Source of the DNA: a virus
Lineage: Duplodnaviria; Caudoviricetes
DNA length: 57,428 nt
Virus record (IMG/VR): IMGVR_UViG_3300046786_000092
Location: 1 to 57,428 of that record
Direction: 5' to 3' (one strand)
The position numbers and the translations under genes were made by a program. The notes beneath the pieces were generated by a model. That model was given only the letters and a program-made list of their open reading frames with translations. It was not told the DNA's origin and made no database searches. Below are positions 1-57,428 of this stretch, piece after piece (the stretch's first letter is position 1; the number at the start of each line of letters is the position of its first letter).

Positions 1-213
1 GTTGTATATGGCCTCGTACAAAAATCAGGAAAAATAGGTCTGTTAACCAAGGCTGGTTTACACAGCAGCCCACACACTTCTAAATGAGAATTATTATCAT
101 TAAAGTTTCATGCACTATATACTTAACAGTTCTGACTAGATACTTAACATACCCCCTACATGGACCAGAGGCTAGGGAGGTACAACATATTTCATTCTTT
201 CTAAAAGAAAAGC

Positions 214-241
214 TTGACATTGTTTTGTATATGTGTAAAAC
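214..241 (+). promoter_or_regulatory. sigma70-like promoter
   Basis: TTGACA (214-219), 16-nt spacer, TAAAAC (236-241). Confidence 0.55.
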
Positions 242-246
242 TACCA

Positions 247-705
247 GTACCTGCACCATGTATGCTTTTGACATACAGGCGATACGAAGAAAAAGTATAG
301 GCTACCTTCCGGCTACAGGTAAAGAAATGAGCTTGCAATCGGCTGCTGAAGAGAAAAGACTCGGGAGGGGAAACTTTGAGGCCTCATTGTTTCTCTTGTC
401 CTGAATACTGGCAGTGATGACACCTTACACTGACCAGACTAGACTTGATGTGGGTACTTGTTAAAAGCTGTTGCTAAAAGGGTGGGCTAACAACAGCCAT
501 AGATGAACACATCCCTTATGGGCTTTCTAGGTGTATGTTCTAGATATTAGGGGTAGGTAGTCTGTATTTCACTATGTGATATGTACAGAGTTCTTACAAG
601 TAATGGTAGTTGTTTCTTCATAGGACTTCTACCGTTACCTCTATAGACATACATTGGGATAGGTTGTTATGATTGGCATTAAATGCTGACATACCACCTT
701 AGCTA
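247..705 (+). ncRNA. Candidate large structured non-coding RNA or leader
   Basis: Follows a promoter, has no convincing ORF, and contains at least 8 hand-found helices (see findings). Confidence 0.45.
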
Positions 706-751
706 GGCTATGCTTGTGTTATTAATACAAAGTGTGTTAGCATGAAGCATT

Positions 752-1036
752 ATGGCAACACCTTTATACACAAGACAACAATTAGAGGACAGAGGACTAT
801 CAAACTCATATCCTTACAGTATGTTTAGCTTAGCCTCATTAGCTCTGCACAGGGGCTATGCAGACAAGATGCATTTGTTTCACAGTGATGTTTATTATGT
901 TAGAGCAGCACTGGAGAAAAACACAGGATATGTATTCCCCTTAGACAAGGTTGAAGAGGCTATGAGAGCTGAGGGATGGAAAGAACACAGACATCTTCCT
1001 AAGAAGAAACGACATGGCAACAAAATCAAAAGTTAA
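752..1036 (+). CDS. Hypothetical phage protein
   Basis: 94-aa ORF with normal composition, first gene of the + arm. Confidence 0.7.
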   Translation: MATPLYTRQQLEDRGLSNSYPYSMFSLASLALHRGYADKMHLFHSDVYYVRAALEKNTGYVFPLDKVEEAMRAEGWKEHRHLPKKKRHGNKIKS

Positions 1037-1190
1037 TGCTGCTGGTAATTACACCAAACCTGAGATGAGGAAGGCTTTATTCAATCAGATTAAAGCTGGT
1101 ACTAAGGGTGGTGATGCTGGTGAATGGTCTGCTAGGAAGGCTCAGCTTTTGGCTAAGCAATATAAAGCTAAGGGTGGTGGTTACAAATGA
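1014..1190 (+). CDS. Small basic protein (DUF5872-like N-part), not in ORF track
   Basis: Hand-translated 58 aa MATKSKVNAAGNYTKP...GEWSARKAQLLAKQYKAKGGGYK; ATGA overlap with next gene. Confidence 0.75.
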   Translation: MATKSKVNAAGNYTKPEMRKALFNQIKAGTKGGDAGEWSARKAQLLAKQYKAKGGGYK

Positions 1191-1417
1191 AGCCTTCTCA
1201 AGAGTCTCTTAAAGAGTGGACTAAGCAGAAGTGGACTACGAGTGATGGTAGTCCCTCTAAAGGAAAGAAGCGTTATCTTCCTGAGGCTGCTTGGAAGTCT
1301 TTGTCAGCTTCTGAGAAGGCTGCAACGAATAAAGCTAAAGCTGCAGGTGATAAAGCTGGTAAGCAGTTTGTTAAGCAGCCAAAGGCCATTGCTAAGAAAG
1401 TGAGTAAGTTCAGATGA
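1187..1417 (+). CDS. Small basic protein (DUF5872-like C-part)
   Basis: WTKQKW...GKKRYLPEAAW motif; Lys-rich; ATGA coupling on both sides. Confidence 0.75.
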   Translation: MKPSQESLKEWTKQKWTTSDGSPSKGKKRYLPEAAWKSLSASEKAATNKAKAAGDKAGKQFVKQPKAIAKKVSKFR

Positions 1418-1683
1418 TTACAAGAGCTGGTGAAGAGTTTTCAGGGTATAACAAGCCTAAGGCTACCCCTAAGCATCCTACGAAGAGTCATGCTGTGTTA
1501 GCCAAAGAGGGTGATAAAGTTAAGCTTATTCGATTTGGACAGCAGGGTGTTAAAGGTGCTGGTGCTCATCCAACTACAGAAAAAGAAAAAGCAAGGCAAA
1601 AGAGTTTTAAGGCTAGGCATGCTAAAGACATTGCCATAGGTAAGATGTCTGCAGGGTATTGGGCAGACAAAGTGAAATGGTAA
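1414..1683 (+). CDS. Small basic conserved phage protein
   Basis: KLIRFGQQG...KSFKARH...SAGYWA motif; coupled to upstream gene. Confidence 0.8.
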   Translation: MITRAGEEFSGYNKPKATPKHPTKSHAVLAKEGDKVKLIRFGQQGVKGAGAHPTTEKEKARQKSFKARHAKDIAIGKMSAGYWADKVKW

Positions 1684-1698
1684 CTAAAAGGAGAAACT

Positions 1699-1956
1699 AT
1701 GGCTACCGAAGCAGAAAAAGTAAAGATGTATAGAGAGAAGGCTAAAGATGAGTCTATCCCTCAAGAGGTGAGAAACACTTACCTAGACAGAGCTAATGAG
1801 CTGGAGCGTAAGATGTATGAAGCTGCTAAAGCTGGTACTACTCCTACTCCTTCTACTCCTCCAACTAAATTGGCAAAGGGTGGTATGATTGTTAATAAAG
1901 GTATTGGTGCTTCTATGAAGCCTCATAATGTGTTTGGTACAAAGGGGAAGAAATAA
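1699..1956 (+). CDS. Small protein with LAKGG motif
   Basis: SD AAGGAG upstream; 85 aa. Confidence 0.8.
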   Translation: MATEAEKVKMYREKAKDESIPQEVRNTYLDRANELERKMYEAAKAGTTPTPSTPPTKLAKGGMIVNKGIGASMKPHNVFGTKGKK

Positions 1957-2174
1957 TGGCTATGAACAAACCAATTAAAGAAGGTAAAGAAACTTACGCT
2001 TCTAAAGGTGCAATGATGAAGCATGAGAAGAAAGAGCCTATGAAGAAAGAGAAGGCTGAAGAGAAGATGGCTAAGGGTGGTATGGCTAAGAAGCCAGCTA
2101 TTGCCATTATGATTGGTGTTGGTAAACCTAAGGCTAAGATGGCTAAAGGCGGCATGGCTAAGAAGAAGTGCTGA
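1956..2174 (+). CDS. Lys/Met-rich small protein with two MAKGG motifs
   Basis: TAATG coupling; 72 aa, highly basic. Confidence 0.8.
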   Translation: MAMNKPIKEGKETYASKGAMMKHEKKEPMKKEKAEEKMAKGGMAKKPAIAIMIGVGKPKAKMAKGGMAKKKC

Positions 2175-2175
2175 T

Positions 2176-2346
2176 ATGGCAACAACTCCTAAGCTCTCTA
2201 AGAAGCAGCAAGCCAAGGTTGGCAAAGTGATGCATGAGTTCAAGACTGGCACTCTGCATTCTGGCAAAGGTGGCAAGGTTGTTAAAAACCCAAAGCAGGG
2301 CATTGCCATTGCTTTGTCTGAAGCTTCACGGATGAAGAAGAAGTAA
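2176..2346 (+). CDS. Small basic protein (DUF6496-like)
   Basis: Start moved to MATTPK; KVMHEFKTGTLHSG...KNPKQGIAIALSEA motif. Confidence 0.75.
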   Translation: MATTPKLSKKQQAKVGKVMHEFKTGTLHSGKGGKVVKNPKQGIAIALSEASRMKKK

Positions 2347-3587
2347 TGATATATTCTTATCCAAGCCAGATACAAATAACTAGCAGTGGAAACACTGTTA
2401 GTTTTGGTGGTACTAACACAGATGCATTTGGAAGACTTCGTGTAAGTCAGCCATATACATTGTTTGATAGTCAGAATAGATATGCAATTGATAATCAATT
2501 CAGTACTTCCACTTCTGGTTCTGGAGCTGCTACTCATCTTTCTAATGAGTCTTCTGTAAGTATGGCTGTGTCTACCACCTCAGGTGATGAAGTGGTTAGA
2601 CAGACCTTTAGAGTGTTTCCCTACCAGCCCGGTAAGAGTTTGTTGTTATTGGCTACCTTTAAAATGGATACAGCCAAGACCAACTTGAGACAGAGGGTTG
2701 GTTATTTCAATACTGCCAATGGTGTGTTCTTAGAACAGGGTGCTAATGGTATTACCTTTGTTTTAAGAACATCTACCAGTGGTAGTGTTAGCGATGCTAG
2801 ATATGTAGCTAAGGCCAACTGGAATGGTGATAAGCTAGATGGTACTGGTGCTAGTGGTATCACTTTAGATTTAACCAAGACACAAATCTTGTTTATGGAT
2901 TTTGAGTGGCTTGGTGTTGGTAGTGTTAGGTGTGGATTTGTTATCAATGGTGAATTCATTGTTGCTCATACATTCCACAATGCAAATACACAAACATCTG
3001 TGTATATGACTACTGCCGTTCTGCCTATTCGTTATGAAATAACTAATACTGGAACTGTAGCTTCTTCATCAACAATGAAACAAATTTGTTCTTCGTTGAT
3101 GTCTGAAGGGGGGTACGAAGCCACCTCTATTGAACATTCAGCAAGAATGGTATCTACAACAACAGGAACATACTTAACAACAACATTTAAACCATTGGTG
3201 TCAATTAGAATGGCATCAACAGCTTTGGGTGCTGTAGTACTTCCTTACAATTTAAACTTCTTACCTACTACCTCAGACAATTATGAGTTAGCTTTATTTA
3301 AGAATACAACACTGACAACACCAACATGGACTGCAGTTTCTTCAGATGCTAATGTGGAACAAGACTTAGCATCCACTTCTATGTCTGGTGGTACTCTTGT
3401 ATATAGCGAATTCACCACAGGTAAATCAGGAAGAGTTCCTTTAGCTACTGGATCTGGTTATAACTGGGACTTGCAGCTAGGTACTTCTTTAACTGGTGTA
3501 AGTGATATTTATACACTAGCTGCTAGAACACTAGCTTCGACTGGTGGCGGTATAGGTTCTCTTTCTTTTTATGACTTAACACAATGA
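2346..3587 (+). CDS. Putative virion structural protein (beta-rich)
   Basis: 413 aa, Ser/Thr/Gly-rich, DAFGRLRVS motif seen in phage structural proteins. Confidence 0.65.
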   Translation: MIYSYPSQIQITSSGNTVSFGGTNTDAFGRLRVSQPYTLFDSQNRYAIDNQFSTSTSGSGAATHLSNESSVSMAVSTTSGDEVVRQTFRVFPYQPGKSLLLLATFKMDTAKTNLRQRVGYFNTANGVFLEQGANGITFVLRTSTSGSVSDARYVAKANWNGDKLDGTGASGITLDLTKTQILFMDFEWLGVGSVRCGFVINGEFIVAHTFHNANTQTSVYMTTAVLPIRYEITNTGTVASSSTMKQICSSLMSEGGYEATSIEHSARMVSTTTGTYLTTTFKPLVSIRMASTALGAVVLPYNLNFLPTTSDNYELALFKNTTLTTPTWTAVSSDANVEQDLASTSMSGGTLVYSEFTTGKSGRVPLATGSGYNWDLQLGTSLTGVSDIYTLAARTLASTGGGIGSLSFYDLTQ

Positions 3588-3919
3588 CCAGCAAAAATAG
3601 AAGCTTAGGGTTAACGCTAACAACTAGTAACGCAGATGTCTACATTGTGCCTACTAGTTTTAAAGCCACCATCGATTCCATCCTCATCAGTAATATCACA
3701 TCTTCGGCTGTTACTTTTAACTTAGACTGGTATAAATTGTCTAATACAACTTACTACCCGATTGCTACCACTGTGAGGATGGAACCTAACAGTGTGTTAC
3801 AAATTACAGATGCGTTGTATCTGGAAGCTGGTGATAAATTAAGAGGACTGGCAAGTGCTGGTAGCTCTATTGTTGTATCTGTTCGAGTGAAAGAACAGTT
3901 TGCCGTATCTAACTTGTAA
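3584..3919 (+). CDS. Small beta-rich structural protein, similar to 17572 and 20019 products
   Basis: T...VYxVP start and similar length and pattern to the two fibre-cassette small proteins. Confidence 0.65.
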   Translation: MTSKNRSLGLTLTTSNADVYIVPTSFKATIDSILISNITSSAVTFNLDWYKLSNTTYYPIATTVRMEPNSVLQITDALYLEAGDKLRGLASAGSSIVVSVRVKEQFAVSNL

Positions 3920-3928
3920 GGAAACATC

Positions 3929-4102
3929 ATGGCTACTAAATGGATTCAAGAAGCTATTAAGAAACCCGGTGCTTTGAGAAAAGAACTGGGTGTTAAGGAA
4001 GGCAAGACCATTCCTGCTAAAACATTGGCAAAGGCTGCTAAGGCTCCCGGTAAAACTGGACAAAGAGCTAGACTTGCACAAACATTGAAGAAGATGAAAT
4101 AA
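3929..4102 (+). CDS. Small basic protein, not in ORF track
   Basis: Hand-translated 57 aa MATKWIQEAIKKPGALRKELGVKEGKTIPAK...RARLAQTLKKMK; SD AAGGA; TAATG coupling to next gene. Confidence 0.8.
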   Translation: MATKWIQEAIKKPGALRKELGVKEGKTIPAKTLAKAAKAPGKTGQRARLAQTLKKMK

Positions 4103-4470
4103 TGGCTAAGAGAGAACTAAACGAACAGCAGAAGAAGTTCATTGAGGTGTTATTTGCTGAGGCTGGTGGTAATCCGGCTAAGGCAAGACAGCTTGCTGGC
4201 TACAGTGAAGGCTATGCCACTAAGATGATTATGGACACTCTCAAGGAAGAAGTGATTGAAGCTACACAGCTTTACATCGCCATGAATGCACCTCGTGCAG
4301 CTATGGCTGTTGTTAGTGGCATTGCTGATCCTACAGAGCTTGGCTTGAAAGAAAAACTCAATGCTGCTAAAGATTTGTTAGACAGGGCTGGTCTGGTGAA
4401 AACAGAAAAAGTTCAGGTGGAAGCACCTAACGGCATTATGATTTTGCCAGCCAAAGACAAGAGTGAGTGA
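4102..4470 (+). CDS. terS: Putative terminase small subunit
   Basis: LNEQQKKF...AGY HTH-like N-terminus, AAKDLLDRAG motif, upstream of TerL. Confidence 0.7.
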   Translation: MAKRELNEQQKKFIEVLFAEAGGNPAKARQLAGYSEGYATKMIMDTLKEEVIEATQLYIAMNAPRAAMAVVSGIADPTELGLKEKLNAAKDLLDRAGLVKTEKVQVEAPNGIMILPAKDKSE

Positions 4471-4936
4471 AAGAGACTTAGGGGCTTGGATACTTCCACA
4501 GCCTAGAGATAAGGAGACATATGTACCTATACCTAAAATTGGTAGAACTATACCGTTTGGCTACAGACAAGATGAAACAGATCCTGACCTCTTGCAGCCA
4601 ATACCTGCGGAACTTGAAGCGTTAGAAAAAGCTAAGAAGCATCTGAAACAATATCCTTCTAGGCAGGTAGCTGCTTGGTTGACTAAGGTGAGTGGCAGAG
4701 AGATTAGTCATGTTGGTCTTTTAAAGCGAATAAAGAATGAGCGAAAGCACGGATACAAATCCACTACTTACCGCAACCTTGCCCGAAGGCTCCAAAAAGC
4801 CCTTGAGCAAGCGCAGAGGTACGAAAAGAGGCTCGGCAAAGAAGACCAAAGCGGATACTTCGAGTCAGAAAGCTACAGCAAGCTTACCGAATATATCGAT
4901 AGCAAGCTCGCCAGAGACACCTCTAGCGATTCCTGA
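4463..4936 (+). CDS. Putative DNA-binding protein (PFGY/recombinase-like HTH domain)
   Basis: IPFGY then SRQVAAWL...ISHVGL helix pattern; lies between terS and terL. Confidence 0.6.
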   Translation: MSERDLGAWILPQPRDKETYVPIPKIGRTIPFGYRQDETDPDLLQPIPAELEALEKAKKHLKQYPSRQVAAWLTKVSGREISHVGLLKRIKNERKHGYKSTTYRNLARRLQKALEQAQRYEKRLGKEDQSGYFESESYSKLTEYIDSKLARDTSSDS

Positions 4937-6335
4937 AGACAGGGAAGTATTGTTTAAGCCCAACCCCGGGCCTCAAACATTCTTCTTAGCATCATCAGAG
5001 AGGGAAGTGTTGTATGGTGGTGCTGCTGGTGGTGGTAAATCTTATGCCATGCTTGCAGATCCGCTTAGGTATATGGTGCATCCACAGTTTTCTGGGTTGC
5101 TTTTGCGTCACACGACAGAAGAACTTCGAGAACTTATCTGGAAAAGCCAAGAGCTTTATCCAAAGATTTACCCCGGCATCAAGTGGAGTGAGCGAAAGAT
5201 GCAGTGGGAAGCACCATCAGGGGCTAGACTATGGATGTCTTACCTTGATAGAGATGAAGATGTGTTGAGATATCAGGGTTTAGCGTTTAGCTGGATTGGT
5301 TTTGATGAGTTGACGCAGTGGCATACGCCATTTCCGTGGAACTATATGCGTTCTCGACTGCGTACAGCAGCGTCAGACCTACCAATCTTCATGAGAGCCA
5401 CTACCAATCCGGGTGGACCGGGTCATGCTTGGGTGAAGAAGATGTTTATTGACCCTTCTCCAGCAGGAAAAGCCTTCGATGCCACCGATATTGAGAGTGG
5501 AACCACCCTAGTGTATCCCAAAGGACACAGTAAAGAGGGGCAACCGCTGTTTAAGCGTAGGTTTATCCCTGCTATGTTGACGGATAACCCCTATTTGATG
5601 CAAACAGGTGACTATGAGACGATGTTGTTGTCTCTTCCTGAGCATCAACGCAAGCAATTGCTAGAAGGTAACTGGGATATTGCAGAAGGTGCTGCATTTC
5701 CTGAGTTTAATAGGCAGATTCATGTGGTTGAACCCTTTGACATCCCTAAAAACTGGGCAAAGTTCAGGGCTTGTGACTACGGCTACGGCAGTTATAGTGC
5801 TGTTGTGTGGTTTGCTGTAGCTCCTAGTGAGCAATTGGTAGTTTATCGTGAACTTTATGTTAGCAAAGTACTTGCTAAGGATTTAGCTCACATGGTTTTG
5901 AAGGCTGAGGAAAATGATGGGACTATCCGCTATGGTGTTCTTGATAGTAGTTGCTGGCATAAGCGTGGTGACACAGGTCCGTCTCTTGCTGAGCAAATGA
6001 TCTTGGAAGGTTGTAGGTGGAGGCCAGCAGATCGTAGTGCAGGTAGCCGTGTATCAGGTAAGAATGAGATACACCGTAGACTTCAGCTCGATCCCTTTAC
6101 AGAACAACCAAGAATGGTTATAACAAGCAACTGTATCAATACAATTGCACAGCTTCCTATCATTCCTTTGGATAAAAGAAACCCAGAAGATATTGATACG
6201 AAGTCAGAGGATCACTTATATGATGCTCTTCGGTATGGAATTATGAGTAGACCCAGAAGTAGTATTTGGGACTATAATCCAGCCACATCTAAACCCTCTG
6301 GTTTAATTGTTGCTGATCCAGTGATGGGATATTAA
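4737..6335 (+). CDS. terL: Terminase large subunit
   Basis: Walker A GGAAGGGKS, Walker B IGFDE, ATTNPGG coupling motif, nuclease DYGY and DHLYDALRY; start position uncertain. Confidence 0.95.
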   Translation: MSESTDTNPLLTATLPEGSKKPLSKRRGTKRGSAKKTKADTSSQKATASLPNISIASSPETPLAIPEDREVLFKPNPGPQTFFLASSEREVLYGGAAGGGKSYAMLADPLRYMVHPQFSGLLLRHTTEELRELIWKSQELYPKIYPGIKWSERKMQWEAPSGARLWMSYLDRDEDVLRYQGLAFSWIGFDELTQWHTPFPWNYMRSRLRTAASDLPIFMRATTNPGGPGHAWVKKMFIDPSPAGKAFDATDIESGTTLVYPKGHSKEGQPLFKRRFIPAMLTDNPYLMQTGDYETMLLSLPEHQRKQLLEGNWDIAEGAAFPEFNRQIHVVEPFDIPKNWAKFRACDYGYGSYSAVVWFAVAPSEQLVVYRELYVSKVLAKDLAHMVLKAEENDGTIRYGVLDSSCWHKRGDTGPSLAEQMILEGCRWRPADRSAGSRVSGKNEIHRRLQLDPFTEQPRMVITSNCINTIAQLPIIPLDKRNPEDIDTKSEDHLYDALRYGIMSRPRSSIWDYNPATSKPSGLIVADPVMGY

Positions 6336-6344
6336 AGGTAAATT

Positions 6345-8441
6345 ATGGCAGAGAAACAATCTTTCATGGACAGTGATCCTATTGCACTGAATGATATTAA
6401 GAAAGATGGGGAAGATACTTTCCAAGCAGATTCACTTGTTAAGTATATTCAACAGCTTTTTAGTAAGTCTGAAGAAAGTCGTATCACTGACGAAACTCGT
6501 TGGTTGAAAGCTTATAGAAATTATCGTGGCCTGTATGGTCCTGATGTTCAATTCACTGAGACAGAGAAGTCTCGTGTGTTTATTAAAGTTACAAAGACAA
6601 AGACACTGGCTGCATATGGTCAGATTACAGATGTCTTGTTTGCTAATAATAGATTTCCTTTATCTGTAGATCCTACACCTATTCCTGATGGTGTATCTGA
6701 CTCTGTTCACTTCGATCCAACAGAGCCACCCGGAATGGAAGATACAGAACTTGACTTGCCTTCTATGCCTTTTGGTTATAAAGGTGATGGTAATGAACTT
6801 CCTCCCGGAACTACAGCATACAACCTTGGTCCTCTCAAGAACAAACTGAAAGATGTTAAGAACATCAAAGAAGGTCCGGGTGCTACACCTACCAGCATTA
6901 CATTCCATCCTGCTGCTGTTGCAGCTAAGAAGATGGAGAAGAAGATTCATGACCAGTTAGATGAGAGTGGTGCTAACAAGCATCTTCGTTCTACTGCGTT
7001 TGAGATGGCTCTGTTTGGTACAGGCATTATGAAGGGTCCATTTGCCCTAAATAAAGAATATCCAAACTGGGATGAGACAGGCAAGTATACGCCTACGATG
7101 AAAACTGTTCCTGAAGTTTCTCATGTTTCTATATGGAACTTCTATTGGGATCCAGATGCAGTGAACATGGATCAATGCCAGTATGTTATTGAGCGTCATA
7201 AGATGAGCAGAACAGAACTGTATGCATTGAAGAGAAGACCTTTCTTCCGTGGCAATGTCATTGATCAAGTTGTTGAAGGTGGCGAAGGCTACATCAAGAA
7301 GTATTGGGAAGATGATCTTAGAGACTATGCTCCTCGCTTCGGTGTTAACAGATATGAAGTGTTGGAGTTCTGGGGCAATGTCTCTATCGACTTGCTCAAA
7401 GAGAATGATGTAGAGATTCCCAAAGAACTTGAAGACATGGAAGAGTTGCAAGCCAACATCTGGTATTGCAATGGCTCTATCTTGCGTCTTGTTCTCAATC
7501 CATTCAAACCAGCAAAGATTCCCTATCACGCTGCTCCGTATGAACTGAACCCATACTCACTTGCTGGTATTGGTGTTGGTGAAAACATGAGCGATACACA
7601 GATGCTCATGAATGGTTTCATGCGTATGGCTGTGGATAATGCTGTGTTGTCTGGTAACTTGGTGTTTGAGATTGACGAAACCAATATGGTTCCCGGTCAA
7701 GAACTCTCTGTCTATCCCGGCAAAGTGTTTAGAAGACAAGGCGGTGCTCCCGGTCAAAGCTTGTTTGGAACTAAGTTTCCCAATGTGGCTGCTGAAAATT
7801 TGCAACTGTTCGATAAGGCAAGACAACTTGCTGACGAATCAACAGGCATTCCATCGTTCTCTCATGGACAGACAGGTGTATCTGGTGTAGGCCGTACTGC
7901 TGCTGGTATCAGCATGTTGATGAATGCTGCATCAGGTAACATTAAAACTGTTATCAAGAACATTGATGACTACTTGCTTGAGCCTTTGGGTAAAGCCTTC
8001 TTCAGCTTTAACATGCAGTTTGATTTTGATGCTGAGATCAGAGGTGACTTGGAAGTTAAGGCTAAGGGTACAGAAAGCTTGATGGCTAATGAAGTTAGAA
8101 GCCAGCGATTAATGCAATTCTTGCAAATCGCTAGTTCTCCAGCTTTGATGCCGTTTGCTAAGTTTCCTTACATCATCAAAGAAATTGCAAAGAGTATGGA
8201 CTTAGATCCAGACAAGGTGACTAACAGTATGGAAGAGGCTGCATTGCAAGCCTACCTGCTGAAACAACATCAGGAAGCAACAGGCACTACGCCTCCTGCT
8301 CCTGCTGAAGGTGCTCCCGGTGTACAAGATATGACTGGTGGCGGTGGTGGTAATATTGGCGTTGGTGCTGCACCAGTGCCGGGTGAACAAGGATTTGCAG
8401 GTAATGTCCAACAGCAACAAGCCGTTCCTCCCCAAGCTTAA
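6345..8441 (+). CDS. Portal protein
   Basis: 698 aa directly after TerL; FGTGIMKG, PYELNPY..GIG and RTAAGISMLM motifs of podovirus portals. Confidence 0.88.
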   Translation: MAEKQSFMDSDPIALNDIKKDGEDTFQADSLVKYIQQLFSKSEESRITDETRWLKAYRNYRGLYGPDVQFTETEKSRVFIKVTKTKTLAAYGQITDVLFANNRFPLSVDPTPIPDGVSDSVHFDPTEPPGMEDTELDLPSMPFGYKGDGNELPPGTTAYNLGPLKNKLKDVKNIKEGPGATPTSITFHPAAVAAKKMEKKIHDQLDESGANKHLRSTAFEMALFGTGIMKGPFALNKEYPNWDETGKYTPTMKTVPEVSHVSIWNFYWDPDAVNMDQCQYVIERHKMSRTELYALKRRPFFRGNVIDQVVEGGEGYIKKYWEDDLRDYAPRFGVNRYEVLEFWGNVSIDLLKENDVEIPKELEDMEELQANIWYCNGSILRLVLNPFKPAKIPYHAAPYELNPYSLAGIGVGENMSDTQMLMNGFMRMAVDNAVLSGNLVFEIDETNMVPGQELSVYPGKVFRRQGGAPGQSLFGTKFPNVAAENLQLFDKARQLADESTGIPSFSHGQTGVSGVGRTAAGISMLMNAASGNIKTVIKNIDDYLLEPLGKAFFSFNMQFDFDAEIRGDLEVKAKGTESLMANEVRSQRLMQFLQIASSPALMPFAKFPYIIKEIAKSMDLDPDKVTNSMEEAALQAYLLKQHQEATGTTPPAPAEGAPGVQDMTGGGGGNIGVGAAPVPGEQGFAGNVQQQQAVPPQA

Positions 8442-8625
8442 ACAGCTTGCTAGTAACCATTTACAGTGGGAAGCTTTCTGCGATATGCTTGACTACAATG
8501 TAGCTCAGCAACAAAGAAAGCTTGAACAAGCTGTAGAGATGAGTGATGTTTTTAAGGCACAAGGAGCCATTGCTGCTTTGCGCCATCTTAAATATTTGAG
8601 AGATGAAGTAAATGCTGAACAATGA
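8404..8625 (+). CDS. Small post-portal helical protein
   Basis: Start moved to MSNSNK; ...KAQGAIAALRHL motif typical of the gene after the portal. Confidence 0.7.
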   Translation: MSNSNKPFLPKLKQLASNHLQWEAFCDMLDYNVAQQQRKLEQAVEMSDVFKAQGAIAALRHLKYLRDEVNAEQ

Positions 8626-9745
8626 TATGAATAGACTCTTCGCTGATGGAGGTATTAATCAGCAAGGTGGCACTGTAGATCCAGTGAGTGGTAATGAAGT
8701 TCCACCGGGTGCTATGCAGAAAGAAGTTAGAGATGATATCCCTGCTCAATTGAGTGAGGGTGAGTTTGTTATTCCTGCAGATGTGGTTAGATATATTGGT
8801 CTTGAAAGATTGATGAAGCTTCGTGATGAAGCTAAAGCAGGTCTTGCTCGTATGAATGAGATTGGTCAGATGGGCAATGCTGATCAAGTAAAAAATCCAG
8901 AAGCTTTACATGGTGATGAGTTTGGGCAAGAGATTGATGACATCATGGCTGAGGTGGACAGTGAAGGTGGTGATAAGCACTTTGCTGCTGGTGGTTTTGC
9001 TGCTCCTAATACTGACTATTTAGCTAAGTACAACATTCCTAAAACATCTATTACTAATCCAGCTTTAGATGTTAGAGCTTACAAGAATGCTGAAGGTAGA
9101 GTGATGTATATCACCTTCTTCAACGATAAACCATCCATTCAAATTCCTGCTGGTTATGAGTTTGCTGGTACAGCTAATGAATTCTTAGCGGAAGTTAAAA
9201 AGACAGCGGATGCTAAAAAAGATACTACTGTTACAGCAACAGAAACAATAGATGGTGGGGGACCCGGAGGAGATTCTGGAACTACATCTGGTGGTGCTGA
9301 TGTAGGAACTAGTACAGGTATTAGCGGAACTTCTATTGGTAACTCTGCTATTGGTGTTGCTATTGGAACCATTGCTAATGCTATTGATAGCATTACTAAT
9401 TCCATTACGGACACAGTCGCAGCTCCTGTAGCTGTTACGGATGCTGTTGCTTCTACTGTATCTAACAATAATTCTAATGACTCTAATGATTCTGATGGAA
9501 TTGGAGCAACTCAGGGATCTGGTAATAATGGTGGTGATGAAGGTGCTGGAGAAGATAGCACAGGAACTGTTGGAGCACCAAGTGATTCTTCCGCTTCTGC
9601 TACCTCTGCTGATGGTGCTTCTAGTGGCGATAGTAGCAGTGGCGATGGTGGAGACGGTGGTAGTTTAGCCAAAGGTGGTTTAGTTACTAGTCGCTTGAAA
9701 ACTACAACACTTGCTCAAAAAAGAGGCATTGCTTCTAAGAAATAA
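8612..9745 (+). CDS. Head-module protein with DDIPAQLSEGEFV domain and three AxGG motifs (candidate maturation factor)
   Basis: Between portal and scaffold; conserved-looking N-domain, low-complexity G/S/D C-half. Confidence 0.6.
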   Translation: MLNNDMNRLFADGGINQQGGTVDPVSGNEVPPGAMQKEVRDDIPAQLSEGEFVIPADVVRYIGLERLMKLRDEAKAGLARMNEIGQMGNADQVKNPEALHGDEFGQEIDDIMAEVDSEGGDKHFAAGGFAAPNTDYLAKYNIPKTSITNPALDVRAYKNAEGRVMYITFFNDKPSIQIPAGYEFAGTANEFLAEVKKTADAKKDTTVTATETIDGGGPGGDSGTTSGGADVGTSTGISGTSIGNSAIGVAIGTIANAIDSITNSITDTVAAPVAVTDAVASTVSNNNSNDSNDSDGIGATQGSGNNGGDEGAGEDSTGTVGAPSDSSASATSADGASSGDSSSGDGGDGGSLAKGGLVTSRLKTTTLAQKRGIASKK

Positions 9746-9756
9746 TACTATATAAT
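9729..9756 (+). promoter_or_regulatory. sigma70-like promoter for scaffold gene
   Basis: TTGCTT, 16-nt spacer, TATAAT. Confidence 0.55.
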
Positions 9757-9760
9757 TAGC

Positions 9761-9854
9761 ATACTCAAGCCAGAGGTGGGCTGGTGAGTATCAACAATTT
9801 CCCACCATCATTGGCTACCTATCTCCCTGTATTGACAGCTACAGTTAGCCCCAA
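9761..9854 (+). promoter_or_regulatory. Structured 5' leader of scaffold gene
   Basis: ATACTCA/TGAGTAT and CCAG/CTGG hairpin; loop GGTGGG complementary to CCCACC; second hairpin TTGG..CTA..CTGTA/TACAG..TAG..CCAA. Confidence 0.55.
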
Positions 9855-9869
9855 CTTAAAAGGTATGTT

Positions 9870-10736
9870 ATGACAACAGAAGTAGTGCTTGATCAAAAGC
9901 AAGAAGTAAAAGCGTTTTCGCCTTTCGGTAAACGAAACTCTACTGAGGAGCGTATTAAGGAAGACGAAGAAGAACTGAAGAGGCTCCAAGAGGAAAACAA
10001 TCCCTCTGAAGAAGGCAACTCAGACTCTGGTGCAGAACCAGAGAGTGCAGAAGAGAAGAGTTTTAAGAAGCGTTATGGCGATCTTCGTAGACATTCTCAA
10101 CAGCAACAAACGCAACTGCAAAGTCAGATTGATGCATTGAAAGCTCAACTGGAGCAGTCTACTACTAAACAAATTAAGTTTCCTAAAACTGAGGCAGAAC
10201 TTAATGAATGGGCAGCACAGTATCCTGATGTTGCTAAGATTGTTGAAACCATTGCCATGAAGAAGGCAAAGGAACAGGCTAAGGAAATTGAAGACCGTTT
10301 CCGTCAGCTTGATGAAAGAGAACAACAAACTGCTAAGGAAAGAGCAGAGACTGAGTTAATGCGTTTGCATCCAGACTTTGGTTCTATCCGTGATGATGAT
10401 GCATTCCATGACTGGGTTGAAGAACAACCTAAGTGGGTGCAACAAGCGTTGTATGAAAACGACACTGATGCTAAGGCAGCAGCTCGTGCTATTGATTTAT
10501 ACAAAGCTGACAAAGGTATTAAGACTAAGAAAGAATCTAGTTCTAAGGATGCAGCACAGAGCGTAGGCACTAGAGGTGCTCGTTCTACACCCGCTTCTGA
10601 AGATACAAATGGTACTTTCTATGAGTCTCAAGTTAGTAAGATGAGTACTCATGAGTATGAAGCTAACCAAGAAGCTATTTCAAAAGCTATCAAATCTGGT
10701 AAGTTTGTATACGATTTGAGTGGTAGTGCTCGATAA
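9870..10736 (+). CDS. Capsid scaffolding protein
   Basis: Acidic coiled-coil protein with KKRYGDLRR and LHPDF motifs, upstream of capsid gene. Confidence 0.8.
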   Translation: MTTEVVLDQKQEVKAFSPFGKRNSTEERIKEDEEELKRLQEENNPSEEGNSDSGAEPESAEEKSFKKRYGDLRRHSQQQQTQLQSQIDALKAQLEQSTTKQIKFPKTEAELNEWAAQYPDVAKIVETIAMKKAKEQAKEIEDRFRQLDEREQQTAKERAETELMRLHPDFGSIRDDDAFHDWVEEQPKWVQQALYENDTDAKAAARAIDLYKADKGIKTKKESSSKDAAQSVGTRGARSTPASEDTNGTFYESQVSKMSTHEYEANQEAISKAIKSGKFVYDLSGSAR

Positions 10737-10739
10737 GTA

Positions 10740-10767
10740 TTGACAAAAGTTATATTGCTGATATAAC
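10740..10767 (+). promoter_or_regulatory. sigma70-like promoter
   Basis: TTGACA, 16-nt spacer, TG-n-TATAAC. Confidence 0.6.
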
Positions 10768-10845
10768 TTTAATAGAGCGAAAAGGGTAGCTCCCCTGACT
10801 GTGCTAACTCACAGCCTAGCTCTTTATATCTAGTTAGGGATTGTT

Positions 10846-11355
10846 ATGGAAGAAGTAAAGACTTGCCGTGCCTGTGGAATATCTAAACCATATTCTGATT
10901 TTTACAATAAAAGAAACGATTGTAAAAAGTGTGCAATAGATAGGTCAGCTAGAAATAGTATTTCTTATGTTCCTTTACATGAAAGAGATATTATTTCTAG
11001 GTTCAAGAATCTTTGTACTAAAGCAAAGAAAAGAACAAAAGATTTTTCTATCATGAGTTCAGATTTATCTGATTTATGGGAGAAACAAAATGGTCGATGT
11101 GCTTATACTAAATTGCCGCTGCTTGCAACAGCCAACCAATTTAATACAGTAAGTCTCGACAGAGTAGATAGCAGTAAAGGGTATGTTGTTGGTAACATTC
11201 AACTTGTCTGTACAGCTATCAATAAGATGAAACAAGAGTACACTGAAGAGATGTTTCTTTTGTTTTGTCTGCTAGTAACGCAAAACAGTAAACTGTCAGA
11301 ATCACCTGAAAGTTTGTTAGCCCGTTATGTTCCACTAGGCATAGTGAACAAGTAA
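10846..11355 (+). CDS. HNH/His-Me finger homing-type endonuclease
   Basis: N-terminal CxxC..CxxC; GRCAYT...SLDRVDSSKGYVVGNIQLVC..INKMK. Confidence 0.8.
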   Translation: MEEVKTCRACGISKPYSDFYNKRNDCKKCAIDRSARNSISYVPLHERDIISRFKNLCTKAKKRTKDFSIMSSDLSDLWEKQNGRCAYTKLPLLATANQFNTVSLDRVDSSKGYVVGNIQLVCTAINKMKQEYTEEMFLLFCLLVTQNSKLSESPESLLARYVPLGIVNK

Positions 11356-11433
11356 TGTACCTAACAAAGTCAGCCTCTGTAGTAATGTTGAGCGTATTTA
11401 ATTATATGCCTAACACATATCTAGGAGGATATT
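11297..11433 (+). promoter_or_regulatory. Structured 5' leader of major capsid gene
   Basis: Nested helices CAGA/TCTG, CTGA/TCAG, TTTGTTAG/CTAACAAA, CGTTA/TAATG, CACTA-GGCA-TAGTG; ATATC/GATAT hairpin around SD AGGAG. Confidence 0.6.
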
Positions 11434-11436
11434 AAA

Positions 11437-12507
11437 ATGGCCTTTCCAAAAGCTGTAGGTTATGGGAACCTACCTAATGGTAACTTCTCCCCAGTAATCT
11501 ATTCCAAGCAAGTACAACTTGCATTCCGTAAATCGTCTACCGTTGAAGCCATTACTAACAATGACTACTTCGGTGAAATCGCCAACATGGGCGACTCTGT
11601 CAAGATCATCAAAGAGCCAGAAGTTTCTGTTCAGAACTATGCTCGTGGTACACAAATCACAGCACAAGACCTGAATGACGAAGACTTCACACTGGTTGTT
11701 GATCAGGCTAACTACTATGCATTCAAGATTGATGACATCGAAGCTGCTCACTCACATGTGAACTTCATGCAGATGGCTTCTGATCGTGCTGCTTATCGTT
11801 TGCGTGATCAGTATGACCAAGATGTCTTGGGTTACTTGGCTGGCTATCAACAGTCTGCTAAGCACACTTCTCCTGACACTGCTCGTACAACTGCCTCTGG
11901 TACTAAAGCTGTAACTACAGCAGGTGCTGATGAGTTGTTGTCAACAATGAAGCTGAAGAAAGGTGACTTCGGTAACATCACTACAGGTTCTGCTGGTGAT
12001 CACTCCATCCCCTTGGCTCCTCGTTTGCCCGGTGCTACTGCTGCTCCAACAGCAACTGCTACACCTTTGCAAGTGATTGCTCGTATGGGTCGTTTGTTGG
12101 ATCAACAGTTTGTTGACACCAATGGTCGTTGGTTGGTCGTTGACCCCATCTTTATCGAACTGTTGAAAGACGAAGATTCTCGTTTGTTCAACAACCTGTT
12201 CGGTGGTTCTGGCTTGCAGAACGGTTTGGTGGTAGATAACTTGCACGGCTTCCGTGTGTTTGTTTCTAACAACTTGCCTAAGATCGGTACTGGTGCTGGT
12301 ACTTCTGGTACTGCTAACCAAAACAGCAACTTCGGTGTTATTGTAGCTGGTCATGACTCTGCTGTGGCAACTGCCCAACAGATCACCAAGACTGAAACCT
12401 ACCGTGATCCTGACAGCTTCGCTGACATCGTGCGTGGTATGCACCTCTATGGTCGCAAGATTTTGCGTCCTGAGGCACTTGTCACTGCTAAATACAACGC
12501 TGCTTAA
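11437..12507 (+). CDS. Major capsid protein
   Basis: 356 aa, NFSPVIYSK, DYFGEI..GDSVKI and RDPDSFADIVRGMHLYGRK motifs; strong SD; biased codons. Confidence 0.92.
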   Translation: MAFPKAVGYGNLPNGNFSPVIYSKQVQLAFRKSSTVEAITNNDYFGEIANMGDSVKIIKEPEVSVQNYARGTQITAQDLNDEDFTLVVDQANYYAFKIDDIEAAHSHVNFMQMASDRAAYRLRDQYDQDVLGYLAGYQQSAKHTSPDTARTTASGTKAVTTAGADELLSTMKLKKGDFGNITTGSAGDHSIPLAPRLPGATAAPTATATPLQVIARMGRLLDQQFVDTNGRWLVVDPIFIELLKDEDSRLFNNLFGGSGLQNGLVVDNLHGFRVFVSNNLPKIGTGAGTSGTANQNSNFGVIVAGHDSAVATAQQITKTETYRDPDSFADIVRGMHLYGRKILRPEALVTAKYNAA

Positions 12508-12519
12508 GGAGAAATTTAA

Positions 12520-13014
12520 ATGGCAACTATTACTACTCTCTCTAACGCTGTAAGCGCAGGTACACACCCTAGCCGTGGTATCCGTGCTATGCCTTATGTT
12601 GTAGAAAACACAATCAACTTCGCTACCGCCACCACTGCTAAAGGTTCTGCCTTGGCTTTGAATGATGTTATCGAAGCTCTCCAGATTCCCGCACAATCTA
12701 TTGTGTTGGCTGCTGGCTTTGAGGTGATTTCTGCTATCACTGGCGATGTGACAATGAGCTTGGGCGTAACTGGTGTTACTGCTGCTGCTTATGTTTCAGC
12801 ACAAGCATTGACTGGCTCTACTGCTGTGGGTACTTATGGTACTCCTGCAACTGCTGGTTATCCAATCGTATCTCAGTCTGCTGATACATTGGACTTGTTG
12901 ATTGCTGCTTCAACTACAGCAATCTCTGCTGGTTCAGTGCGTGTCTTTGCTGTCATCGTTGACGCAACAGATCGTATTGGCCCTGCCAGTGTGAAGCGTG
13001 ATACTCTGTCTTAA
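12520..13014 (+). CDS. Putative capsid decoration/minor capsid protein
   Basis: 164 aa Ala/Thr-rich, directly after MCP and before a terminator. Confidence 0.65.
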   Translation: MATITTLSNAVSAGTHPSRGIRAMPYVVENTINFATATTAKGSALALNDVIEALQIPAQSIVLAAGFEVISAITGDVTMSLGVTGVTAAAYVSAQALTGSTAVGTYGTPATAGYPIVSQSADTLDLLIAASTTAISAGSVRVFAVIVDATDRIGPASVKRDTLS

Positions 13015-13027
13015 TTGATGGGTGTAT

Positions 13028-13062
13028 GGGGAAGCCTCCAAAAGGGGCTTCTCCTTTTATTT
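13028..13062 (+). terminator. Rho-independent terminator
   Basis: GGGGAAGCCTC-CAAAA-GGGGCTTCTCC followed by TTTTATTT. Confidence 0.85.
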
Positions 13063-13072
13063 ACTTATTGTT

Positions 13073-13786
13073 ATGGCGACATACCTTTCTTTAACGAATG
13101 AATTGCTACGCAGACTTAATGAAGTCCAGATGGACTCCACTGAGTTTGACACTGCACGAAATGTACAGAGTCTTGCTAAAGATGCTGTCAATTCATCTAT
13201 TAGAGAATTGATGCACTCGGTCCAAGAATGGCCTTTTGTTTCTGCTACTAAGACACAGACATTAACTGCTGGTACAGGCACATATGCTTTCCCTGTTAAT
13301 ATGTCTAGTATTGACTGGGACAGTTTTTATCTGCAGCAACTTCCTGCTCAGAACAATGTTCCTAAGAAGATTCCTTACATCACTTATACGGCTTACATTG
13401 AAACTCAAAAGCCTAAGGAAGATCAGACTGGTACAAGTGGTCAGGCTGCTCCTCTTTTCGTTTACGATACTCCCAACAATCTTTCATTTGGTGTGACTCC
13501 ACTACCTAATGATGCATATAAAATTGACTATAACTACTGGTACTTTCCAGATGATTTGATTAATGCTACAGATGTGTGTGTAGTTCCTGATCGTTTTAGA
13601 AATGTTTTGATTGATGGTGCAATGATGTACATGATGATCTTTAGATCTAATGAACAAAGTGCTTCTATCCATAAGACCAATTTTGAAATGGGAATTAAAG
13701 TGATGCGTAGACTTTTGATTGGTGAGACTAATCTCATGAGATCTACTGCCATCACACAGACAGTAGCAACTGCCAGAGTGTTCTAA
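13073..13786 (+). CDS. Head-tail adaptor / tail tubular protein A-like
   Basis: Start moved to MATYLSLTNELLRRLNEV; WPF and P.P...Y motifs; position after head genes. Confidence 0.75.
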   Translation: MATYLSLTNELLRRLNEVQMDSTEFDTARNVQSLAKDAVNSSIRELMHSVQEWPFVSATKTQTLTAGTGTYAFPVNMSSIDWDSFYLQQLPAQNNVPKKIPYITYTAYIETQKPKEDQTGTSGQAAPLFVYDTPNNLSFGVTPLPNDAYKIDYNYWYFPDDLINATDVCVVPDRFRNVLIDGAMMYMMIFRSNEQSASIHKTNFEMGIKVMRRLLIGETNLMRSTAITQTVATARVF

Positions 13787-15345
13787 TGGCAGATAAGATT
13801 AATGGGTTTAAGGTTTCCTGTATTGGTGGCTTGAACACCAATGGAGATGTACTATCTCAGGGAGAACTTACACCCGGATCTGCTGTACAACTTGTGAACT
13901 ATGAGCCATCTATTACTGGTGGTTATAGACGCATCAGCGGATATACGAATACATATGGCACTGTGACAGGAACAGGATCTGTTCTTGGTGTTATGGTGGC
14001 AGAAGGTTTGAATGATGGTATCTTTTCTTGTCGCAAACCATCAGCAGGAACCAACTATTTTTACAAGTGGGTGAATAGCACATCCTCTTGGACAGCGGTT
14101 ACAACCCCCGGCACAATCACTATGACTGGGGTTAAGAAGGTTAGGTTTTCCAAGTATAACTGGAGCACCACCAAGATAGCTTTGACTGATGGTATTAATC
14201 CAGCAGCTATTTATGATGGTACAACTTATACACAGATTACGCATGCAAATGCACCTAACAGTCCTAAGTATTCTGCACCGTTTAAGAATCATTTGTTCTT
14301 AGCTGGTGATCCAACAGATCCTTATAACTTGTACTTCTCTTCACCGTTGTCAGAGACTGACTTCAATCCTGCTAACGGTGCTGGTGTTATCAATGTAGGA
14401 TTTGACATTGTTCAGATCAAACAGTTTCGTGACACGCTGTATATCTTTGGTAAGAGTGCAATTAAGAGTTTGACTGGAACTAACACGGCTGACTTTGTGG
14501 TGGCTGAGGTTACAACCAACTTGGGTTGTTTAGTTCCTGACAGTGTTGTTGAATTTAGCGGTAACTTGTTGTTCTTAGGACCAGATGGATTTAGACCTAT
14601 CTCCGGTACTAACAAGATTGGTGATGTGGAAATTGAAACAGTTTCCAGACAAATTCAATTTACTGTTAGTGCTTTGCTGAATGACATTGTTGCTGAGTCT
14701 ATTGATCCTGAAACTCTTAGTTCAGTGATTATTAGAAAGAAGTCACAGTTTAGATTGATGTCTCCTGTTGAGGGAACCACCGGTATCTTGGGTGGTTTGA
14801 GACAGGGTGACAATGGTGGGTTGGGTTTTGAGTTTAGTTCTTTGTTTAGCTTCTTTGTTACCTGTGCAGCCAGCGGCTACATTGGTGTTGATGAAGTAGT
14901 TATTCATGGTGACTCTTCTGGTAAGGTACATAAGCAAGAATCTGGAACATCCTTTAATGGAGCAGAGATCTTAAGTATTTATCAGACACCGTTCTATTAC
15001 TTTCAAGATCCATCTATTAGAAAGAACTTTTATAACATCAGTACTTTCTTGAAGAGTGAAGGTGCTTCCTCTATCATCTTAGGCATCTCTTATGACTTTG
15101 AAGATAGCGTAGGAGTATTCAATCCTAAGAATAGTTTGATTAGTACAGCGGCTGCTGCTGCTTATTACAATGTTTCGTTGTATGACTCAGCAGCTATTTA
15201 TGATGGTAATCCATCACCAGTGGCGAAGACAAATATTGAAGGCTCAGGCTTTTCAATCTCGTTTAGATATGTGACTAATGATATCAATGCTAGTCATACA
15301 ATTCAAGGATTGGTCTTGAATTATTCGATGAATGACAGGCGATAA
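13786..15345 (+). CDS. Tail nozzle / stabilisation protein (tubular B-like)
   Basis: GGLN start, beta-propeller-like repeats, 519 aa, follows adaptor. Confidence 0.75.
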   Translation: MADKINGFKVSCIGGLNTNGDVLSQGELTPGSAVQLVNYEPSITGGYRRISGYTNTYGTVTGTGSVLGVMVAEGLNDGIFSCRKPSAGTNYFYKWVNSTSSWTAVTTPGTITMTGVKKVRFSKYNWSTTKIALTDGINPAAIYDGTTYTQITHANAPNSPKYSAPFKNHLFLAGDPTDPYNLYFSSPLSETDFNPANGAGVINVGFDIVQIKQFRDTLYIFGKSAIKSLTGTNTADFVVAEVTTNLGCLVPDSVVEFSGNLLFLGPDGFRPISGTNKIGDVEIETVSRQIQFTVSALLNDIVAESIDPETLSSVIIRKKSQFRLMSPVEGTTGILGGLRQGDNGGLGFEFSSLFSFFVTCAASGYIGVDEVVIHGDSSGKVHKQESGTSFNGAEILSIYQTPFYYFQDPSIRKNFYNISTFLKSEGASSIILGISYDFEDSVGVFNPKNSLISTAAAAAYYNVSLYDSAAIYDGNPSPVAKTNIEGSGFSISFRYVTNDINASHTIQGLVLNYSMNDRR

Positions 15346-15357
15346 GGAGAATACACC

Positions 15358-17556
15358 TTGAGTGGATATGTAAGACAATCAGCAGCGGATATTTTGCCAA
15401 CGGCAGTTATCCGTGCGACACCTGTTAACAATGAGTTCAATGCTCTTCGTGACGCTTTCAGCACCAGCACAGGTCACAGACACGATGGCACTACTGCTGA
15501 GGGACATCTTGTTCCTCTGATCGCAGATGACAACGGCTATAACAAAGTTGTCACAGACGCTACTAACAATAGAATTAGTGTATTTGTAAATGTATCTAGT
15601 GCTGCTGTTGAGCAGCTTAGAGTACAGAATGGATCATTGACAGCAGCGTTAACTAACACTGTTGATCTAGGCACTACAGCAATTAAGTTCAAAGACTTGA
15701 ACATTGCTGGTACTGCTAACATTCCTGTAGCTAACATCACCACATCTGCCACCATTGCATCTGCTGTGGTTTCTGGTGGTACTATCAATGGTACTGTGGT
15801 TGGTAACACTACACCACAAGCAATCACTGGTACAACAATTACAGCCAACACTGGTTTTGTTGGTGGTCTTACTGGTGCTGTCACTGGTAATACAACAGGT
15901 ACACATACTGGTCCAGTGGTTGGTGCAGTTACTGGTGATGTCACTGGTAACATCACTGCATCCACAGGAACATCAACATTTAATGATGTTGTTATCAATG
16001 GTGGATTGAACATGAATGCTGGCACTGCTGCCACCATTACCAATCTTACCAGCCCCACCAATACTAACGATGCAGCCACTAAAGGCTATGTTGATACAGC
16101 AGCAGCACTGAAACTTAACCTCACTGGTGGCACAATGTCTGGTGCTATCGCTATGGGTACAAACAAGATTACAGGTCTTGGTACTCCTACGCTTAGCACT
16201 GATGCTGCTACTAAAACTTATGTTGATACATCTATCAGCAACCTAGTAGCTTCTGCTCCTGCTGCTCTAGACACATTGAATGAACTGGCAGCAGCCTTAG
16301 GCAACGATGCTAGTTTCTCAACCACAGTAACAAACTCTATTGCTGCTAAACTCCCACTTGCTGGTGGCACTATGACTGGTGCTATTGCAATGGGAACCAA
16401 TAAGATTACTGGTGTAGGTAATCCAACTCTTGCTCAAGACGCAGCTACAAAAACTTATGTTGATACGGCTGATGCTCTTAAGCTTAATCTCTCTGGTGGT
16501 ACATTGTCAGGTGCTCTGGCAATGGGAACTAATAAGATTACTGGATTGGGTACACCAACAGTAAATACTGATGCAGCTACAAAAGGTTATGTAGACACTC
16601 AAGATGCATTGAAACTGTCTTTGACAGGCGGCACAATGAGTGGTGCTATTGCAATGGGTACTAGCAAGATCACTGGAATGGGTGATCCTACTAGTGCTCA
16701 AGATGCTGCCACTAAGAACTACATTGATACATTGTTTGGCAGCACAGCCACTGCTGCTGCCTCTGCTGCAGCCGCTGCTGTTTCTGCTGCTAATGCAGCA
16801 ACCAGCGAAGGTAATGCAGCTTCTAGTGCTAGTGCTGCTTCTAGTAGTGCTAGTGCTGCCTCAGGCAGTGCTGCTGCAGCCGCTGCTAGTTATGACAGTT
16901 TTGATGATCGTTACCTTGGTCCTAAATCAAGTGTTCCTTCATTAGACAATGATGGGAATGCTCTTCTCACTGGTGCTCTGTACTTTGATACATCAGCTAA
17001 TGAGATGCGTGTGTACACAGGTTCTGTGTGGAAGGCCACAGGCTCAGCAGTCAATGGTACTTCACAGCGTTCTACTTATACAGCCACTTCAGGTCAGACA
17101 ACATTCTCTGCTGTTTACGATGTAGGTTTTGTTGATGTATACTTAAACGGATCAAAGCTTCAAAACACTGTAGACTTTACAGCCACTAGCGGTACTAACA
17201 TTGTGTTATCCGTTGGAGCTACAGTAGGGGATGTGGTAGACATTGTTGCCTACGGTGCTTTTGTTATTGCTAACACATATACACAAGCACAGGCTGATGC
17301 TAAGTTTGCACAAGTAGCAAACAACTTGTCTGACTTGTCTAGTGTTTCTGCAGCTAGAACTAATTTGGGATTGGCTACTGTAGCAGCAACTGGTGCTTAT
17401 GCTGACTTGTCAGGTAAGCCTTCAGCTAGTTCTTTCTTGCCTACACAGACAGGTAATAATGGTAAGTATTTAACTACGGATGGTTCTGCTTCTTCATGGG
17501 CAGATATCCCTCCTAGTTTTTCAAATGGCAAAGCAATGTTCTTTGCAAGTTTCTAA
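15358..17556 (+). CDS. Tail fibre protein
   Basis: TTG start after AGGAGA; repeated DAATKxYVD shaft units, Ala-rich coil, YLNGSKL..DFTATSG module. Confidence 0.85.
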   Translation: MSGYVRQSAADILPTAVIRATPVNNEFNALRDAFSTSTGHRHDGTTAEGHLVPLIADDNGYNKVVTDATNNRISVFVNVSSAAVEQLRVQNGSLTAALTNTVDLGTTAIKFKDLNIAGTANIPVANITTSATIASAVVSGGTINGTVVGNTTPQAITGTTITANTGFVGGLTGAVTGNTTGTHTGPVVGAVTGDVTGNITASTGTSTFNDVVINGGLNMNAGTAATITNLTSPTNTNDAATKGYVDTAAALKLNLTGGTMSGAIAMGTNKITGLGTPTLSTDAATKTYVDTSISNLVASAPAALDTLNELAAALGNDASFSTTVTNSIAAKLPLAGGTMTGAIAMGTNKITGVGNPTLAQDAATKTYVDTADALKLNLSGGTLSGALAMGTNKITGLGTPTVNTDAATKGYVDTQDALKLSLTGGTMSGAIAMGTSKITGMGDPTSAQDAATKNYIDTLFGSTATAAASAAAAAVSAANAATSEGNAASSASAASSSASAASGSAAAAAASYDSFDDRYLGPKSSVPSLDNDGNALLTGALYFDTSANEMRVYTGSVWKATGSAVNGTSQRSTYTATSGQTTFSAVYDVGFVDVYLNGSKLQNTVDFTATSGTNIVLSVGATVGDVVDIVAYGAFVIANTYTQAQADAKFAQVANNLSDLSSVSAARTNLGLATVAATGAYADLSGKPSASSFLPTQTGNNGKYLTTDGSASSWADIPPSFSNGKAMFFASF
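16035..16730 (+). repeat. Tandem fibre shaft repeats (~43 aa units)
   Basis: About five copies of KLxLxGGTMxGAIAMGTNKITGxGxPTxxxDAATKxY[VI]D (first copy partial). Confidence 0.85.
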
Positions 17557-17571
17557 TAGAGGAATATAACA

Positions 17572-17886
17572 ATGGCTTCAGGAATCTTAGGACAGTCTGC
17601 ACCTAGTGCGGCTACAAACACCACAGTGTATACAGTACCTACTGCGAAGACTGCTACATTCAGTATTAATATTGTTAATCGTGGCAGTACAGTGGCAACA
17701 GTGCGTATTGGTATCAGTGCTACAGGTACACCCGGAACTACTGAATGGATTGAGTATGGTGCTCAGCTTCTGGCTAATGGTGGTGTACTTGAGCGTACAG
17801 GTTTGGTGGCACAGGCTGCTAAGAATGTTGTTGTTTATTCGGATGTAGCTAGTACATCTGTAACAGTTTATGGATACGAGGAGTAA
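17572..17886 (+). CDS. Small fibre-associated protein (cassette copy 1)
   Basis: 104 aa; paralog of 20019..20324. Confidence 0.8.
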   Translation: MASGILGQSAPSAATNTTVYTVPTAKTATFSINIVNRGSTVATVRIGISATGTPGTTEWIEYGAQLLANGGVLERTGLVAQAAKNVVVYSDVASTSVTVYGYEE

Positions 17887-17890
17887 TTAA

Positions 17891-19531
17891 ATGGGACGCA
17901 ATACTACAACCCCTAGCCCACAGTCACTCGATAGGTTTTCTATTGGTGAGATTCAAGATTTATCAGGTGTAGCAGATTTATATAATGCTGGCACATCAAA
18001 ATGGATGAAGTCAAATACATTTGTGGATGGTGCGTCTTTATCGTCTGCTACAAAAGCAAGCATTGCGGCTTTGCCTACTGCTTCTAGCCAAATTCTAATT
18101 GAATCTACTGCAGAAACATTTATAGATCAAAACTACCATCCTTTTACGATGGTACAAACTCAACCAGCAACCATAGGGACAACAACAGTTTATCCCTGTG
18201 CTTTTAATGGTAGTACTCAATTTGTTTATGTAGTAAATAATTCTGGAGCACAATTAGTAAACACTGGAATGACCTGTTTCACTTGGGGCGGTCAGGGTGC
18301 AGAGCAAACAATCGTTACAAATGGAACAACTTTTTTCCAATATAGCAGAGCAAGCACAACTGCTTTTCAATGCCGAACATCTACCGATGGTTTAACTTGG
18401 ACATCCCAAAGTTTGACTGGAATGCCATCAACTTATAGCATGGACGGTAATGCAAAAATACACGGTGCAGGAGGCGGTGCTTATAGGCTTCCTTATGGCA
18501 CATTTATGAATTCCGATACTGTTGGAAGCTATGGAACTTTTGGTGTGTATTGGTGCGGTGCTAGATTTTTAGCTATTGGTTTTGATTCTTCCTATTACTA
18601 TACTAGTTTATCAACAGATGGCTTAAGTTGGGGTGGTAATCAAAACACAACAGTCTTAGGATCATCAACAGCTAATCGTTCTTATCAATTATTTTTCTAT
18701 CGTAGTGGTAATTATTGCGTATTAATGATTGGTACTACTCATTACAGATATTCATCTGATGGTGGTATTACTTGGAATGCAATGACTGTTACATCTGGTG
18801 CAAATGCTTTATCTGCAAGTTATGGAATCACTAGAAATCAGTCTGATCCATTGAAATTTATTTTGTGGAATGGATCAAGCGCACCAAGATATTCTGCAGA
18901 TGGTGGTGTGACTATTTCTGGCGATAGACCTTTTGGAGTTTCAGTTCCTTCTTCTATTGTTTATGTTGGAAATACTGTTTTAGTTTCAGACTCAGCCGGA
19001 GCTTACAAATCTACTGATAATGGATCAACATGGACAGCCATTAGCACTTGGCCTAGTGGAACTCTTGGATTTGGTGGATATTTCCTATACGATGGTTATC
19101 GTTATTACTTTGTTGTGTATGGTCAGGCACAAGTTCTTACATCAACAGATGCATCAACTTGGACATTAAGAACCCTAACAACAAACACTGGAACAACAAG
19201 CATCAAAGGTAACTTTTCTTTTGATACAAATGTTGTTTGTATTCAAGCCCAGTCCTACTTAATATCATCAACTGATGGTGGGGTTACTTGGCAAACGGCC
19301 TATGTAAGTTCTACACCTCCCGGATCAACCTACTCTGGTCAGAATTGGTACACAACAACAAATGGTGGTGGTTTTGTGAACTATGGTAGTGGATTCTCAG
19401 ACGATAATGGTGGTGCAGCGGCTTCATTCTCTAAAGCCTCTGTAGTGGCTGGCGGTTCTAAATACAAGATTACAAGTTCTACTATTACACCTATTCGTAC
19501 AAATGCATATGCTTATGTGAGGGTTGAATAA
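17891..19531 (+). CDS. Receptor-binding protein with Asp-box/BNR beta-propeller (copy 1)
   Basis: Multiple SxDxGxTW boxes (SSDGGITW, STDNGSTW, STDGGVTW). Confidence 0.75.
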   Translation: MGRNTTTPSPQSLDRFSIGEIQDLSGVADLYNAGTSKWMKSNTFVDGASLSSATKASIAALPTASSQILIESTAETFIDQNYHPFTMVQTQPATIGTTTVYPCAFNGSTQFVYVVNNSGAQLVNTGMTCFTWGGQGAEQTIVTNGTTFFQYSRASTTAFQCRTSTDGLTWTSQSLTGMPSTYSMDGNAKIHGAGGGAYRLPYGTFMNSDTVGSYGTFGVYWCGARFLAIGFDSSYYYTSLSTDGLSWGGNQNTTVLGSSTANRSYQLFFYRSGNYCVLMIGTTHYRYSSDGGITWNAMTVTSGANALSASYGITRNQSDPLKFILWNGSSAPRYSADGGVTISGDRPFGVSVPSSIVYVGNTVLVSDSAGAYKSTDNGSTWTAISTWPSGTLGFGGYFLYDGYRYYFVVYGQAQVLTSTDASTWTLRTLTTNTGTTSIKGNFSFDTNVVCIQAQSYLISSTDGGVTWQTAYVSSTPPGSTYSGQNWYTTTNGGGFVNYGSGFSDDNGGAAASFSKASVVAGGSKYKITSSTITPIRTNAYAYVRVE

Positions 19532-19734
19532 TGTTTTACAGATTTGATATACATGGTTTATTTGCTGGTGCTACTTCAGTAGCTGAAGAGAGAACTACAA
19601 CAGTAGCTCCTCCTGATGACCATTCTAAACAATGGAATTGGAATGGGTATAACTGGGTTGGATTACCTCTTGATTGGAAATATGTTCAGCCTGAGTATGT
19701 TCCAGTTGTTGAAGAAACACCACCTACGGAGTAA
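19531..19734 (+). CDS. Putative fibre assembly chaperone (copy 1)
   Basis: TTVAPP...WNWNGYNWV pattern resembling Tfa-type chaperones. Confidence 0.6.
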   Translation: MFYRFDIHGLFAGATSVAEERTTTVAPPDDHSKQWNWNGYNWVGLPLDWKYVQPEYVPVVEETPPTE

Positions 19735-19736
19735 CA

Positions 19737-20009
19737 ATGTCTAAAGCAAGAACGCTAGGTAACTTTGTAAGTAACAGCAATCCACTGTCTGATGGAGTGA
19801 TATCAGCCAGTGAAGTGTCTGGCTTGTCCACTGTGGCTACATCTGGAGCCTATGCTGACTTGTCTGGAAAGCCGGGAACAAATGATTTTCTTCCTTCGCA
19901 GACTGGAAACAATGGTAAGTATTTAACAACAGATGGGTCTTCACCATCATGGTCTACTGTAACTACAGGACCATCAGCTATTGAAGTATTTTTCTACGCT
20001 AACGCATAA
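19737..20009 (+). CDS. Short fibre adaptor duplicating the C-terminus of the 732-aa fibre
   Basis: GAYADLSGKP...FLPxQTGNNGKYLTTDGS shared with 15358..17556. Confidence 0.8.
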   Translation: MSKARTLGNFVSNSNPLSDGVISASEVSGLSTVATSGAYADLSGKPGTNDFLPSQTGNNGKYLTTDGSSPSWSTVTTGPSAIEVFFYANA

Positions 20010-20018
20010 GGAACAGAA

Positions 20019-20324
20019 ATGACAACAGGACTTTTAGGTACTGCTGATTTAGCAGCAGCAACCAACACAACAGTATGTACACTGCCAGCAGGTAGTCAAG
20101 CTTTTACCATTAACATTTGTAATCGTAATTCTGCTAGTGTTGTTGTGCGTGTAGCACCAATGTCTACAACAGGAACACCTGCTGCCTCAGAATGGTTTGT
20201 CTACGGTGACACTATCTTAGCAAATAAAACTATGCAAGTTTCTGGAATTGTTTCTGGTTCTGCAAAGAATGTTGTTGTTTATTCAGATACTGCTAATGTA
20301 TCTGTCAATGTTTACGGAGTTTAA
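20019..20324 (+). CDS. Small fibre-associated protein (copy 2)
   Basis: 101 aa; paralog of 17572..17886 (AATNTTV, AKNVVVYSD). Confidence 0.8.
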   Translation: MTTGLLGTADLAAATNTTVCTLPAGSQAFTINICNRNSASVVVRVAPMSTTGTPAASEWFVYGDTILANKTMQVSGIVSGSAKNVVVYSDTANVSVNVYGV

Positions 20325-20326
20325 TT

Positions 20327-21973
20327 ATGGCATTATCAAATCCATCCGCTGCTGACCTGAGCAGATATTCAGTTGGTGAAATTACACAGCTTGTTGGAGC
20401 ACCAGTTTTTTATAATGCTGGCTCATCTAAATGGTTGCAAACTGGTAGTTATACTGCAGCATCTAATCTTGGTGCAGCAGCTAAGACAAACTTGGCTGCT
20501 GGATCAACAGCAGCTAACATTAACATTTCAATGTTAAGTAATGCGGAATCACTTTTATATAGTAATAATCCACAATCTCCACTACCTCCACAAAGAATTT
20601 CTTCTTCTGGTGTAACTGTATATCCTTGTGCAAGTGGAACTCAATTAACAAGTGTTTTGACAGTTACTAGTGCAGGTGCGCAAGTAATTCCAACTGGACT
20701 AACTGCTGTTAATGCTAGTAGTTCTGCAGGAACAAATATTGTAATTGCAAGTAATAACACTACTATTTTTGCTTATGTTATTAGCACTTCTTCTAGTTTT
20801 GCTGCAAAAAGTACAACAGATGGTATTAACTGGTCTTCTGTAACTCTGACTGGTTTACCTACTGTTTCTTCTTTGGGTTCAGTTAGATCATGGGGAAGTG
20901 GTAGTTTAACTTTAAATTATCCTAATGGAAGACAAAGAGCGGATGCTGGTAGATATATGGTCTTCTGGTGTGGTGCTAGATTTATTATGGTTATACCAGA
21001 TGGTAGTGGTTATTATATAACTTCAACATCTACAAATGGTATTGCTTGGAGTGGAGATACTACTCTAACAGTAATAAACAATAATGCTGTTGCTACAACA
21101 AATAGTTTTGATTTTTATAGAAATGGAAATAATTGCTATCTTCAAGTTGGTTCTGTCTCTAGATATACAACAGATGGTGGTATAACTTGGGCAGACTGCT
21201 CTAGCATGAGTTTCTATGGAAATGGTTATAACCAAAAAACAAATGCTACTACACCAGCAAAATTGTTTTATACCAATCAAAGCACAACTGCTTTATTTAG
21301 TGCAGATAGTGGTGCTACTTGGACTTCAAGAACTTTACCACTATCAACAAACTCTGATAGTACTTTAGCATATAGAGGTTCTACAGTACTTATTGGCAGG
21401 AGTAATGGAGTTCAAAGGTCTGTAGATGATGGTGCAACATGGACACCAGTTATTTTTCCTGCGGGAACTTTAAGCAATTATGGTTTTGTGTTTGGAGATG
21501 CAAATAGATTCTATTTTATTCCTTATACACAACCACAAATTTTAACTTCTACAGATGGTATTACTTGGACTATTGTTTCAGTTGCAACTGGAGGATTTGT
21601 AGTATCAGGAGGATGGGGTGGAATTATTTCATTTAGTTCAAACAATGTAGTACTTGTTGGATATAACAATTCTTCAGGATATGACATTTGTTATTTAACA
21701 ACAGATGGTGGTGTTACTTGGAAGGTAACAACAATAACTAATCAACAGAACACAACTAATGAATTATTTATTGGAGATGCGTTTATAACTCCAGATGGTT
21801 TAGGTGGTGGTACATCTGTATTTGGTGGATATGGTGGTGGCTATTATGGACAAACTCAATCTAATGTCTGTAGTGCATCGACTGTTGCATCAGGCGGTGG
21901 TTTTTATAGAACTGGAAATACTGCAGTAACTGCAACAAATTCTGGTGCTAGTGTTTATGCGAGGGTGGAATAA
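20327..21973 (+). CDS. Receptor-binding protein with Asp-box/BNR beta-propeller (copy 2)
   Basis: TTDGGITW, SADSGATW, SVDDGATW boxes; same termini as copy 1. Confidence 0.75.
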   Translation: MALSNPSAADLSRYSVGEITQLVGAPVFYNAGSSKWLQTGSYTAASNLGAAAKTNLAAGSTAANINISMLSNAESLLYSNNPQSPLPPQRISSSGVTVYPCASGTQLTSVLTVTSAGAQVIPTGLTAVNASSSAGTNIVIASNNTTIFAYVISTSSSFAAKSTTDGINWSSVTLTGLPTVSSLGSVRSWGSGSLTLNYPNGRQRADAGRYMVFWCGARFIMVIPDGSGYYITSTSTNGIAWSGDTTLTVINNNAVATTNSFDFYRNGNNCYLQVGSVSRYTTDGGITWADCSSMSFYGNGYNQKTNATTPAKLFYTNQSTTALFSADSGATWTSRTLPLSTNSDSTLAYRGSTVLIGRSNGVQRSVDDGATWTPVIFPAGTLSNYGFVFGDANRFYFIPYTQPQILTSTDGITWTIVSVATGGFVVSGGWGGIISFSSNNVVLVGYNNSSGYDICYLTTDGGVTWKVTTITNQQNTTNELFIGDAFITPDGLGGGTSVFGGYGGGYYGQTQSNVCSASTVASGGGFYRTGNTAVTATNSGASVYARVE

Positions 21974-21975
21974 TC

Positions 21976-22203
21976 ATGGTTTATAACTTTAATGTCAACG
22001 GTATTTATATTAATAAAACCCGCAATCGTACAGAAAGATGTACTAATGTTGCTCCACCAGATGAGAATGAAACAGCAACATGGGTATGGAATCATGTGAA
22101 TTGGGTGGCTATGCCTTTGGGTTGGAAGCCTGAAGAGGTGATGCCTAACCCTATAGAGACTCCTGTTGAAGAAACTCCTTCTGAAGAAAACCCTCCAGCA
22201 TAA
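21976..22203 (+). CDS. Putative fibre assembly chaperone (copy 2)
   Basis: Paralog of 19531..19734. Confidence 0.6.
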   Translation: MVYNFNVNGIYINKTRNRTERCTNVAPPDENETATWVWNHVNWVAMPLGWKPEEVMPNPIETPVEETPSEENPPA

Positions 22204-22211
22204 GGTAGTGT

Positions 22212-22439
22212 ATGACCGAAGAAGTTACACACTCCCAAATCTACGAACGCCTGTGCGCTGTTGAAGCAAAGGTGGACAGTCTAGACAAGAACACACAAGC
22301 TGTAGTAACTGCATTTAATGCAGCCTCTGGAGCTTTTGTAGTTCTTGAGTGGATTGCTAGAGCAGTGAAGCCCATTCTAGTTATTGGTGCTTTCTGTGGT
22401 GCTATATGGCTTGCTATCGAAAACAAGTTGCATCAGTAA
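22212..22439 (+). CDS. Small membrane protein (holin-like)
   Basis: N-terminal coiled coil plus C-terminal hydrophobic segment. Confidence 0.6.
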   Translation: MTEEVTHSQIYERLCAVEAKVDSLDKNTQAVVTAFNAASGAFVVLEWIARAVKPILVIGAFCGAIWLAIENKLHQ

Positions 22440-22570
22440 TCTTTTTATTATTAATATCTTCCCCTATTTCGTCCAAGGAGGAAAAATATAGGTGTGTCCG
22501 ATGGACATGGACAGGTGATGTATACCACCGTAAAGTAGTATGTACTGAATGGAAAAAGGTTGATCGATGA
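22406..22570 (+). CDS. Small secreted or membrane peptide, not in ORF track
   Basis: Hand-translated 54 aa: hydrophobic leader then YRCVRWTWTGDVYHRKVVCTEW; ATGA coupling to next gene. Confidence 0.6.
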   Translation: MACYRKQVASVIFLLLISSPISSKEEKYRCVRWTWTGDVYHRKVVCTEWKKVDR

Positions 22571-23067
22571 TTGATCCAATGACAGCCCTAGCTGGCATAC
22601 AGTCAGCAATCAGCATGGTCAAGAAGGCCAGCAAAGTAGCTAATGATTTAAGCTCCCTTGCACCAATGATTGGCAAGATGTTTGACGCTAAGAGTGTTGC
22701 TACTAAAGCAATGCTTGAAGCTAAGAGAGATAAGAAGGGTTCCAACATGGGAACTGCTCTTCAAATTGAAATGGCTCTTGAACAGGCCAGAGCATTTGAG
22801 GAAGAGCTGAAGATGTTATTTATGCAGACAGGTAAGATTGATGTCTGGAATAAGATTAAGGCTAGACAAGCAGAGATGGATAGAGATGATGCCAAAGAGA
22901 TGGCAGCATTGAAAGCTGAAGAGAAGAGACTTAAGGAACAAGAACAAGAACAACTTGAGATGGGGTTGTTAATTGGTGGTATTTGTCTTGTTCTCTTCCT
23001 AGTATTTGTTGGTGTGAATGAGATGATGGATTTCTGTCAGACAACACATAGGTGTGGACACCGATGA
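22567..23067 (+). CDS. Coiled-coil membrane protein
   Basis: MIDPMTALA start, C-terminal transmembrane segment. Confidence 0.75.
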   Translation: MIDPMTALAGIQSAISMVKKASKVANDLSSLAPMIGKMFDAKSVATKAMLEAKRDKKGSNMGTALQIEMALEQARAFEEELKMLFMQTGKIDVWNKIKARQAEMDRDDAKEMAALKAEEKRLKEQEQEQLEMGLLIGGICLVLFLVFVGVNEMMDFCQTTHRCGHR

Positions 23068-23213
23068 ATGAATATCAGAAAACCTTTGATCTAGCTCTTA
23101 AGATTGTTATTTACGGTCTGGTTGCTTTATATTTTTTAGGTTTTCTTAAGTATCTTCCCGATGATTTATCAAACAAGATTGTGGCACTTCTATTGGGAAA
23201 GATTGGGTTATGA
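23064..23213 (+). CDS. 49-aa membrane peptide, not in ORF track
   Basis: MNEYQKTFDLALKIVIYGLVALYFLGFLKYLPDDLS...; ATGA coupling on both sides. Confidence 0.65.
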   Translation: MNEYQKTFDLALKIVIYGLVALYFLGFLKYLPDDLSNKIVALLLGKIGL

Positions 23214-23383
23214 GAGTAACTCCATACCAATATAATATAGAGATGCTGCGTGAAGCACAGAGAGTAATTCATCAGCAGAACTTAAAGGCGTTTGAGAAAC
23301 TTAATCGTCAACTAGATGAGAAGCACAAAGTACAGTGTGCTAAACAAGTTTTAAAAACAAATAGTGTAGATGTTTATGTTTAG
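23210..23383 (+). CDS. 57-aa hypothetical protein, not in ORF track
   Basis: MRVTPYQYN...SVDVYV; coupled start, fills the gap to the next gene. Confidence 0.6.
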   Translation: MRVTPYQYNIEMLREAQRVIHQQNLKAFEKLNRQLDEKHKVQCAKQVLKTNSVDVYV

Positions 23384-23392
23384 GAGAAAGTT

Positions 23393-23803
23393 ATGATGGC
23401 TAAAGGTTTGGTTCCACAGCGTGGTGCAATGAAGGATATGGGTGGTTCTATTGGTGAACTAGTTGGTACTTTGTTTCTGGCTAGAGAGATTGCTCATAGA
23501 GCACACTTGAAGACTACCAGCTTTGCTGAACACAAAACACTGGAACAGTTTTATGATAGTGTTGTTGAAATTGCTGACAGCATTACTGAAGCATATCAAG
23601 GTAGAAACGGCATCATCGATATTCCTTTCATGCCTAATGATTACAACGGTTCTATTGTAGACACCATTCAGGGATTGTTAGACTGCGTTGAAGGTATGCG
23701 CTACACCGCTGTTCCACAAGAAGAGACAGCCATTCAGAATTTGATTGATGAAGCTGTTGCTTTGTTCTTGAGCACTCTATATAAACTCAAGCAATTGAAA
23801 TGA
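23393..23803 (+). CDS. Ferritin/Dps-like protein (DUF5856-like)
   Basis: AHRAHLKTTSFAEHKTLEQFY...ADSITEAYQG four-helix metal-ligand pattern. Confidence 0.7.
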   Translation: MMAKGLVPQRGAMKDMGGSIGELVGTLFLAREIAHRAHLKTTSFAEHKTLEQFYDSVVEIADSITEAYQGRNGIIDIPFMPNDYNGSIVDTIQGLLDCVEGMRYTAVPQEETAIQNLIDEAVALFLSTLYKLKQLK

Positions 23804-24039
23804 AGTACATCGTTGTCTTATGCTTGATGTTGCTGGCGGGGTGCGAAGACCGTTATCGTTACTACTGTCAAGACCCTGACCATTTTCATGCTGAACAATG
23901 TCAGAAGCCACGATGCCAGTTTACTCAGACATGTCCTGAGTATTTAGTAGCACCTGTATTGGAGAAACAAGTTGAGAGAACTTCTGATAAGACTGTTGAC
24001 ACCCCAACCCCAACAACCAAAACCAAAGCTAACCCCTGA
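23800..24039 (+). CDS. Cys-rich lipoprotein
   Basis: Lipobox LLAGC; CEDRYRYYCQDP...C..P.C....TC. Confidence 0.75.
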   Translation: MKYIVVLCLMLLAGCEDRYRYYCQDPDHFHAEQCQKPRCQFTQTCPEYLVAPVLEKQVERTSDKTVDTPTPTTKTKANP

Positions 24040-24529
24040 GGAAATTGAGGTAAGGATTTGGGGCTTCGTAGTGGTGGCTATTACAGTCATCCTATTCGGC
24101 ATTGTGTTTGCTCTTCTTTATTCTGTGACCTTTGTGACACAGCCAATCAAGAGTATGGCTCCAATTGACCAAGCCTACACCAAGATGCTCAACGACATTG
24201 TGTTGCTCATCGTAGGTGGCATTGGTGGTATTGTAGGTAAGAGAGCTGTTAACACAGCACAAAATGCTTTCAGATCACCTCAGCCACCAATGATGTCTCA
24301 GTCATGCGGTGGCTACGGTGGTGGTTATGGTATGCCTAACAGCAGTTATGCTCCTCCTCAGTCAGCCTATGGCCTACCTAGTCAGCCCTTTGGTGCTATG
24401 CCTGTGTGGAAGAACCCAGAGTTGGATGAAAGTTGGACACCCGGTCCTCCCCCAACAACACCACCAGAACATCTAGAACCTGATCATGAGCGTGAGGAAA
24501 TTGCAGCAGCCAGAAAAGAGGTGGAATGA
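23972..24529 (+). CDS. Two-TM membrane protein (holin candidate)
   Basis: Two hydrophobic helices, GGIGG motif, Pro-rich tail; in lysis block. Confidence 0.65.
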   Translation: MRELLIRLLTPQPQQPKPKLTPEEIEVRIWGFVVVAITVILFGIVFALLYSVTFVTQPIKSMAPIDQAYTKMLNDIVLLIVGGIGGIVGKRAVNTAQNAFRSPQPPMMSQSCGGYGGGYGMPNSSYAPPQSAYGLPSQPFGAMPVWKNPELDESWTPGPPPTTPPEHLEPDHEREEIAAARKEVE

Positions 24530-24999
24530 TGTTTCCTATTCCACTTCCTTGGATTATTGTTAGTGTACTAATTGCTTTGTTTGGTACATACCGTGGTGGT
24601 TATCACTTCGGTTGGACCGACAGAGATCAAGAGATGCAAATTGAAATTGCTAAGAAGAATGAAGAAGCTCGTGAACTAGAGAAGAACATGACTTCTAAAC
24701 TTGCTGATAAAGAAGTAGCATTAAGAAAGGCAAAGAATGAAATATCTAAGAAACAGTCTGCTATGCGTGAGCTTGCTAACACTGGCAGGTTGCGCCTCCC
24801 CACCTCCGGTTGTGTACAAGCCAGCTCAGGTTCCACCCCTGCCAATGGAAATAGCAGAGACGAGCCAAGCGAACTTGAGCGACAGACTATTAACACTCTT
24901 ATCGACATCGTTGCCGAAGGAGACAAAGCCATTGCCAAACACGCAGCCTGTGTCGCAGCCTACAACGAAGTGAGGGAATCTATCAATGGTAAACGCTGA
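24526..24999 (+). CDS. i-spanin (Rz-like)
   Basis: N-terminal TM, coiled coil, GRLRL motif, embedded lipoprotein gene. Confidence 0.8.
   Translation: MMFPIPLPWIIVSVLIALFGTYRGGYHFGWTDRDQEMQIEIAKKNEEARELEKNMTSKLADKEVALRKAKNEISKKQSAMRELANTGRLRLPTSGCVQASSGSTPANGNSRDEPSELERQTINTLIDIVAEGDKAIAKHAACVAAYNEVRESINGKR
24737..24973 (+). CDS. o-spanin (Rz1-like), embedded in i-spanin in another frame
   Basis: Lipobox LAGC followed by Pro-rich segment. Confidence 0.8.
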   Translation: MKYLRNSLLCVSLLTLAGCASPPPVVYKPAQVPPLPMEIAETSQANLSDRLLTLLSTSLPKETKPLPNTQPVSQPTTK

Positions 25000-25600
25000 T
25001 CAATTACGACAACTACACATTGATCCTTCTTTGGTAGATCCTTTCAATGAAACCTTCCAACGGTTTGGTATCACTACACCAGCACAACAGGCTTCATGGA
25101 TTGGTCAATGTGGTCATGAGTGTGGTAACTTCCGTATCTTGGAAGAAAACCTAAACTATAAATCTGCAACATTATTGAAGCTGTTCCCTAAGACACCTAA
25201 GCGTCAATGGGGCTTTACCCCTGAGGAAGCAGCAGTCTACGAAAAACAGCCACAGAAGATTGCTAATAGGATTTACAGTAATCGTATGGGCAACAGAGAT
25301 GAAGCCTCTGGGGATGGTTGGCGGTTCCGTGGATCCGGATTTCTCCAGCTAACTGGCATGAGCAATTTTTTCCATGCCGGAGAAGCACTGGGTCAAGACT
25401 TCATCATGCAACCTGAGCTAGTCCGTACACCTATGTATGCTGCTCAAACTGCTGGTTGGTTCTGGCAGACTCATAAACTAAACATCTATGCCGATAGTGG
25501 TGACTTTGTTACAATGACAAAGCGTATTAACGGTGGTACTATTGGACTAGAAGACAGAATTAAGCACATCAATCATGCGCTTGAAGTTTTGTCAAGATGA
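24986..25600 (+). CDS. Endolysin, glycoside hydrolase family 19
   Basis: HEC..F..LEENLNY, DGWRFRGSGFLQLTG, TKRINGG..GLEDR. Confidence 0.92.
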   Translation: MVNADQLRQLHIDPSLVDPFNETFQRFGITTPAQQASWIGQCGHECGNFRILEENLNYKSATLLKLFPKTPKRQWGFTPEEAAVYEKQPQKIANRIYSNRMGNRDEASGDGWRFRGSGFLQLTGMSNFFHAGEALGQDFIMQPELVRTPMYAAQTAGWFWQTHKLNIYADSGDFVTMTKRINGGTIGLEDRIKHINHALEVLSR

Positions 25601-25629
25601 TTGACTAAGTCTAATATTTGTGGTATGAC
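25601..25629 (+). promoter_or_regulatory. sigma70-like promoter for ejection-protein block
   Basis: TTGACT, 17-nt spacer ending TGG, TATGAC. Confidence 0.45.
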
Positions 25630-25650
25630 AAGGTATAAAGATATATAATT

Positions 25651-25959
25651 ATGTTACCCTCTTCTCTCAGCATCATCGGTAGAGAAGTACCTGTAAAGGT
25701 TGTGGATGAATTACCTAATCAATTAGGTGAATTTAGTTACGAAGAATATGTAATTAAAATCAAGTCTGGTCAGCACCCTCTAGCGGAAGCGGATACATTG
25801 CTACATGAATGTCTCCACGCTATAGATGACTGCTTCCAATTAAACATGTCAGAAAGGCAAGTGTATTGTATGGCTGTAGGAGTGATAGCACTCTTAAGAG
25901 ATAACCAAGATATGCTACCTTATTTAACTGAAGCAATAGAGAAACCAAGAAACATATGA
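25651..25959 (+). CDS. Small HExxH zinc metallopeptidase-like protein
   Basis: DTLLHECLHAI and downstream E (SERQV). Confidence 0.7.
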   Translation: MLPSSLSIIGREVPVKVVDELPNQLGEFSYEEYVIKIKSGQHPLAEADTLLHECLHAIDDCFQLNMSERQVYCMAVGVIALLRDNQDMLPYLTEAIEKPRNI

Positions 25960-28529
25960 AAGAATTTACAGCACAACAGCGAGAAGTAGTTGCTCGAAAG
26001 CTTGGCTATGAAGGACCAATGCAAGGCTTTGATGAATTTATTTCATCCAATCCCGCATTGGAGATGAAGTATGCCACCATTGCTGGTAAGTTTGCTGAGC
26101 GTATGGCTAAGGGTGGACTTGTCAAGATGAAACCTAAGGGATATGCTGACGGTGGTGCTGTTACGGATGCTCAAGTAGCTGAGTGGTGGAACAATCCAGC
26201 AAATCAACAATTATCTGATGCTGAAATTAAAGCAACAATGGATCAGTTCAAGGTTACGCCTGAACAGTTTGCTAGATCTATTGGTGCTAATGAAACCACC
26301 GCTGCTGACATTGCTTCTAGATATGCAGCAGTAGGAGCACCACAAGATAATGCTAGTATTACAGTTGGTAATAATGCTGTTGACACTAACAATGTAACTG
26401 TAGGAAACACTGTAGACACTACAACTAACAATACTGTTGCTGGCACTGGTACTACAGCTAATACCGGAAGCACATCAACTATGAGTGCTGGTATGCAATG
26501 GGCATTAGCCAATAACCTTACAGCAGATCAAGTTTATAACAATATTAATTCTTGGCTTGCTAACAATCCCAACGCCACCCAAGCAGAAATTCAAGCAGCT
26601 ATGGCTGCTTCAGGTGTGAGTGGTGCAGATGTAGCCGCTGCTGCTGCTAAAAAAGCTTCTGCTGATGCTGCTGCAAAGGCCGCTGCTGATGCTGCTGCTG
26701 CCAAAGCTACTGCTGATGCTGCTGCTGCAAAGGCTGCTGCTGATTTAGCTGCTGCTAATGCTGCTCTTGCTTCTGCTAAAACAGAAGCTGCTAGACAAGC
26801 TGCCCTTGCTGCTCAGGCAAAAGCTGCACAAGATGCTGCTGCTGCAAAGGCAGCACAAGACGCTGCTAGTTCTAGAGTTTCCTATTCAGCTACTGGAGTT
26901 CCACAAGCAGCTTCTGCTGCTAAAGTAACTCCTACAGCTATTGTTGCTAATGAAGCTCAAAACATTTCTACAGAAGCTAGAGCTGGTGAAGCACAAACAA
27001 TTACAGGTACATCCCCTGCTGCTGCTACATTGGTAAAAATGCCTACAGCTTTGACAGCAGAACAAATGACAGCTACAACAGCTGCTCCTGCTGTTGGACA
27101 AATGTTAGAGGGCTTTACTCCAGCACAAGGTACGCTTTCTGAAGCTGCTAAAGTAAAAGCAGCAGAGGCTGGTCCTACAGCACTCACTGGTGCTGCTGAA
27201 CAAGCTGCACAGATTGAGCAAGCACAACAAGTACAGGCTCCTGCTGCACGAACAATGACTGAAGCTGAGACAGTTGCTGGTACTGCTGTTGATATGGCTA
27301 AGGTTGGTACAGAGTTAGCTAAAGCTGAAGCGGCACAGGGTGTTGTCACTGAAGACATGACTGTACAAGGTCAACTCAAGAAACTCACTAGCAATTTTGA
27401 TGCTACAAATCCACCACCTTGGGCTGCTGGTGCTTTAAGAGCAGTGACAGCAGAAATGTCTGCTAGAGGTTTAGGAGCTTCTAGTTTGGCTGGTGCTGCT
27501 TTAGTACAAGCTGCTTTAGAGAAAGCTCTCCCTATTGCTTCTGCTGATGCTTCTATTTATCAACAGATGGCTACACAGAATCTGTCTAATAGACAACAGA
27601 TTGCTGTACTCACTGCACAACAAAGAGCTACATTCTTAGGTCAAGAGTTTGATCAGAACTTCCAGACTCGTGTAGTTAATGCTGCTCGTGTTGCTGACAT
27701 TGCAAACATGAACTTCAATGCTAATCAACAAATAGCTTTGGAGAATTCTCGTCTTGCTCAATCTGTTGATTTGGCAAACCTCAATAGTAGACAAGCTGCA
27801 TTCATGGCTGAACTTGCACAGACAGCTACTCTTGAAACAGCTAATCTAAACAATAGACAACAGGCTGCTGTTGCTAATGCTCAAGCTGCTTTGCAAATGG
27901 ACTTAACTAACCTGTCTTATGATCAACAAACCCAAGTGTTAAAGACACAACTAACAGCACAGGCAATCTTGAGTGATGCTGCTGCTGAGAATTCAGCTAA
28001 GCAATTTAATGCTACTAGTGTTAACCAAACAAATCAATTCTACGCAAGTTTAACATCTCAAGTTGGTCAGTTCAATGCTGCACAGAGTAATGCTATGGAA
28101 CAATTCAAAGTTGATCAAGCCAACTCTATTGCTAAGTTTAATGCTGAAGTGCAGAATCAAAGAGAACAATTCAATGCACAGCAGCGATTAGTTATTGATC
28201 AAGCTAATGCTCAATGGCAAAGAGAGATTGCTACCATTAACACTGGTGCTATTAATACAATCAATTTATCTAATGCTCAACTTGCTCAGCAAATGACTCT
28301 TACAGAATATAATAATGAGATACAAATGTATCGTGATTCTGTAACACATGCTTGGCAGTCTGCTGAGAATGATGCCAACAGAGCAACCACTCTTGCTGGT
28401 GAAGAAATTAGAGCTGCTGCTGTTATTGCTGGTGCTGAGATTAAAGCAGACAGCGATGCATCAACAGCTTTTGGTAGCTTTGTTGGTAAAGTATTGGTTG
28501 GTGCAGCTACAGGAAGTATTCTACCATGA
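25956..28529 (+). CDS. Internal virion/ejection protein (Ala/Gln/Asn-rich)
   Basis: 857 aa, long predicted coils, QFNA repeats, C-terminal Gly/hydrophobic tail. Confidence 0.7.
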   Translation: MKEFTAQQREVVARKLGYEGPMQGFDEFISSNPALEMKYATIAGKFAERMAKGGLVKMKPKGYADGGAVTDAQVAEWWNNPANQQLSDAEIKATMDQFKVTPEQFARSIGANETTAADIASRYAAVGAPQDNASITVGNNAVDTNNVTVGNTVDTTTNNTVAGTGTTANTGSTSTMSAGMQWALANNLTADQVYNNINSWLANNPNATQAEIQAAMAASGVSGADVAAAAAKKASADAAAKAAADAAAAKATADAAAAKAAADLAAANAALASAKTEAARQAALAAQAKAAQDAAAAKAAQDAASSRVSYSATGVPQAASAAKVTPTAIVANEAQNISTEARAGEAQTITGTSPAAATLVKMPTALTAEQMTATTAAPAVGQMLEGFTPAQGTLSEAAKVKAAEAGPTALTGAAEQAAQIEQAQQVQAPAARTMTEAETVAGTAVDMAKVGTELAKAEAAQGVVTEDMTVQGQLKKLTSNFDATNPPPWAAGALRAVTAEMSARGLGASSLAGAALVQAALEKALPIASADASIYQQMATQNLSNRQQIAVLTAQQRATFLGQEFDQNFQTRVVNAARVADIANMNFNANQQIALENSRLAQSVDLANLNSRQAAFMAELAQTATLETANLNNRQQAAVANAQAALQMDLTNLSYDQQTQVLKTQLTAQAILSDAAAENSAKQFNATSVNQTNQFYASLTSQVGQFNAAQSNAMEQFKVDQANSIAKFNAEVQNQREQFNAQQRLVIDQANAQWQREIATINTGAINTINLSNAQLAQQMTLTEYNNEIQMYRDSVTHAWQSAENDANRATTLAGEEIRAAAVIAGAEIKADSDASTAFGSFVGKVLVGAATGSILP

Positions 28530-28735
28530 AAAATTTTAAGAACTATTATGCTAAGGTTGATGGAATGGCTAATGCCAAACTATCTAAACCAAAGAAAGAT
28601 ACTGGTAATGGGTTGTTATCCAAACCTATAGATAAGCCTTCTATTAAAGACAAGTCTTCAGATGTCCTTACTAAAGTATCAAACTACATTGCAGTAATTA
28701 GAAAACAAAAAGAGGAGTTAATGCATGGCAAGTAA
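28526..28735 (+). CDS. Small basic protein
   Basis: 69 aa, overlaps both neighbours. Confidence 0.7.
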   Translation: MKNFKNYYAKVDGMANAKLSKPKKDTGNGLLSKPIDKPSIKDKSSDVLTKVSNYIAVIRKQKEELMHGK

Positions 28736-29195
28736 TCCATATTTGACAGCCCCTATCCCCGGTCAATCATTAACAGTTGAGCCGGGTAGTGTGCCTTGGG
28801 AGCAGCCTCCTCAGTTTGTAACACTAGATGAAGTTGCTGCATTCTATTCAGACAGAATGAATGATGTAGAAGCAATCCATGAACTTATGGGATTGTTAGA
28901 AAGAAATATTCCTATTTCTTCCATTGTTAATGGGATGATTAAAATGGGAATGATGAAGGGTTATCACACGATTGATACTGGATTTTTAGTTACACCTATC
29001 CTTGCAGAAATTATTAAAACTCTTGCTGAGTTAAATGATGTTCCTTATAAGATGACTGCTGAAGATGTAGGTAAAGAAAACAAAGTATCTCCCACAATTC
29101 TTAGAGATCTTATTAGAGAGGCTAAGAATAAAGTTGAAAGCAATCCTGAAGCTAAAATTGAGCGTAAGGGTTTGATGGCTAGAGGAGAAGCATAA
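28725..29195 (+). CDS. Conserved virion-module protein
   Basis: APIPGQSLT..PG..PWEQPP motif. Confidence 0.75.
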   Translation: MASNPYLTAPIPGQSLTVEPGSVPWEQPPQFVTLDEVAAFYSDRMNDVEAIHELMGLLERNIPISSIVNGMIKMGMMKGYHTIDTGFLVTPILAEIIKTLAELNDVPYKMTAEDVGKENKVSPTILRDLIREAKNKVESNPEAKIERKGLMARGEA

Positions 29196-30592
29196 TGGGA
29201 TTTAGACTTGGTTCTTTTGTTGGTGGTGTAGCCAAAGGTGCTGGTGAAGCTGTTGAAGATTTGGAGAAGACTAATGCTACTCTGATTAACGACAGCGTTA
29301 AAAGCATGTACCACAACTATCAAGAGTATAAGAAAGAAATTGATAAGAAGAAGAATGAGATGAGAGATGTTGTGGGATCTCTTCGTTCTATTCAATTTGC
29401 TGATGGTCCATTGAATGATCAAGAACTTGTAGCTCTTGCTTCTAATGTTCCTATGGCAAAAGAGATTTCAGATATTATTAAGAAAAATCCTGAGCGTCTA
29501 GAAGGATTATCTAAATCTTTCATCAAAGCTTCTGACAAGATTCCAGAAGGCATGACTATTAATGAATACATTGACACCTATGGCAAGACAGCTAGGCTGA
29601 GTGCTTCTCAACTTGAGAAGGTTGCATCAGTTAAAGAAGATGGCTTCCTTAACAAGATGATTTATGGTGACAATGTAAAGAAACTGAGAAACGCAGCATC
29701 TAAATATGGTGTTAGTGCTGAAGAGTTGTTCTCTGTTGGATCAGCTAAAGATGCTCCATCACTTCCAACATTGTTGCAGGTTGATTATGCTAAGCTTAAA
29801 GAGAAAGACACCTTTAAGAATATTAAAGATCAAGCTCAGCTTACAATGTATAAAGCTGCTGAGTCTGGTACAGATGATGATAAAGTTAAAGCTGCTGCCA
29901 ACTTAGGCCGCATCACTTTGATTGAAGAACTAGGCAACAAGCAGAATAAGACACAACAACAAGTTGAACTTGATTACGCTAATGAAGTTATTGCGCTTAA
30001 GAAAGCAGGTAAATCTCAGGAAGCTGCTGCTAAAGAAACAGAACTTCGTCAGTGGCAAGCCTTGGTTGCTAATCCCAACCTTAAACAGAAGTCGGATGCT
30101 GACAAGATTTCTCAGGCCAACCTCATCACTGCTGCATCTAGAACAATGGTGTCTACAATGTCTAACTACCTACCGCCCGGTAGCTTTATTACAACAGCTA
30201 ATCCTGATGGTACAACTAACATTGAAGTTAAAGACTTGGCTTCCTCAGACAAGGCAGCTAAAGGCTATGCTGCTGGTAGAGATGTGTTGATTAAAGAATA
30301 CACTGTGGATGGTAAGCCTAAGTCTGAAATGCATAAGAATGCTTTGCTGTCTGCTGGTGTTCAGTTTGACCAAGATGGTAAAGCTGTCAACCCTAAAGTA
30401 AACTATGGTGGTGAAGTAACTCCTGCTGGTACACCACAGACACCAAAGCCTAGAGGTGGCCCTATGAATAAGCCAGCAGGTGGTGGTGATGTAGCAGCCG
30501 CTAGAGCACAAGCTAATGATGCAATCAATAAAGGTGCTGACAGAGCAGCAGTGGCAGCACGATTTAAACAACAGACAGGACAGGATCTCTAA
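29195..30592 (+). CDS. Internal virion/ejection protein
   Basis: Gly-rich amphipathic N-terminus (FRLGSFVGGVAKG), helical 465 aa. Confidence 0.7.
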   Translation: MGFRLGSFVGGVAKGAGEAVEDLEKTNATLINDSVKSMYHNYQEYKKEIDKKKNEMRDVVGSLRSIQFADGPLNDQELVALASNVPMAKEISDIIKKNPERLEGLSKSFIKASDKIPEGMTINEYIDTYGKTARLSASQLEKVASVKEDGFLNKMIYGDNVKKLRNAASKYGVSAEELFSVGSAKDAPSLPTLLQVDYAKLKEKDTFKNIKDQAQLTMYKAAESGTDDDKVKAAANLGRITLIEELGNKQNKTQQQVELDYANEVIALKKAGKSQEAAAKETELRQWQALVANPNLKQKSDADKISQANLITAASRTMVSTMSNYLPPGSFITTANPDGTTNIEVKDLASSDKAAKGYAAGRDVLIKEYTVDGKPKSEMHKNALLSAGVQFDQDGKAVNPKVNYGGEVTPAGTPQTPKPRGGPMNKPAGGGDVAAARAQANDAINKGADRAAVAARFKQQTGQDL

Positions 30593-33500
30593 ATGGGAAT
30601 GTTTGATGACTTGATCCCCACTAAAACTAGTGGTGGATTATTTGATGACTTGATTCCAGCAAAACCTACGCCTCAGCAAATTGAGGCTATGGGTTCTCAA
30701 GGTTTACCAACAGAAGCTGAACTTAAAGCTGCTGAGAAACCTGCCATCATCACCAAACAACCAATGCCTAGCAAGGCAAAGATCGAAGCAGCTACACAGA
30801 AGGGTCTTGAAGAAAAGATTCCTTTTGAAGAGTTGTATAAAAACCCAGAACTGTTTGCTGTTGTTAAAGACTACATGAAAGTTAGTCGTAACATTGAACC
30901 TGAGAAGGGTCAATCAGACGAAGAATTTGTTAAGAAGTACATGGCAACAATGAGGGATGTTGAATTCAATACCTTCACTGGTGCTCTTCCTGAACTGAAT
31001 AGAATTCGTAATGCTAAAGCTGAGGATGCTCAGACATTAGGACTAGGCAGAGAACTATACAAACAAACAAGAAGCGTTAATCAACCCGGTGGTCAAGGGT
31101 ATGGAACTTCTGATGCCTTAGTTCCTTATTGGAATGCATTAACTTCTATTGCTACAGATCCTCTTACCTACTTAGGTTTTGGTGCGGGTAAGATGGGACA
31201 GCAAGTTGTTAAGACTGCTGTTGCTAAAGAAGCTGCACAAGTTGCTGCTGGTACTGCCACTACAGGCAGGATTGCTTCTATGCTTAAGCCAACACAAGGT
31301 AAAGTTACTGCTGCAGTGACTGGCCTTGAAGCTACCTCAGGTGTGGGACAGAATGTTGTTAGCCAACGCCTAGAACAAGAGACAAAGAAAGCTATAGGTG
31401 AAGAACCTGAAGAGTTGAATGCACCACAGATGGTGTTAGCTGCTGTCATGAGCGGTGCTGGTGGTTACTTAGAAGCCAAAGGTGCTGCTGCTAAACTTGG
31501 TAAATCTGGTAAAGAACAGTTTGCTGAGAAGCTTAAGAAAGCTAAAGAAAAATCACCCACAAATCCCACTGCTCCACCAACAAAGACAGAAGCAACTTTG
31601 TTGACCCCTGTTGATGAGAACATGGATATGCTTGCTGAAGAATTCATGAAGCAAGAGGGTGCTAAGGTGTTAGATGAAATCTCTCCTGCTGCTGCTTTAG
31701 TAGAGCCAGCTATTCGTAGAGACTTGTCACAAAGAGCTATCCGTGTGGCAATGAACATCATTGAGAACGATCCTACATACAAGGTTAAGGCAGGACAGAA
31801 GACCAGTACAGCCATTGCTGAGGTGTTCTCTGCTATGGATCAAGGTCTAATCGATGACACTTTGTTAGAGCAAGCCATTAGAAAAGAAGGACTAAGTCCT
31901 GAACAGTTTGCTCAAGCTAACAGAGTGACAGTTACACAAGCTGCTCAAATCATGCAGCAATATTCAACAGCCTCTAAGACTCTGAATCGTCTGCGTCAAA
32001 TTGATCCAGATGTTGCTAAGCAAGTGGATGCTTTGTATGGTAAGCCTGACGAATATACATCCACTCTTGGTTACTTAGGTAGCGCATTCAATAGAATCGA
32101 AAGAGAAAGTAAGGCTTTAATTGTTAGCGGTATTGGAACTACTGTCCGTAACATTATGGGTTCCGGTATTGGCTTAACATTTAATTCAGCAGCTTCTGTT
32201 ATTGAAGGTGCGTTGATGACTGTTGGTAAGACATTATCACCAGAGGCTAGGGGTGCTAGGCTTAGCACACTCAAGACAAGCATTGGTGACACCATTGAGA
32301 ATGCCTTTGGTACTTGGGGATACTTAGCTAAGAATGGCTTAGCCTCTGAAGTGACAGACGAACTGCTAAAGCATAACCCATCCATTAGAGGAAGCATCCT
32401 CTCTGCTATGCAAGAGAGCGATACAGACTTGTCCAAGTTTGCTCGTATGGTTAATTCATTGAATGTGGCACAGGATGCTTTCTTTAGAAAGGCCATCTTT
32501 GCTAACTCAGTGGAGAAAAAACTTAAGGGTGTAGGCTTAGATATGTATCAGCTGATTGCTGATGGTAAAGTTATTCCTGCTGACATTCTTAAAGAAGCAG
32601 CAGATGAAACTCTAAAGGCAACATTCTCTTACACTCCTAAAGTACCTAAGGGTGGTATTAAAACATTTGAAAGTGGTGCTGAAGCTGTTGGTAACTATTT
32701 TGTTAAGGCAGCAGAAATTCCCGGTGGTAGTTTATTTGTAACATTCCCCCGCTTCATGACCAATGCTATTGCATTCCAATACCGTTACAGCCCATTGGGT
32801 GGTATCTCGGGTGCAGAAGACATTCTTAGGGGCTCTAAGATGTTAGCTAATGGGGATGAGACAGGTGCTTCCCTTATTAGAAAAGGTCAAGAGAATACAG
32901 CCAAAGGTATTGTAGGCACAGCAGCTCTTCTTTCTGCCATTGACTATCGTGAAAACAATCAAGATGTTGAATGGGGCATGTGGAAAAGAGACGATGGTAC
33001 TACAGTAGATGTTCGTGGTGTATTTCCTCTTGGTCCTTTGTTAGCTATGGCTGATGTAGCAGTGAAACAAAAGCGGGGCTTATCTGCAAAAACAGGAGAT
33101 GCATTTGAAGCTGTGATGGGCATGAAGATGCCAGCAGGTACACAAAACCAATTCATGGATCAACTTATCTCTGCTCTTTCCTCTGAAAGAGATGTAGAGA
33201 AGTGGGCTGATAAGATGGGCAAAGTTGTTGGCGACTTTGGTGCTAGGTTTGTATCGCCCTTCATTGTTAAAGATATCTTTAACTTTGTTGATTTAATTCG
33301 TGAAGGTGGTTCTATTGCTAGAGATCCTAATGTACTTACATCAGAGAAGCCAGCAGATAGAGTATTAGAAGCTGCTAAGAATAGAGTGCAGAGTAAACTA
33401 CCTGTTCTTAAAGAACAACTGCCTGAAACTATTCCTCGTGTTAGACAGGGTCCAGTATATAAAGAAGGTGAATTCTTTAACAACTTGGTAGGTATTCGCA

Positions 33501-35626
33501 TTACACCAGAGAAGACACCAGAAGAAACTGAACTGGTATATCTTGGTATTGATCCATTTAAATTGTATGGACAAGCATCAGGGGATAAAGAATACGACAG
33601 AGAGTATGTAACTCAGGCTAACCCATTGGTAATTGCTACCATTCAAAGAACAATGCTGAGTCCTCGCTATCAAGCCCTGCCTGAGATTGAACAGAAGCAA
33701 GCCATTGAGAATGTAGTTAAGAACATTCTTCCTGTGGCTAGACAACTCACTGATGCTAAGTTCATGCAGGAAGATTTGAATCGTGTGTACAAGATGAAGT
33801 TTAACAAACTCACTGAAGACACTCGTAAGATTATTAACAATAGATATGCAACTGAGCATGGCGGTAAGACACTGGAAGAAGCCAATGACTACATGAAAGT
33901 ACCTGAGTATGCTGCTAGGATTAAAGACTTGCAGTTTGCTACTGGTGGTGTAGTTGCAGGTAAGATTCTTAAAGCTGGAGTTAAGGCTGCAGCTACAGGC
34001 ACTGAAGGTATGTTAAACCTTATCAAGAAGGTTAAGAATCCTGAAGCTATTGTTGCTAATGAAATTAACAATGTTGTAGAAGATGCTCTGAATAAAGCTG
34101 ATCTAACAACTCAAGCAATTCCAACTACACCTAAAGAAGGTGCTGCTACAGCATTGGCTAAGACACCATATGTTAAGAACAAGTATGGTCCTGCTGTATC
34201 CAAACCAGTGGAAGAGACAGCACCAGTGGCTAAGCAAATGGAAGAAGCCATTCCAGAAACTACTGTTGCTCCTAAAGTTGAAGAGCCTTTGCCACCAATT
34301 GAAACAGCACCTATTTCTGAAGAAGCTAAGATCTATACAAGTGGTGCAGCCACAGCAGAGAACTTAAACAAACCTGCCTTTGGTTCTTCCATTGAGAAGC
34401 GTAAAGATACTTTGTATGATATTAAAACAATCAGAACAGAATCTTACAATGCTGCCAAAGAGATGCCTGAGTTTGCTGGTATTGAGGGTGATGCCATTGC
34501 TGTAGCACAAGGTGACTTCAGAGCTACAAAGGGTAAAGAATTTAACCCAACAAATCCTCAGGATGTTGCTGAGTTTGCAGACTTTGCTGCTGGTTATCAG
34601 AGCAAACTTGAAGCAATGAGAGAACAGTATAAAGACATGCCACCTATTCGTCTCTATCATGGCAGCATGACTGAGAGAACACCTGCTAAATTGAAGCGTG
34701 GCTTCTATGACCCACAACAGATAGATGATAAGTGGCATGCAGAGTTGGATGTTGGTGCTACTTCGTTCACTAAAGACTTGCGTCTCAATTACACAAGCCC
34801 TGAGTTTGGTGGTCCTGTTGCTAAGAATATTTCTTATACTGAGATTCCATATGCTGACTACTTGTTTAGAAAAGTAGACATGCCTTTGGATGCATACAGA
34901 AAGAAAGACATGAACACCATTGCTAGAACTATTACAGGTTCACCTGATGTTGCTAGACCAATGGGTATTCCTCGTTCACTTGGCTTCAGAGAATCAGAAG
35001 ATGCATTCACTGAAAGCGAGAAGCTTCAGATGAAAGCTAACCCTGCTGAGACACAGAAGCAATATGATCTGTTGGCTAAACAAGAAGACACTAACAGTAC
35101 TTTGTTCAGCAAGTTGTTAGCAATTAAGGATAAGATTCCTAAGATTGCTGGTACAGATCAGGAAGCTAAGCTTGCTAATGAAGGATATAAAGGTATTAAG
35201 TTACTCATCCAGAATGAGATGAGACACACTGGTGGCAAGAAAGCTTTGGAAAGTGGAATGCTTCCTACCTTTGAAAGCAACCAGCAATTCATTACCAACT
35301 TAAACCTTAGAGCTAAGAACAGTATTCTTGAGTTGCCTACAGTGATTGATGACATCTCCAAGATGTTAGAAAACTCTGGGTCTAAAGACAGGGCTTTAGT
35401 GTTGCAAGAACTTAAGAAGAATCTGGAAGTATTAAAAGAAACACCTAAGTGGACTACTGGTAATACACAGACATCTGATGTGACACCAATACTGAAGAAG
35501 CAAACTGAGGCTGCTAACAATATCAGAGACTTGATTGGTGGTGGTCTTAAGATTGTTGATCCTAACAATCCAAAGAACACAAAGAGAATCGGCTTGGCTA
35601 AGGGAGGTTTAGCCAGCCGTAGATGA
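30593..35626 (+). CDS. Large internal virion/ejection protein with candidate C-terminal ADP-ribosyltransferase-like domain
   Basis: 1677 aa, last late gene; FDDLIP twice at N-terminus; RLYHG / TSFT / ESE motifs in C-terminal third. Confidence 0.7.
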   Translation: MGMFDDLIPTKTSGGLFDDLIPAKPTPQQIEAMGSQGLPTEAELKAAEKPAIITKQPMPSKAKIEAATQKGLEEKIPFEELYKNPELFAVVKDYMKVSRNIEPEKGQSDEEFVKKYMATMRDVEFNTFTGALPELNRIRNAKAEDAQTLGLGRELYKQTRSVNQPGGQGYGTSDALVPYWNALTSIATDPLTYLGFGAGKMGQQVVKTAVAKEAAQVAAGTATTGRIASMLKPTQGKVTAAVTGLEATSGVGQNVVSQRLEQETKKAIGEEPEELNAPQMVLAAVMSGAGGYLEAKGAAAKLGKSGKEQFAEKLKKAKEKSPTNPTAPPTKTEATLLTPVDENMDMLAEEFMKQEGAKVLDEISPAAALVEPAIRRDLSQRAIRVAMNIIENDPTYKVKAGQKTSTAIAEVFSAMDQGLIDDTLLEQAIRKEGLSPEQFAQANRVTVTQAAQIMQQYSTASKTLNRLRQIDPDVAKQVDALYGKPDEYTSTLGYLGSAFNRIERESKALIVSGIGTTVRNIMGSGIGLTFNSAASVIEGALMTVGKTLSPEARGARLSTLKTSIGDTIENAFGTWGYLAKNGLASEVTDELLKHNPSIRGSILSAMQESDTDLSKFARMVNSLNVAQDAFFRKAIFANSVEKKLKGVGLDMYQLIADGKVIPADILKEAADETLKATFSYTPKVPKGGIKTFESGAEAVGNYFVKAAEIPGGSLFVTFPRFMTNAIAFQYRYSPLGGISGAEDILRGSKMLANGDETGASLIRKGQENTAKGIVGTAALLSAIDYRENNQDVEWGMWKRDDGTTVDVRGVFPLGPLLAMADVAVKQKRGLSAKTGDAFEAVMGMKMPAGTQNQFMDQLISALSSERDVEKWADKMGKVVGDFGARFVSPFIVKDIFNFVDLIREGGSIARDPNVLTSEKPADRVLEAAKNRVQSKLPVLKEQLPETIPRVRQGPVYKEGEFFNNLVGIRITPEKTPEETELVYLGIDPFKLYGQASGDKEYDREYVTQANPLVIATIQRTMLSPRYQALPEIEQKQAIENVVKNILPVARQLTDAKFMQEDLNRVYKMKFNKLTEDTRKIINNRYATEHGGKTLEEANDYMKVPEYAARIKDLQFATGGVVAGKILKAGVKAAATGTEGMLNLIKKVKNPEAIVANEINNVVEDALNKADLTTQAIPTTPKEGAATALAKTPYVKNKYGPAVSKPVEETAPVAKQMEEAIPETTVAPKVEEPLPPIETAPISEEAKIYTSGAATAENLNKPAFGSSIEKRKDTLYDIKTIRTESYNAAKEMPEFAGIEGDAIAVAQGDFRATKGKEFNPTNPQDVAEFADFAAGYQSKLEAMREQYKDMPPIRLYHGSMTERTPAKLKRGFYDPQQIDDKWHAELDVGATSFTKDLRLNYTSPEFGGPVAKNISYTEIPYADYLFRKVDMPLDAYRKKDMNTIARTITGSPDVARPMGIPRSLGFRESEDAFTESEKLQMKANPAETQKQYDLLAKQEDTNSTLFSKLLAIKDKIPKIAGTDQEAKLANEGYKGIKLLIQNEMRHTGGKKALESGMLPTFESNQQFITNLNLRAKNSILELPTVIDDISKMLENSGSKDRALVLQELKKNLEVLKETPKWTTGNTQTSDVTPILKKQTEAANNIRDLIGGGLKIVDPNNPKNTKRIGLAKGGLASRR

Positions 35627-35703
35627 TGGTATGCCTGAAGGGACTCGAACCCCTGACCTACAGCTTAGAAGGCTGTTGCTCTATCCAGTTGAGCTACAGG
35701 CAT
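35627..35703 (-). tRNA. tRNA-Arg(UCU)
   Basis: ATGCCTG acceptor stem, TAGCTCAACTGGATAGAGC D-arm, anticodon loop CTTCTAA, GGTTCGAGTCC T-arm, encoded CCA. Confidence 0.95.
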
Positions 35704-36125
35704 ATGTGAGATAGTCTATCAAGAGAGACCTTGTAAAAGAGTTCTCCTTGGTAGACATATTTATTTCTAGACTCTTTAACTTCTGAGTCTAACACAGCAG
35801 CAGCTTCGCAATGAAACAAGGCTGTTCCATCTTTGTTAACTGAGAAGAAGTATGTAGGCATCTCTTGTGTTAAGAGTTTCTTCTTCCTAGCAGGTACATT
35901 CAAATCTTCATAGGGAAACTCTACAGTTTTCCATGACAGTCTGACTTCTACCTCAGCATATCCCACCAACAAATCATCTTTGTATAGATGCAGATCAATC
36001 CCATATCTATCGGGATTATCCCTAGCTTCCATATTCCAAAAAGAAGAGATATAGCTTTTAACTACATCTCTTCCAAATTTGTCGTATGTGTCGTGGAGTT
36101 CTTTATCGAACCGCTTTGTAGCCAT
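35694..36125 (-). CDS. Putative PD-(D/E)xK-fold nuclease-like protein
   Basis: YGIDL...YAEVEVR motif; start moved to MATKRFD. Confidence 0.55.
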   Translation of the reverse strand: MATKRFDKELHDTYDKFGRDVVKSYISSFWNMEARDNPDRYGIDLHLYKDDLLVGYAEVEVRLSWKTVEFPYEDLNVPARKKKLLTQEMPTYFFSVNKDGTALFHCEAAAVLDSEVKESRNKYVYQGELFYKVSLDRLSHICL

Positions 36126-36294
36126 TGAGTCTTTCAAGATTATCAAAGTAGCCACGATTAAAACCTCGTTGCCACTCTTTACCTGCCACGGATACTGGAT
36201 CGTATTGATTCACAATCCATCCGTGTCTGAAAGCTTTATAGCCTTGTTCAAATTGAATACGCAAAGGTGCAGATCGTTCAGACTTGACTTGCAT
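36103..36294 (-). CDS. Ribosome modulation factor-like small protein
   Basis: Start moved to MQVKSER (SD AAGGGG); FEQGYKAF...NQY...EWQRGF pattern. Confidence 0.5.
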   Translation of the reverse strand: MQVKSERSAPLRIQFEQGYKAFRHGWIVNQYDPVSVAGKEWQRGFNRGYFDNLERLNGYKAVR

Positions 36295-36295
36295 G

Positions 36296-36502
36296 TTATT
36301 CCCCTTTAGTTTTGTTGCCCTTAACAAGTTCGCCAATCTCTTCGAACTCGCCAATGTACACGCTAACAAATGGCAACTTGATTAGTATACCACTATAAGA
36401 AAACAATTTATCACTATCTGTACCATCATCGATGATGTGGCAGATGGTTTCATTGAACTCAATATCAAGGCCAATACCTTGTCTAAAATCTACAACTATC
36501 AT
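36296..36502 (-). CDS. Hypothetical protein
   Basis: Start MIVVDF by ATGA coupling with nrdB. Confidence 0.65.
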   Translation of the reverse strand: MIVVDFRQGIGLDIEFNETICHIIDDGTDSDKLFSYSGILIKLPFVSVYIGEFEEIGELVKGNKTKGE

Positions 36503-37470
36503 ACAGCTTTCCCCCATACATCGTCCCATGTACCAGTGGTAGCACCCTTGCTATAGTCTGTTACACGCTGCTCAAAGAAATTGGTGTGGCTAACACCAAG
36601 CATTCCATCCACCCAAGGTAGAGGATTCTTCTTGATCTTGTAGATGCCCTTCATTCCCATAGCAATGAGTCTGCGATCTGCAATGTATCGAATGTATTGC
36701 TTCACTTCTTCCTTCGTGAGTTTCTCAACTTCAACCATACTGAAAGCGAGATCAACGAATTGGTCTTCAAGACAAACCATCTGATCCGCAATCTCTTTAA
36801 TACGATCCGAAGTGGTTTCGTCCTGATGGTGCTTAACATACTCACGGTAAACCTTAATCATACCTTCAGCATGCTGAGTCTCATCCACTATGGACCAAGC
36901 AATGATCTGACCTAGTCCTTTGAGTTTACCATTTCTTGCAAAGTTAAGCAACATAACAAAGCTAGAGAATAGTTGCATGCCTTCTCCGAATGCAGAGATA
37001 GCAGCAATCTTCTCAGCCATTGGTGCTGCATTAAGATTGTTAATGTAGTCATGCTTCTCCACCATTTCCTTATACTGGAGGAACTCATTGTAGGTAGACT
37101 CAGGCAAGCCCAAGGTTTCAATGAGGTGAGCATAGGCTGCCACATGCAGGGCTTCCCTACCTGCAAAGCCACTCATCATCATCCTTACCTCAGGTTGCTT
37201 GAACACTGGGATGTAGTGGTCATGATAACCACTGCCAATGTCCAAGTCACCCTGCACAAAGAAGCGTAAGATTTTAGTAAGGAACTCTTGTTCCTGTTTG
37301 CTCAGCTTCTTATAGTCTTTAACATCCTCAGACATTGGTACTTCTGTATGAAGCCAATGGCTTTGCTCATGTTGCAACCAAGCATCATAAGCCCAAGGAT
37401 ATTTGAATGGTTTAAATGTTGTACGCTCTTGCGTGATATCTGATTTTGTTCTTACCATATCAACCTTCAC
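36499..37470 (-). CDS. nrdB: Ribonucleotide reductase class I beta subunit
   Basis: FFVQGD, EALHVAAY (radical Tyr), EGMQLFSSF, DETQH, NFFE....Y. Confidence 0.95.
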   Translation of the reverse strand: MKVDMVRTKSDITQERTTFKPFKYPWAYDAWLQHEQSHWLHTEVPMSEDVKDYKKLSKQEQEFLTKILRFFVQGDLDIGSGYHDHYIPVFKQPEVRMMMSGFAGREALHVAAYAHLIETLGLPESTYNEFLQYKEMVEKHDYINNLNAAPMAEKIAAISAFGEGMQLFSSFVMLLNFARNGKLKGLGQIIAWSIVDETQHAEGMIKVYREYVKHHQDETTSDRIKEIADQMVCLEDQFVDLAFSMVEVEKLTKEEVKQYIRYIADRRLIAMGMKGIYKIKKNPLPWVDGMLGVSHTNFFEQRVTDYSKGATTGTWDDVWGKAV

Positions 37471-39241
37471 ATGCTAAACAAGTATCACCATCTGCCACCG
37501 TCTTCAGATCAATCTCATCTTCAATACGCTGACGCTTAATCTGAGCACCCACTTTATCTGCCTTCCGCACCTTCTCAGAACGGAGATAGTATAAGCTTTT
37601 CAGTCCACTCTTCCAAGCAAGGAAGTGAATGGCATGCAGATATTTAATGGATACATTGGCAGGAAAGAACAGGTTAATGCTCTGACCTTGGTCAATATAT
37701 TGTTGACGATCTGCTGCAAGTTCAACCAACCAACGCTGATCAATTTCCATAGCAGTCTTAAACACTTCCTTCAGGTTATCAGGAATATCTAAGTGCTGTA
37801 CAGATCCTTCGTTGCTGATGATGGATGCCCATGTATCATCATCATCCATACCCAGTGCAGCAAGTTGCACCTTCAAGAACCGATTCTTATAAACGAACGC
37901 TCCACTAAGTGTGTCTTGCCTAAATACATTCGCTCTGTACGGCTCGACTGAAGGACTAGTATTCCCCATGATAAGACTACTACTGGCATTAGGAGCAATA
38001 GCAGTGTGATGACTAAACCTTCTGCGAACAAGACCATGACCAGCATCGATGCAACTGCCACGCTGTTGCTCCAAGACAGAATCAGCCCATAGACACGAAG
38101 CATGTATATGTTTAAATATTTCATTGTTATAACTCTTAGCCATCACACCATCGATGGCTACACCTTTCTTCTGTAAAAAAGCATGGAAGCCTAGAGCACC
38201 AACACCGATGCTACGCTCCATCATTGCACTAAACTTAGCCCGAGAGATTGTTGACGGTGCTTTGTCAATGAAGTATTGCAAGACATTGTCTAGCATTTCC
38301 ATAACATCCAAGATGAATTGCTTATCCTTCTTCCACTCATCATAGTATTCCAAGTTGAGGGAAGACAAGCAACACACTGCCGTGCGTTTCTCACTGGTAG
38401 GCAGAAAGATTTCTGTACACAGATTGCTGCCATTGATCTTCAAACCTTTGTTGCTTAACCAAGAAGGCATCGCTTTGTTAGCTGTATCAATGAATACCAA
38501 GTAAGGCTCACCTGTCTGCATGCGTAGGTCTAGGATCTTTTGCCACAGATACTTAGCAGACACTGTCTCAACCACTACACCAGTGGCAGGATTCTTCAAT
38601 TCAAAACTGTCATCAAAGTCTGGGTCTTTCATGGCCTTCTCAATGATGGTCATAAACTCATCAGTGATGTTGATGCCATGATGCAGGTTCAAGGTGCGTA
38701 CATTCTGGTCACCTGTAGGCTTACGCATCTCCAAGAACTGGATGATGTCAGGGTGATGAATGTCTAGGTAAGCAGCATAGCTACCTCGTCTTGTGCGGCC
38801 CTGACGATAGGCCAATGAACTTGCGTCATAGATTTTAAGGTGAGGCATAACGCCAGTAGACTTATCATCACCGTTACGAATGCCAACATGAACACCAACG
38901 CCTCCTCCAAACATAGAGAGCCAATTAGTTTCTGATAAGTTATCGACCAGACCTTCTGCACTATCATCCATATAGTTAAGGAAACAGCTAATAGGGAGGC
39001 CACGCTTAGAGCGACCAAAAGATAGGATAGGTGTAGAGTAGCTAAGCCAATGCTTGCTACTGTATTCATAAAGCCGCTGAGCATGTTCTTGATTGGAAGC
39101 AAACGATCCTGAAACATATGCAAATCTTTCTTGAGGACTAACCTCTTCTTCTCTCATGTAACTTTCTCTTAATCTCTGGATGCCTAGTTCATCAAACAAT
39201 GCGTCCCGAGACAGGTCAATGTTGACCTTAAACTTTGCCAT
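37460..39241 (-). CDS. nrdA: Ribonucleotide reductase class I alpha subunit (no ATP cone)
   Basis: ISCFL, SNLCTEI, APNASSS, LYY and C-terminal CLACEG; start moved to MAKFKV. Confidence 0.95.
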   Translation of the reverse strand: MAKFKVNIDLSRDALFDELGIQRLRESYMREEEVSPQERFAYVSGSFASNQEHAQRLYEYSSKHWLSYSTPILSFGRSKRGLPISCFLNYMDDSAEGLVDNLSETNWLSMFGGGVGVHVGIRNGDDKSTGVMPHLKIYDASSLAYRQGRTRRGSYAAYLDIHHPDIIQFLEMRKPTGDQNVRTLNLHHGINITDEFMTIIEKAMKDPDFDDSFELKNPATGVVVETVSAKYLWQKILDLRMQTGEPYLVFIDTANKAMPSWLSNKGLKINGSNLCTEIFLPTSEKRTAVCCLSSLNLEYYDEWKKDKQFILDVMEMLDNVLQYFIDKAPSTISRAKFSAMMERSIGVGALGFHAFLQKKGVAIDGVMAKSYNNEIFKHIHASCLWADSVLEQQRGSCIDAGHGLVRRRFSHHTAIAPNASSSLIMGNTSPSVEPYRANVFRQDTLSGAFVYKNRFLKVQLAALGMDDDDTWASIISNEGSVQHLDIPDNLKEVFKTAMEIDQRWLVELAADRQQYIDQGQSINLFFPANVSIKYLHAIHFLAWKSGLKSLYYLRSEKVRKADKVGAQIKRQRIEDEIDLKTVADGDTCLACEG

Positions 39242-39264
39242 ATAAATACTCCTGTTAGGGTGGG

Positions 39265-39286
39265 AAAAAAGGGAGCCGAAGCTCCC
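39265..39286 (-). terminator. Rho-independent terminator between thyX and nrdA
   Basis: GGGAGC-TTCG-GCTCCC then T-run on the minus strand. Confidence 0.8.
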
Positions 39287-39317
39287 ATGAAAAGAAAGGT
39301 AGTTATACCTCAGATGG

Positions 39318-39944
39318 CTACTGCTTGCTCTCAACAAATAAAGAAGGGAATAAGTTTGTTAGTACTATCTTACATTGTTCTGCTATCTCACGATGTTCTT
39401 TCTGTGTTGCTTTGTCACAACGAATATCCACATAATGCATCCAACTTCTGAGTGTACCATTCATGTACATCCTACTAGTAGTTAGTCCTTCAGGTAACAC
39501 CTTTCGAGCTACTTCCTTAGCTATGCCCATGCCCAATGCAGCCTCATAGGACCGCTTAGCAGCGATTAAAACATCTTCCTGTAGCTCATCCCATACCTTA
39601 ACCATTTCACGGTCTTGTACAGGGATTGAGTTCTGTCTATTCTTATTATCCTGCAGCCTCACTTCACTAGTTTCATAGCGTGAGGAAATAGCATAGCGTT
39701 GTGAGAATTCTTGGAAGCTAAAGCTACGATGACGCAGGATCTGACGAGCAATATCCCGAGTAGTTTCAATTTCCATACAGACATTGACCATCTCAAATGG
39801 TGACCAATGTTTGTTATTCATCAGATACTTCAGAAGCTTAGGAGCTGTCTCAGGATTGTCCTGATTCTCTGGGTTGCTCACCCTCGCCATGTACGCTATC
39901 AGGTGTTCCGCATTCGGAGTTGCCCATATCAAAGTTACCGACAT
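39318..39944 (-). CDS. thyX: Flavin-dependent thymidylate synthase
   Basis: HWSPFE and RHRSFSFQEFSQRY signature; start moved to MSVTLIW. Confidence 0.95.
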   Translation of the reverse strand: MSVTLIWATPNAEHLIAYMARVSNPENQDNPETAPKLLKYLMNNKHWSPFEMVNVCMEIETTRDIARQILRHRSFSFQEFSQRYAISSRYETSEVRLQDNKNRQNSIPVQDREMVKVWDELQEDVLIAAKRSYEAALGMGIAKEVARKVLPEGLTTSRMYMNGTLRSWMHYVDIRCDKATQKEHREIAEQCKIVLTNLFPSLFVESKQ

Positions 39945-40083
39945 ATTTCTTTCCTTCTTCAAGACCATTCTGAATGGCTGTCATTATACCCAAGTTAAGT
40001 AAGATGTTTCTTTCTTCATTGGTCATATCAAATGAATAGGTTGCACTACCGTCTTCATTCTCTTTCAACAATTCTACATTCAT
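39850..40083 (-). CDS. Hypothetical protein
   Basis: KENEDGSA motif; ATGA coupling. Confidence 0.65.
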   Translation of the reverse strand: MNVELLKENEDGSATYSFDMTNEERNILLNLGIMTAIQNGLEEGKKYVGNFDMGNSECGTPDSVHGEGEQPRESGQS

Positions 40084-40460
40084 TTCTTTTTCCTTTCTGA
40101 TTTTTCTTCCTCTGTCTTCACCTTATGACAAGGCTTACACAACACTTGAAGGTTCTCAATTTCACAGAAGATGCGGTCAATGAATGAGTCCCATCCAATG
40201 AACCCCACCTTAGGATCTACTACTGGTAACACATGATCTACCTGCACATCGGCAGCAACAAAATGCTTCTTACATTTAGCACACTTGTAATGCATTGCCA
40301 GTTTGCCTGTCTTCTTGTTAGTCTTCCTGCCAACGAAGGCTTCTTTCAAAGCCTTGAACTTAGGAGGCCAACGCCTAGATGCAGCTCTTAGTGCAGAGGT
40401 GACGAAGCTTCTAAACCTAGCGTCTGTCCACTCGCCACCGTTTCTTTTCTTATCTACCAA
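40080..40460 (-). CDS. HNH endonuclease
   Basis: CAKC...VDHVLP...NLQVLCKPCHKVKT. Confidence 0.88.
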   Translation of the reverse strand: MVDKKRNGGEWTDARFRSFVTSALRAASRRWPPKFKALKEAFVGRKTNKKTGKLAMHYKCAKCKKHFVAADVQVDHVLPVVDPKVGFIGWDSFIDRIFCEIENLQVLCKPCHKVKTEEEKSERKKK

Positions 40461-40650
40461 TTTGTGTATCTACTAAATGCGACATGTCAGCAGCATCGTA
40501 ATGCACAAATAAATCTCTGGCTATCGCCAGTGCTTCGTCAATATCCAGAGCAACAAACTCAGAAAGATATTTATCATACTCCCCTTCAGCCACATGCTCA
40601 ACAACATAGCCATTGCTTGCCTCTCTAATGGTTACTGAATTAACTTTCAT
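40450..40650 (-). CDS. Hypothetical protein
   Basis: 66-aa ORF in tight operon. Confidence 0.65.
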   Translation of the reverse strand: MKVNSVTIREASNGYVVEHVAEGEYDKYLSEFVALDIDEALAIARDLFVHYDAADMSHLVDTQIGR

Positions 40651-40823
40651 TCCAGTCCTTCAATATCTACGAAACGAAAGATGACATCCTTAGCATCCAT
40701 TCGTTCCAACGAAGCAGTTAAGTTTTCAGTGATGGCTTCACTCAGCACTTCTTCATTTAAGTAGACATTGGGTAGGTCTTCAGGTCTGAAGAAAACTTTA
40801 AGGTGGATATCAACAGCAATCAT
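40647..40823 (-). CDS. 58-aa hypothetical protein, not in ORF track
   Basis: MIAVDIHLKVFF...DIEGLE; ATGA coupling on both sides. Confidence 0.65.
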   Translation of the reverse strand: MIAVDIHLKVFFRPEDLPNVYLNEEVLSEAITENLTASLERMDAKDVIFRFVDIEGLE

Positions 40824-41083
40824 AATCGTTCCAATCTTTCTTCCACTAGTCGGGCATAGCCAATGATGTCATGCCATGAGTCATGATACCAAGGATCACC
40901 ATTAACAATGCGAGAGATTTTATTACAGATGAGGTCAAGGCTTTCCTTCATATCATCATCCATTGAAGTCCACTCAGCACCAGAACGAAGAGTGTCTTTC
41001 AATGCTTGTGAAACTCTGGAGACATCTTCTTTGTAGTTACCATACCTAGTACCACGCTGTGCCAGTGTGTCATCTACATTCAT
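40820..41083 (-). CDS. DUF6378-like protein
   Basis: RGTRYG...KISRIVNGDP..HDSWHDIIGYARL. Confidence 0.75.
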   Translation of the reverse strand: MNVDDTLAQRGTRYGNYKEDVSRVSQALKDTLRSGAEWTSMDDDMKESLDLICNKISRIVNGDPWYHDSWHDIIGYARLVEERLERL

Positions 41084-41418
41084 TGAATGCCTCCTACTGT
41101 CTTTGTGTTAATGGTGAAGCTACCATCACCAAAGCTGTCATGGTTTGGATCGTAGGCAAAGTCACCCACATCAGCAAACACTTTGCCACAATAAGCAACA
41201 AGCTTATCTGCAAGCTTATCGTCTTCTTCCATGTGCTGAATAGTTGCTGCCAATATCATAGCCATACCAATCAGGTTATCTGTATCATCTTGGCTAATAG
41301 TTAGAGGACCATAGCCACTGACCAACACCTGAAAACTCTTGGTGTATACACCGTCCACAATAGTAGGACGGAGAATCAGTGCAATGTCATTAGGCTTTAA
41401 GCTTGTGGGGGAGTCCAT
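41080..41418 (-). CDS. Hypothetical protein
   Basis: 112-aa ORF in operon. Confidence 0.7.
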   Translation of the reverse strand: MDSPTSLKPNDIALILRPTIVDGVYTKSFQVLVSGYGPLTISQDDTDNLIGMAMILAATIQHMEEDDKLADKLVAYCGKVFADVGDFAYDPNHDSFGDGSFTINTKTVGGIQ

Positions 41419-42098
41419 ATTTGTCCTTCATATCTGCGTAAGAAAAGAAGCTGAGCATTCTCTAACACACGCTCAGCATTACCCTCGTAAGCTTCCAACA
41501 CTTTGTTGTATAGCTCAAGTTCATTTGTTGTGTCCCCAATTATTTTGGCTGCTTTCACTGGACCAACACGGAATAATCCTTTGATGTTATCAGCAGCATC
41601 ACCTGTCAGCATCTGCGTGTACAACTTTACCAGAGCTTCCTCTGGTTTGATGTAATAGCCTAGATGTTTAACAAAGTTGTAATGCCAACCAACAATCTGA
41701 TCTAAGTCTTTATCTAAAGACACAATGACACAATTGTCACCAAGCCTTGTAGCTTCAATGGCAATTGCATCATCGGCTTCCTGACCATCAGAGATGGTGG
41801 CTCCCCATTCATTTACCAAATAGTTTCTAAGGAAAGCTAGATGCTTTGGCTTAGGCTTGTCCACTCTGTTACCTTTATAAGGTACGGTGGTAGCTATCTG
41901 ATATCTGAAGTTGTTCTTACCTGTTAAGAACATGTGCCAGTCATCTACAAAACAATCGGGATAGATGTTATCAACACCGCACATGAGGACATCAACTACT
42001 AAACGATCCAGTGTTCGCTGTGCCGTTGCTTCGTCTTCGTCCTCACATGCAGATGCTGCTCGATATGCGAAGATGTCGCTATCGAACAGGGCTTTCAT
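41397..42098 (-). CDS. 5'-3' exonuclease (T7 gp6-like)
   Basis: DSD, NFR...YKGNR, EADD, DKDL, GDAADNIKG..GPVKA. Confidence 0.92.
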   Translation of the reverse strand: MKALFDSDIFAYRAASACEDEDEATAQRTLDRLVVDVLMCGVDNIYPDCFVDDWHMFLTGKNNFRYQIATTVPYKGNRVDKPKPKHLAFLRNYLVNEWGATISDGQEADDAIAIEATRLGDNCVIVSLDKDLDQIVGWHYNFVKHLGYYIKPEEALVKLYTQMLTGDAADNIKGLFRVGPVKAAKIIGDTTNELELYNKVLEAYEGNAERVLENAQLLFLRRYEGQIWTPPQA

Positions 42099-42518
42099 TT
42101 ACAGCACATCCTCATCGTCTGCACTGATGCCACTACCTGCAGCATACTCAACCAAGTCAGTGATGACCAGCTTCTTCAACGAAGGGCTAACACCTTTCTT
42201 GTTCTTGTATGTCCAAGAATAGCTAGATACCAAAGCCTTAGCCTTACTACCGTTGCCAATGGCTTCAGTAATCTCATCATTGTCTGTATCAAAGACACGC
42301 ATAGGCTTCTCTGATTTGCATGTGATGTAACGACCCATGTCAGACTTCTTGTCTTCGCCAGTCTGAACACTGATGCCCATCTCTTCCAATGCTTCAACAG
42401 CAGCATCAGACAAGTTGCACAAGTTAATCTGGAACTTGCCAGACATGTCGTTCACCTTGTTATGTTGACACCAAAAGATATCAGCCTTAATCTTAATAGC
42501 TTTCTTTTCTTCACTCAT
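42099..42518 (-). CDS. ssDNA-binding protein (T7 gp2.5-like)
   Basis: IGNGS motif, acidic C-terminal tail, between polA and exonuclease. Confidence 0.75.
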   Translation of the reverse strand: MSEEKKAIKIKADIFWCQHNKVNDMSGKFQINLCNLSDAAVEALEEMGISVQTGEDKKSDMGRYITCKSEKPMRVFDTDNDEITEAIGNGSKAKALVSSYSWTYKNKKGVSPSLKKLVITDLVEYAAGSGISADDEDVL

Positions 42519-42551
42519 AATTTTCTCCAATATGAAAACCCACCTGTATCG

Positions 42552-44267
42552 TTAGTGGCACTCACGCCAGTTGTTGCCAACCTTACCTTCGGCATCTACT
42601 GGACAACGGAAAGCTAAAGCTTCACCTGCTTTGGTTGCTGCTTGCTCGATGAGCTTAGCTGCTTCCTCTGCCTGATCTTCTCTCACTTCCCATTGTGTTT
42701 CGTCATGTACAAACGCCAACAGTTTAGCATCTATCTGCTTCTCTTGCAACAGCTTTGTTGATTCAACAAGCCACTGCTTAGCAATGATAGCTCCTGCACT
42801 TTGCAGTAATGTATTCAAAGCTGCATGCTCAGATCTAACCCACACCCTACGCCCATCCAATGCAGGGAGGTGACCCTTAGCCATCAGCTTAGATATCTTC
42901 TTCTTCAGTTCAGCAAGGCCGGGTGTGTTATTGATAAAACTATCAATAAGTTTCTTGCCTTTACTACTGTTACCACCAACAATCGATCCTGCCTTGGCAG
43001 CACCTGCACCATACAACACACCATATGTCAGGGTCTTGGTAGTATTCCTAGCCTTCTTATGCTCAGGATTGTTATCGTCCTTAACAGTACCCTTCTCCAC
43101 CAAGCCAAAGCTTTGTGCATTAAACCAGTGGATGTCACCCTTAAGCAACTCATCAATCCATTCCTGATCCTTGAGGTAGTGACCTAAGCAACGAAGCTCA
43201 ATGCCTGACAGGTCAACACCAACCTGCTTATACCCAACAGGCACACGCCACATCTCTCTGCACTCAGCACCAAAGGGACTACCAACCGCAGGAACTTGTG
43301 CCATGTTAGGACTACTGTGTGTAGCTCTGCCAGTGACAGCACCATTAGTAGTGACTCTACCGTGTACTCGTCCATCATCGCCCACCAGTTCCAACCAACT
43401 ACTGATCTGAGCCACACGCTTTTGAATCATTAAGTATTCAGCTACAAGCTTAGCCTCAGGCAAGTCAATCTTCTCAAGCACAGCTTCATCCACAATGACA
43501 TTGCCTTTGTCTGTGTGTTTAGTAAACTTAACACCAAGCCCTGCCAATCGCTCAGCAATTTGCTGCCTACTTCCGGGATTAAAGACGGTAATCTTATCCT
43601 TCAGTTGCTTGCCTGTCTTCTCAGAGATACGCTGCTCAACGATAGGAGGGAACACCTTCTGCATACTCTCCTCAATGTCAGACATGCGTCCACTGAGGGT
43701 GGCATTGAGTACCATAGCTTTCTCCATATCTAACATGAAGCCATTGTCTTCCATGCCACGACAGATGATGGCAACATCATGCTCAAGCTGAATGCTTTGT
43801 AGGGAAAACCCTTCCTTCACCATCACTGTTGTCAGGTGGTTGTACAGTTTCTCAAGCAGCAATACATCCTGCTCACAGTAGATAGCCATGCTCTCAGTGT
43901 AGCCACCATCAAAGTCAGTAAAGCCAATCTTGTGACTACCCAAGCGATAGCCCCATGCCTCTAGGCTGTGTGGACTAGGGGCTTTGCCCTGCTCAGGAAT
44001 AACAATGTCAATGTCAGGCTTGTATAGACGAGACATCACCAATGTATCCACTAACTTGTTGTCAGGAATGCCAACACCCCATACCTTCTTCAGGACAGGT
44101 GCATCAAACCCAATGATGTTGTGGCCTACCACTTGCTCACCATCTAAATATTCTTGCAAGGTGTCGGCTTCCCGCCAGTGCCTTACCTCACCAGTGGTGT
44201 TGTGCTTAGTAACACACAGCCAGATGGTGTCATGTTTCAGGTTTGTCTCTATGTCTAAGAAGATCAT
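42552..44267 (-). CDS. polA: DNA polymerase family A with 3'-5' exonuclease
   Basis: DIET, HNIIGFD, DLSGIELR, KTLTYGVLYG, VHDE; start moved to MIFLDIET. Confidence 0.96.
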   Translation of the reverse strand: MIFLDIETNLKHDTIWLCVTKHNTTGEVRHWREADTLQEYLDGEQVVGHNIIGFDAPVLKKVWGVGIPDNKLVDTLVMSRLYKPDIDIVIPEQGKAPSPHSLEAWGYRLGSHKIGFTDFDGGYTESMAIYCEQDVLLLEKLYNHLTTVMVKEGFSLQSIQLEHDVAIICRGMEDNGFMLDMEKAMVLNATLSGRMSDIEESMQKVFPPIVEQRISEKTGKQLKDKITVFNPGSRQQIAERLAGLGVKFTKHTDKGNVIVDEAVLEKIDLPEAKLVAEYLMIQKRVAQISSWLELVGDDGRVHGRVTTNGAVTGRATHSSPNMAQVPAVGSPFGAECREMWRVPVGYKQVGVDLSGIELRCLGHYLKDQEWIDELLKGDIHWFNAQSFGLVEKGTVKDDNNPEHKKARNTTKTLTYGVLYGAGAAKAGSIVGGNSSKGKKLIDSFINNTPGLAELKKKISKLMAKGHLPALDGRRVWVRSEHAALNTLLQSAGAIIAKQWLVESTKLLQEKQIDAKLLAFVHDETQWEVREDQAEEAAKLIEQAATKAGEALAFRCPVDAEGKVGNNWRECH

Positions 44268-44427
44268 CGTCCTTGTCCTTATCATTTTGTCGGAGATTGT
44301 TAACATCTACCGACTGTTTGTAATCTTCTACTGAGTCTTTGCCAAAGATGGCATTCCATCTAGTAGCCCACTCATCATCAGCTATTGTTCTGGGACGCTG
44401 AGTATGTCCCTTTCCTCCATCACTCAT
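44230..44427 (-). CDS. Hypothetical protein
   Basis: MSDGGKG..QRP...W..IF small phage protein pattern. Confidence 0.65.
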   Translation of the reverse strand: MSDGGKGHTQRPRTIADDEWATRWNAIFGKDSVEDYKQSVDVNNLRQNDKDKDDDLLRHRDKPET

Positions 44428-44650
44428 CGTAAAACTGCCACACCACTACAGGTGTGTCCTTTCCTATGTAAGCACCCTCAATATTAAAGTCGATGTATTC
44501 AACGGCTTCGTCATGAGACATGCCATCTCTAATTGTTAACTGCTCCACCATCTTGTCACTGTGGTAGACCAGTACATCAACACGCTCATTACCATTCCAT
44601 ATAGATGCCATACCTAATATGGCACTATCAAATCCATCCCACTTCTTCAT
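44420..44650 (-). CDS. Conserved hypothetical phage protein
   Basis: DGFDSAILG...EAVEYIDFNIEGAYIG..TP. Confidence 0.75.
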   Translation of the reverse strand: MKKWDGFDSAILGMASIWNGNERVDVLVYHSDKMVEQLTIRDGMSHDEAVEYIDFNIEGAYIGKDTPVVVWQFYDE

Positions 44651-46260
44651 AGCATAAGTCCTTCCATTGTTGAATCAATCTCGAACATTCTGCCAGTGTC
44701 TTTGTTATAAAGCAAGCTGCAAGCAGGTCCAGTCGAACCTGCGAAACGATTTTTGAGGACCCTCACCTTGGTGGTGTTACGCTCAACAGGATCATCAGCC
44801 TGACCATTCCTCTCTAGCGATATCACCATGTCACTAAGCTGTGCAATGGCAGCACTACCTCGAAGCTGAGCTAGGCTAGTGGTTGCACCTTCCTCATGTC
44901 CCTTGTCTGATGGACGCTTGAGGTGGCTAACAATGATGAGGGCAATGCTAGTTTCCTGCACAAGCATGCGAAGCTTGGTCATGATTTCGTCAATGGCCTT
45001 ACGCTCATCACCATTGTCCTGACTAGACACGATGATAGACAGGTGATCTAGGAATACATACTTACATCCCAATCCCTTAGCCATATACTTAACACGATTG
45101 ACAATGTTCTCAATGGCTGTCGATCCAAAGTGATCAAAGAAGTAGAGGCGACCAGTGCCTAGTGTCTTGTCGAATGCATCCTTTCGTACTACTTCAGATA
45201 CTTCAGATGTGGGCAGATGCATAGGTACATCAGCAGCAAGGCTCATCATTGACAGACTAGTCTTACGCACACTCTCTTCCAAGAACATCAAGCCAATGTT
45301 GTCACTGCTGTTCTGTAACAGATGCCACACAATTTCTCGTAGTGTTTGACTCTTACCTAGTCCACTACCTGCTGTGAATGTAACCAGTTCACCTGCTCTG
45401 ATGCCATAGGTAATGTCGTTGAGTCCCTTCCAAGGGTAGAAACAATCTGCTGCTTCCATTGGTGTAGACACTAGTTCCCACAACCCAGTGCCACTGACAA
45501 TACCATCAGGAACAAACGGCTCTGCTGCCCACCACCTAGCTACGAATGCAGCTTCTTTGTTATCTGACAGCCACTCACATGCATCCTTGTATGCGGGATC
45601 TGGTTTAAATATCTTGCACTTACTGCCAAACAATTCAGCAACTTCCTTCGCTGCCTTCTGCCCTGCCTCATCACCATCGAAGCACAGCACAATGTTTTCA
45701 AAGCTGTTGATGTATTCGTAGTTTGCTTTAGCATCTTTCAATGCACTACCTGCACCTGTGCGAATAGATACCACAGGGTATTTACTACCTGTCAATTGGT
45801 ATGCTGCCAATGCATCGAACTCACCTTCAGTGATGGTGAGATACTTACCATTAGATGGATACAGATGTTGTCCAAACAAAGTACCCTTGCTCCATCCACC
45901 TACAGTGGTGAACTTCTTATCCTTCACTTCTCTACGCTTAGCTGCTACCAGTTGGGAGTTACTGTCGTAATAGGGGAAGTAGTAGAAACCCTCATGGCGT
46001 ACAACACCATAGCGTTCCATTGTGGTTTTGTTAATGCGTCTGTCTGAGACACTCACACTAACGCCTTCGTTGTAGCTTTTAATAAAGCTACTGGTGTCCT
46101 TGGTATCACTGTCTACATCAATCACTTCTAGTCTTTCGTTGTTGGTTGATGGGATGTATGTGTTACATACAAAACATTTGGTGGACATGTCTTCATTCAG
46201 TGATAGTCCATCACTGCTTCCACATGTCTCACAAGGTAGGTGTGTCTTTAGGAATGCCAT
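44647..46260 (-). CDS. Primase-helicase (T7 gp4-like)
   Basis: Zn finger CETCGSSD..CFVC, TOPRIM EGEFD/FDGD, Walker A GSGLGKS, LRGS, KNRF. Confidence 0.96.
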   Translation of the reverse strand: MAFLKTHLPCETCGSSDGLSLNEDMSTKCFVCNTYIPSTNNERLEVIDVDSDTKDTSSFIKSYNEGVSVSVSDRRINKTTMERYGVVRHEGFYYFPYYDSNSQLVAAKRREVKDKKFTTVGGWSKGTLFGQHLYPSNGKYLTITEGEFDALAAYQLTGSKYPVVSIRTGAGSALKDAKANYEYINSFENIVLCFDGDEAGQKAAKEVAELFGSKCKIFKPDPAYKDACEWLSDNKEAAFVARWWAAEPFVPDGIVSGTGLWELVSTPMEAADCFYPWKGLNDITYGIRAGELVTFTAGSGLGKSQTLREIVWHLLQNSSDNIGLMFLEESVRKTSLSMMSLAADVPMHLPTSEVSEVVRKDAFDKTLGTGRLYFFDHFGSTAIENIVNRVKYMAKGLGCKYVFLDHLSIIVSSQDNGDERKAIDEIMTKLRMLVQETSIALIIVSHLKRPSDKGHEEGATTSLAQLRGSAAIAQLSDMVISLERNGQADDPVERNTTKVRVLKNRFAGSTGPACSLLYNKDTGRMFEIDSTMEGLML

Positions 46261-46483
46261 TGCTTTTGTGAGTTACTTTGTTGGTCTTGAGTACAGTTTC
46301 GTACCCATTAAATAGCTTAGACATTCTAGCATCGTGTTGACTAGACAGACCAATCAATAGATTGGATAGTTCATCCTCTGTTGGTTTCTTCTCACGATCC
46401 AACAGCACCCACAGGATGGTGTCAATGTCCTCTCTAGTTATCCATGCTGCCATGATGAGGTCTTCTAGTTCATGTAGTTTCAT
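46229..46483 (-). CDS. Hypothetical protein
   Basis: 84 aa, SD GAGG. Confidence 0.7.
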   Translation of the reverse strand: MKLHELEDLIMAAWITREDIDTILWVLLDREKKPTEDELSNLLIGLSSQHDARMSKLFNGYETVLKTNKVTHKSNGIPKDTPTL

Positions 46484-46650
46484 TTGTTTTCCTCATAGGT
46501 AAACAATCCAATGGAGATAAAGAACCATGAAAGTACTACAGTAAATCTAGCAAACTCTGTCCAGTTACCTGCGTTGTAGTCCCAGTTAATGAAAGCCCCG
46601 ATGATGTAACACACAGCCATGATGTATGTACTGATGAACCAATTCTTCAT
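46480..46650 (-). CDS. 56-aa membrane protein, not in ORF track
   Basis: MKNWFISTYIMAVCYIIGAFINW...; two hydrophobic stretches; ATGA coupling. Confidence 0.6.
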   Translation of the reverse strand: MKNWFISTYIMAVCYIIGAFINWDYNAGNWTEFARFTVVLSWFFISIGLFTYEENK

Positions 46651-46814
46651 GTGTTCTTCTCCTTGATCCGTTGTGTTAAAGATTTCCTTGGTTCTTTTTT
46701 TAACAAGGCTAATTCGGTTTCTAGTTTTTCAATACGCTGATAAACTTTTTCTAGGTTTATATTTGTTGCTTCTGCTAAACGATGTATAGCGTTAGCAATT
46801 TCTAATTCCATCAT
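46647..46814 (-). CDS. 55-aa coiled-coil protein, not in ORF track
   Basis: MMELEIANAIHRL...IKEKNT; flanked by 18-bp direct repeats. Confidence 0.6.
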   Translation of the reverse strand: MMELEIANAIHRLAEATNINLEKVYQRIEKLETELALLKKEPRKSLTQRIKEKNT

Positions 46815-46828
46815 GTGTTCTTCTCCTT
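46647..46828 (-). repeat. 18-bp perfect direct repeat AAGGAGAAGAACACATGA
   Basis: Copies at 46647-46664 and 46811-46828. Confidence 0.9.
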
Positions 46829-47065
46829 TAGTTTGGCTTCAATGGCTTGATAAAAATCTCGATTGGCTTCTTTTTCATCGGAATCCAAATTGATCGTTAT
46901 CCACACCACGCTTTCTGCTTCTAAATACTCCTCATCCGTCAGTCCTTCCCATGTGCGCTGTTCTTCGAGAGACTCAATCAACTTGTCTATATATTCTTGA
47001 GGGTTGCAGTATCTACACCCATCACCAACAAGCTTTGTTCTTAAATCACATTTGCATTTACTCAT
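46811..47065 (-). CDS. Hypothetical protein
   Basis: CxC..GDGCxxCNP N-module and WEGLTDEE...AIEAKLKEKNT C-module. Confidence 0.75.
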   Translation of the reverse strand: MSKCKCDLRTKLVGDGCRYCNPQEYIDKLIESLEEQRTWEGLTDEEYLEAESVVWITINLDSDEKEANRDFYQAIEAKLKEKNT

Positions 47066-47208
47066 TTCGCTGCCTCCATATACAAGCCAACATTACCCAG
47101 TGCATAACCAATAAAGGCTATACCCAACCCAGTGTTACCCTTGAGCAGCAACTCCACAGCCACCACTGCATAGACAACACCAACAATTGCAATCAGCCAA
47201 GCACTCAT
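47062..47208 (-). CDS. 48-aa membrane protein, not in ORF track
   Basis: MSAWLIAIVGVVYAVVAV...GYALGNVGLY; ATGA coupling. Confidence 0.65.
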   Translation of the reverse strand: MSAWLIAIVGVVYAVVAVELLLKGNTGLGIAFIGYALGNVGLYMEAAK

Positions 47209-47357
47209 GATTGCACCTTGAATTCTTTTAACACTCTTACAAGAGAGTTAATAAGTTCCCAGTCTTGATCTTCAGACTGTCCCTTAAGTTCAAACTCAAG
47301 CAACCACTCAAGTTGTTCAACAACAATAGCCTCTTGTTCCATTTGATTTAGTTCCAT
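47205..47357 (-). CDS. Hypothetical protein
   Basis: Start moved to MELNQ. Confidence 0.55.
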   Translation of the reverse strand: MELNQMEQEAIVVEQLEWLLEFELKGQSEDQDWELINSLVRVLKEFKVQS

Positions 47358-47358
47358 A

Positions 47359-47955
47359 TCAGTCCCACAATGATCTGTAATATTTACCAAACAACATGAA
47401 AGCTTTCTTCATCCTAGCTTCATGTGCATCCAAACCTTCCCAGTCAACTTTAATTTTATTAATCTGTTCTTCCAGACTATCCTTCTTATCCACACCACTA
47501 TGGTCATAAAACTTGTCTGTCGATTTGTCATCAGCCAGTTCATTAAAAGCCCAGATCATTTCATCCATCACCCAGTCCCACCGCTTGAAGTGGTTGTCAT
47601 CAATGTCCCAACTGTTTTCCTTTGGCAAACATGAAGTGCTTCGCAAAGTCTTAGGCACATCCTCATCATCCACATTAGGACTGCCATGCTGTGTCGCTTT
47701 AAGTTGCTTGAGCATGGGCAAGATGATGAGTGACAATGTGTGATCCATCGCCCATGTGTCATACTTGTCTAGTTTCACAATGACAGTGCGCTTCTTTCTT
47801 TCATGCAACCATTGCAGAACATTCCCCACCCATGTCTCACTGAGCCACTCACCCCACTTGTATGCCTTGTCTTTACTAACCCCAACCTTAGTTGTTAGTT
47901 CAGCCAGTTGATATGGCCCAAGCCAATTTGGATATTTTCCTATGTAAACTTTCAT
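47359..47955 (-). CDS. Conserved hypothetical phage protein
   Basis: DTWAMDHTL..IILPML...WDWVMDEMIWAF...FGKYYRSLWD. Confidence 0.8.
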   Translation of the reverse strand: MKVYIGKYPNWLGPYQLAELTTKVGVSKDKAYKWGEWLSETWVGNVLQWLHERKKRTVIVKLDKYDTWAMDHTLSLIILPMLKQLKATQHGSPNVDDEDVPKTLRSTSCLPKENSWDIDDNHFKRWDWVMDEMIWAFNELADDKSTDKFYDHSGVDKKDSLEEQINKIKVDWEGLDAHEARMKKAFMLFGKYYRSLWD

Positions 47956-49052
47956 ACCAGTCCCCTCATTTCCTGTGTCACTGTTGCACTACGCAAAGTG
48001 TTCTTGATGTATGGTGTTAGGCTCTGCGGTGTGGCGTGGCCTGACACTGACATGATGTTTGTAATTGGTACACCAACTTCAATCATCTCTGTGATGGCTG
48101 TCCTTCGCAAGTCCTGCAACACTAGGTCACTAGGTATGTTTGCATCAGCCATGATTTGTTTAGCCACCCTCGACAGATTGAACAAGCTGTAAGGTAGTAA
48201 GCCACCCTTCCTATCAGGAACATTGGATGGTGCAATGTATTGCTGCCAACCAAACTCAGCTTGCTGTTGTCTCAGCATTGTTAGCAAGCCTTGGCTTGTC
48301 GGGATAGTCACCCTAGACCTACGCTTGCTTTGTTCCAAGTGCAACACACCCTTCTCTAGATCTATCTGATCCCATCGTAGCTTACGCATGTCACCCATAC
48401 GCTGTCCATATTCATAGCCCATCTGCACAATGAGTCCTACATTCCTCCACTTGAATGTGGAGTAGGCAGTGTTCATGAATGCTCTAACATCTTCCCTAGT
48501 CCATACAGTTCTGCGAGGTTTGTCTGCCCTTCGTAGCACCTTGCTGAATGGATTGTGTGTGATGTAGCCATGACGAATAGCAAAGTTGAATAGCAAACGA
48601 TACACTGCCAAGGTATGGTTAGCTAGGCTAACACTATGCTCAGCGTGTGTCTCATATATCTTCTGACAATGCGGAGTGACTAAGTCACCAAGTTTGCATT
48701 GATACAGAGCAACACCATTAGCTTTGCTATCCTTCCATCCCTGTAGATAGTAGAGATAGTCATGCTGTGCTTTAGCACTAAGCTTGGTGTAAGTGATGTT
48801 GTTCTTGTATGCCTTGACTAAGTCAGCCACCTTCGTCTTCTCAGAGATATCTTTAAGATATCTAAGTTCTTTACGCCAGTTGTCTAGTTTAGCATTCAGT
48901 TCTTCAGCTAAGGCAAAGGCTTTGTCCTTGTCAGTGCCAAGCACTGTGCGTTGAACAACACCAGCATCCACCACATCCTGAGGTGGGTTGTATCGCCACT
49001 TGGTTATGCCTTCGGCTGCCTTAGCCAGTGTTACATAGCGAGGCAAGTTCAT
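47952..49052 (-). CDS. int: Tyrosine recombinase/integrase
   Basis: GQRMGD, QSK, DLRRT, SGH and late Tyr (TPY) catalytic pattern; NPF motif. Confidence 0.9.
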   Translation of the reverse strand: MNLPRYVTLAKAAEGITKWRYNPPQDVVDAGVVQRTVLGTDKDKAFALAEELNAKLDNWRKELRYLKDISEKTKVADLVKAYKNNITYTKLSAKAQHDYLYYLQGWKDSKANGVALYQCKLGDLVTPHCQKIYETHAEHSVSLANHTLAVYRLLFNFAIRHGYITHNPFSKVLRRADKPRRTVWTREDVRAFMNTAYSTFKWRNVGLIVQMGYEYGQRMGDMRKLRWDQIDLEKGVLHLEQSKRRSRVTIPTSQGLLTMLRQQQAEFGWQQYIAPSNVPDRKGGLLPYSLFNLSRVAKQIMADANIPSDLVLQDLRRTAITEMIEVGVPITNIMSVSGHATPQSLTPYIKNTLRSATVTQEMRGLV

Positions 49053-49240
49053 TCTTCTCTCGCCTTCATCATCAGGTCAGCCAACTTGTAAGCCCTTGCA
49101 GGAATCTCTTCATCCTTAAGAACCCAATTGCTACCAAGCATAGCTTGCATAACTCTAGTTGCGAAGTAGTCACGCAAGGTCATGCCATCTTTGTATTGAT
49201 CAGGGAAAGCTGATTCCATATTATGTTGTTCCATCATCAC
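49049..49240 (-). CDS. Conserved small phage protein
   Basis: AFP...GMTLRDYFA...AYKLADLMMKAR. Confidence 0.8.
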   Translation of the reverse strand: MMMEQHNMESAFPDQYKDGMTLRDYFATRVMQAMLGSNWVLKDEEIPARAYKLADLMMKAREE

Positions 49241-50063
49241 CTCCTAGTGCATAGAGTTTTTCTGCCATATCAATCAAGTCATCCTTCTTCACTAGCTTGT
49301 CAAGCCAACGAGTGGGGATACCCTTCAGTCCATACTTACGCCCTGCCAACATACCAGTCACTGCACCGACAGTGTCAGCGTCATAGCCTTTGTTAACAGC
49401 CATAACCAAAGCTTTCTCAAAGCTTGAGGTTTCTTCTACACATTCCCATGCTGTGATGTAAGCATGATTGATAGTGCCTGTGCTACCAGAGTCACGCTGA
49501 TGACGCAGACAATCAAAGGCATCATCCTTCTTACCTGACATAAGCTCAGCAACAAAGGCAGTGATGTAATGGATGGTGTCAGCATTACCATGTGTCATCA
49601 ATGACACAGCAACACTCTGTGCCACAGCATCAGGCATGTTGTTGTGATTGGCTAACACAACTGGTGCAATACGCATGATTGATCCGTTACCACTGGCATT
49701 GATAGCACAGCTACCTGCATAGGGATGTGTTGGGGTGATGCGTTCAATGGCTTCACTACAAGTACGGCCTATGTCAAAGACATAGTTGCGAGTACCAAAG
49801 TAGCCAGTCTTTTTCCACATCTTAAAGTTCATGGCAATGGCCTCAGGGTTGAAGCGTTTGCTGCTTATGTAAGCATCAGCAATAGCCACAGCCATAGCAC
49901 CATCGTCTGTCCACTCACCCTCGGCAGTGTCATGTACACCACCACCTTCCATCTCTGTCAATGTCTTCGTCATCTCATGTGGTCTAACAAATTCAAGGGG
50001 AGCACCCAGTGCATCACCGATGAACAAACCCATGAACATACCAATTGCTTTATCTTGATGCAT
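49221..50063 (-). CDS. ADP-ribosylglycohydrolase (DraG/ARH family)
   Basis: GDALGAPLEF, WTDDG, GNGSIMR, TH, DADTVGAVTG..AG..YG. Confidence 0.93.
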   Translation of the reverse strand: MHQDKAIGMFMGLFIGDALGAPLEFVRPHEMTKTLTEMEGGGVHDTAEGEWTDDGAMAVAIADAYISSKRFNPEAIAMNFKMWKKTGYFGTRNYVFDIGRTCSEAIERITPTHPYAGSCAINASGNGSIMRIAPVVLANHNNMPDAVAQSVAVSLMTHGNADTIHYITAFVAELMSGKKDDAFDCLRHQRDSGSTGTINHAYITAWECVEETSSFEKALVMAVNKGYDADTVGAVTGMLAGRKYGLKGIPTRWLDKLVKKDDLIDMAEKLYALGGDDGTT

Positions 50064-50082
50064 GTATTTTCTTTATAAAGGT

Positions 50083-50149
50083 GGGGTACTCGCTGCGTCT
50101 GTGTTGCATCCACTGGGAACTCCCAGAGGCACAGCATCCGCTTTCCCCC
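50083..50149 (-). ncRNA. Candidate structured RNA element upstream of the ARH gene
   Basis: GGGG-AAA-GC-GGA-TGC-TGTG...CACA-GAC-GCA-GC-GAGTA-CCCC with inner CTGGGA/TCCCAG hairpin. Confidence 0.55.
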
Positions 50150-50157
50150 GTTATCTA

Positions 50158-51000
50158 TTAAGCGAAGGCAATGTCTTCGGCAATGTTCCACAGTTCGCTG
50201 TTGATGCGGATGTTTTCTTTCACGCTGTTAACAGCACGAGCTTTACGCATCACACCATTGGGGTGCTTATCAGACAAGCTCTTAACGAATGCGTTGCCAC
50301 GGATAACACCTTCCTGAATACGATTGAACACAGTGAATGCATCCATGTAGTTGTCTTCGTAACGAGAGACACGCAACACATCAGCCACTGTCTGAGGGGT
50401 AGCATATACACCATTGGTCTGCTGTTCAAGCATGTCCCAACGAGTCTCAACACCACGCTTAGCCATCATCACAGACTGATGTGGATCGAGTGTCACACTA
50501 CGCAACTTCTCAAGACGCTCCATCATGGTGGGCAATGTAGCCACAGTGTTGCGAAGCATTTCCTCAAAGCCATTCAGTGCCTTGCTGTGGTAGATGCGAG
50601 ACTGGAATCCATCACCTGCCACAATGCCATTGGAGCAGACGAAACGGAAGCAACCTGCAAACAACTTCACAGAACCTGAGCCATCGTGAGAGTTGTACAA
50701 AATAATTTCAGGACGAATGTCACCAGTGCCAAAGTCAATGTCCCATGTCTTAGCGAAGGCTAACATGTGGGCAGAGTGAGCAGGGTTGAGGCTACGGCTA
50801 CGCTTCTGAGCCGCTTGCACTGGAGCATAACCATAGTCTTGCATTACAGGAATGATGTCGCTTGTGTTCAATGACACATAACGATCGGTAAGTTTGTCAG
50901 ACTTGGTAGTGCTGAAAGCAGCAGGTGCAAGTTGTTGAATGCGTTCTGTCGTGAGAGCAGAGTTGTTTGCATTGCGAGAGAAGATGACATGTTTAGCCAT
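50158..51000 (-). CDS. DUF932-family protein
   Basis: APAAF...DRYV, NSHDGSGS...AGCFRFVCSNG, FNRIQE, N..LW; start moved to MAKHVIF. Confidence 0.85.
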   Translation of the reverse strand: MAKHVIFSRNANNSALTTERIQQLAPAAFSTTKSDKLTDRYVSLNTSDIIPVMQDYGYAPVQAAQKRSRSLNPAHSAHMLAFAKTWDIDFGTGDIRPEIILYNSHDGSGSVKLFAGCFRFVCSNGIVAGDGFQSRIYHSKALNGFEEMLRNTVATLPTMMERLEKLRSVTLDPHQSVMMAKRGVETRWDMLEQQTNGVYATPQTVADVLRVSRYEDNYMDAFTVFNRIQEGVIRGNAFVKSLSDKHPNGVMRKARAVNSVKENIRINSELWNIAEDIAFA

Positions 51001-51046
51001 GATGTTTCCTTTGGAAGAGTGAATGAGTGTCAGCAACTGACGAATA

Positions 51047-51077
51047 ATTATAACCACAAAATTAGGGGCAGTGTCAA
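51047..51077 (-). promoter_or_regulatory. sigma70-like promoter (long spacer)
   Basis: TTGACA, 19-nt spacer, TATAAT on the minus strand. Confidence 0.45.
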
Positions 51078-51103
51078 TATGTCTATCGACTTACCCCTAC
51101 AGT

Positions 51104-51322
51104 TTACTCAGGCTTTTTAACCAGAGGTATCACATCTGTCCAAGCGGCTAGATGAATAGTGTCTCCGAACATATCTAGGCAGTAGCTATACATGCCATCG
51201 AGATGATCGTAGTAGAAGACAACGCCAGTGTTTGGCATTTGTACATAGCTCTTAGGCTTCACCGAATACAGCGGTGTCACTGGCTGTTTGTCGAAGTCTC
51301 GAATGTCCACTTCTGATAACAT
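51104..51322 (-). CDS. Hypothetical protein
   Basis: Start moved to MLSEVD; DHLDGMYSYC motif. Confidence 0.7.
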   Translation of the reverse strand: MLSEVDIRDFDKQPVTPLYSVKPKSYVQMPNTGVVFYYDHLDGMYSYCLDMFGDTIHLAAWTDVIPLVKKPE

Positions 51323-51470
51323 CTTTTTCTTCCTGTTCAAGGTGTTGTTGTTTGCTTTGTGTGCCTTTGAAATAGCCACGGACATAGTGTTCACCCATCC
51401 ACTTGAGCTGCATAGGTAAGCTACGCTGTCCATGTACAAAGCCTAGCTGATAACTGATGTCTTCATTCAT
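51252..51470 (-). CDS. Hypothetical protein
   Basis: Start moved to MNEDISY; YxxGF..G / YVRGY..G pattern. Confidence 0.55.
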   Translation of the reverse strand: MNEDISYQLGFVHGQRSLPMQLKWMGEHYVRGYFKGTQSKQQHLEQEEKDVIRSGHSRLRQTASDTAVFGEA

Positions 51471-51618
51471 AACAGGATGAGTGCCAGTATGAAGAGCAAG
51501 GCAAAGCAAGTATACAGTTGTTTATCGCTCATGTCTAGGCTCCGGTGGAATGCTAGTAGGTAGAGGTTGTGCAGGGAAAGGCCACACTGGTGGTGTTTCC
51601 TGTTTAGGTGGTGGTGCT

Positions 51619-51786
51619 TTAAGCATTGGCTGAGTCCTTTCGTTGTACAGGTTTAGCTAACAACCACTTGTCTCCGAGGTAGCGAACACTTCGCACCCAC
51701 TGTCGTTGGTTGTGTCGGTTGATACGCTTGTCAACACCTTCGGTGTTGAACAATTGGCGAACATGTTTTAATACTTTGATATTCAT
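51619..51786 (-). CDS. 55-aa basic protein, not in ORF track
   Basis: MNIKVLKHVRQLF...RHNQRQWVRSVRYLGDKWLLA; SD AAGGA. Confidence 0.65.
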   Translation of the reverse strand: MNIKVLKHVRQLFNTEGVDKRINRHNQRQWVRSVRYLGDKWLLAKPVQRKDSANA

Positions 51787-51787
51787 A

Positions 51788-51985
51788 TCAGTCCTTTACA
51801 ATACGGAAGTTTCCAATTTCTACCATCTCTCGGTTGGCAAAGAACAACCCATCGAGGTAACGCTCCAGTGCCAGTGACGCATCCTTCAGTGTGGCATAAC
51901 GCTTTGGCTTGAAGTCTCCACCATCTGTCACATCAAACTCTAGGCAGTGCCACTTGTCACGCAGTCGGGTTTGTATCTTGTACAT
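51788..51985 (-). CDS. Hypothetical protein
   Basis: Start moved to MYKIQ (SD AAGGT). Confidence 0.65.
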   Translation of the reverse strand: MYKIQTRLRDKWHCLEFDVTDGGDFKPKRYATLKDASLALERYLDGLFFANREMVEIGNFRIVKD

Positions 51986-52253
51986 ATGTATACCTTTCAT
52001 AAGAACGAATCTTGCTGTCACCATCGGTGTGCTTAGTCACCCACCGAATAGCTACACCATCAGAGTGGAGACGCTGTAACAACAGCGACAAGTCACAGTC
52101 TTCCTCAAGGTACACATTGTCTTTGTACTGGTAGCTGTAGCTGCTTACATCAGGGGCAATGCCCAAGTTCTCTAACACCTTACGCTTCACCTTGCCCCAT
52201 CCATGTCCTGCATCGGTGTATACAGTGATGGTGAATGTTTTCTTATCTGTCAT
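51957..52253 (-). CDS. Conserved hypothetical phage protein
   Basis: DAGHGW...SSYSY...VYLEEDCD. Confidence 0.8.
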   Translation of the reverse strand: MTDKKTFTITVYTDAGHGWGKVKRKVLENLGIAPDVSSYSYQYKDNVYLEEDCDLSLLLQRLHSDGVAIRWVTKHTDGDSKIRSYERYTYVQDTNPTA

Positions 52254-52705
52254 AGGTTGTTATCCAAAATATATTTAGCATCGGCAATGTCTTTAGACAG
52301 TGCCTCTATCCACTTGCCATCATCAATGTACTTGTCAGCAGACTCAGTCAGTCGCTTAAGCACACCTCGAATGTCAGCCTTAGCACCCTTGGAAATGACA
52401 GGGAATCGTTCATTCCTTTCCATGCCTCGGATGAATGCATACCAGACCTTCGACTTGGGAGTGTAGAAGGTGGTTGCAATTTCCTTACGCTCATAATTCT
52501 TGGTCATGTTCGGATGAACATAAGCATAGTGCATACCAAAGGTATGAGCAGTCTCTTCCTGCTTGCTTACATCCAAGGTGAAGAGAACATCTCTCGCCTC
52601 ATTGAATGTGTCCCATGTGTTGTTACCCTGTGCATCACAGGCATAGTCGCCATTGGCCTTCTCTACCATGTAACCTTCGGATGTTTTAATAACTTGATTC
52701 ATCAT
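52250..52705 (-). CDS. Hypothetical early protein
   Basis: 151 aa, SD GGAGG, ATGA coupling. Confidence 0.75.
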   Translation of the reverse strand: MMNQVIKTSEGYMVEKANGDYACDAQGNNTWDTFNEARDVLFTLDVSKQEETAHTFGMHYAYVHPNMTKNYERKEIATTFYTPKSKVWYAFIRGMERNERFPVISKGAKADIRGVLKRLTESADKYIDDGKWIEALSKDIADAKYILDNNL

Positions 52706-52902
52706 GCCTCCTGTACAAATGCATCAGCAATTTCCCAATCAGTGGCATTAGAAAAGATGCCTTGATCGTAGGGAATAAAGTCACCACCATCCATGTCACT
52801 AGCTATTTCCATAGCTTCCTCACTGTTACTAGCATTGACATAAACATACAAGTATGTTGTCATCTTAGCCACCACTTTGTATCGATTACTCGTAGTCATC
52901 AC
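52702..52902 (-). CDS. Hypothetical early protein
   Basis: 66 aa, V.A.NSEEA..IA pattern. Confidence 0.7.
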   Translation of the reverse strand: MMTTSNRYKVVAKMTTYLYVYVNASNSEEAMEIASDMDGGDFIPYDQGIFSNATDWEIADAFVQEA

Positions 52903-53401
52903 ATGCTCCTTCCATCACATCATGAAGTGCCACACCATACACTAGGTCATTGGCACTGCTCTCGAATGCCCTACGAGTGTCTTCAATCATCTCCGCAATG
53001 CTGTCATTAGGATAGTCTTCGACTACCTCCCAAGGCACAATGCCCCAGTCACCAGAGGTGAAGTCTTCCATCTGAATAATCTTCAGGATGGTGTCATAAG
53101 ACATAGTGTCAGGATGTTCAGACAACCATTGGTTGAGAGCAAACCTTTCACTCACCTTCATCTTCACAGGGAAGTCAAGGTCAGCACTGATCATGTAATA
53201 GCATTGTCTATTACGCAACTTCACATAACAGAACGGATGATCGTCACCATCAGCAGGGTCATTGCCCTGCACCGCATCCTCCAAGTCATCAGCCGATAGG
53301 TAGATAACATCTACCAAAGTGTCATAGTCTTCGAAGCTCTTACCTGCAGGGACGGACATGCCTTCCTCTGCCAAGTCACTACGCATTCTGATCTTGTTCA
53401 T
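52886..53401 (-). CDS. Acidic hypothetical early protein
   Basis: 171 aa, D/E-rich, preceded by the start-associated repeat. Confidence 0.75.
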   Translation of the reverse strand: MNKIRMRSDLAEEGMSVPAGKSFEDYDTLVDVIYLSADDLEDAVQGNDPADGDDHPFCYVKLRNRQCYYMISADLDFPVKMKVSERFALNQWLSEHPDTMSYDTILKIIQMEDFTSGDWGIVPWEVVEDYPNDSIAEMIEDTRRAFESSANDLVYGVALHDVMEGACDDYE

Positions 53402-53595
53402 TGTGTGTTTCCTTTCAGGATTAGTTCTCGCTTAATGAGGGGAAGGTAAACCTTGTTACCAAGGAATTGATACTCAAACAATTGATCATCAACAATCTTG
53501 TCTGAGTGTGCTTTTGCTGCTTTCAATGTCTTGAAAGAAGCAACAGGGCTAGTGCTATTGGGATAGCACACAATGTATTTGTATCTGTATCTCAT
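53398..53595 (-). CDS. Hypothetical early protein
   Basis: Start moved to MRYRYK. Confidence 0.6.
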   Translation of the reverse strand: MRYRYKYIVCYPNSTSPVASFKTLKAAKAHSDKIVDDQLFEYQFLGNKVYLPLIKRELILKGNTQ

Positions 53596-53596
53596 A

Positions 53597-53977
53597 TCAC
53601 CACCATGAATCGTAGAACACTGCCTTGCCATCAGCGATAGCTTCCCTTGCCACCTTGACAAAGTCACTAACACTCTCAATATCTTCAGGATATATTTCCT
53701 GAGCACCGAAGAAGAACCCATTGACAGGCACTAGCTTGTTGTTGCCAGTGTCCATCTCCAGTCTGTCTAGATCTGAAAGATCAAGACGAACAGTGGTGCA
53801 GTTGAAGTCGTGTCGAAGGCCACGCTTTTGGCGGTACAAATCCTCCATCCAACCATGAAGTGCATTAAATTTACGCCAATAGCTGATCTGCATAGCGTCA
53901 TCACCCAGTGCCACATCAACGACACTGTCACCAACGGTGGTTGCATCCACCGTGAAAGCATACATATCAAGTCCCAT
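53597..53977 (-). CDS. Conserved hypothetical phage protein
   Basis: MGLDMY...YWRKFNALHGW...GFFFG...YDSWW. Confidence 0.8.
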   Translation of the reverse strand: MGLDMYAFTVDATTVGDSVVDVALGDDAMQISYWRKFNALHGWMEDLYRQKRGLRHDFNCTTVRLDLSDLDRLEMDTGNNKLVPVNGFFFGAQEIYPEDIESVSDFVKVAREAIADGKAVFYDSWW

Positions 53978-54128
53978 GATTATTCCTTGGAAAGTTAATT
54001 GTTGAATAATAGAAGTCGAGGATTTCATCCTCTGTTAGTTCGAAGTCGATGTCACTCAGTGCCACAGCAATGCCAATGTCATAACTGTTTCGAGCAACAC
54101 CTGTCTCGAATATCAGGGGTGTCTTCAT
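53967..54128 (-). CDS. Hypothetical early protein
   Basis: Start moved to MKTPLIF. Confidence 0.5.
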   Translation of the reverse strand: MKTPLIFETGVARNSYDIGIAVALSDIDFELTEDEILDFYYSTINFPRNNHGT

Positions 54129-54129
54129 G

Positions 54130-54273
54130 TCAGCTACGGCAAACATGAAACACCATCCTGTCATCATCAACTGTCAGCCAAGTCTTACGGCTAACAGAAT
54201 CGTAAACAATAATGTCACCGACATTAATTGTTGCACCAGTCTTGCAACAGATGCCCTTGAATTTAGCCTTCAT
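54130..54273 (-). CDS. 47-aa protein, not in ORF track
   Basis: MKAKFKGICCKTGATINVGDIIVYD...; ATGA coupling. Confidence 0.55.
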   Translation of the reverse strand: MKAKFKGICCKTGATINVGDIIVYDSVSRKTWLTVDDDRMVFHVCRS

Positions 54274-54464
54274 GACTCGTTCCATATTGCCTCCGACAAT
54301 TGTTCAAAAACAAATAGCTTCGCTACCTTGATAGCCTCAACCATTGTGTCAGCACATCCAATGTAGGTACTGCCTTCATCGTCATTGAATAGCTCATACA
54401 CCTCGGCATCCTTATCCCACTTAGCCCACACCTCGTAGCCTACTTTCTCAAATACTTTTCTCAC
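54270..54464 (-). CDS. Hypothetical early protein
   Basis: 64 aa, GTGA coupling. Confidence 0.65.
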   Translation of the reverse strand: MRKVFEKVGYEVWAKWDKDAEVYELFNDDEGSTYIGCADTMVEAIKVAKLFVFEQLSEAIWNES

Positions 54465-54871
54465 GATAAGTCCCTCGTATAAATAACACCACGCTTTACC
54501 CCATCGGCAGTGGTCATTGCCTTCATTGCCACCACATCAGCCAACCCTATAGGTTGCTCAGTGGCTTTCACTACAAAGCTTGCATACTTATAAGGGTTAT
54601 AAGTAACTTGCCTACCTACCATGCTGAGGAAATCAAAGTAGTTATCAACTCTGTTGGTGCAGTAGTTAATCCAAGTGCCACTAACACCTGCATGGACATT
54701 CTTACGCTTCTCTCGAAGCACTCGCTGTCGCCCTGCCTCTGACACCAGTAGCTTGCATCCCTCAAGCACCACAGTATCACTGTAGGCAATCACTCTACCT
54801 TTGCGGTCACCTTCCAAGGCTTTAATGCTGAAGCATTTCTTGTGGAGGTTGAAGTAAACGAATACTTTCAT
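54461..54871 (-). CDS. Conserved hypothetical phage protein
   Basis: VYFNLHKKCFS...GRQRVLREKRKNVHA...VTYNPYK. Confidence 0.82.
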   Translation of the reverse strand: MKVFVYFNLHKKCFSIKALEGDRKGRVIAYSDTVVLEGCKLLVSEAGRQRVLREKRKNVHAGVSGTWINYCTNRVDNYFDFLSMVGRQVTYNPYKYASFVVKATEQPIGLADVVAMKAMTTADGVKRGVIYTRDLS

Positions 54872-54882
54872 TGTGTTTCCTT

Positions 54883-54960
54883 TCAGGAAAGCTTAGTTAA
54901 TAACCAAAACTTTACAGCCACAAATGCTGCAAAGCAGACAGTGCCTATCACATAGTCCAT
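54883..54960 (-). CDS. 25-aa hydrophobic peptide, not in ORF track
   Basis: MDYVIGTVCFAAFVAVKFWLLTKLS; starts after one repeat copy and stops on the TGA of the next. Confidence 0.55.
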   Translation of the reverse strand: MDYVIGTVCFAAFVAVKFWLLTKLS

Positions 54961-54961
54961 A

Positions 54962-55219
54962 TCATTTCCTTTCAGGAAAGAAGCTGATTGCATTGGTTGT
55001 TAGTTCAGCATCCATCATTTCAAACATGATCGATTTAGCCCTGTTCAGATACTGTCTAGCAGTCTCTGTGTCACCCAGTGCCATTAGCTCTTGAGCATCT
55101 GACATAAGCCCTGCCACCCACATCCCGCCACCTGCTAGTCGGTAGCTGATCGAGTCCTTGACGCTTTCTTTGAAAGCTTTCATGTCACAACCATACATTT
55201 GCATTTCTCTGTCTGTCAT
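54962..55219 (-). CDS. Hypothetical early protein
   Basis: MYGC...MSDAQE...ARQYLNRAK; preceded by repeat. Confidence 0.75.
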   Translation of the reverse strand: MTDREMQMYGCDMKAFKESVKDSISYRLAGGGMWVAGLMSDAQELMALGDTETARQYLNRAKSIMFEMMDAELTTNAISFFPERK

Positions 55220-55230
55220 GTTGTTTCCTT

Positions 55231-55446
55231 TCAGGAATTTGCTGCCTCAGCCATTGCAATTTCACTGTCAATAGTGACAGCATCAAACACCTGTTGCTTC
55301 GTGCCTTTGTAACCCATACCCTTAAGAATTGCATAGCAAGTCTTACCCTTGGAAGTCAGACGCATTCCCTTCATCTCCAGTTTAAGACCTTGTCTTAATG
55401 AACGGAGACGGAAAGCTTCGATTTGGAGGGGTGTAGTTAATACCAT
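55231..55446 (-). CDS. Hypothetical basic early protein
   Basis: 71 aa, GLKLEMKGMR motif; preceded by repeat. Confidence 0.75.
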   Translation of the reverse strand: MVLTTPLQIEAFRLRSLRQGLKLEMKGMRLTSKGKTCYAILKGMGYKGTKQQVFDAVTIDSEIAMAEAANS

Positions 55447-55464
55447 TTTGTTTCCTTTAGGAAA

Positions 55465-55772
55465 AGAGAAGCGACATTGCTTCTGTTAAAGCTAAGCTTT
55501 AGCCCTAACAGAAACCCACTGTCTAGCACCGACCCCAGTGCCACAATGGAGAATGTCTCTCACACATATTATCAACATGATATGTAAGCATGTCCTATGC
55601 ATTCACCCTGCATAGACTGGGCTGATCCATAGGTTGCGCTGTCACCACAACCCGACATCAGTATAAATTTTTAAAGATCAGAACGACTGAAGCTTTGCTT
55701 CACAGCAGGGCTTCACCCTATAAAGAATACTCAATGGCACTCTGAAAAGCCCCTTAGGGCTTTCCGGAAAGT
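55465..55772 (-). ncRNA. Candidate structured intergenic RNA with boxA-like site
   Basis: About 310 nt with no credible ORF; consecutive hairpins; TGATCTTTAAAAATT at 55666-55680. Confidence 0.45.
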
Positions 55773-55774
55773 CA

Positions 55775-56491
55775 TCAAACAACAAAGCCTGTTTGGTCAA
55801 GCTTCGCTTTACCTTTAGCATACAGTCCGACAATGACTTTGTCATCGAGGTGACGAACATCAGAGTTGTCTCCAGAGACAACAGGAATTCCCATGAATGT
55901 CATCGGGATATCTTTTTCCTTACGGAAAACCACCGCCATTCTCATGTTGTTAAGCAAAGCTTTTTCGACATAGGGTTGAAAACCCTCAACACCAGAATAA
56001 CTGAATGTCAGGTCATAATTCTTAGGCAAATCTTTACGATTTGCATCCTTGGTGTAATCATAGAATTGCACATCAGGAAAAGCAGCAAATATGTTTACAT
56101 ATTCAATGCCATCGGCATCGGTAAAACCTACGGTTTCCCAACGAATGTCGCTAGTACCGTTTAATCTGACCAAAGGCTGTAAGCCTTGCTTGTTAGCTTT
56201 CTTGATAAGCTTTGCAATATCAACAACAAGTTGTTGCATGAAACTGTTTCGCTCTGTAAAAAACCATACGGTTTTATTGATACGAGCCGTTTGAACTGAG
56301 CTAAAAGCTCCACGACCTGCAGTGAATAAGCAAGCTACATCACATTTGGCAGTCTTTGCCATAGAACAAGTGTTCCACTTGGTAGTTGTTGCCGGAGCTA
56401 AATAGAGAATGCCAGTTAAGAAGCCTATGGCTTCACCCTTGGTAGTTTTGGCATCAGTAGATACCGAAAGCAGAGCTTTAGACTTGAACAT
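55775..56491 (-). CDS. Gp88-like protein (Cys-triad family)
   Basis: C..A...C...CL..AGRG, RLNGTSD, FYDYTK, NYDLTFS; start moved to MFKSKAL. Confidence 0.7.
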   Translation of the reverse strand: MFKSKALLSVSTDAKTTKGEAIGFLTGILYLAPATTTKWNTCSMAKTAKCDVACLFTAGRGAFSSVQTARINKTVWFFTERNSFMQQLVVDIAKLIKKANKQGLQPLVRLNGTSDIRWETVGFTDADGIEYVNIFAAFPDVQFYDYTKDANRKDLPKNYDLTFSYSGVEGFQPYVEKALLNNMRMAVVFRKEKDIPMTFMGIPVVSGDNSDVRHLDDKVIVGLYAKGKAKLDQTGFVV

Positions 56492-56538
56492 TGTGTTTCC
56501 TTTCAGGAAGTTTGTGGCAACATTGCCGAAGAGCCTCA

Positions 56539-56567
56539 ATTGTAACGCTATCAAATAACCCTGTCAA
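56539..56567 (-). promoter_or_regulatory. Strong sigma70 early promoter
   Basis: TTGACA, 17-nt spacer, TACAAT. Confidence 0.8.
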
Positions 56568-56822
56568 TCACAGGGCTTTTCTTGAGCCAACAAGGGTTTT
56601 ACCCTTGAACAACAGGGCTTCATCATAACAACCCATCCACTGCAATGCTTCAGCTTTGCTGAGAGTGTAGTGAACCTTTTTGAAGCCGACCCCAGTTACT
56701 TTGTAACCAAACACCTTGCACAAGGCAAGCTTGATTTGATCTTCCCAAAGGATAACTAAGCCAGTGGTGCTAAGCACCATAGTAGACAAGCTGAGAGTTT
56801 GGAGAGCATCGTAATCGGTCAT
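56568..56822 (-). CDS. First early gene, hypothetical
   Basis: Start moved to MTDYDAL (SD GAAGGA); the upstream extension is palindromic DNA. Confidence 0.6.
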   Translation of the reverse strand: MTDYDALQTLSLSTMVLSTTGLVILWEDQIKLALCKVFGYKVTGVGFKKVHYTLSKAEALQWMGCYDEALLFKGKTLVGSRKAL

Positions 56823-56833
56823 TTTTGTTCCTT

Positions 56834-57013
56834 CATGTCTTTCATTTAACTTAAGAGAAAAAGTATTTCCCTTTCTCATACTGATGAAAGGGATACTTTT
56901 TCTGTTAAATGAAAGACATGGGTTTACGCATACATACGCAGATCTTTCTATATTTAAACAAAAGAAGATGCCAGCAAAGCTGTCATATCTTTTGTGTATA
57001 TAAATATAGAAAG
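56834..57013. repeat. Two long inverted repeats
   Basis: 56834-56920 (17-bp + 11-bp + 7-bp arms) and 56944-57013 (13-bp + 8-bp + 4-bp arms). Confidence 0.9.
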
Positions 57014-57024
57014 TAATGACAGAG

Positions 57025-57091
57025 TTGTCCACAGTTTGTTAATATCGCAATTTGAGATGTTGTGGATAAGCTTGTTTTGGGCTGTGGATAA
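57025..57091. promoter_or_regulatory. Cluster of three DnaA boxes
   Basis: TTGTCCACA 57025-57033; TGTGGATAA 57061-57069 and 57083-57091. Confidence 0.7.
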
Positions 57092-57428
57092 CTTCATTGG
57101 ATCGATGAGGTTTTGGGGTAGATTTGCTTAAATTTTAAGCAGGATGGGATAGCATAGCTAAGGTATAAGCTTTGGTGATGGATATACCGACCTTCATTCA
57201 GGGGGGATATGCTTAAAAAATAGGCAACTTTTTTCGTTTTTTAACATTGTGAACCGATTTTGAATCAGTATTCAAAGATCTTCTAAGTTATTGAATTTAT
57301 TAAAAAATCTTTTCTTTTGAGTTGAATGCATTCTTGATCTTTGATCCACCTACATTGTGCAATGCATGTCGCAACGCATTGCCCAAGCGCAGGGCTGTAG
57401 CGGGGGCGGGCGTGGGCCACGGGGGGGT

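Follow-up and report, generated by a model that had tools for sequence, protein, structure and literature searches.

The window analysed here, that is, the whole stretch of DNA under study, is the virus record IMGVR_UViG_3300046786_000092, which is 57,428 bases long, is rated complete and comes from a phage of an aquatic group. Genes on the + strand, from 752 to 35626, encode small basic proteins, a virion structural protein, the small terminase and further large ORFs, while those on the − strand run from 57032 back to 35694 and encode an integrase, a primase/helicase, a DNA polymerase and a ribonucleotide reductase. The phage encodes both a small and a large terminase. The tyrosine integrase lies at 47952–49052 (−), and the sole tRNA gene of the window, tRNA-Arg(TCT), at 35627–35703 (−). 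The circular relative MW202701.1 has its counterpart of the G-rich end of the window directly before the homologue of window bases 1–47, an order from which it follows that 57033–57428 and 1–751 form a single divergent intergenic region of ~1.15 kb. The structured RNA described below sits in the right-hand part of this region and is directed into the virion arm. The features of this segment are as follows.

214–242, + strand: promoter with TTGACA at 214–219, a 17-nt spacer and a TG-extended −10-like AAAACT; predicted start near 249
249–705, + strand: structured RNA, ~455 nt here and ~395 nt in short-form relatives, the predicted 5′ part of the virion-arm transcript
259–277, + strand: 5′ hairpin of clade A only; at 263/273, 42 sequences have UA and 1 has CG, and at 264/272, 33 have GC and 10 GU
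299–533, + strand: core common to clades A and B, with ~70% identity between the clades; nhmmer E 2e-33 to the clade B sequences L151 and L152
326–337 with 449–462, + strand: long-range helix closing a three-way junction; 12 pairs, 98.1% paired
361–404, + strand: long variable hairpin with a self-complementary tip, GGCC at 380–383 inside a 10-nt palindrome at 377–386
408–437, + strand: hairpin with a conserved loop; at 415/429, 19 sequences have UA, 5 CG and 3 UG, and at 414/430, 20 have GC and 1 GU, with 6 unpaired
467–497, + strand: hairpin with a conserved 17-nt loop (474–490) and compensated stem pairs
553–641, + strand: variable 3′ module including an optional hairpin at 600–638; absent from 12 of 43 distinct sequences
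662–698, + strand: 3′ hairpin; two pairs change on both sides, and 11 distinct versions all fold
752–1036, + strand: gene 1 of the virion arm, 94 aa, without a family; the first ORF 3′ of the RNA

Several further elements of the genome were recorded. The window ends, 57390–57428 and 1–85, adjoin, and the block at 2–85, which is 86–98% identical in relatives, is upstream of the promoter and not part of the RNA. Three DnaA-box-like sites, of which two are perfect and the third has a single mismatch, are packed into 67 nt at 57025–57091 and are followed by an AT-rich stretch at ~57230–57310, in the same divergent intergenic region as the RNA; together they may mark an origin. Over the whole window, DnaA-box-like sites with at most one mismatch number 26, against 17.4 ± 3.7 expected. 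Inside the virion arm, just after the ORF at 12520–13014, a strong intrinsic terminator (an 11-bp stem with 7 G–C pairs, then a T run) is found at 13028–13054 (+), and the ORF at 15358–17556 contains four tandem-like copies of a 132-nt unit (16104–16736) that are 69–72% alike. A family of 21-nt direct repeats, four copies 81–100% alike, lies at the starts of early genes at 54869–56509 (−) and may represent a shared translation-start or operator element.

An earlier note, made from the letters of the window alone, had placed a TTGACA promoter ahead of a densely paired non-coding region. The motif is indeed there: TTGACA occupies 214–219 and, 14 nt further on, TGTAAAACT ends at 242. Taken together, the two elements are found at this one place in the window, with 0 copies expected, and they are invariant across 45 distinct aligned sequences. 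From its position, transcription probably starts near 249. Of 69 wider relatives, 19 have the promoter motif ahead of their gene-1 homologue, followed by leaders of 169–485 nt that are unrelated in sequence. A second promoter considered at 644–673 was set aside, as clade B, judged by eye, does not preserve it as such.

To define the distribution of the element, we searched IMG/VR with gene 1, which gave 74 loci, 47 of them with a blastn match spanning the window from 235 or before to 715 or beyond; with the window, these amount to 45 distinct sequences. The RNA is present in ~100 related phage and metagenome contigs, which form two clades that are ~70% identical over the 235-nt core. Exact core patterns retrieved 57 and 62 IMG/VR contigs and 41 metagenome contigs, many contigs being identical between the sets, and the region 249–705 is 79–94% conserved in 38 metagenome contigs. 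Within clade A the core is more conserved than the neighbouring gene: in 48 distinct sequences, the bins 320–349 and 440–529 hold 28–30 invariant columns per 30 nt, as opposed to 6–20 in gene 1, so that selection acts on the nucleotides themselves. What variation there is among the relatives is concentrated in hairpins. Clade B comprises five sequences (L151=L214, L152=L216, L220, L227 and L233), found by nhmmer and by a metagenome scan, in which the 5′ and 3′ parts outside the core differ from the window.

With R1, a covariance model of the core, the window scores 239 bits, L152 178 and L151 176, and over 88 sources the model recovered these three only, the next best match having E 0.49. No RNA homologue was detected by nhmmer in MW202701 and L068–L073, and the same program applied to 19 further leaders found L151 and L152 only. 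Two core patterns gave 0 matches in the bacterial and archaeal genome collection, despite the integrase and tRNA of the phage. Among some distant relatives, the leaders fold no better than shuffled sequences (z 0.2 to 1.2). Other leaders have features of their own: behind the same promoter motif, that of L141 is 400 nt long with z −2.9 and is unrelated in sequence; those of L134 and L002 (MW202701.1), 383–410 nt with z −2.0 and −2.4, contain repeated TGTTA-like words; and the L068-type leader is 285 nt, AT-rich, with z above 0. Some of these leaders may be further RNA elements.

No known family accounts for the region. An Rfam 15 cmscan of the whole window at gathering scores returned only the tRNA at ~35627–35703, and a scan of 150–800 at E ≤ 10 returned only four snoRNA families with E 0.89–8.5, far below their cut-offs and at chance level; this is consistent with the undescribed RNA that the earlier note had proposed. 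GOLLD, ROOL, OLE and raiA are all Rfam families, and their covariance models gave no match in these scans, nor did those of known riboswitch or ribozyme classes. The same holds for the phi29-type pRNA, an RNA of ~170 nt: there is no Rfam match, and we found no two mutually complementary loops. GOLLD and ROOL are encoded in phages or prophages, often beside tRNA clusters; the RNA here is phage-encoded, in a window whose only tRNA gene is that at 35627–35703, and its core patterns occur in 0 bacterial genomes. Our search of the article literature found no published description of this RNA.

A coding function was also considered. The sole long frame, 84–404, begins upstream of the promoter. The frame opened by ATG-258 (258–404) encodes 48 aa in the window and in 12 of 44 aligned sequences but at most 13 aa in 26 of the 44, and a 1-nt gap at 289 is present in 25 of 44. 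Clades A and B differ by 1-nt gaps inside the core, and between 424 and 546 there is no ORF of at least 20 aa on either strand. No reading frame is conserved among the relatives, and the absence of a credible ORF before 752, as the earlier note had it, stands.

The folding energy of 247–705 is −141.5 kcal/mol, compared with −122.8 ± 5.7 kcal/mol for 100 dinucleotide shuffles (z −3.27; 0 of 100 as good), whereas the reverse complement reaches z −1.19, with 13 of 100 shuffles as good. Only the + strand beats its shuffles. The variable hairpin at 361–404 is likewise more stable on the + strand in 34 of 34 versions, with a mean of −18.3 versus −9.7 kcal/mol, and 95 of the 541 pairs in these versions (17.6%) are G·U. 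The frequency of G·U pairs and the strand asymmetry bear out the suggestion that these helices belong to RNA rather than to DNA cruciforms; they fit an RNA read from the promoter and argue against a double-stranded DNA site.

Comparative evidence supports the fold. In an alignment of 44 clade A sequences (A2), a model of 171 pairs is 97.8% paired, and 15 pairs have changed on both sides, compared with 9.4 ± 1.4 in shuffles (0 of 500 reach 15) and 3–7 in slid controls; the covariation score is 0.083, against 0.060 in shuffles and 0.022–0.027 in slid controls. With clade B added (A3), two-sided changes rise to 17 versus 11.1 ± 1.6 in shuffles, and the score to 0.252 versus 0.153 and 0.067–0.094 in the controls. 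Compensatory change in the homologues therefore exceeds both controls on either alignment. Most core helices are invariant, and covariation support is confined to the pairs that vary.

The core is organized around the long-range helix 326–337/449–462, in which pair 336/450 is CG in 21 sequences, UA in 5 and UG in 1, and pair 334/452 has 22 cases of UG and 5 of UA; in the five clade B rows, 329 and 459 do not pair. The strands that join the helices, 338–360 and 438–448, together with the loop 474–490, show no variation in clade A and very little in clade B. The stem of the hairpin at 467–497 is fully compensated at three pairs (467/497, GC in 16 and AU in 11; 468/496, CG in 22 and AU in 5; 469/495, UA in 22 and CG in 5) and reads AACAAG/CTTGTT in clade B. 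The long-range pairings that RNAalifold proposes for the 3′ half conflict with this covariation-supported hairpin, and we set them aside in its favour. A short helix GATG/CATC (502–505/510–513) has an A·C mismatch plus a G·U in clade B, and compensatory change was withdrawn as support for it. The similar 5′ segments 250–255 and 332–337 can each pair with 449–454, and both pairings survive the clade B substitutions; the two competing pairings could reflect alternative conformers or coincidence. Antisense control of the small-terminase gene was considered and rejected: the complementarity between 487–508 and 4295–4316 (20/22) is at least 16/22 in only 9 of 35 loci, and the remaining loci carry another allele in which 11–15 of 22 positions are complementary to the small-terminase ORF.

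About half of the helices drawn by the earlier note survive this comparison. Five are backed by compensatory change: the 5′ hairpin 259–264/272–277, the stem CTGG-CAGTG/CACTG-A-CCAG (408–416/428–437), GCTGTTG/CAACAGC (467–473/491–497), the 600–638 helix, in the long form only (31 of 43 distinct sequences), and the 662–698 hairpin. The pairing of AGAAATGAG with CTCATT-G-TTTCT (323–331/383–394) is wrong: 383–404 pairs with 361–378, and 12 of the 17 pairs of that stem change on both sides. For three or four others the variation gives no support. The 3′ strand of TACTTGT/ACAAGTA (455–461/596–602) lies in a module absent from 12 of 43 sequences, and 457–462 pairs better with 326–331; neither GAACA/TGTTC nor the alternative pairings of CAGG at 316 are favoured by the variants; and of TCTGTA/TACAGA the inner three pairs are kept, as judged by eye, while the remaining pairs are not.

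Downstream of the core, the sequence is modular. Short forms have a different 8-bp helix in place of the module 553–641. The 3′ hairpin at 662–698 shows GC in 35 sequences versus UA in 8 at one of its two-sided changes and UA in 35 versus CG in 5 at the other, and the motif that follows it closely, 691–700, near the start codon, is conserved in both clades. On the + strand, no terminator or other 3′ end was found within 1–1500, and the RNA element may be no more than a 5′ leader. Assembled contigs from four RNA libraries, from four studies, contain short-form relatives of 267–712 at 80–95% identity, with DNA carry-over possible. Three of the four start 7–35 nt after the predicted start; the fourth, X3, extends past the promoter on its upstream side, and X1 reads on into gene 1. 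These contigs attest to the presence of the element and are not proof of transcription or of a discrete RNA species, nor do they inform on its start, its end or, their depths not being comparable, its abundance.

The most distinctive part of the RNA is the tip of the 361–404 hairpin, a new point that the earlier note had missed. The 148 loci give 34 distinct sequences of this hairpin, and all 34 have a palindromic core at the apex, although the stem beneath it covaries freely. The apex is GGCC in 24, ATGCAT or GATGCATC in 4 and TGCA in 1, and in clade B it is TGCGCA in 3 and TTGCAA in 2; switches of the tip are complementary, from GGCC to TGCA and from TGCGCA to TTGCAA. In most tips, one purine on each side of the palindrome is unable to pair with its opposite. 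Elsewhere in the genome, this palindromic form is seen in 8 of 135 comparable loops of six nt and in 0 of 112 of eight nt. Since adjacent bases in a tight loop cannot pair with one another, covariation at the tip points to pairing between two molecules. From palindrome switching of this kind, Kretsch et al. argued that OLE L9.3 and GOLLD L21a form symmetric kissing loops between molecules, contacts also seen by cryo-EM (PMC12286853); judged in the same way, the 361–404 tip shows the pattern of such a loop. The HIV-1 DIS is likewise defined by a palindrome with conserved purines on its flanks (PMC7357161). We regard the tip, from its sequence pattern, as a candidate kissing-loop dimerisation site. 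The switches on which this rests are few, perhaps four that are independent, as 24 of the 34 tips share the single form GGCC. A hairpin born of a perfect DNA palindrome has a palindromic centre by construction, and the tip in the window, with its 10-nt palindrome and 4-nt loop, is such a case; in some versions, among them this one, the palindrome reaches down into the stem, as is the case for an ordinary palindrome in DNA.

The central proposal of the earlier note, an undescribed structured RNA made from the TTGACA promoter ahead of genes for small basic proteins, is upheld by the conservation, the covariation, the strand asymmetry and the want of an Rfam match; also shown are the lack of a conserved frame, the palindrome rule at the tip and the restriction to two phage clades. 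The roles that the note suggested, packaging RNA, antiterminator or protein sponge, are conjectural. The basic proteins themselves are not specific partners, as they are also encoded downstream in phages that lack the RNA, seen both by blastn and behind the RNA-less leaders. Taking these observations together, we favour, with a probability of roughly 0.58, the reading that 249 to ~705 belongs to a new family of large phage RNA that is made at the head of the virion transcript and pairs with itself. Host RNA polymerase would start the RNA at the conserved, single-copy promoter at 214–242, and a start there would make it the leading segment of the transcript that carries the virion and packaging genes. 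The core, 299–533, would fold into the junction closed by 326–337/449–462, with its conserved single strands and three hairpins, and 361–404 would form a long stem that is free to vary but whose tip is always a self-complementary tetra- or hexanucleotide, mostly with unpaired flanking purines. Two copies of the RNA could then pair tip to tip, most likely as a symmetric kissing loop, or as an extended duplex where the palindrome is 8–10 nt long, as in the window. The RNA would act as a dimer or a larger RNA assembly during virion production, and any part that it plays in morphogenesis or regulation we can only infer.

How far beyond self-pairing this goes is less certain. We put forward tentatively that a self-assembling RNA of ~400–450 nt, either released or persistent, dimerises through the 361–404 tip and, with its invariant junction strands, builds a particle that acts in trans in virion production, as a GOLLD/ROOL-like scaffold or container or as a pRNA-like assembly or packaging cofactor. 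The lack of a detectable 3′ end and the contig joining the RNA to gene 1 weigh against a free-standing RNA of this sort, and they suit the alternative of a purely cis-acting 5′ leader of the virion operon, in which the folded RNA stays on the mRNA and controls it. It could do so by making polymerase resistant to terminators in the 35-kb arm, by letting RNase cleavage at the long hairpin determine how stable the mRNA is or by controlling when gene 1 is translated, and the palindromic tip would be incidental, or a site for a protein or RNase. The element does sit right behind a conserved promoter and ahead of the first gene, and no terminator intervenes; a leader is a constant feature of the group, as relatives without the RNA have the same promoter followed by leaders of their own; the terminator at 13028–13054 would make control of read-through useful; and the motif at 691–700, near the start codon, is kept in both clades. 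However, the modules between the end of the core at 533 and gene 1 at 752 come and go (a long form alternates with a short one, there is an insert of 20 nt, and in clade B the 3′ part is altogether different), which is hard to fit to tight coupling with a ribosome site. The leaders of close relatives are unrelated and in some cases unstructured, so the operon does not need this RNA. Together, the variable modules and the RNA-less relatives with the same promoter weigh against tight control in cis. A leader of this kind would also leave the always self-complementary tip without a role, and all the RNA-based antitermination elements known to us are far smaller than this RNA. On balance, we consider a purely cis-acting leader to be doubtful, if a serious contender.

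Other explanations fit less well. A leader that senses a ligand or protein, riboswitch-like or autoregulatory, would use the junction strands to bind a host metabolite or a small basic phage protein. Such a function would account for the invariance of 338–360, 438–448 and the loop 474–490, which resembles the pattern of a binding pocket, for the alternative pairings of 449–454 and for the basic proteins encoded just downstream, yet the RNA matches no known riboswitch class, neither a terminator nor a sequestered ribosome site was found that could serve as an expression platform, and the basic proteins are widespread in phages without the RNA; we think this unlikely. More improbable still is an element that works as DNA, whether a replication origin, a packaging site or hairpins of single-strand replication. 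The ~1.15-kb divergent intergenic region does also contain the three DnaA-box-like sites and the AT-rich stretch, and the window ends adjoin in it, but the stems covary freely without keeping half-sites, each G·U pair of the variable hairpin would be an A·C mismatch on the other strand, that hairpin is more stable as the + strand in every version, and a conserved promoter is directed into the element. Moreover, non-pairing purines flank most tips, and neither a cruciform nor a site for a dimeric protein would keep them. That the structure arose by chance, or that it hides an unrecognised small protein gene, is scarcely credible: the 48-aa frame at 258–404 in the window is broken in most relatives, the clades are offset by 1-nt gaps within the core, and the fold, the conservation and the covariation all lie above their controls, so that this explanation is refuted at the level of these tools.

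To our knowledge, only a handful of natural RNAs that form defined RNA-only assemblies have been found, and we are aware of no role established for GOLLD, ROOL or OLE. A further unrelated and smaller family with the same palindrome-switching signature would aid the study of such assemblies. This one would offer a fixed and interpretable site, behind a single-copy promoter and before virion genes; its absence from otherwise similar phages provides a natural comparison; and the ~235-nt core is tractable for cryo-EM and for mutational tests of dimerisation. If a trans-acting particle is indeed formed, a change of palindrome from one lineage to another would prevent mixing among the RNAs of relatives that infect the same cell. 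Should the element prove to be no more than a leader, it would still stand out by its size and invariance, and an invariance above that of the neighbouring gene calls for explanation.

The late-operon leaders of lambdoid phages, such as the lambda PR′ leader ('6S' RNA) and the put RNAs of HK022, provide one point of comparison. As we know these systems, they share with the window a constitutive-looking sigma-70-type promoter and a leader RNA that heads a very long, terminator-containing late operon. Unlike the terminated late leader of the lambda type, the element here is followed by no + strand terminator within 1–1500, and compared with a put RNA it is five to six times larger and is lacking from relatives that have the same promoter.

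The pRNA of phi29 resembles the present RNA in being phage-encoded and structured, and it oligomerises through covarying loop–loop pairs for virion assembly, according to PMC7357161. As described there, pRNA uses two different complementary loops to join head to tail into rings, whereas we see one self-complementary covarying loop. In addition, pRNA belongs to phages with protein-primed DNA, unlike the phage here with its small and large terminase. With the HIV-1 DIS and other retroviral kissing loops, as covered in PMC7357161, the 361–404 hairpin has in common a stem loop in a 5′ leader, a palindrome of 4–6 nt, flanking purines and a self-complementarity that is kept. Here, however, the genome is that of a DNA phage, in which no packaging of RNA explains a dimer, and the sequences are unrelated.

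The free-standing genes of GOLLD, ROOL and OLE differ from the present RNA, which is a leader between a promoter and virion genes, and unlike GOLLD and ROOL it does not lie beside tRNA genes, the sole tRNA being 35 kb away. All its occurrences fall in two clades of contigs from aquatic phages, with none in a bacterial genome, and its assembly is a prediction. At ~400–455 nt it is also shorter than GOLLD, which exceeds 800 nt (PMC12286853). The paper presents GOLLD, ROOL and OLE as large, 'ornate' RNAs, found in phages and bacteria, that assemble into homo-oligomers of RNA alone (PMC12286853). As described there, they are, like the RNA reported here, large, highly conserved, multi-helix RNAs without an assigned function, and GOLLD, too, combines one conserved with one variable part (PMC12286853). 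Finally, just as the OLE L9.3 loop switches from GGCC to GAUC or AGCU (PMC12286853), the tip of the 361–404 hairpin switches from GGCC to TGCA, ATGCAT, TGCGCA or TTGCAA.
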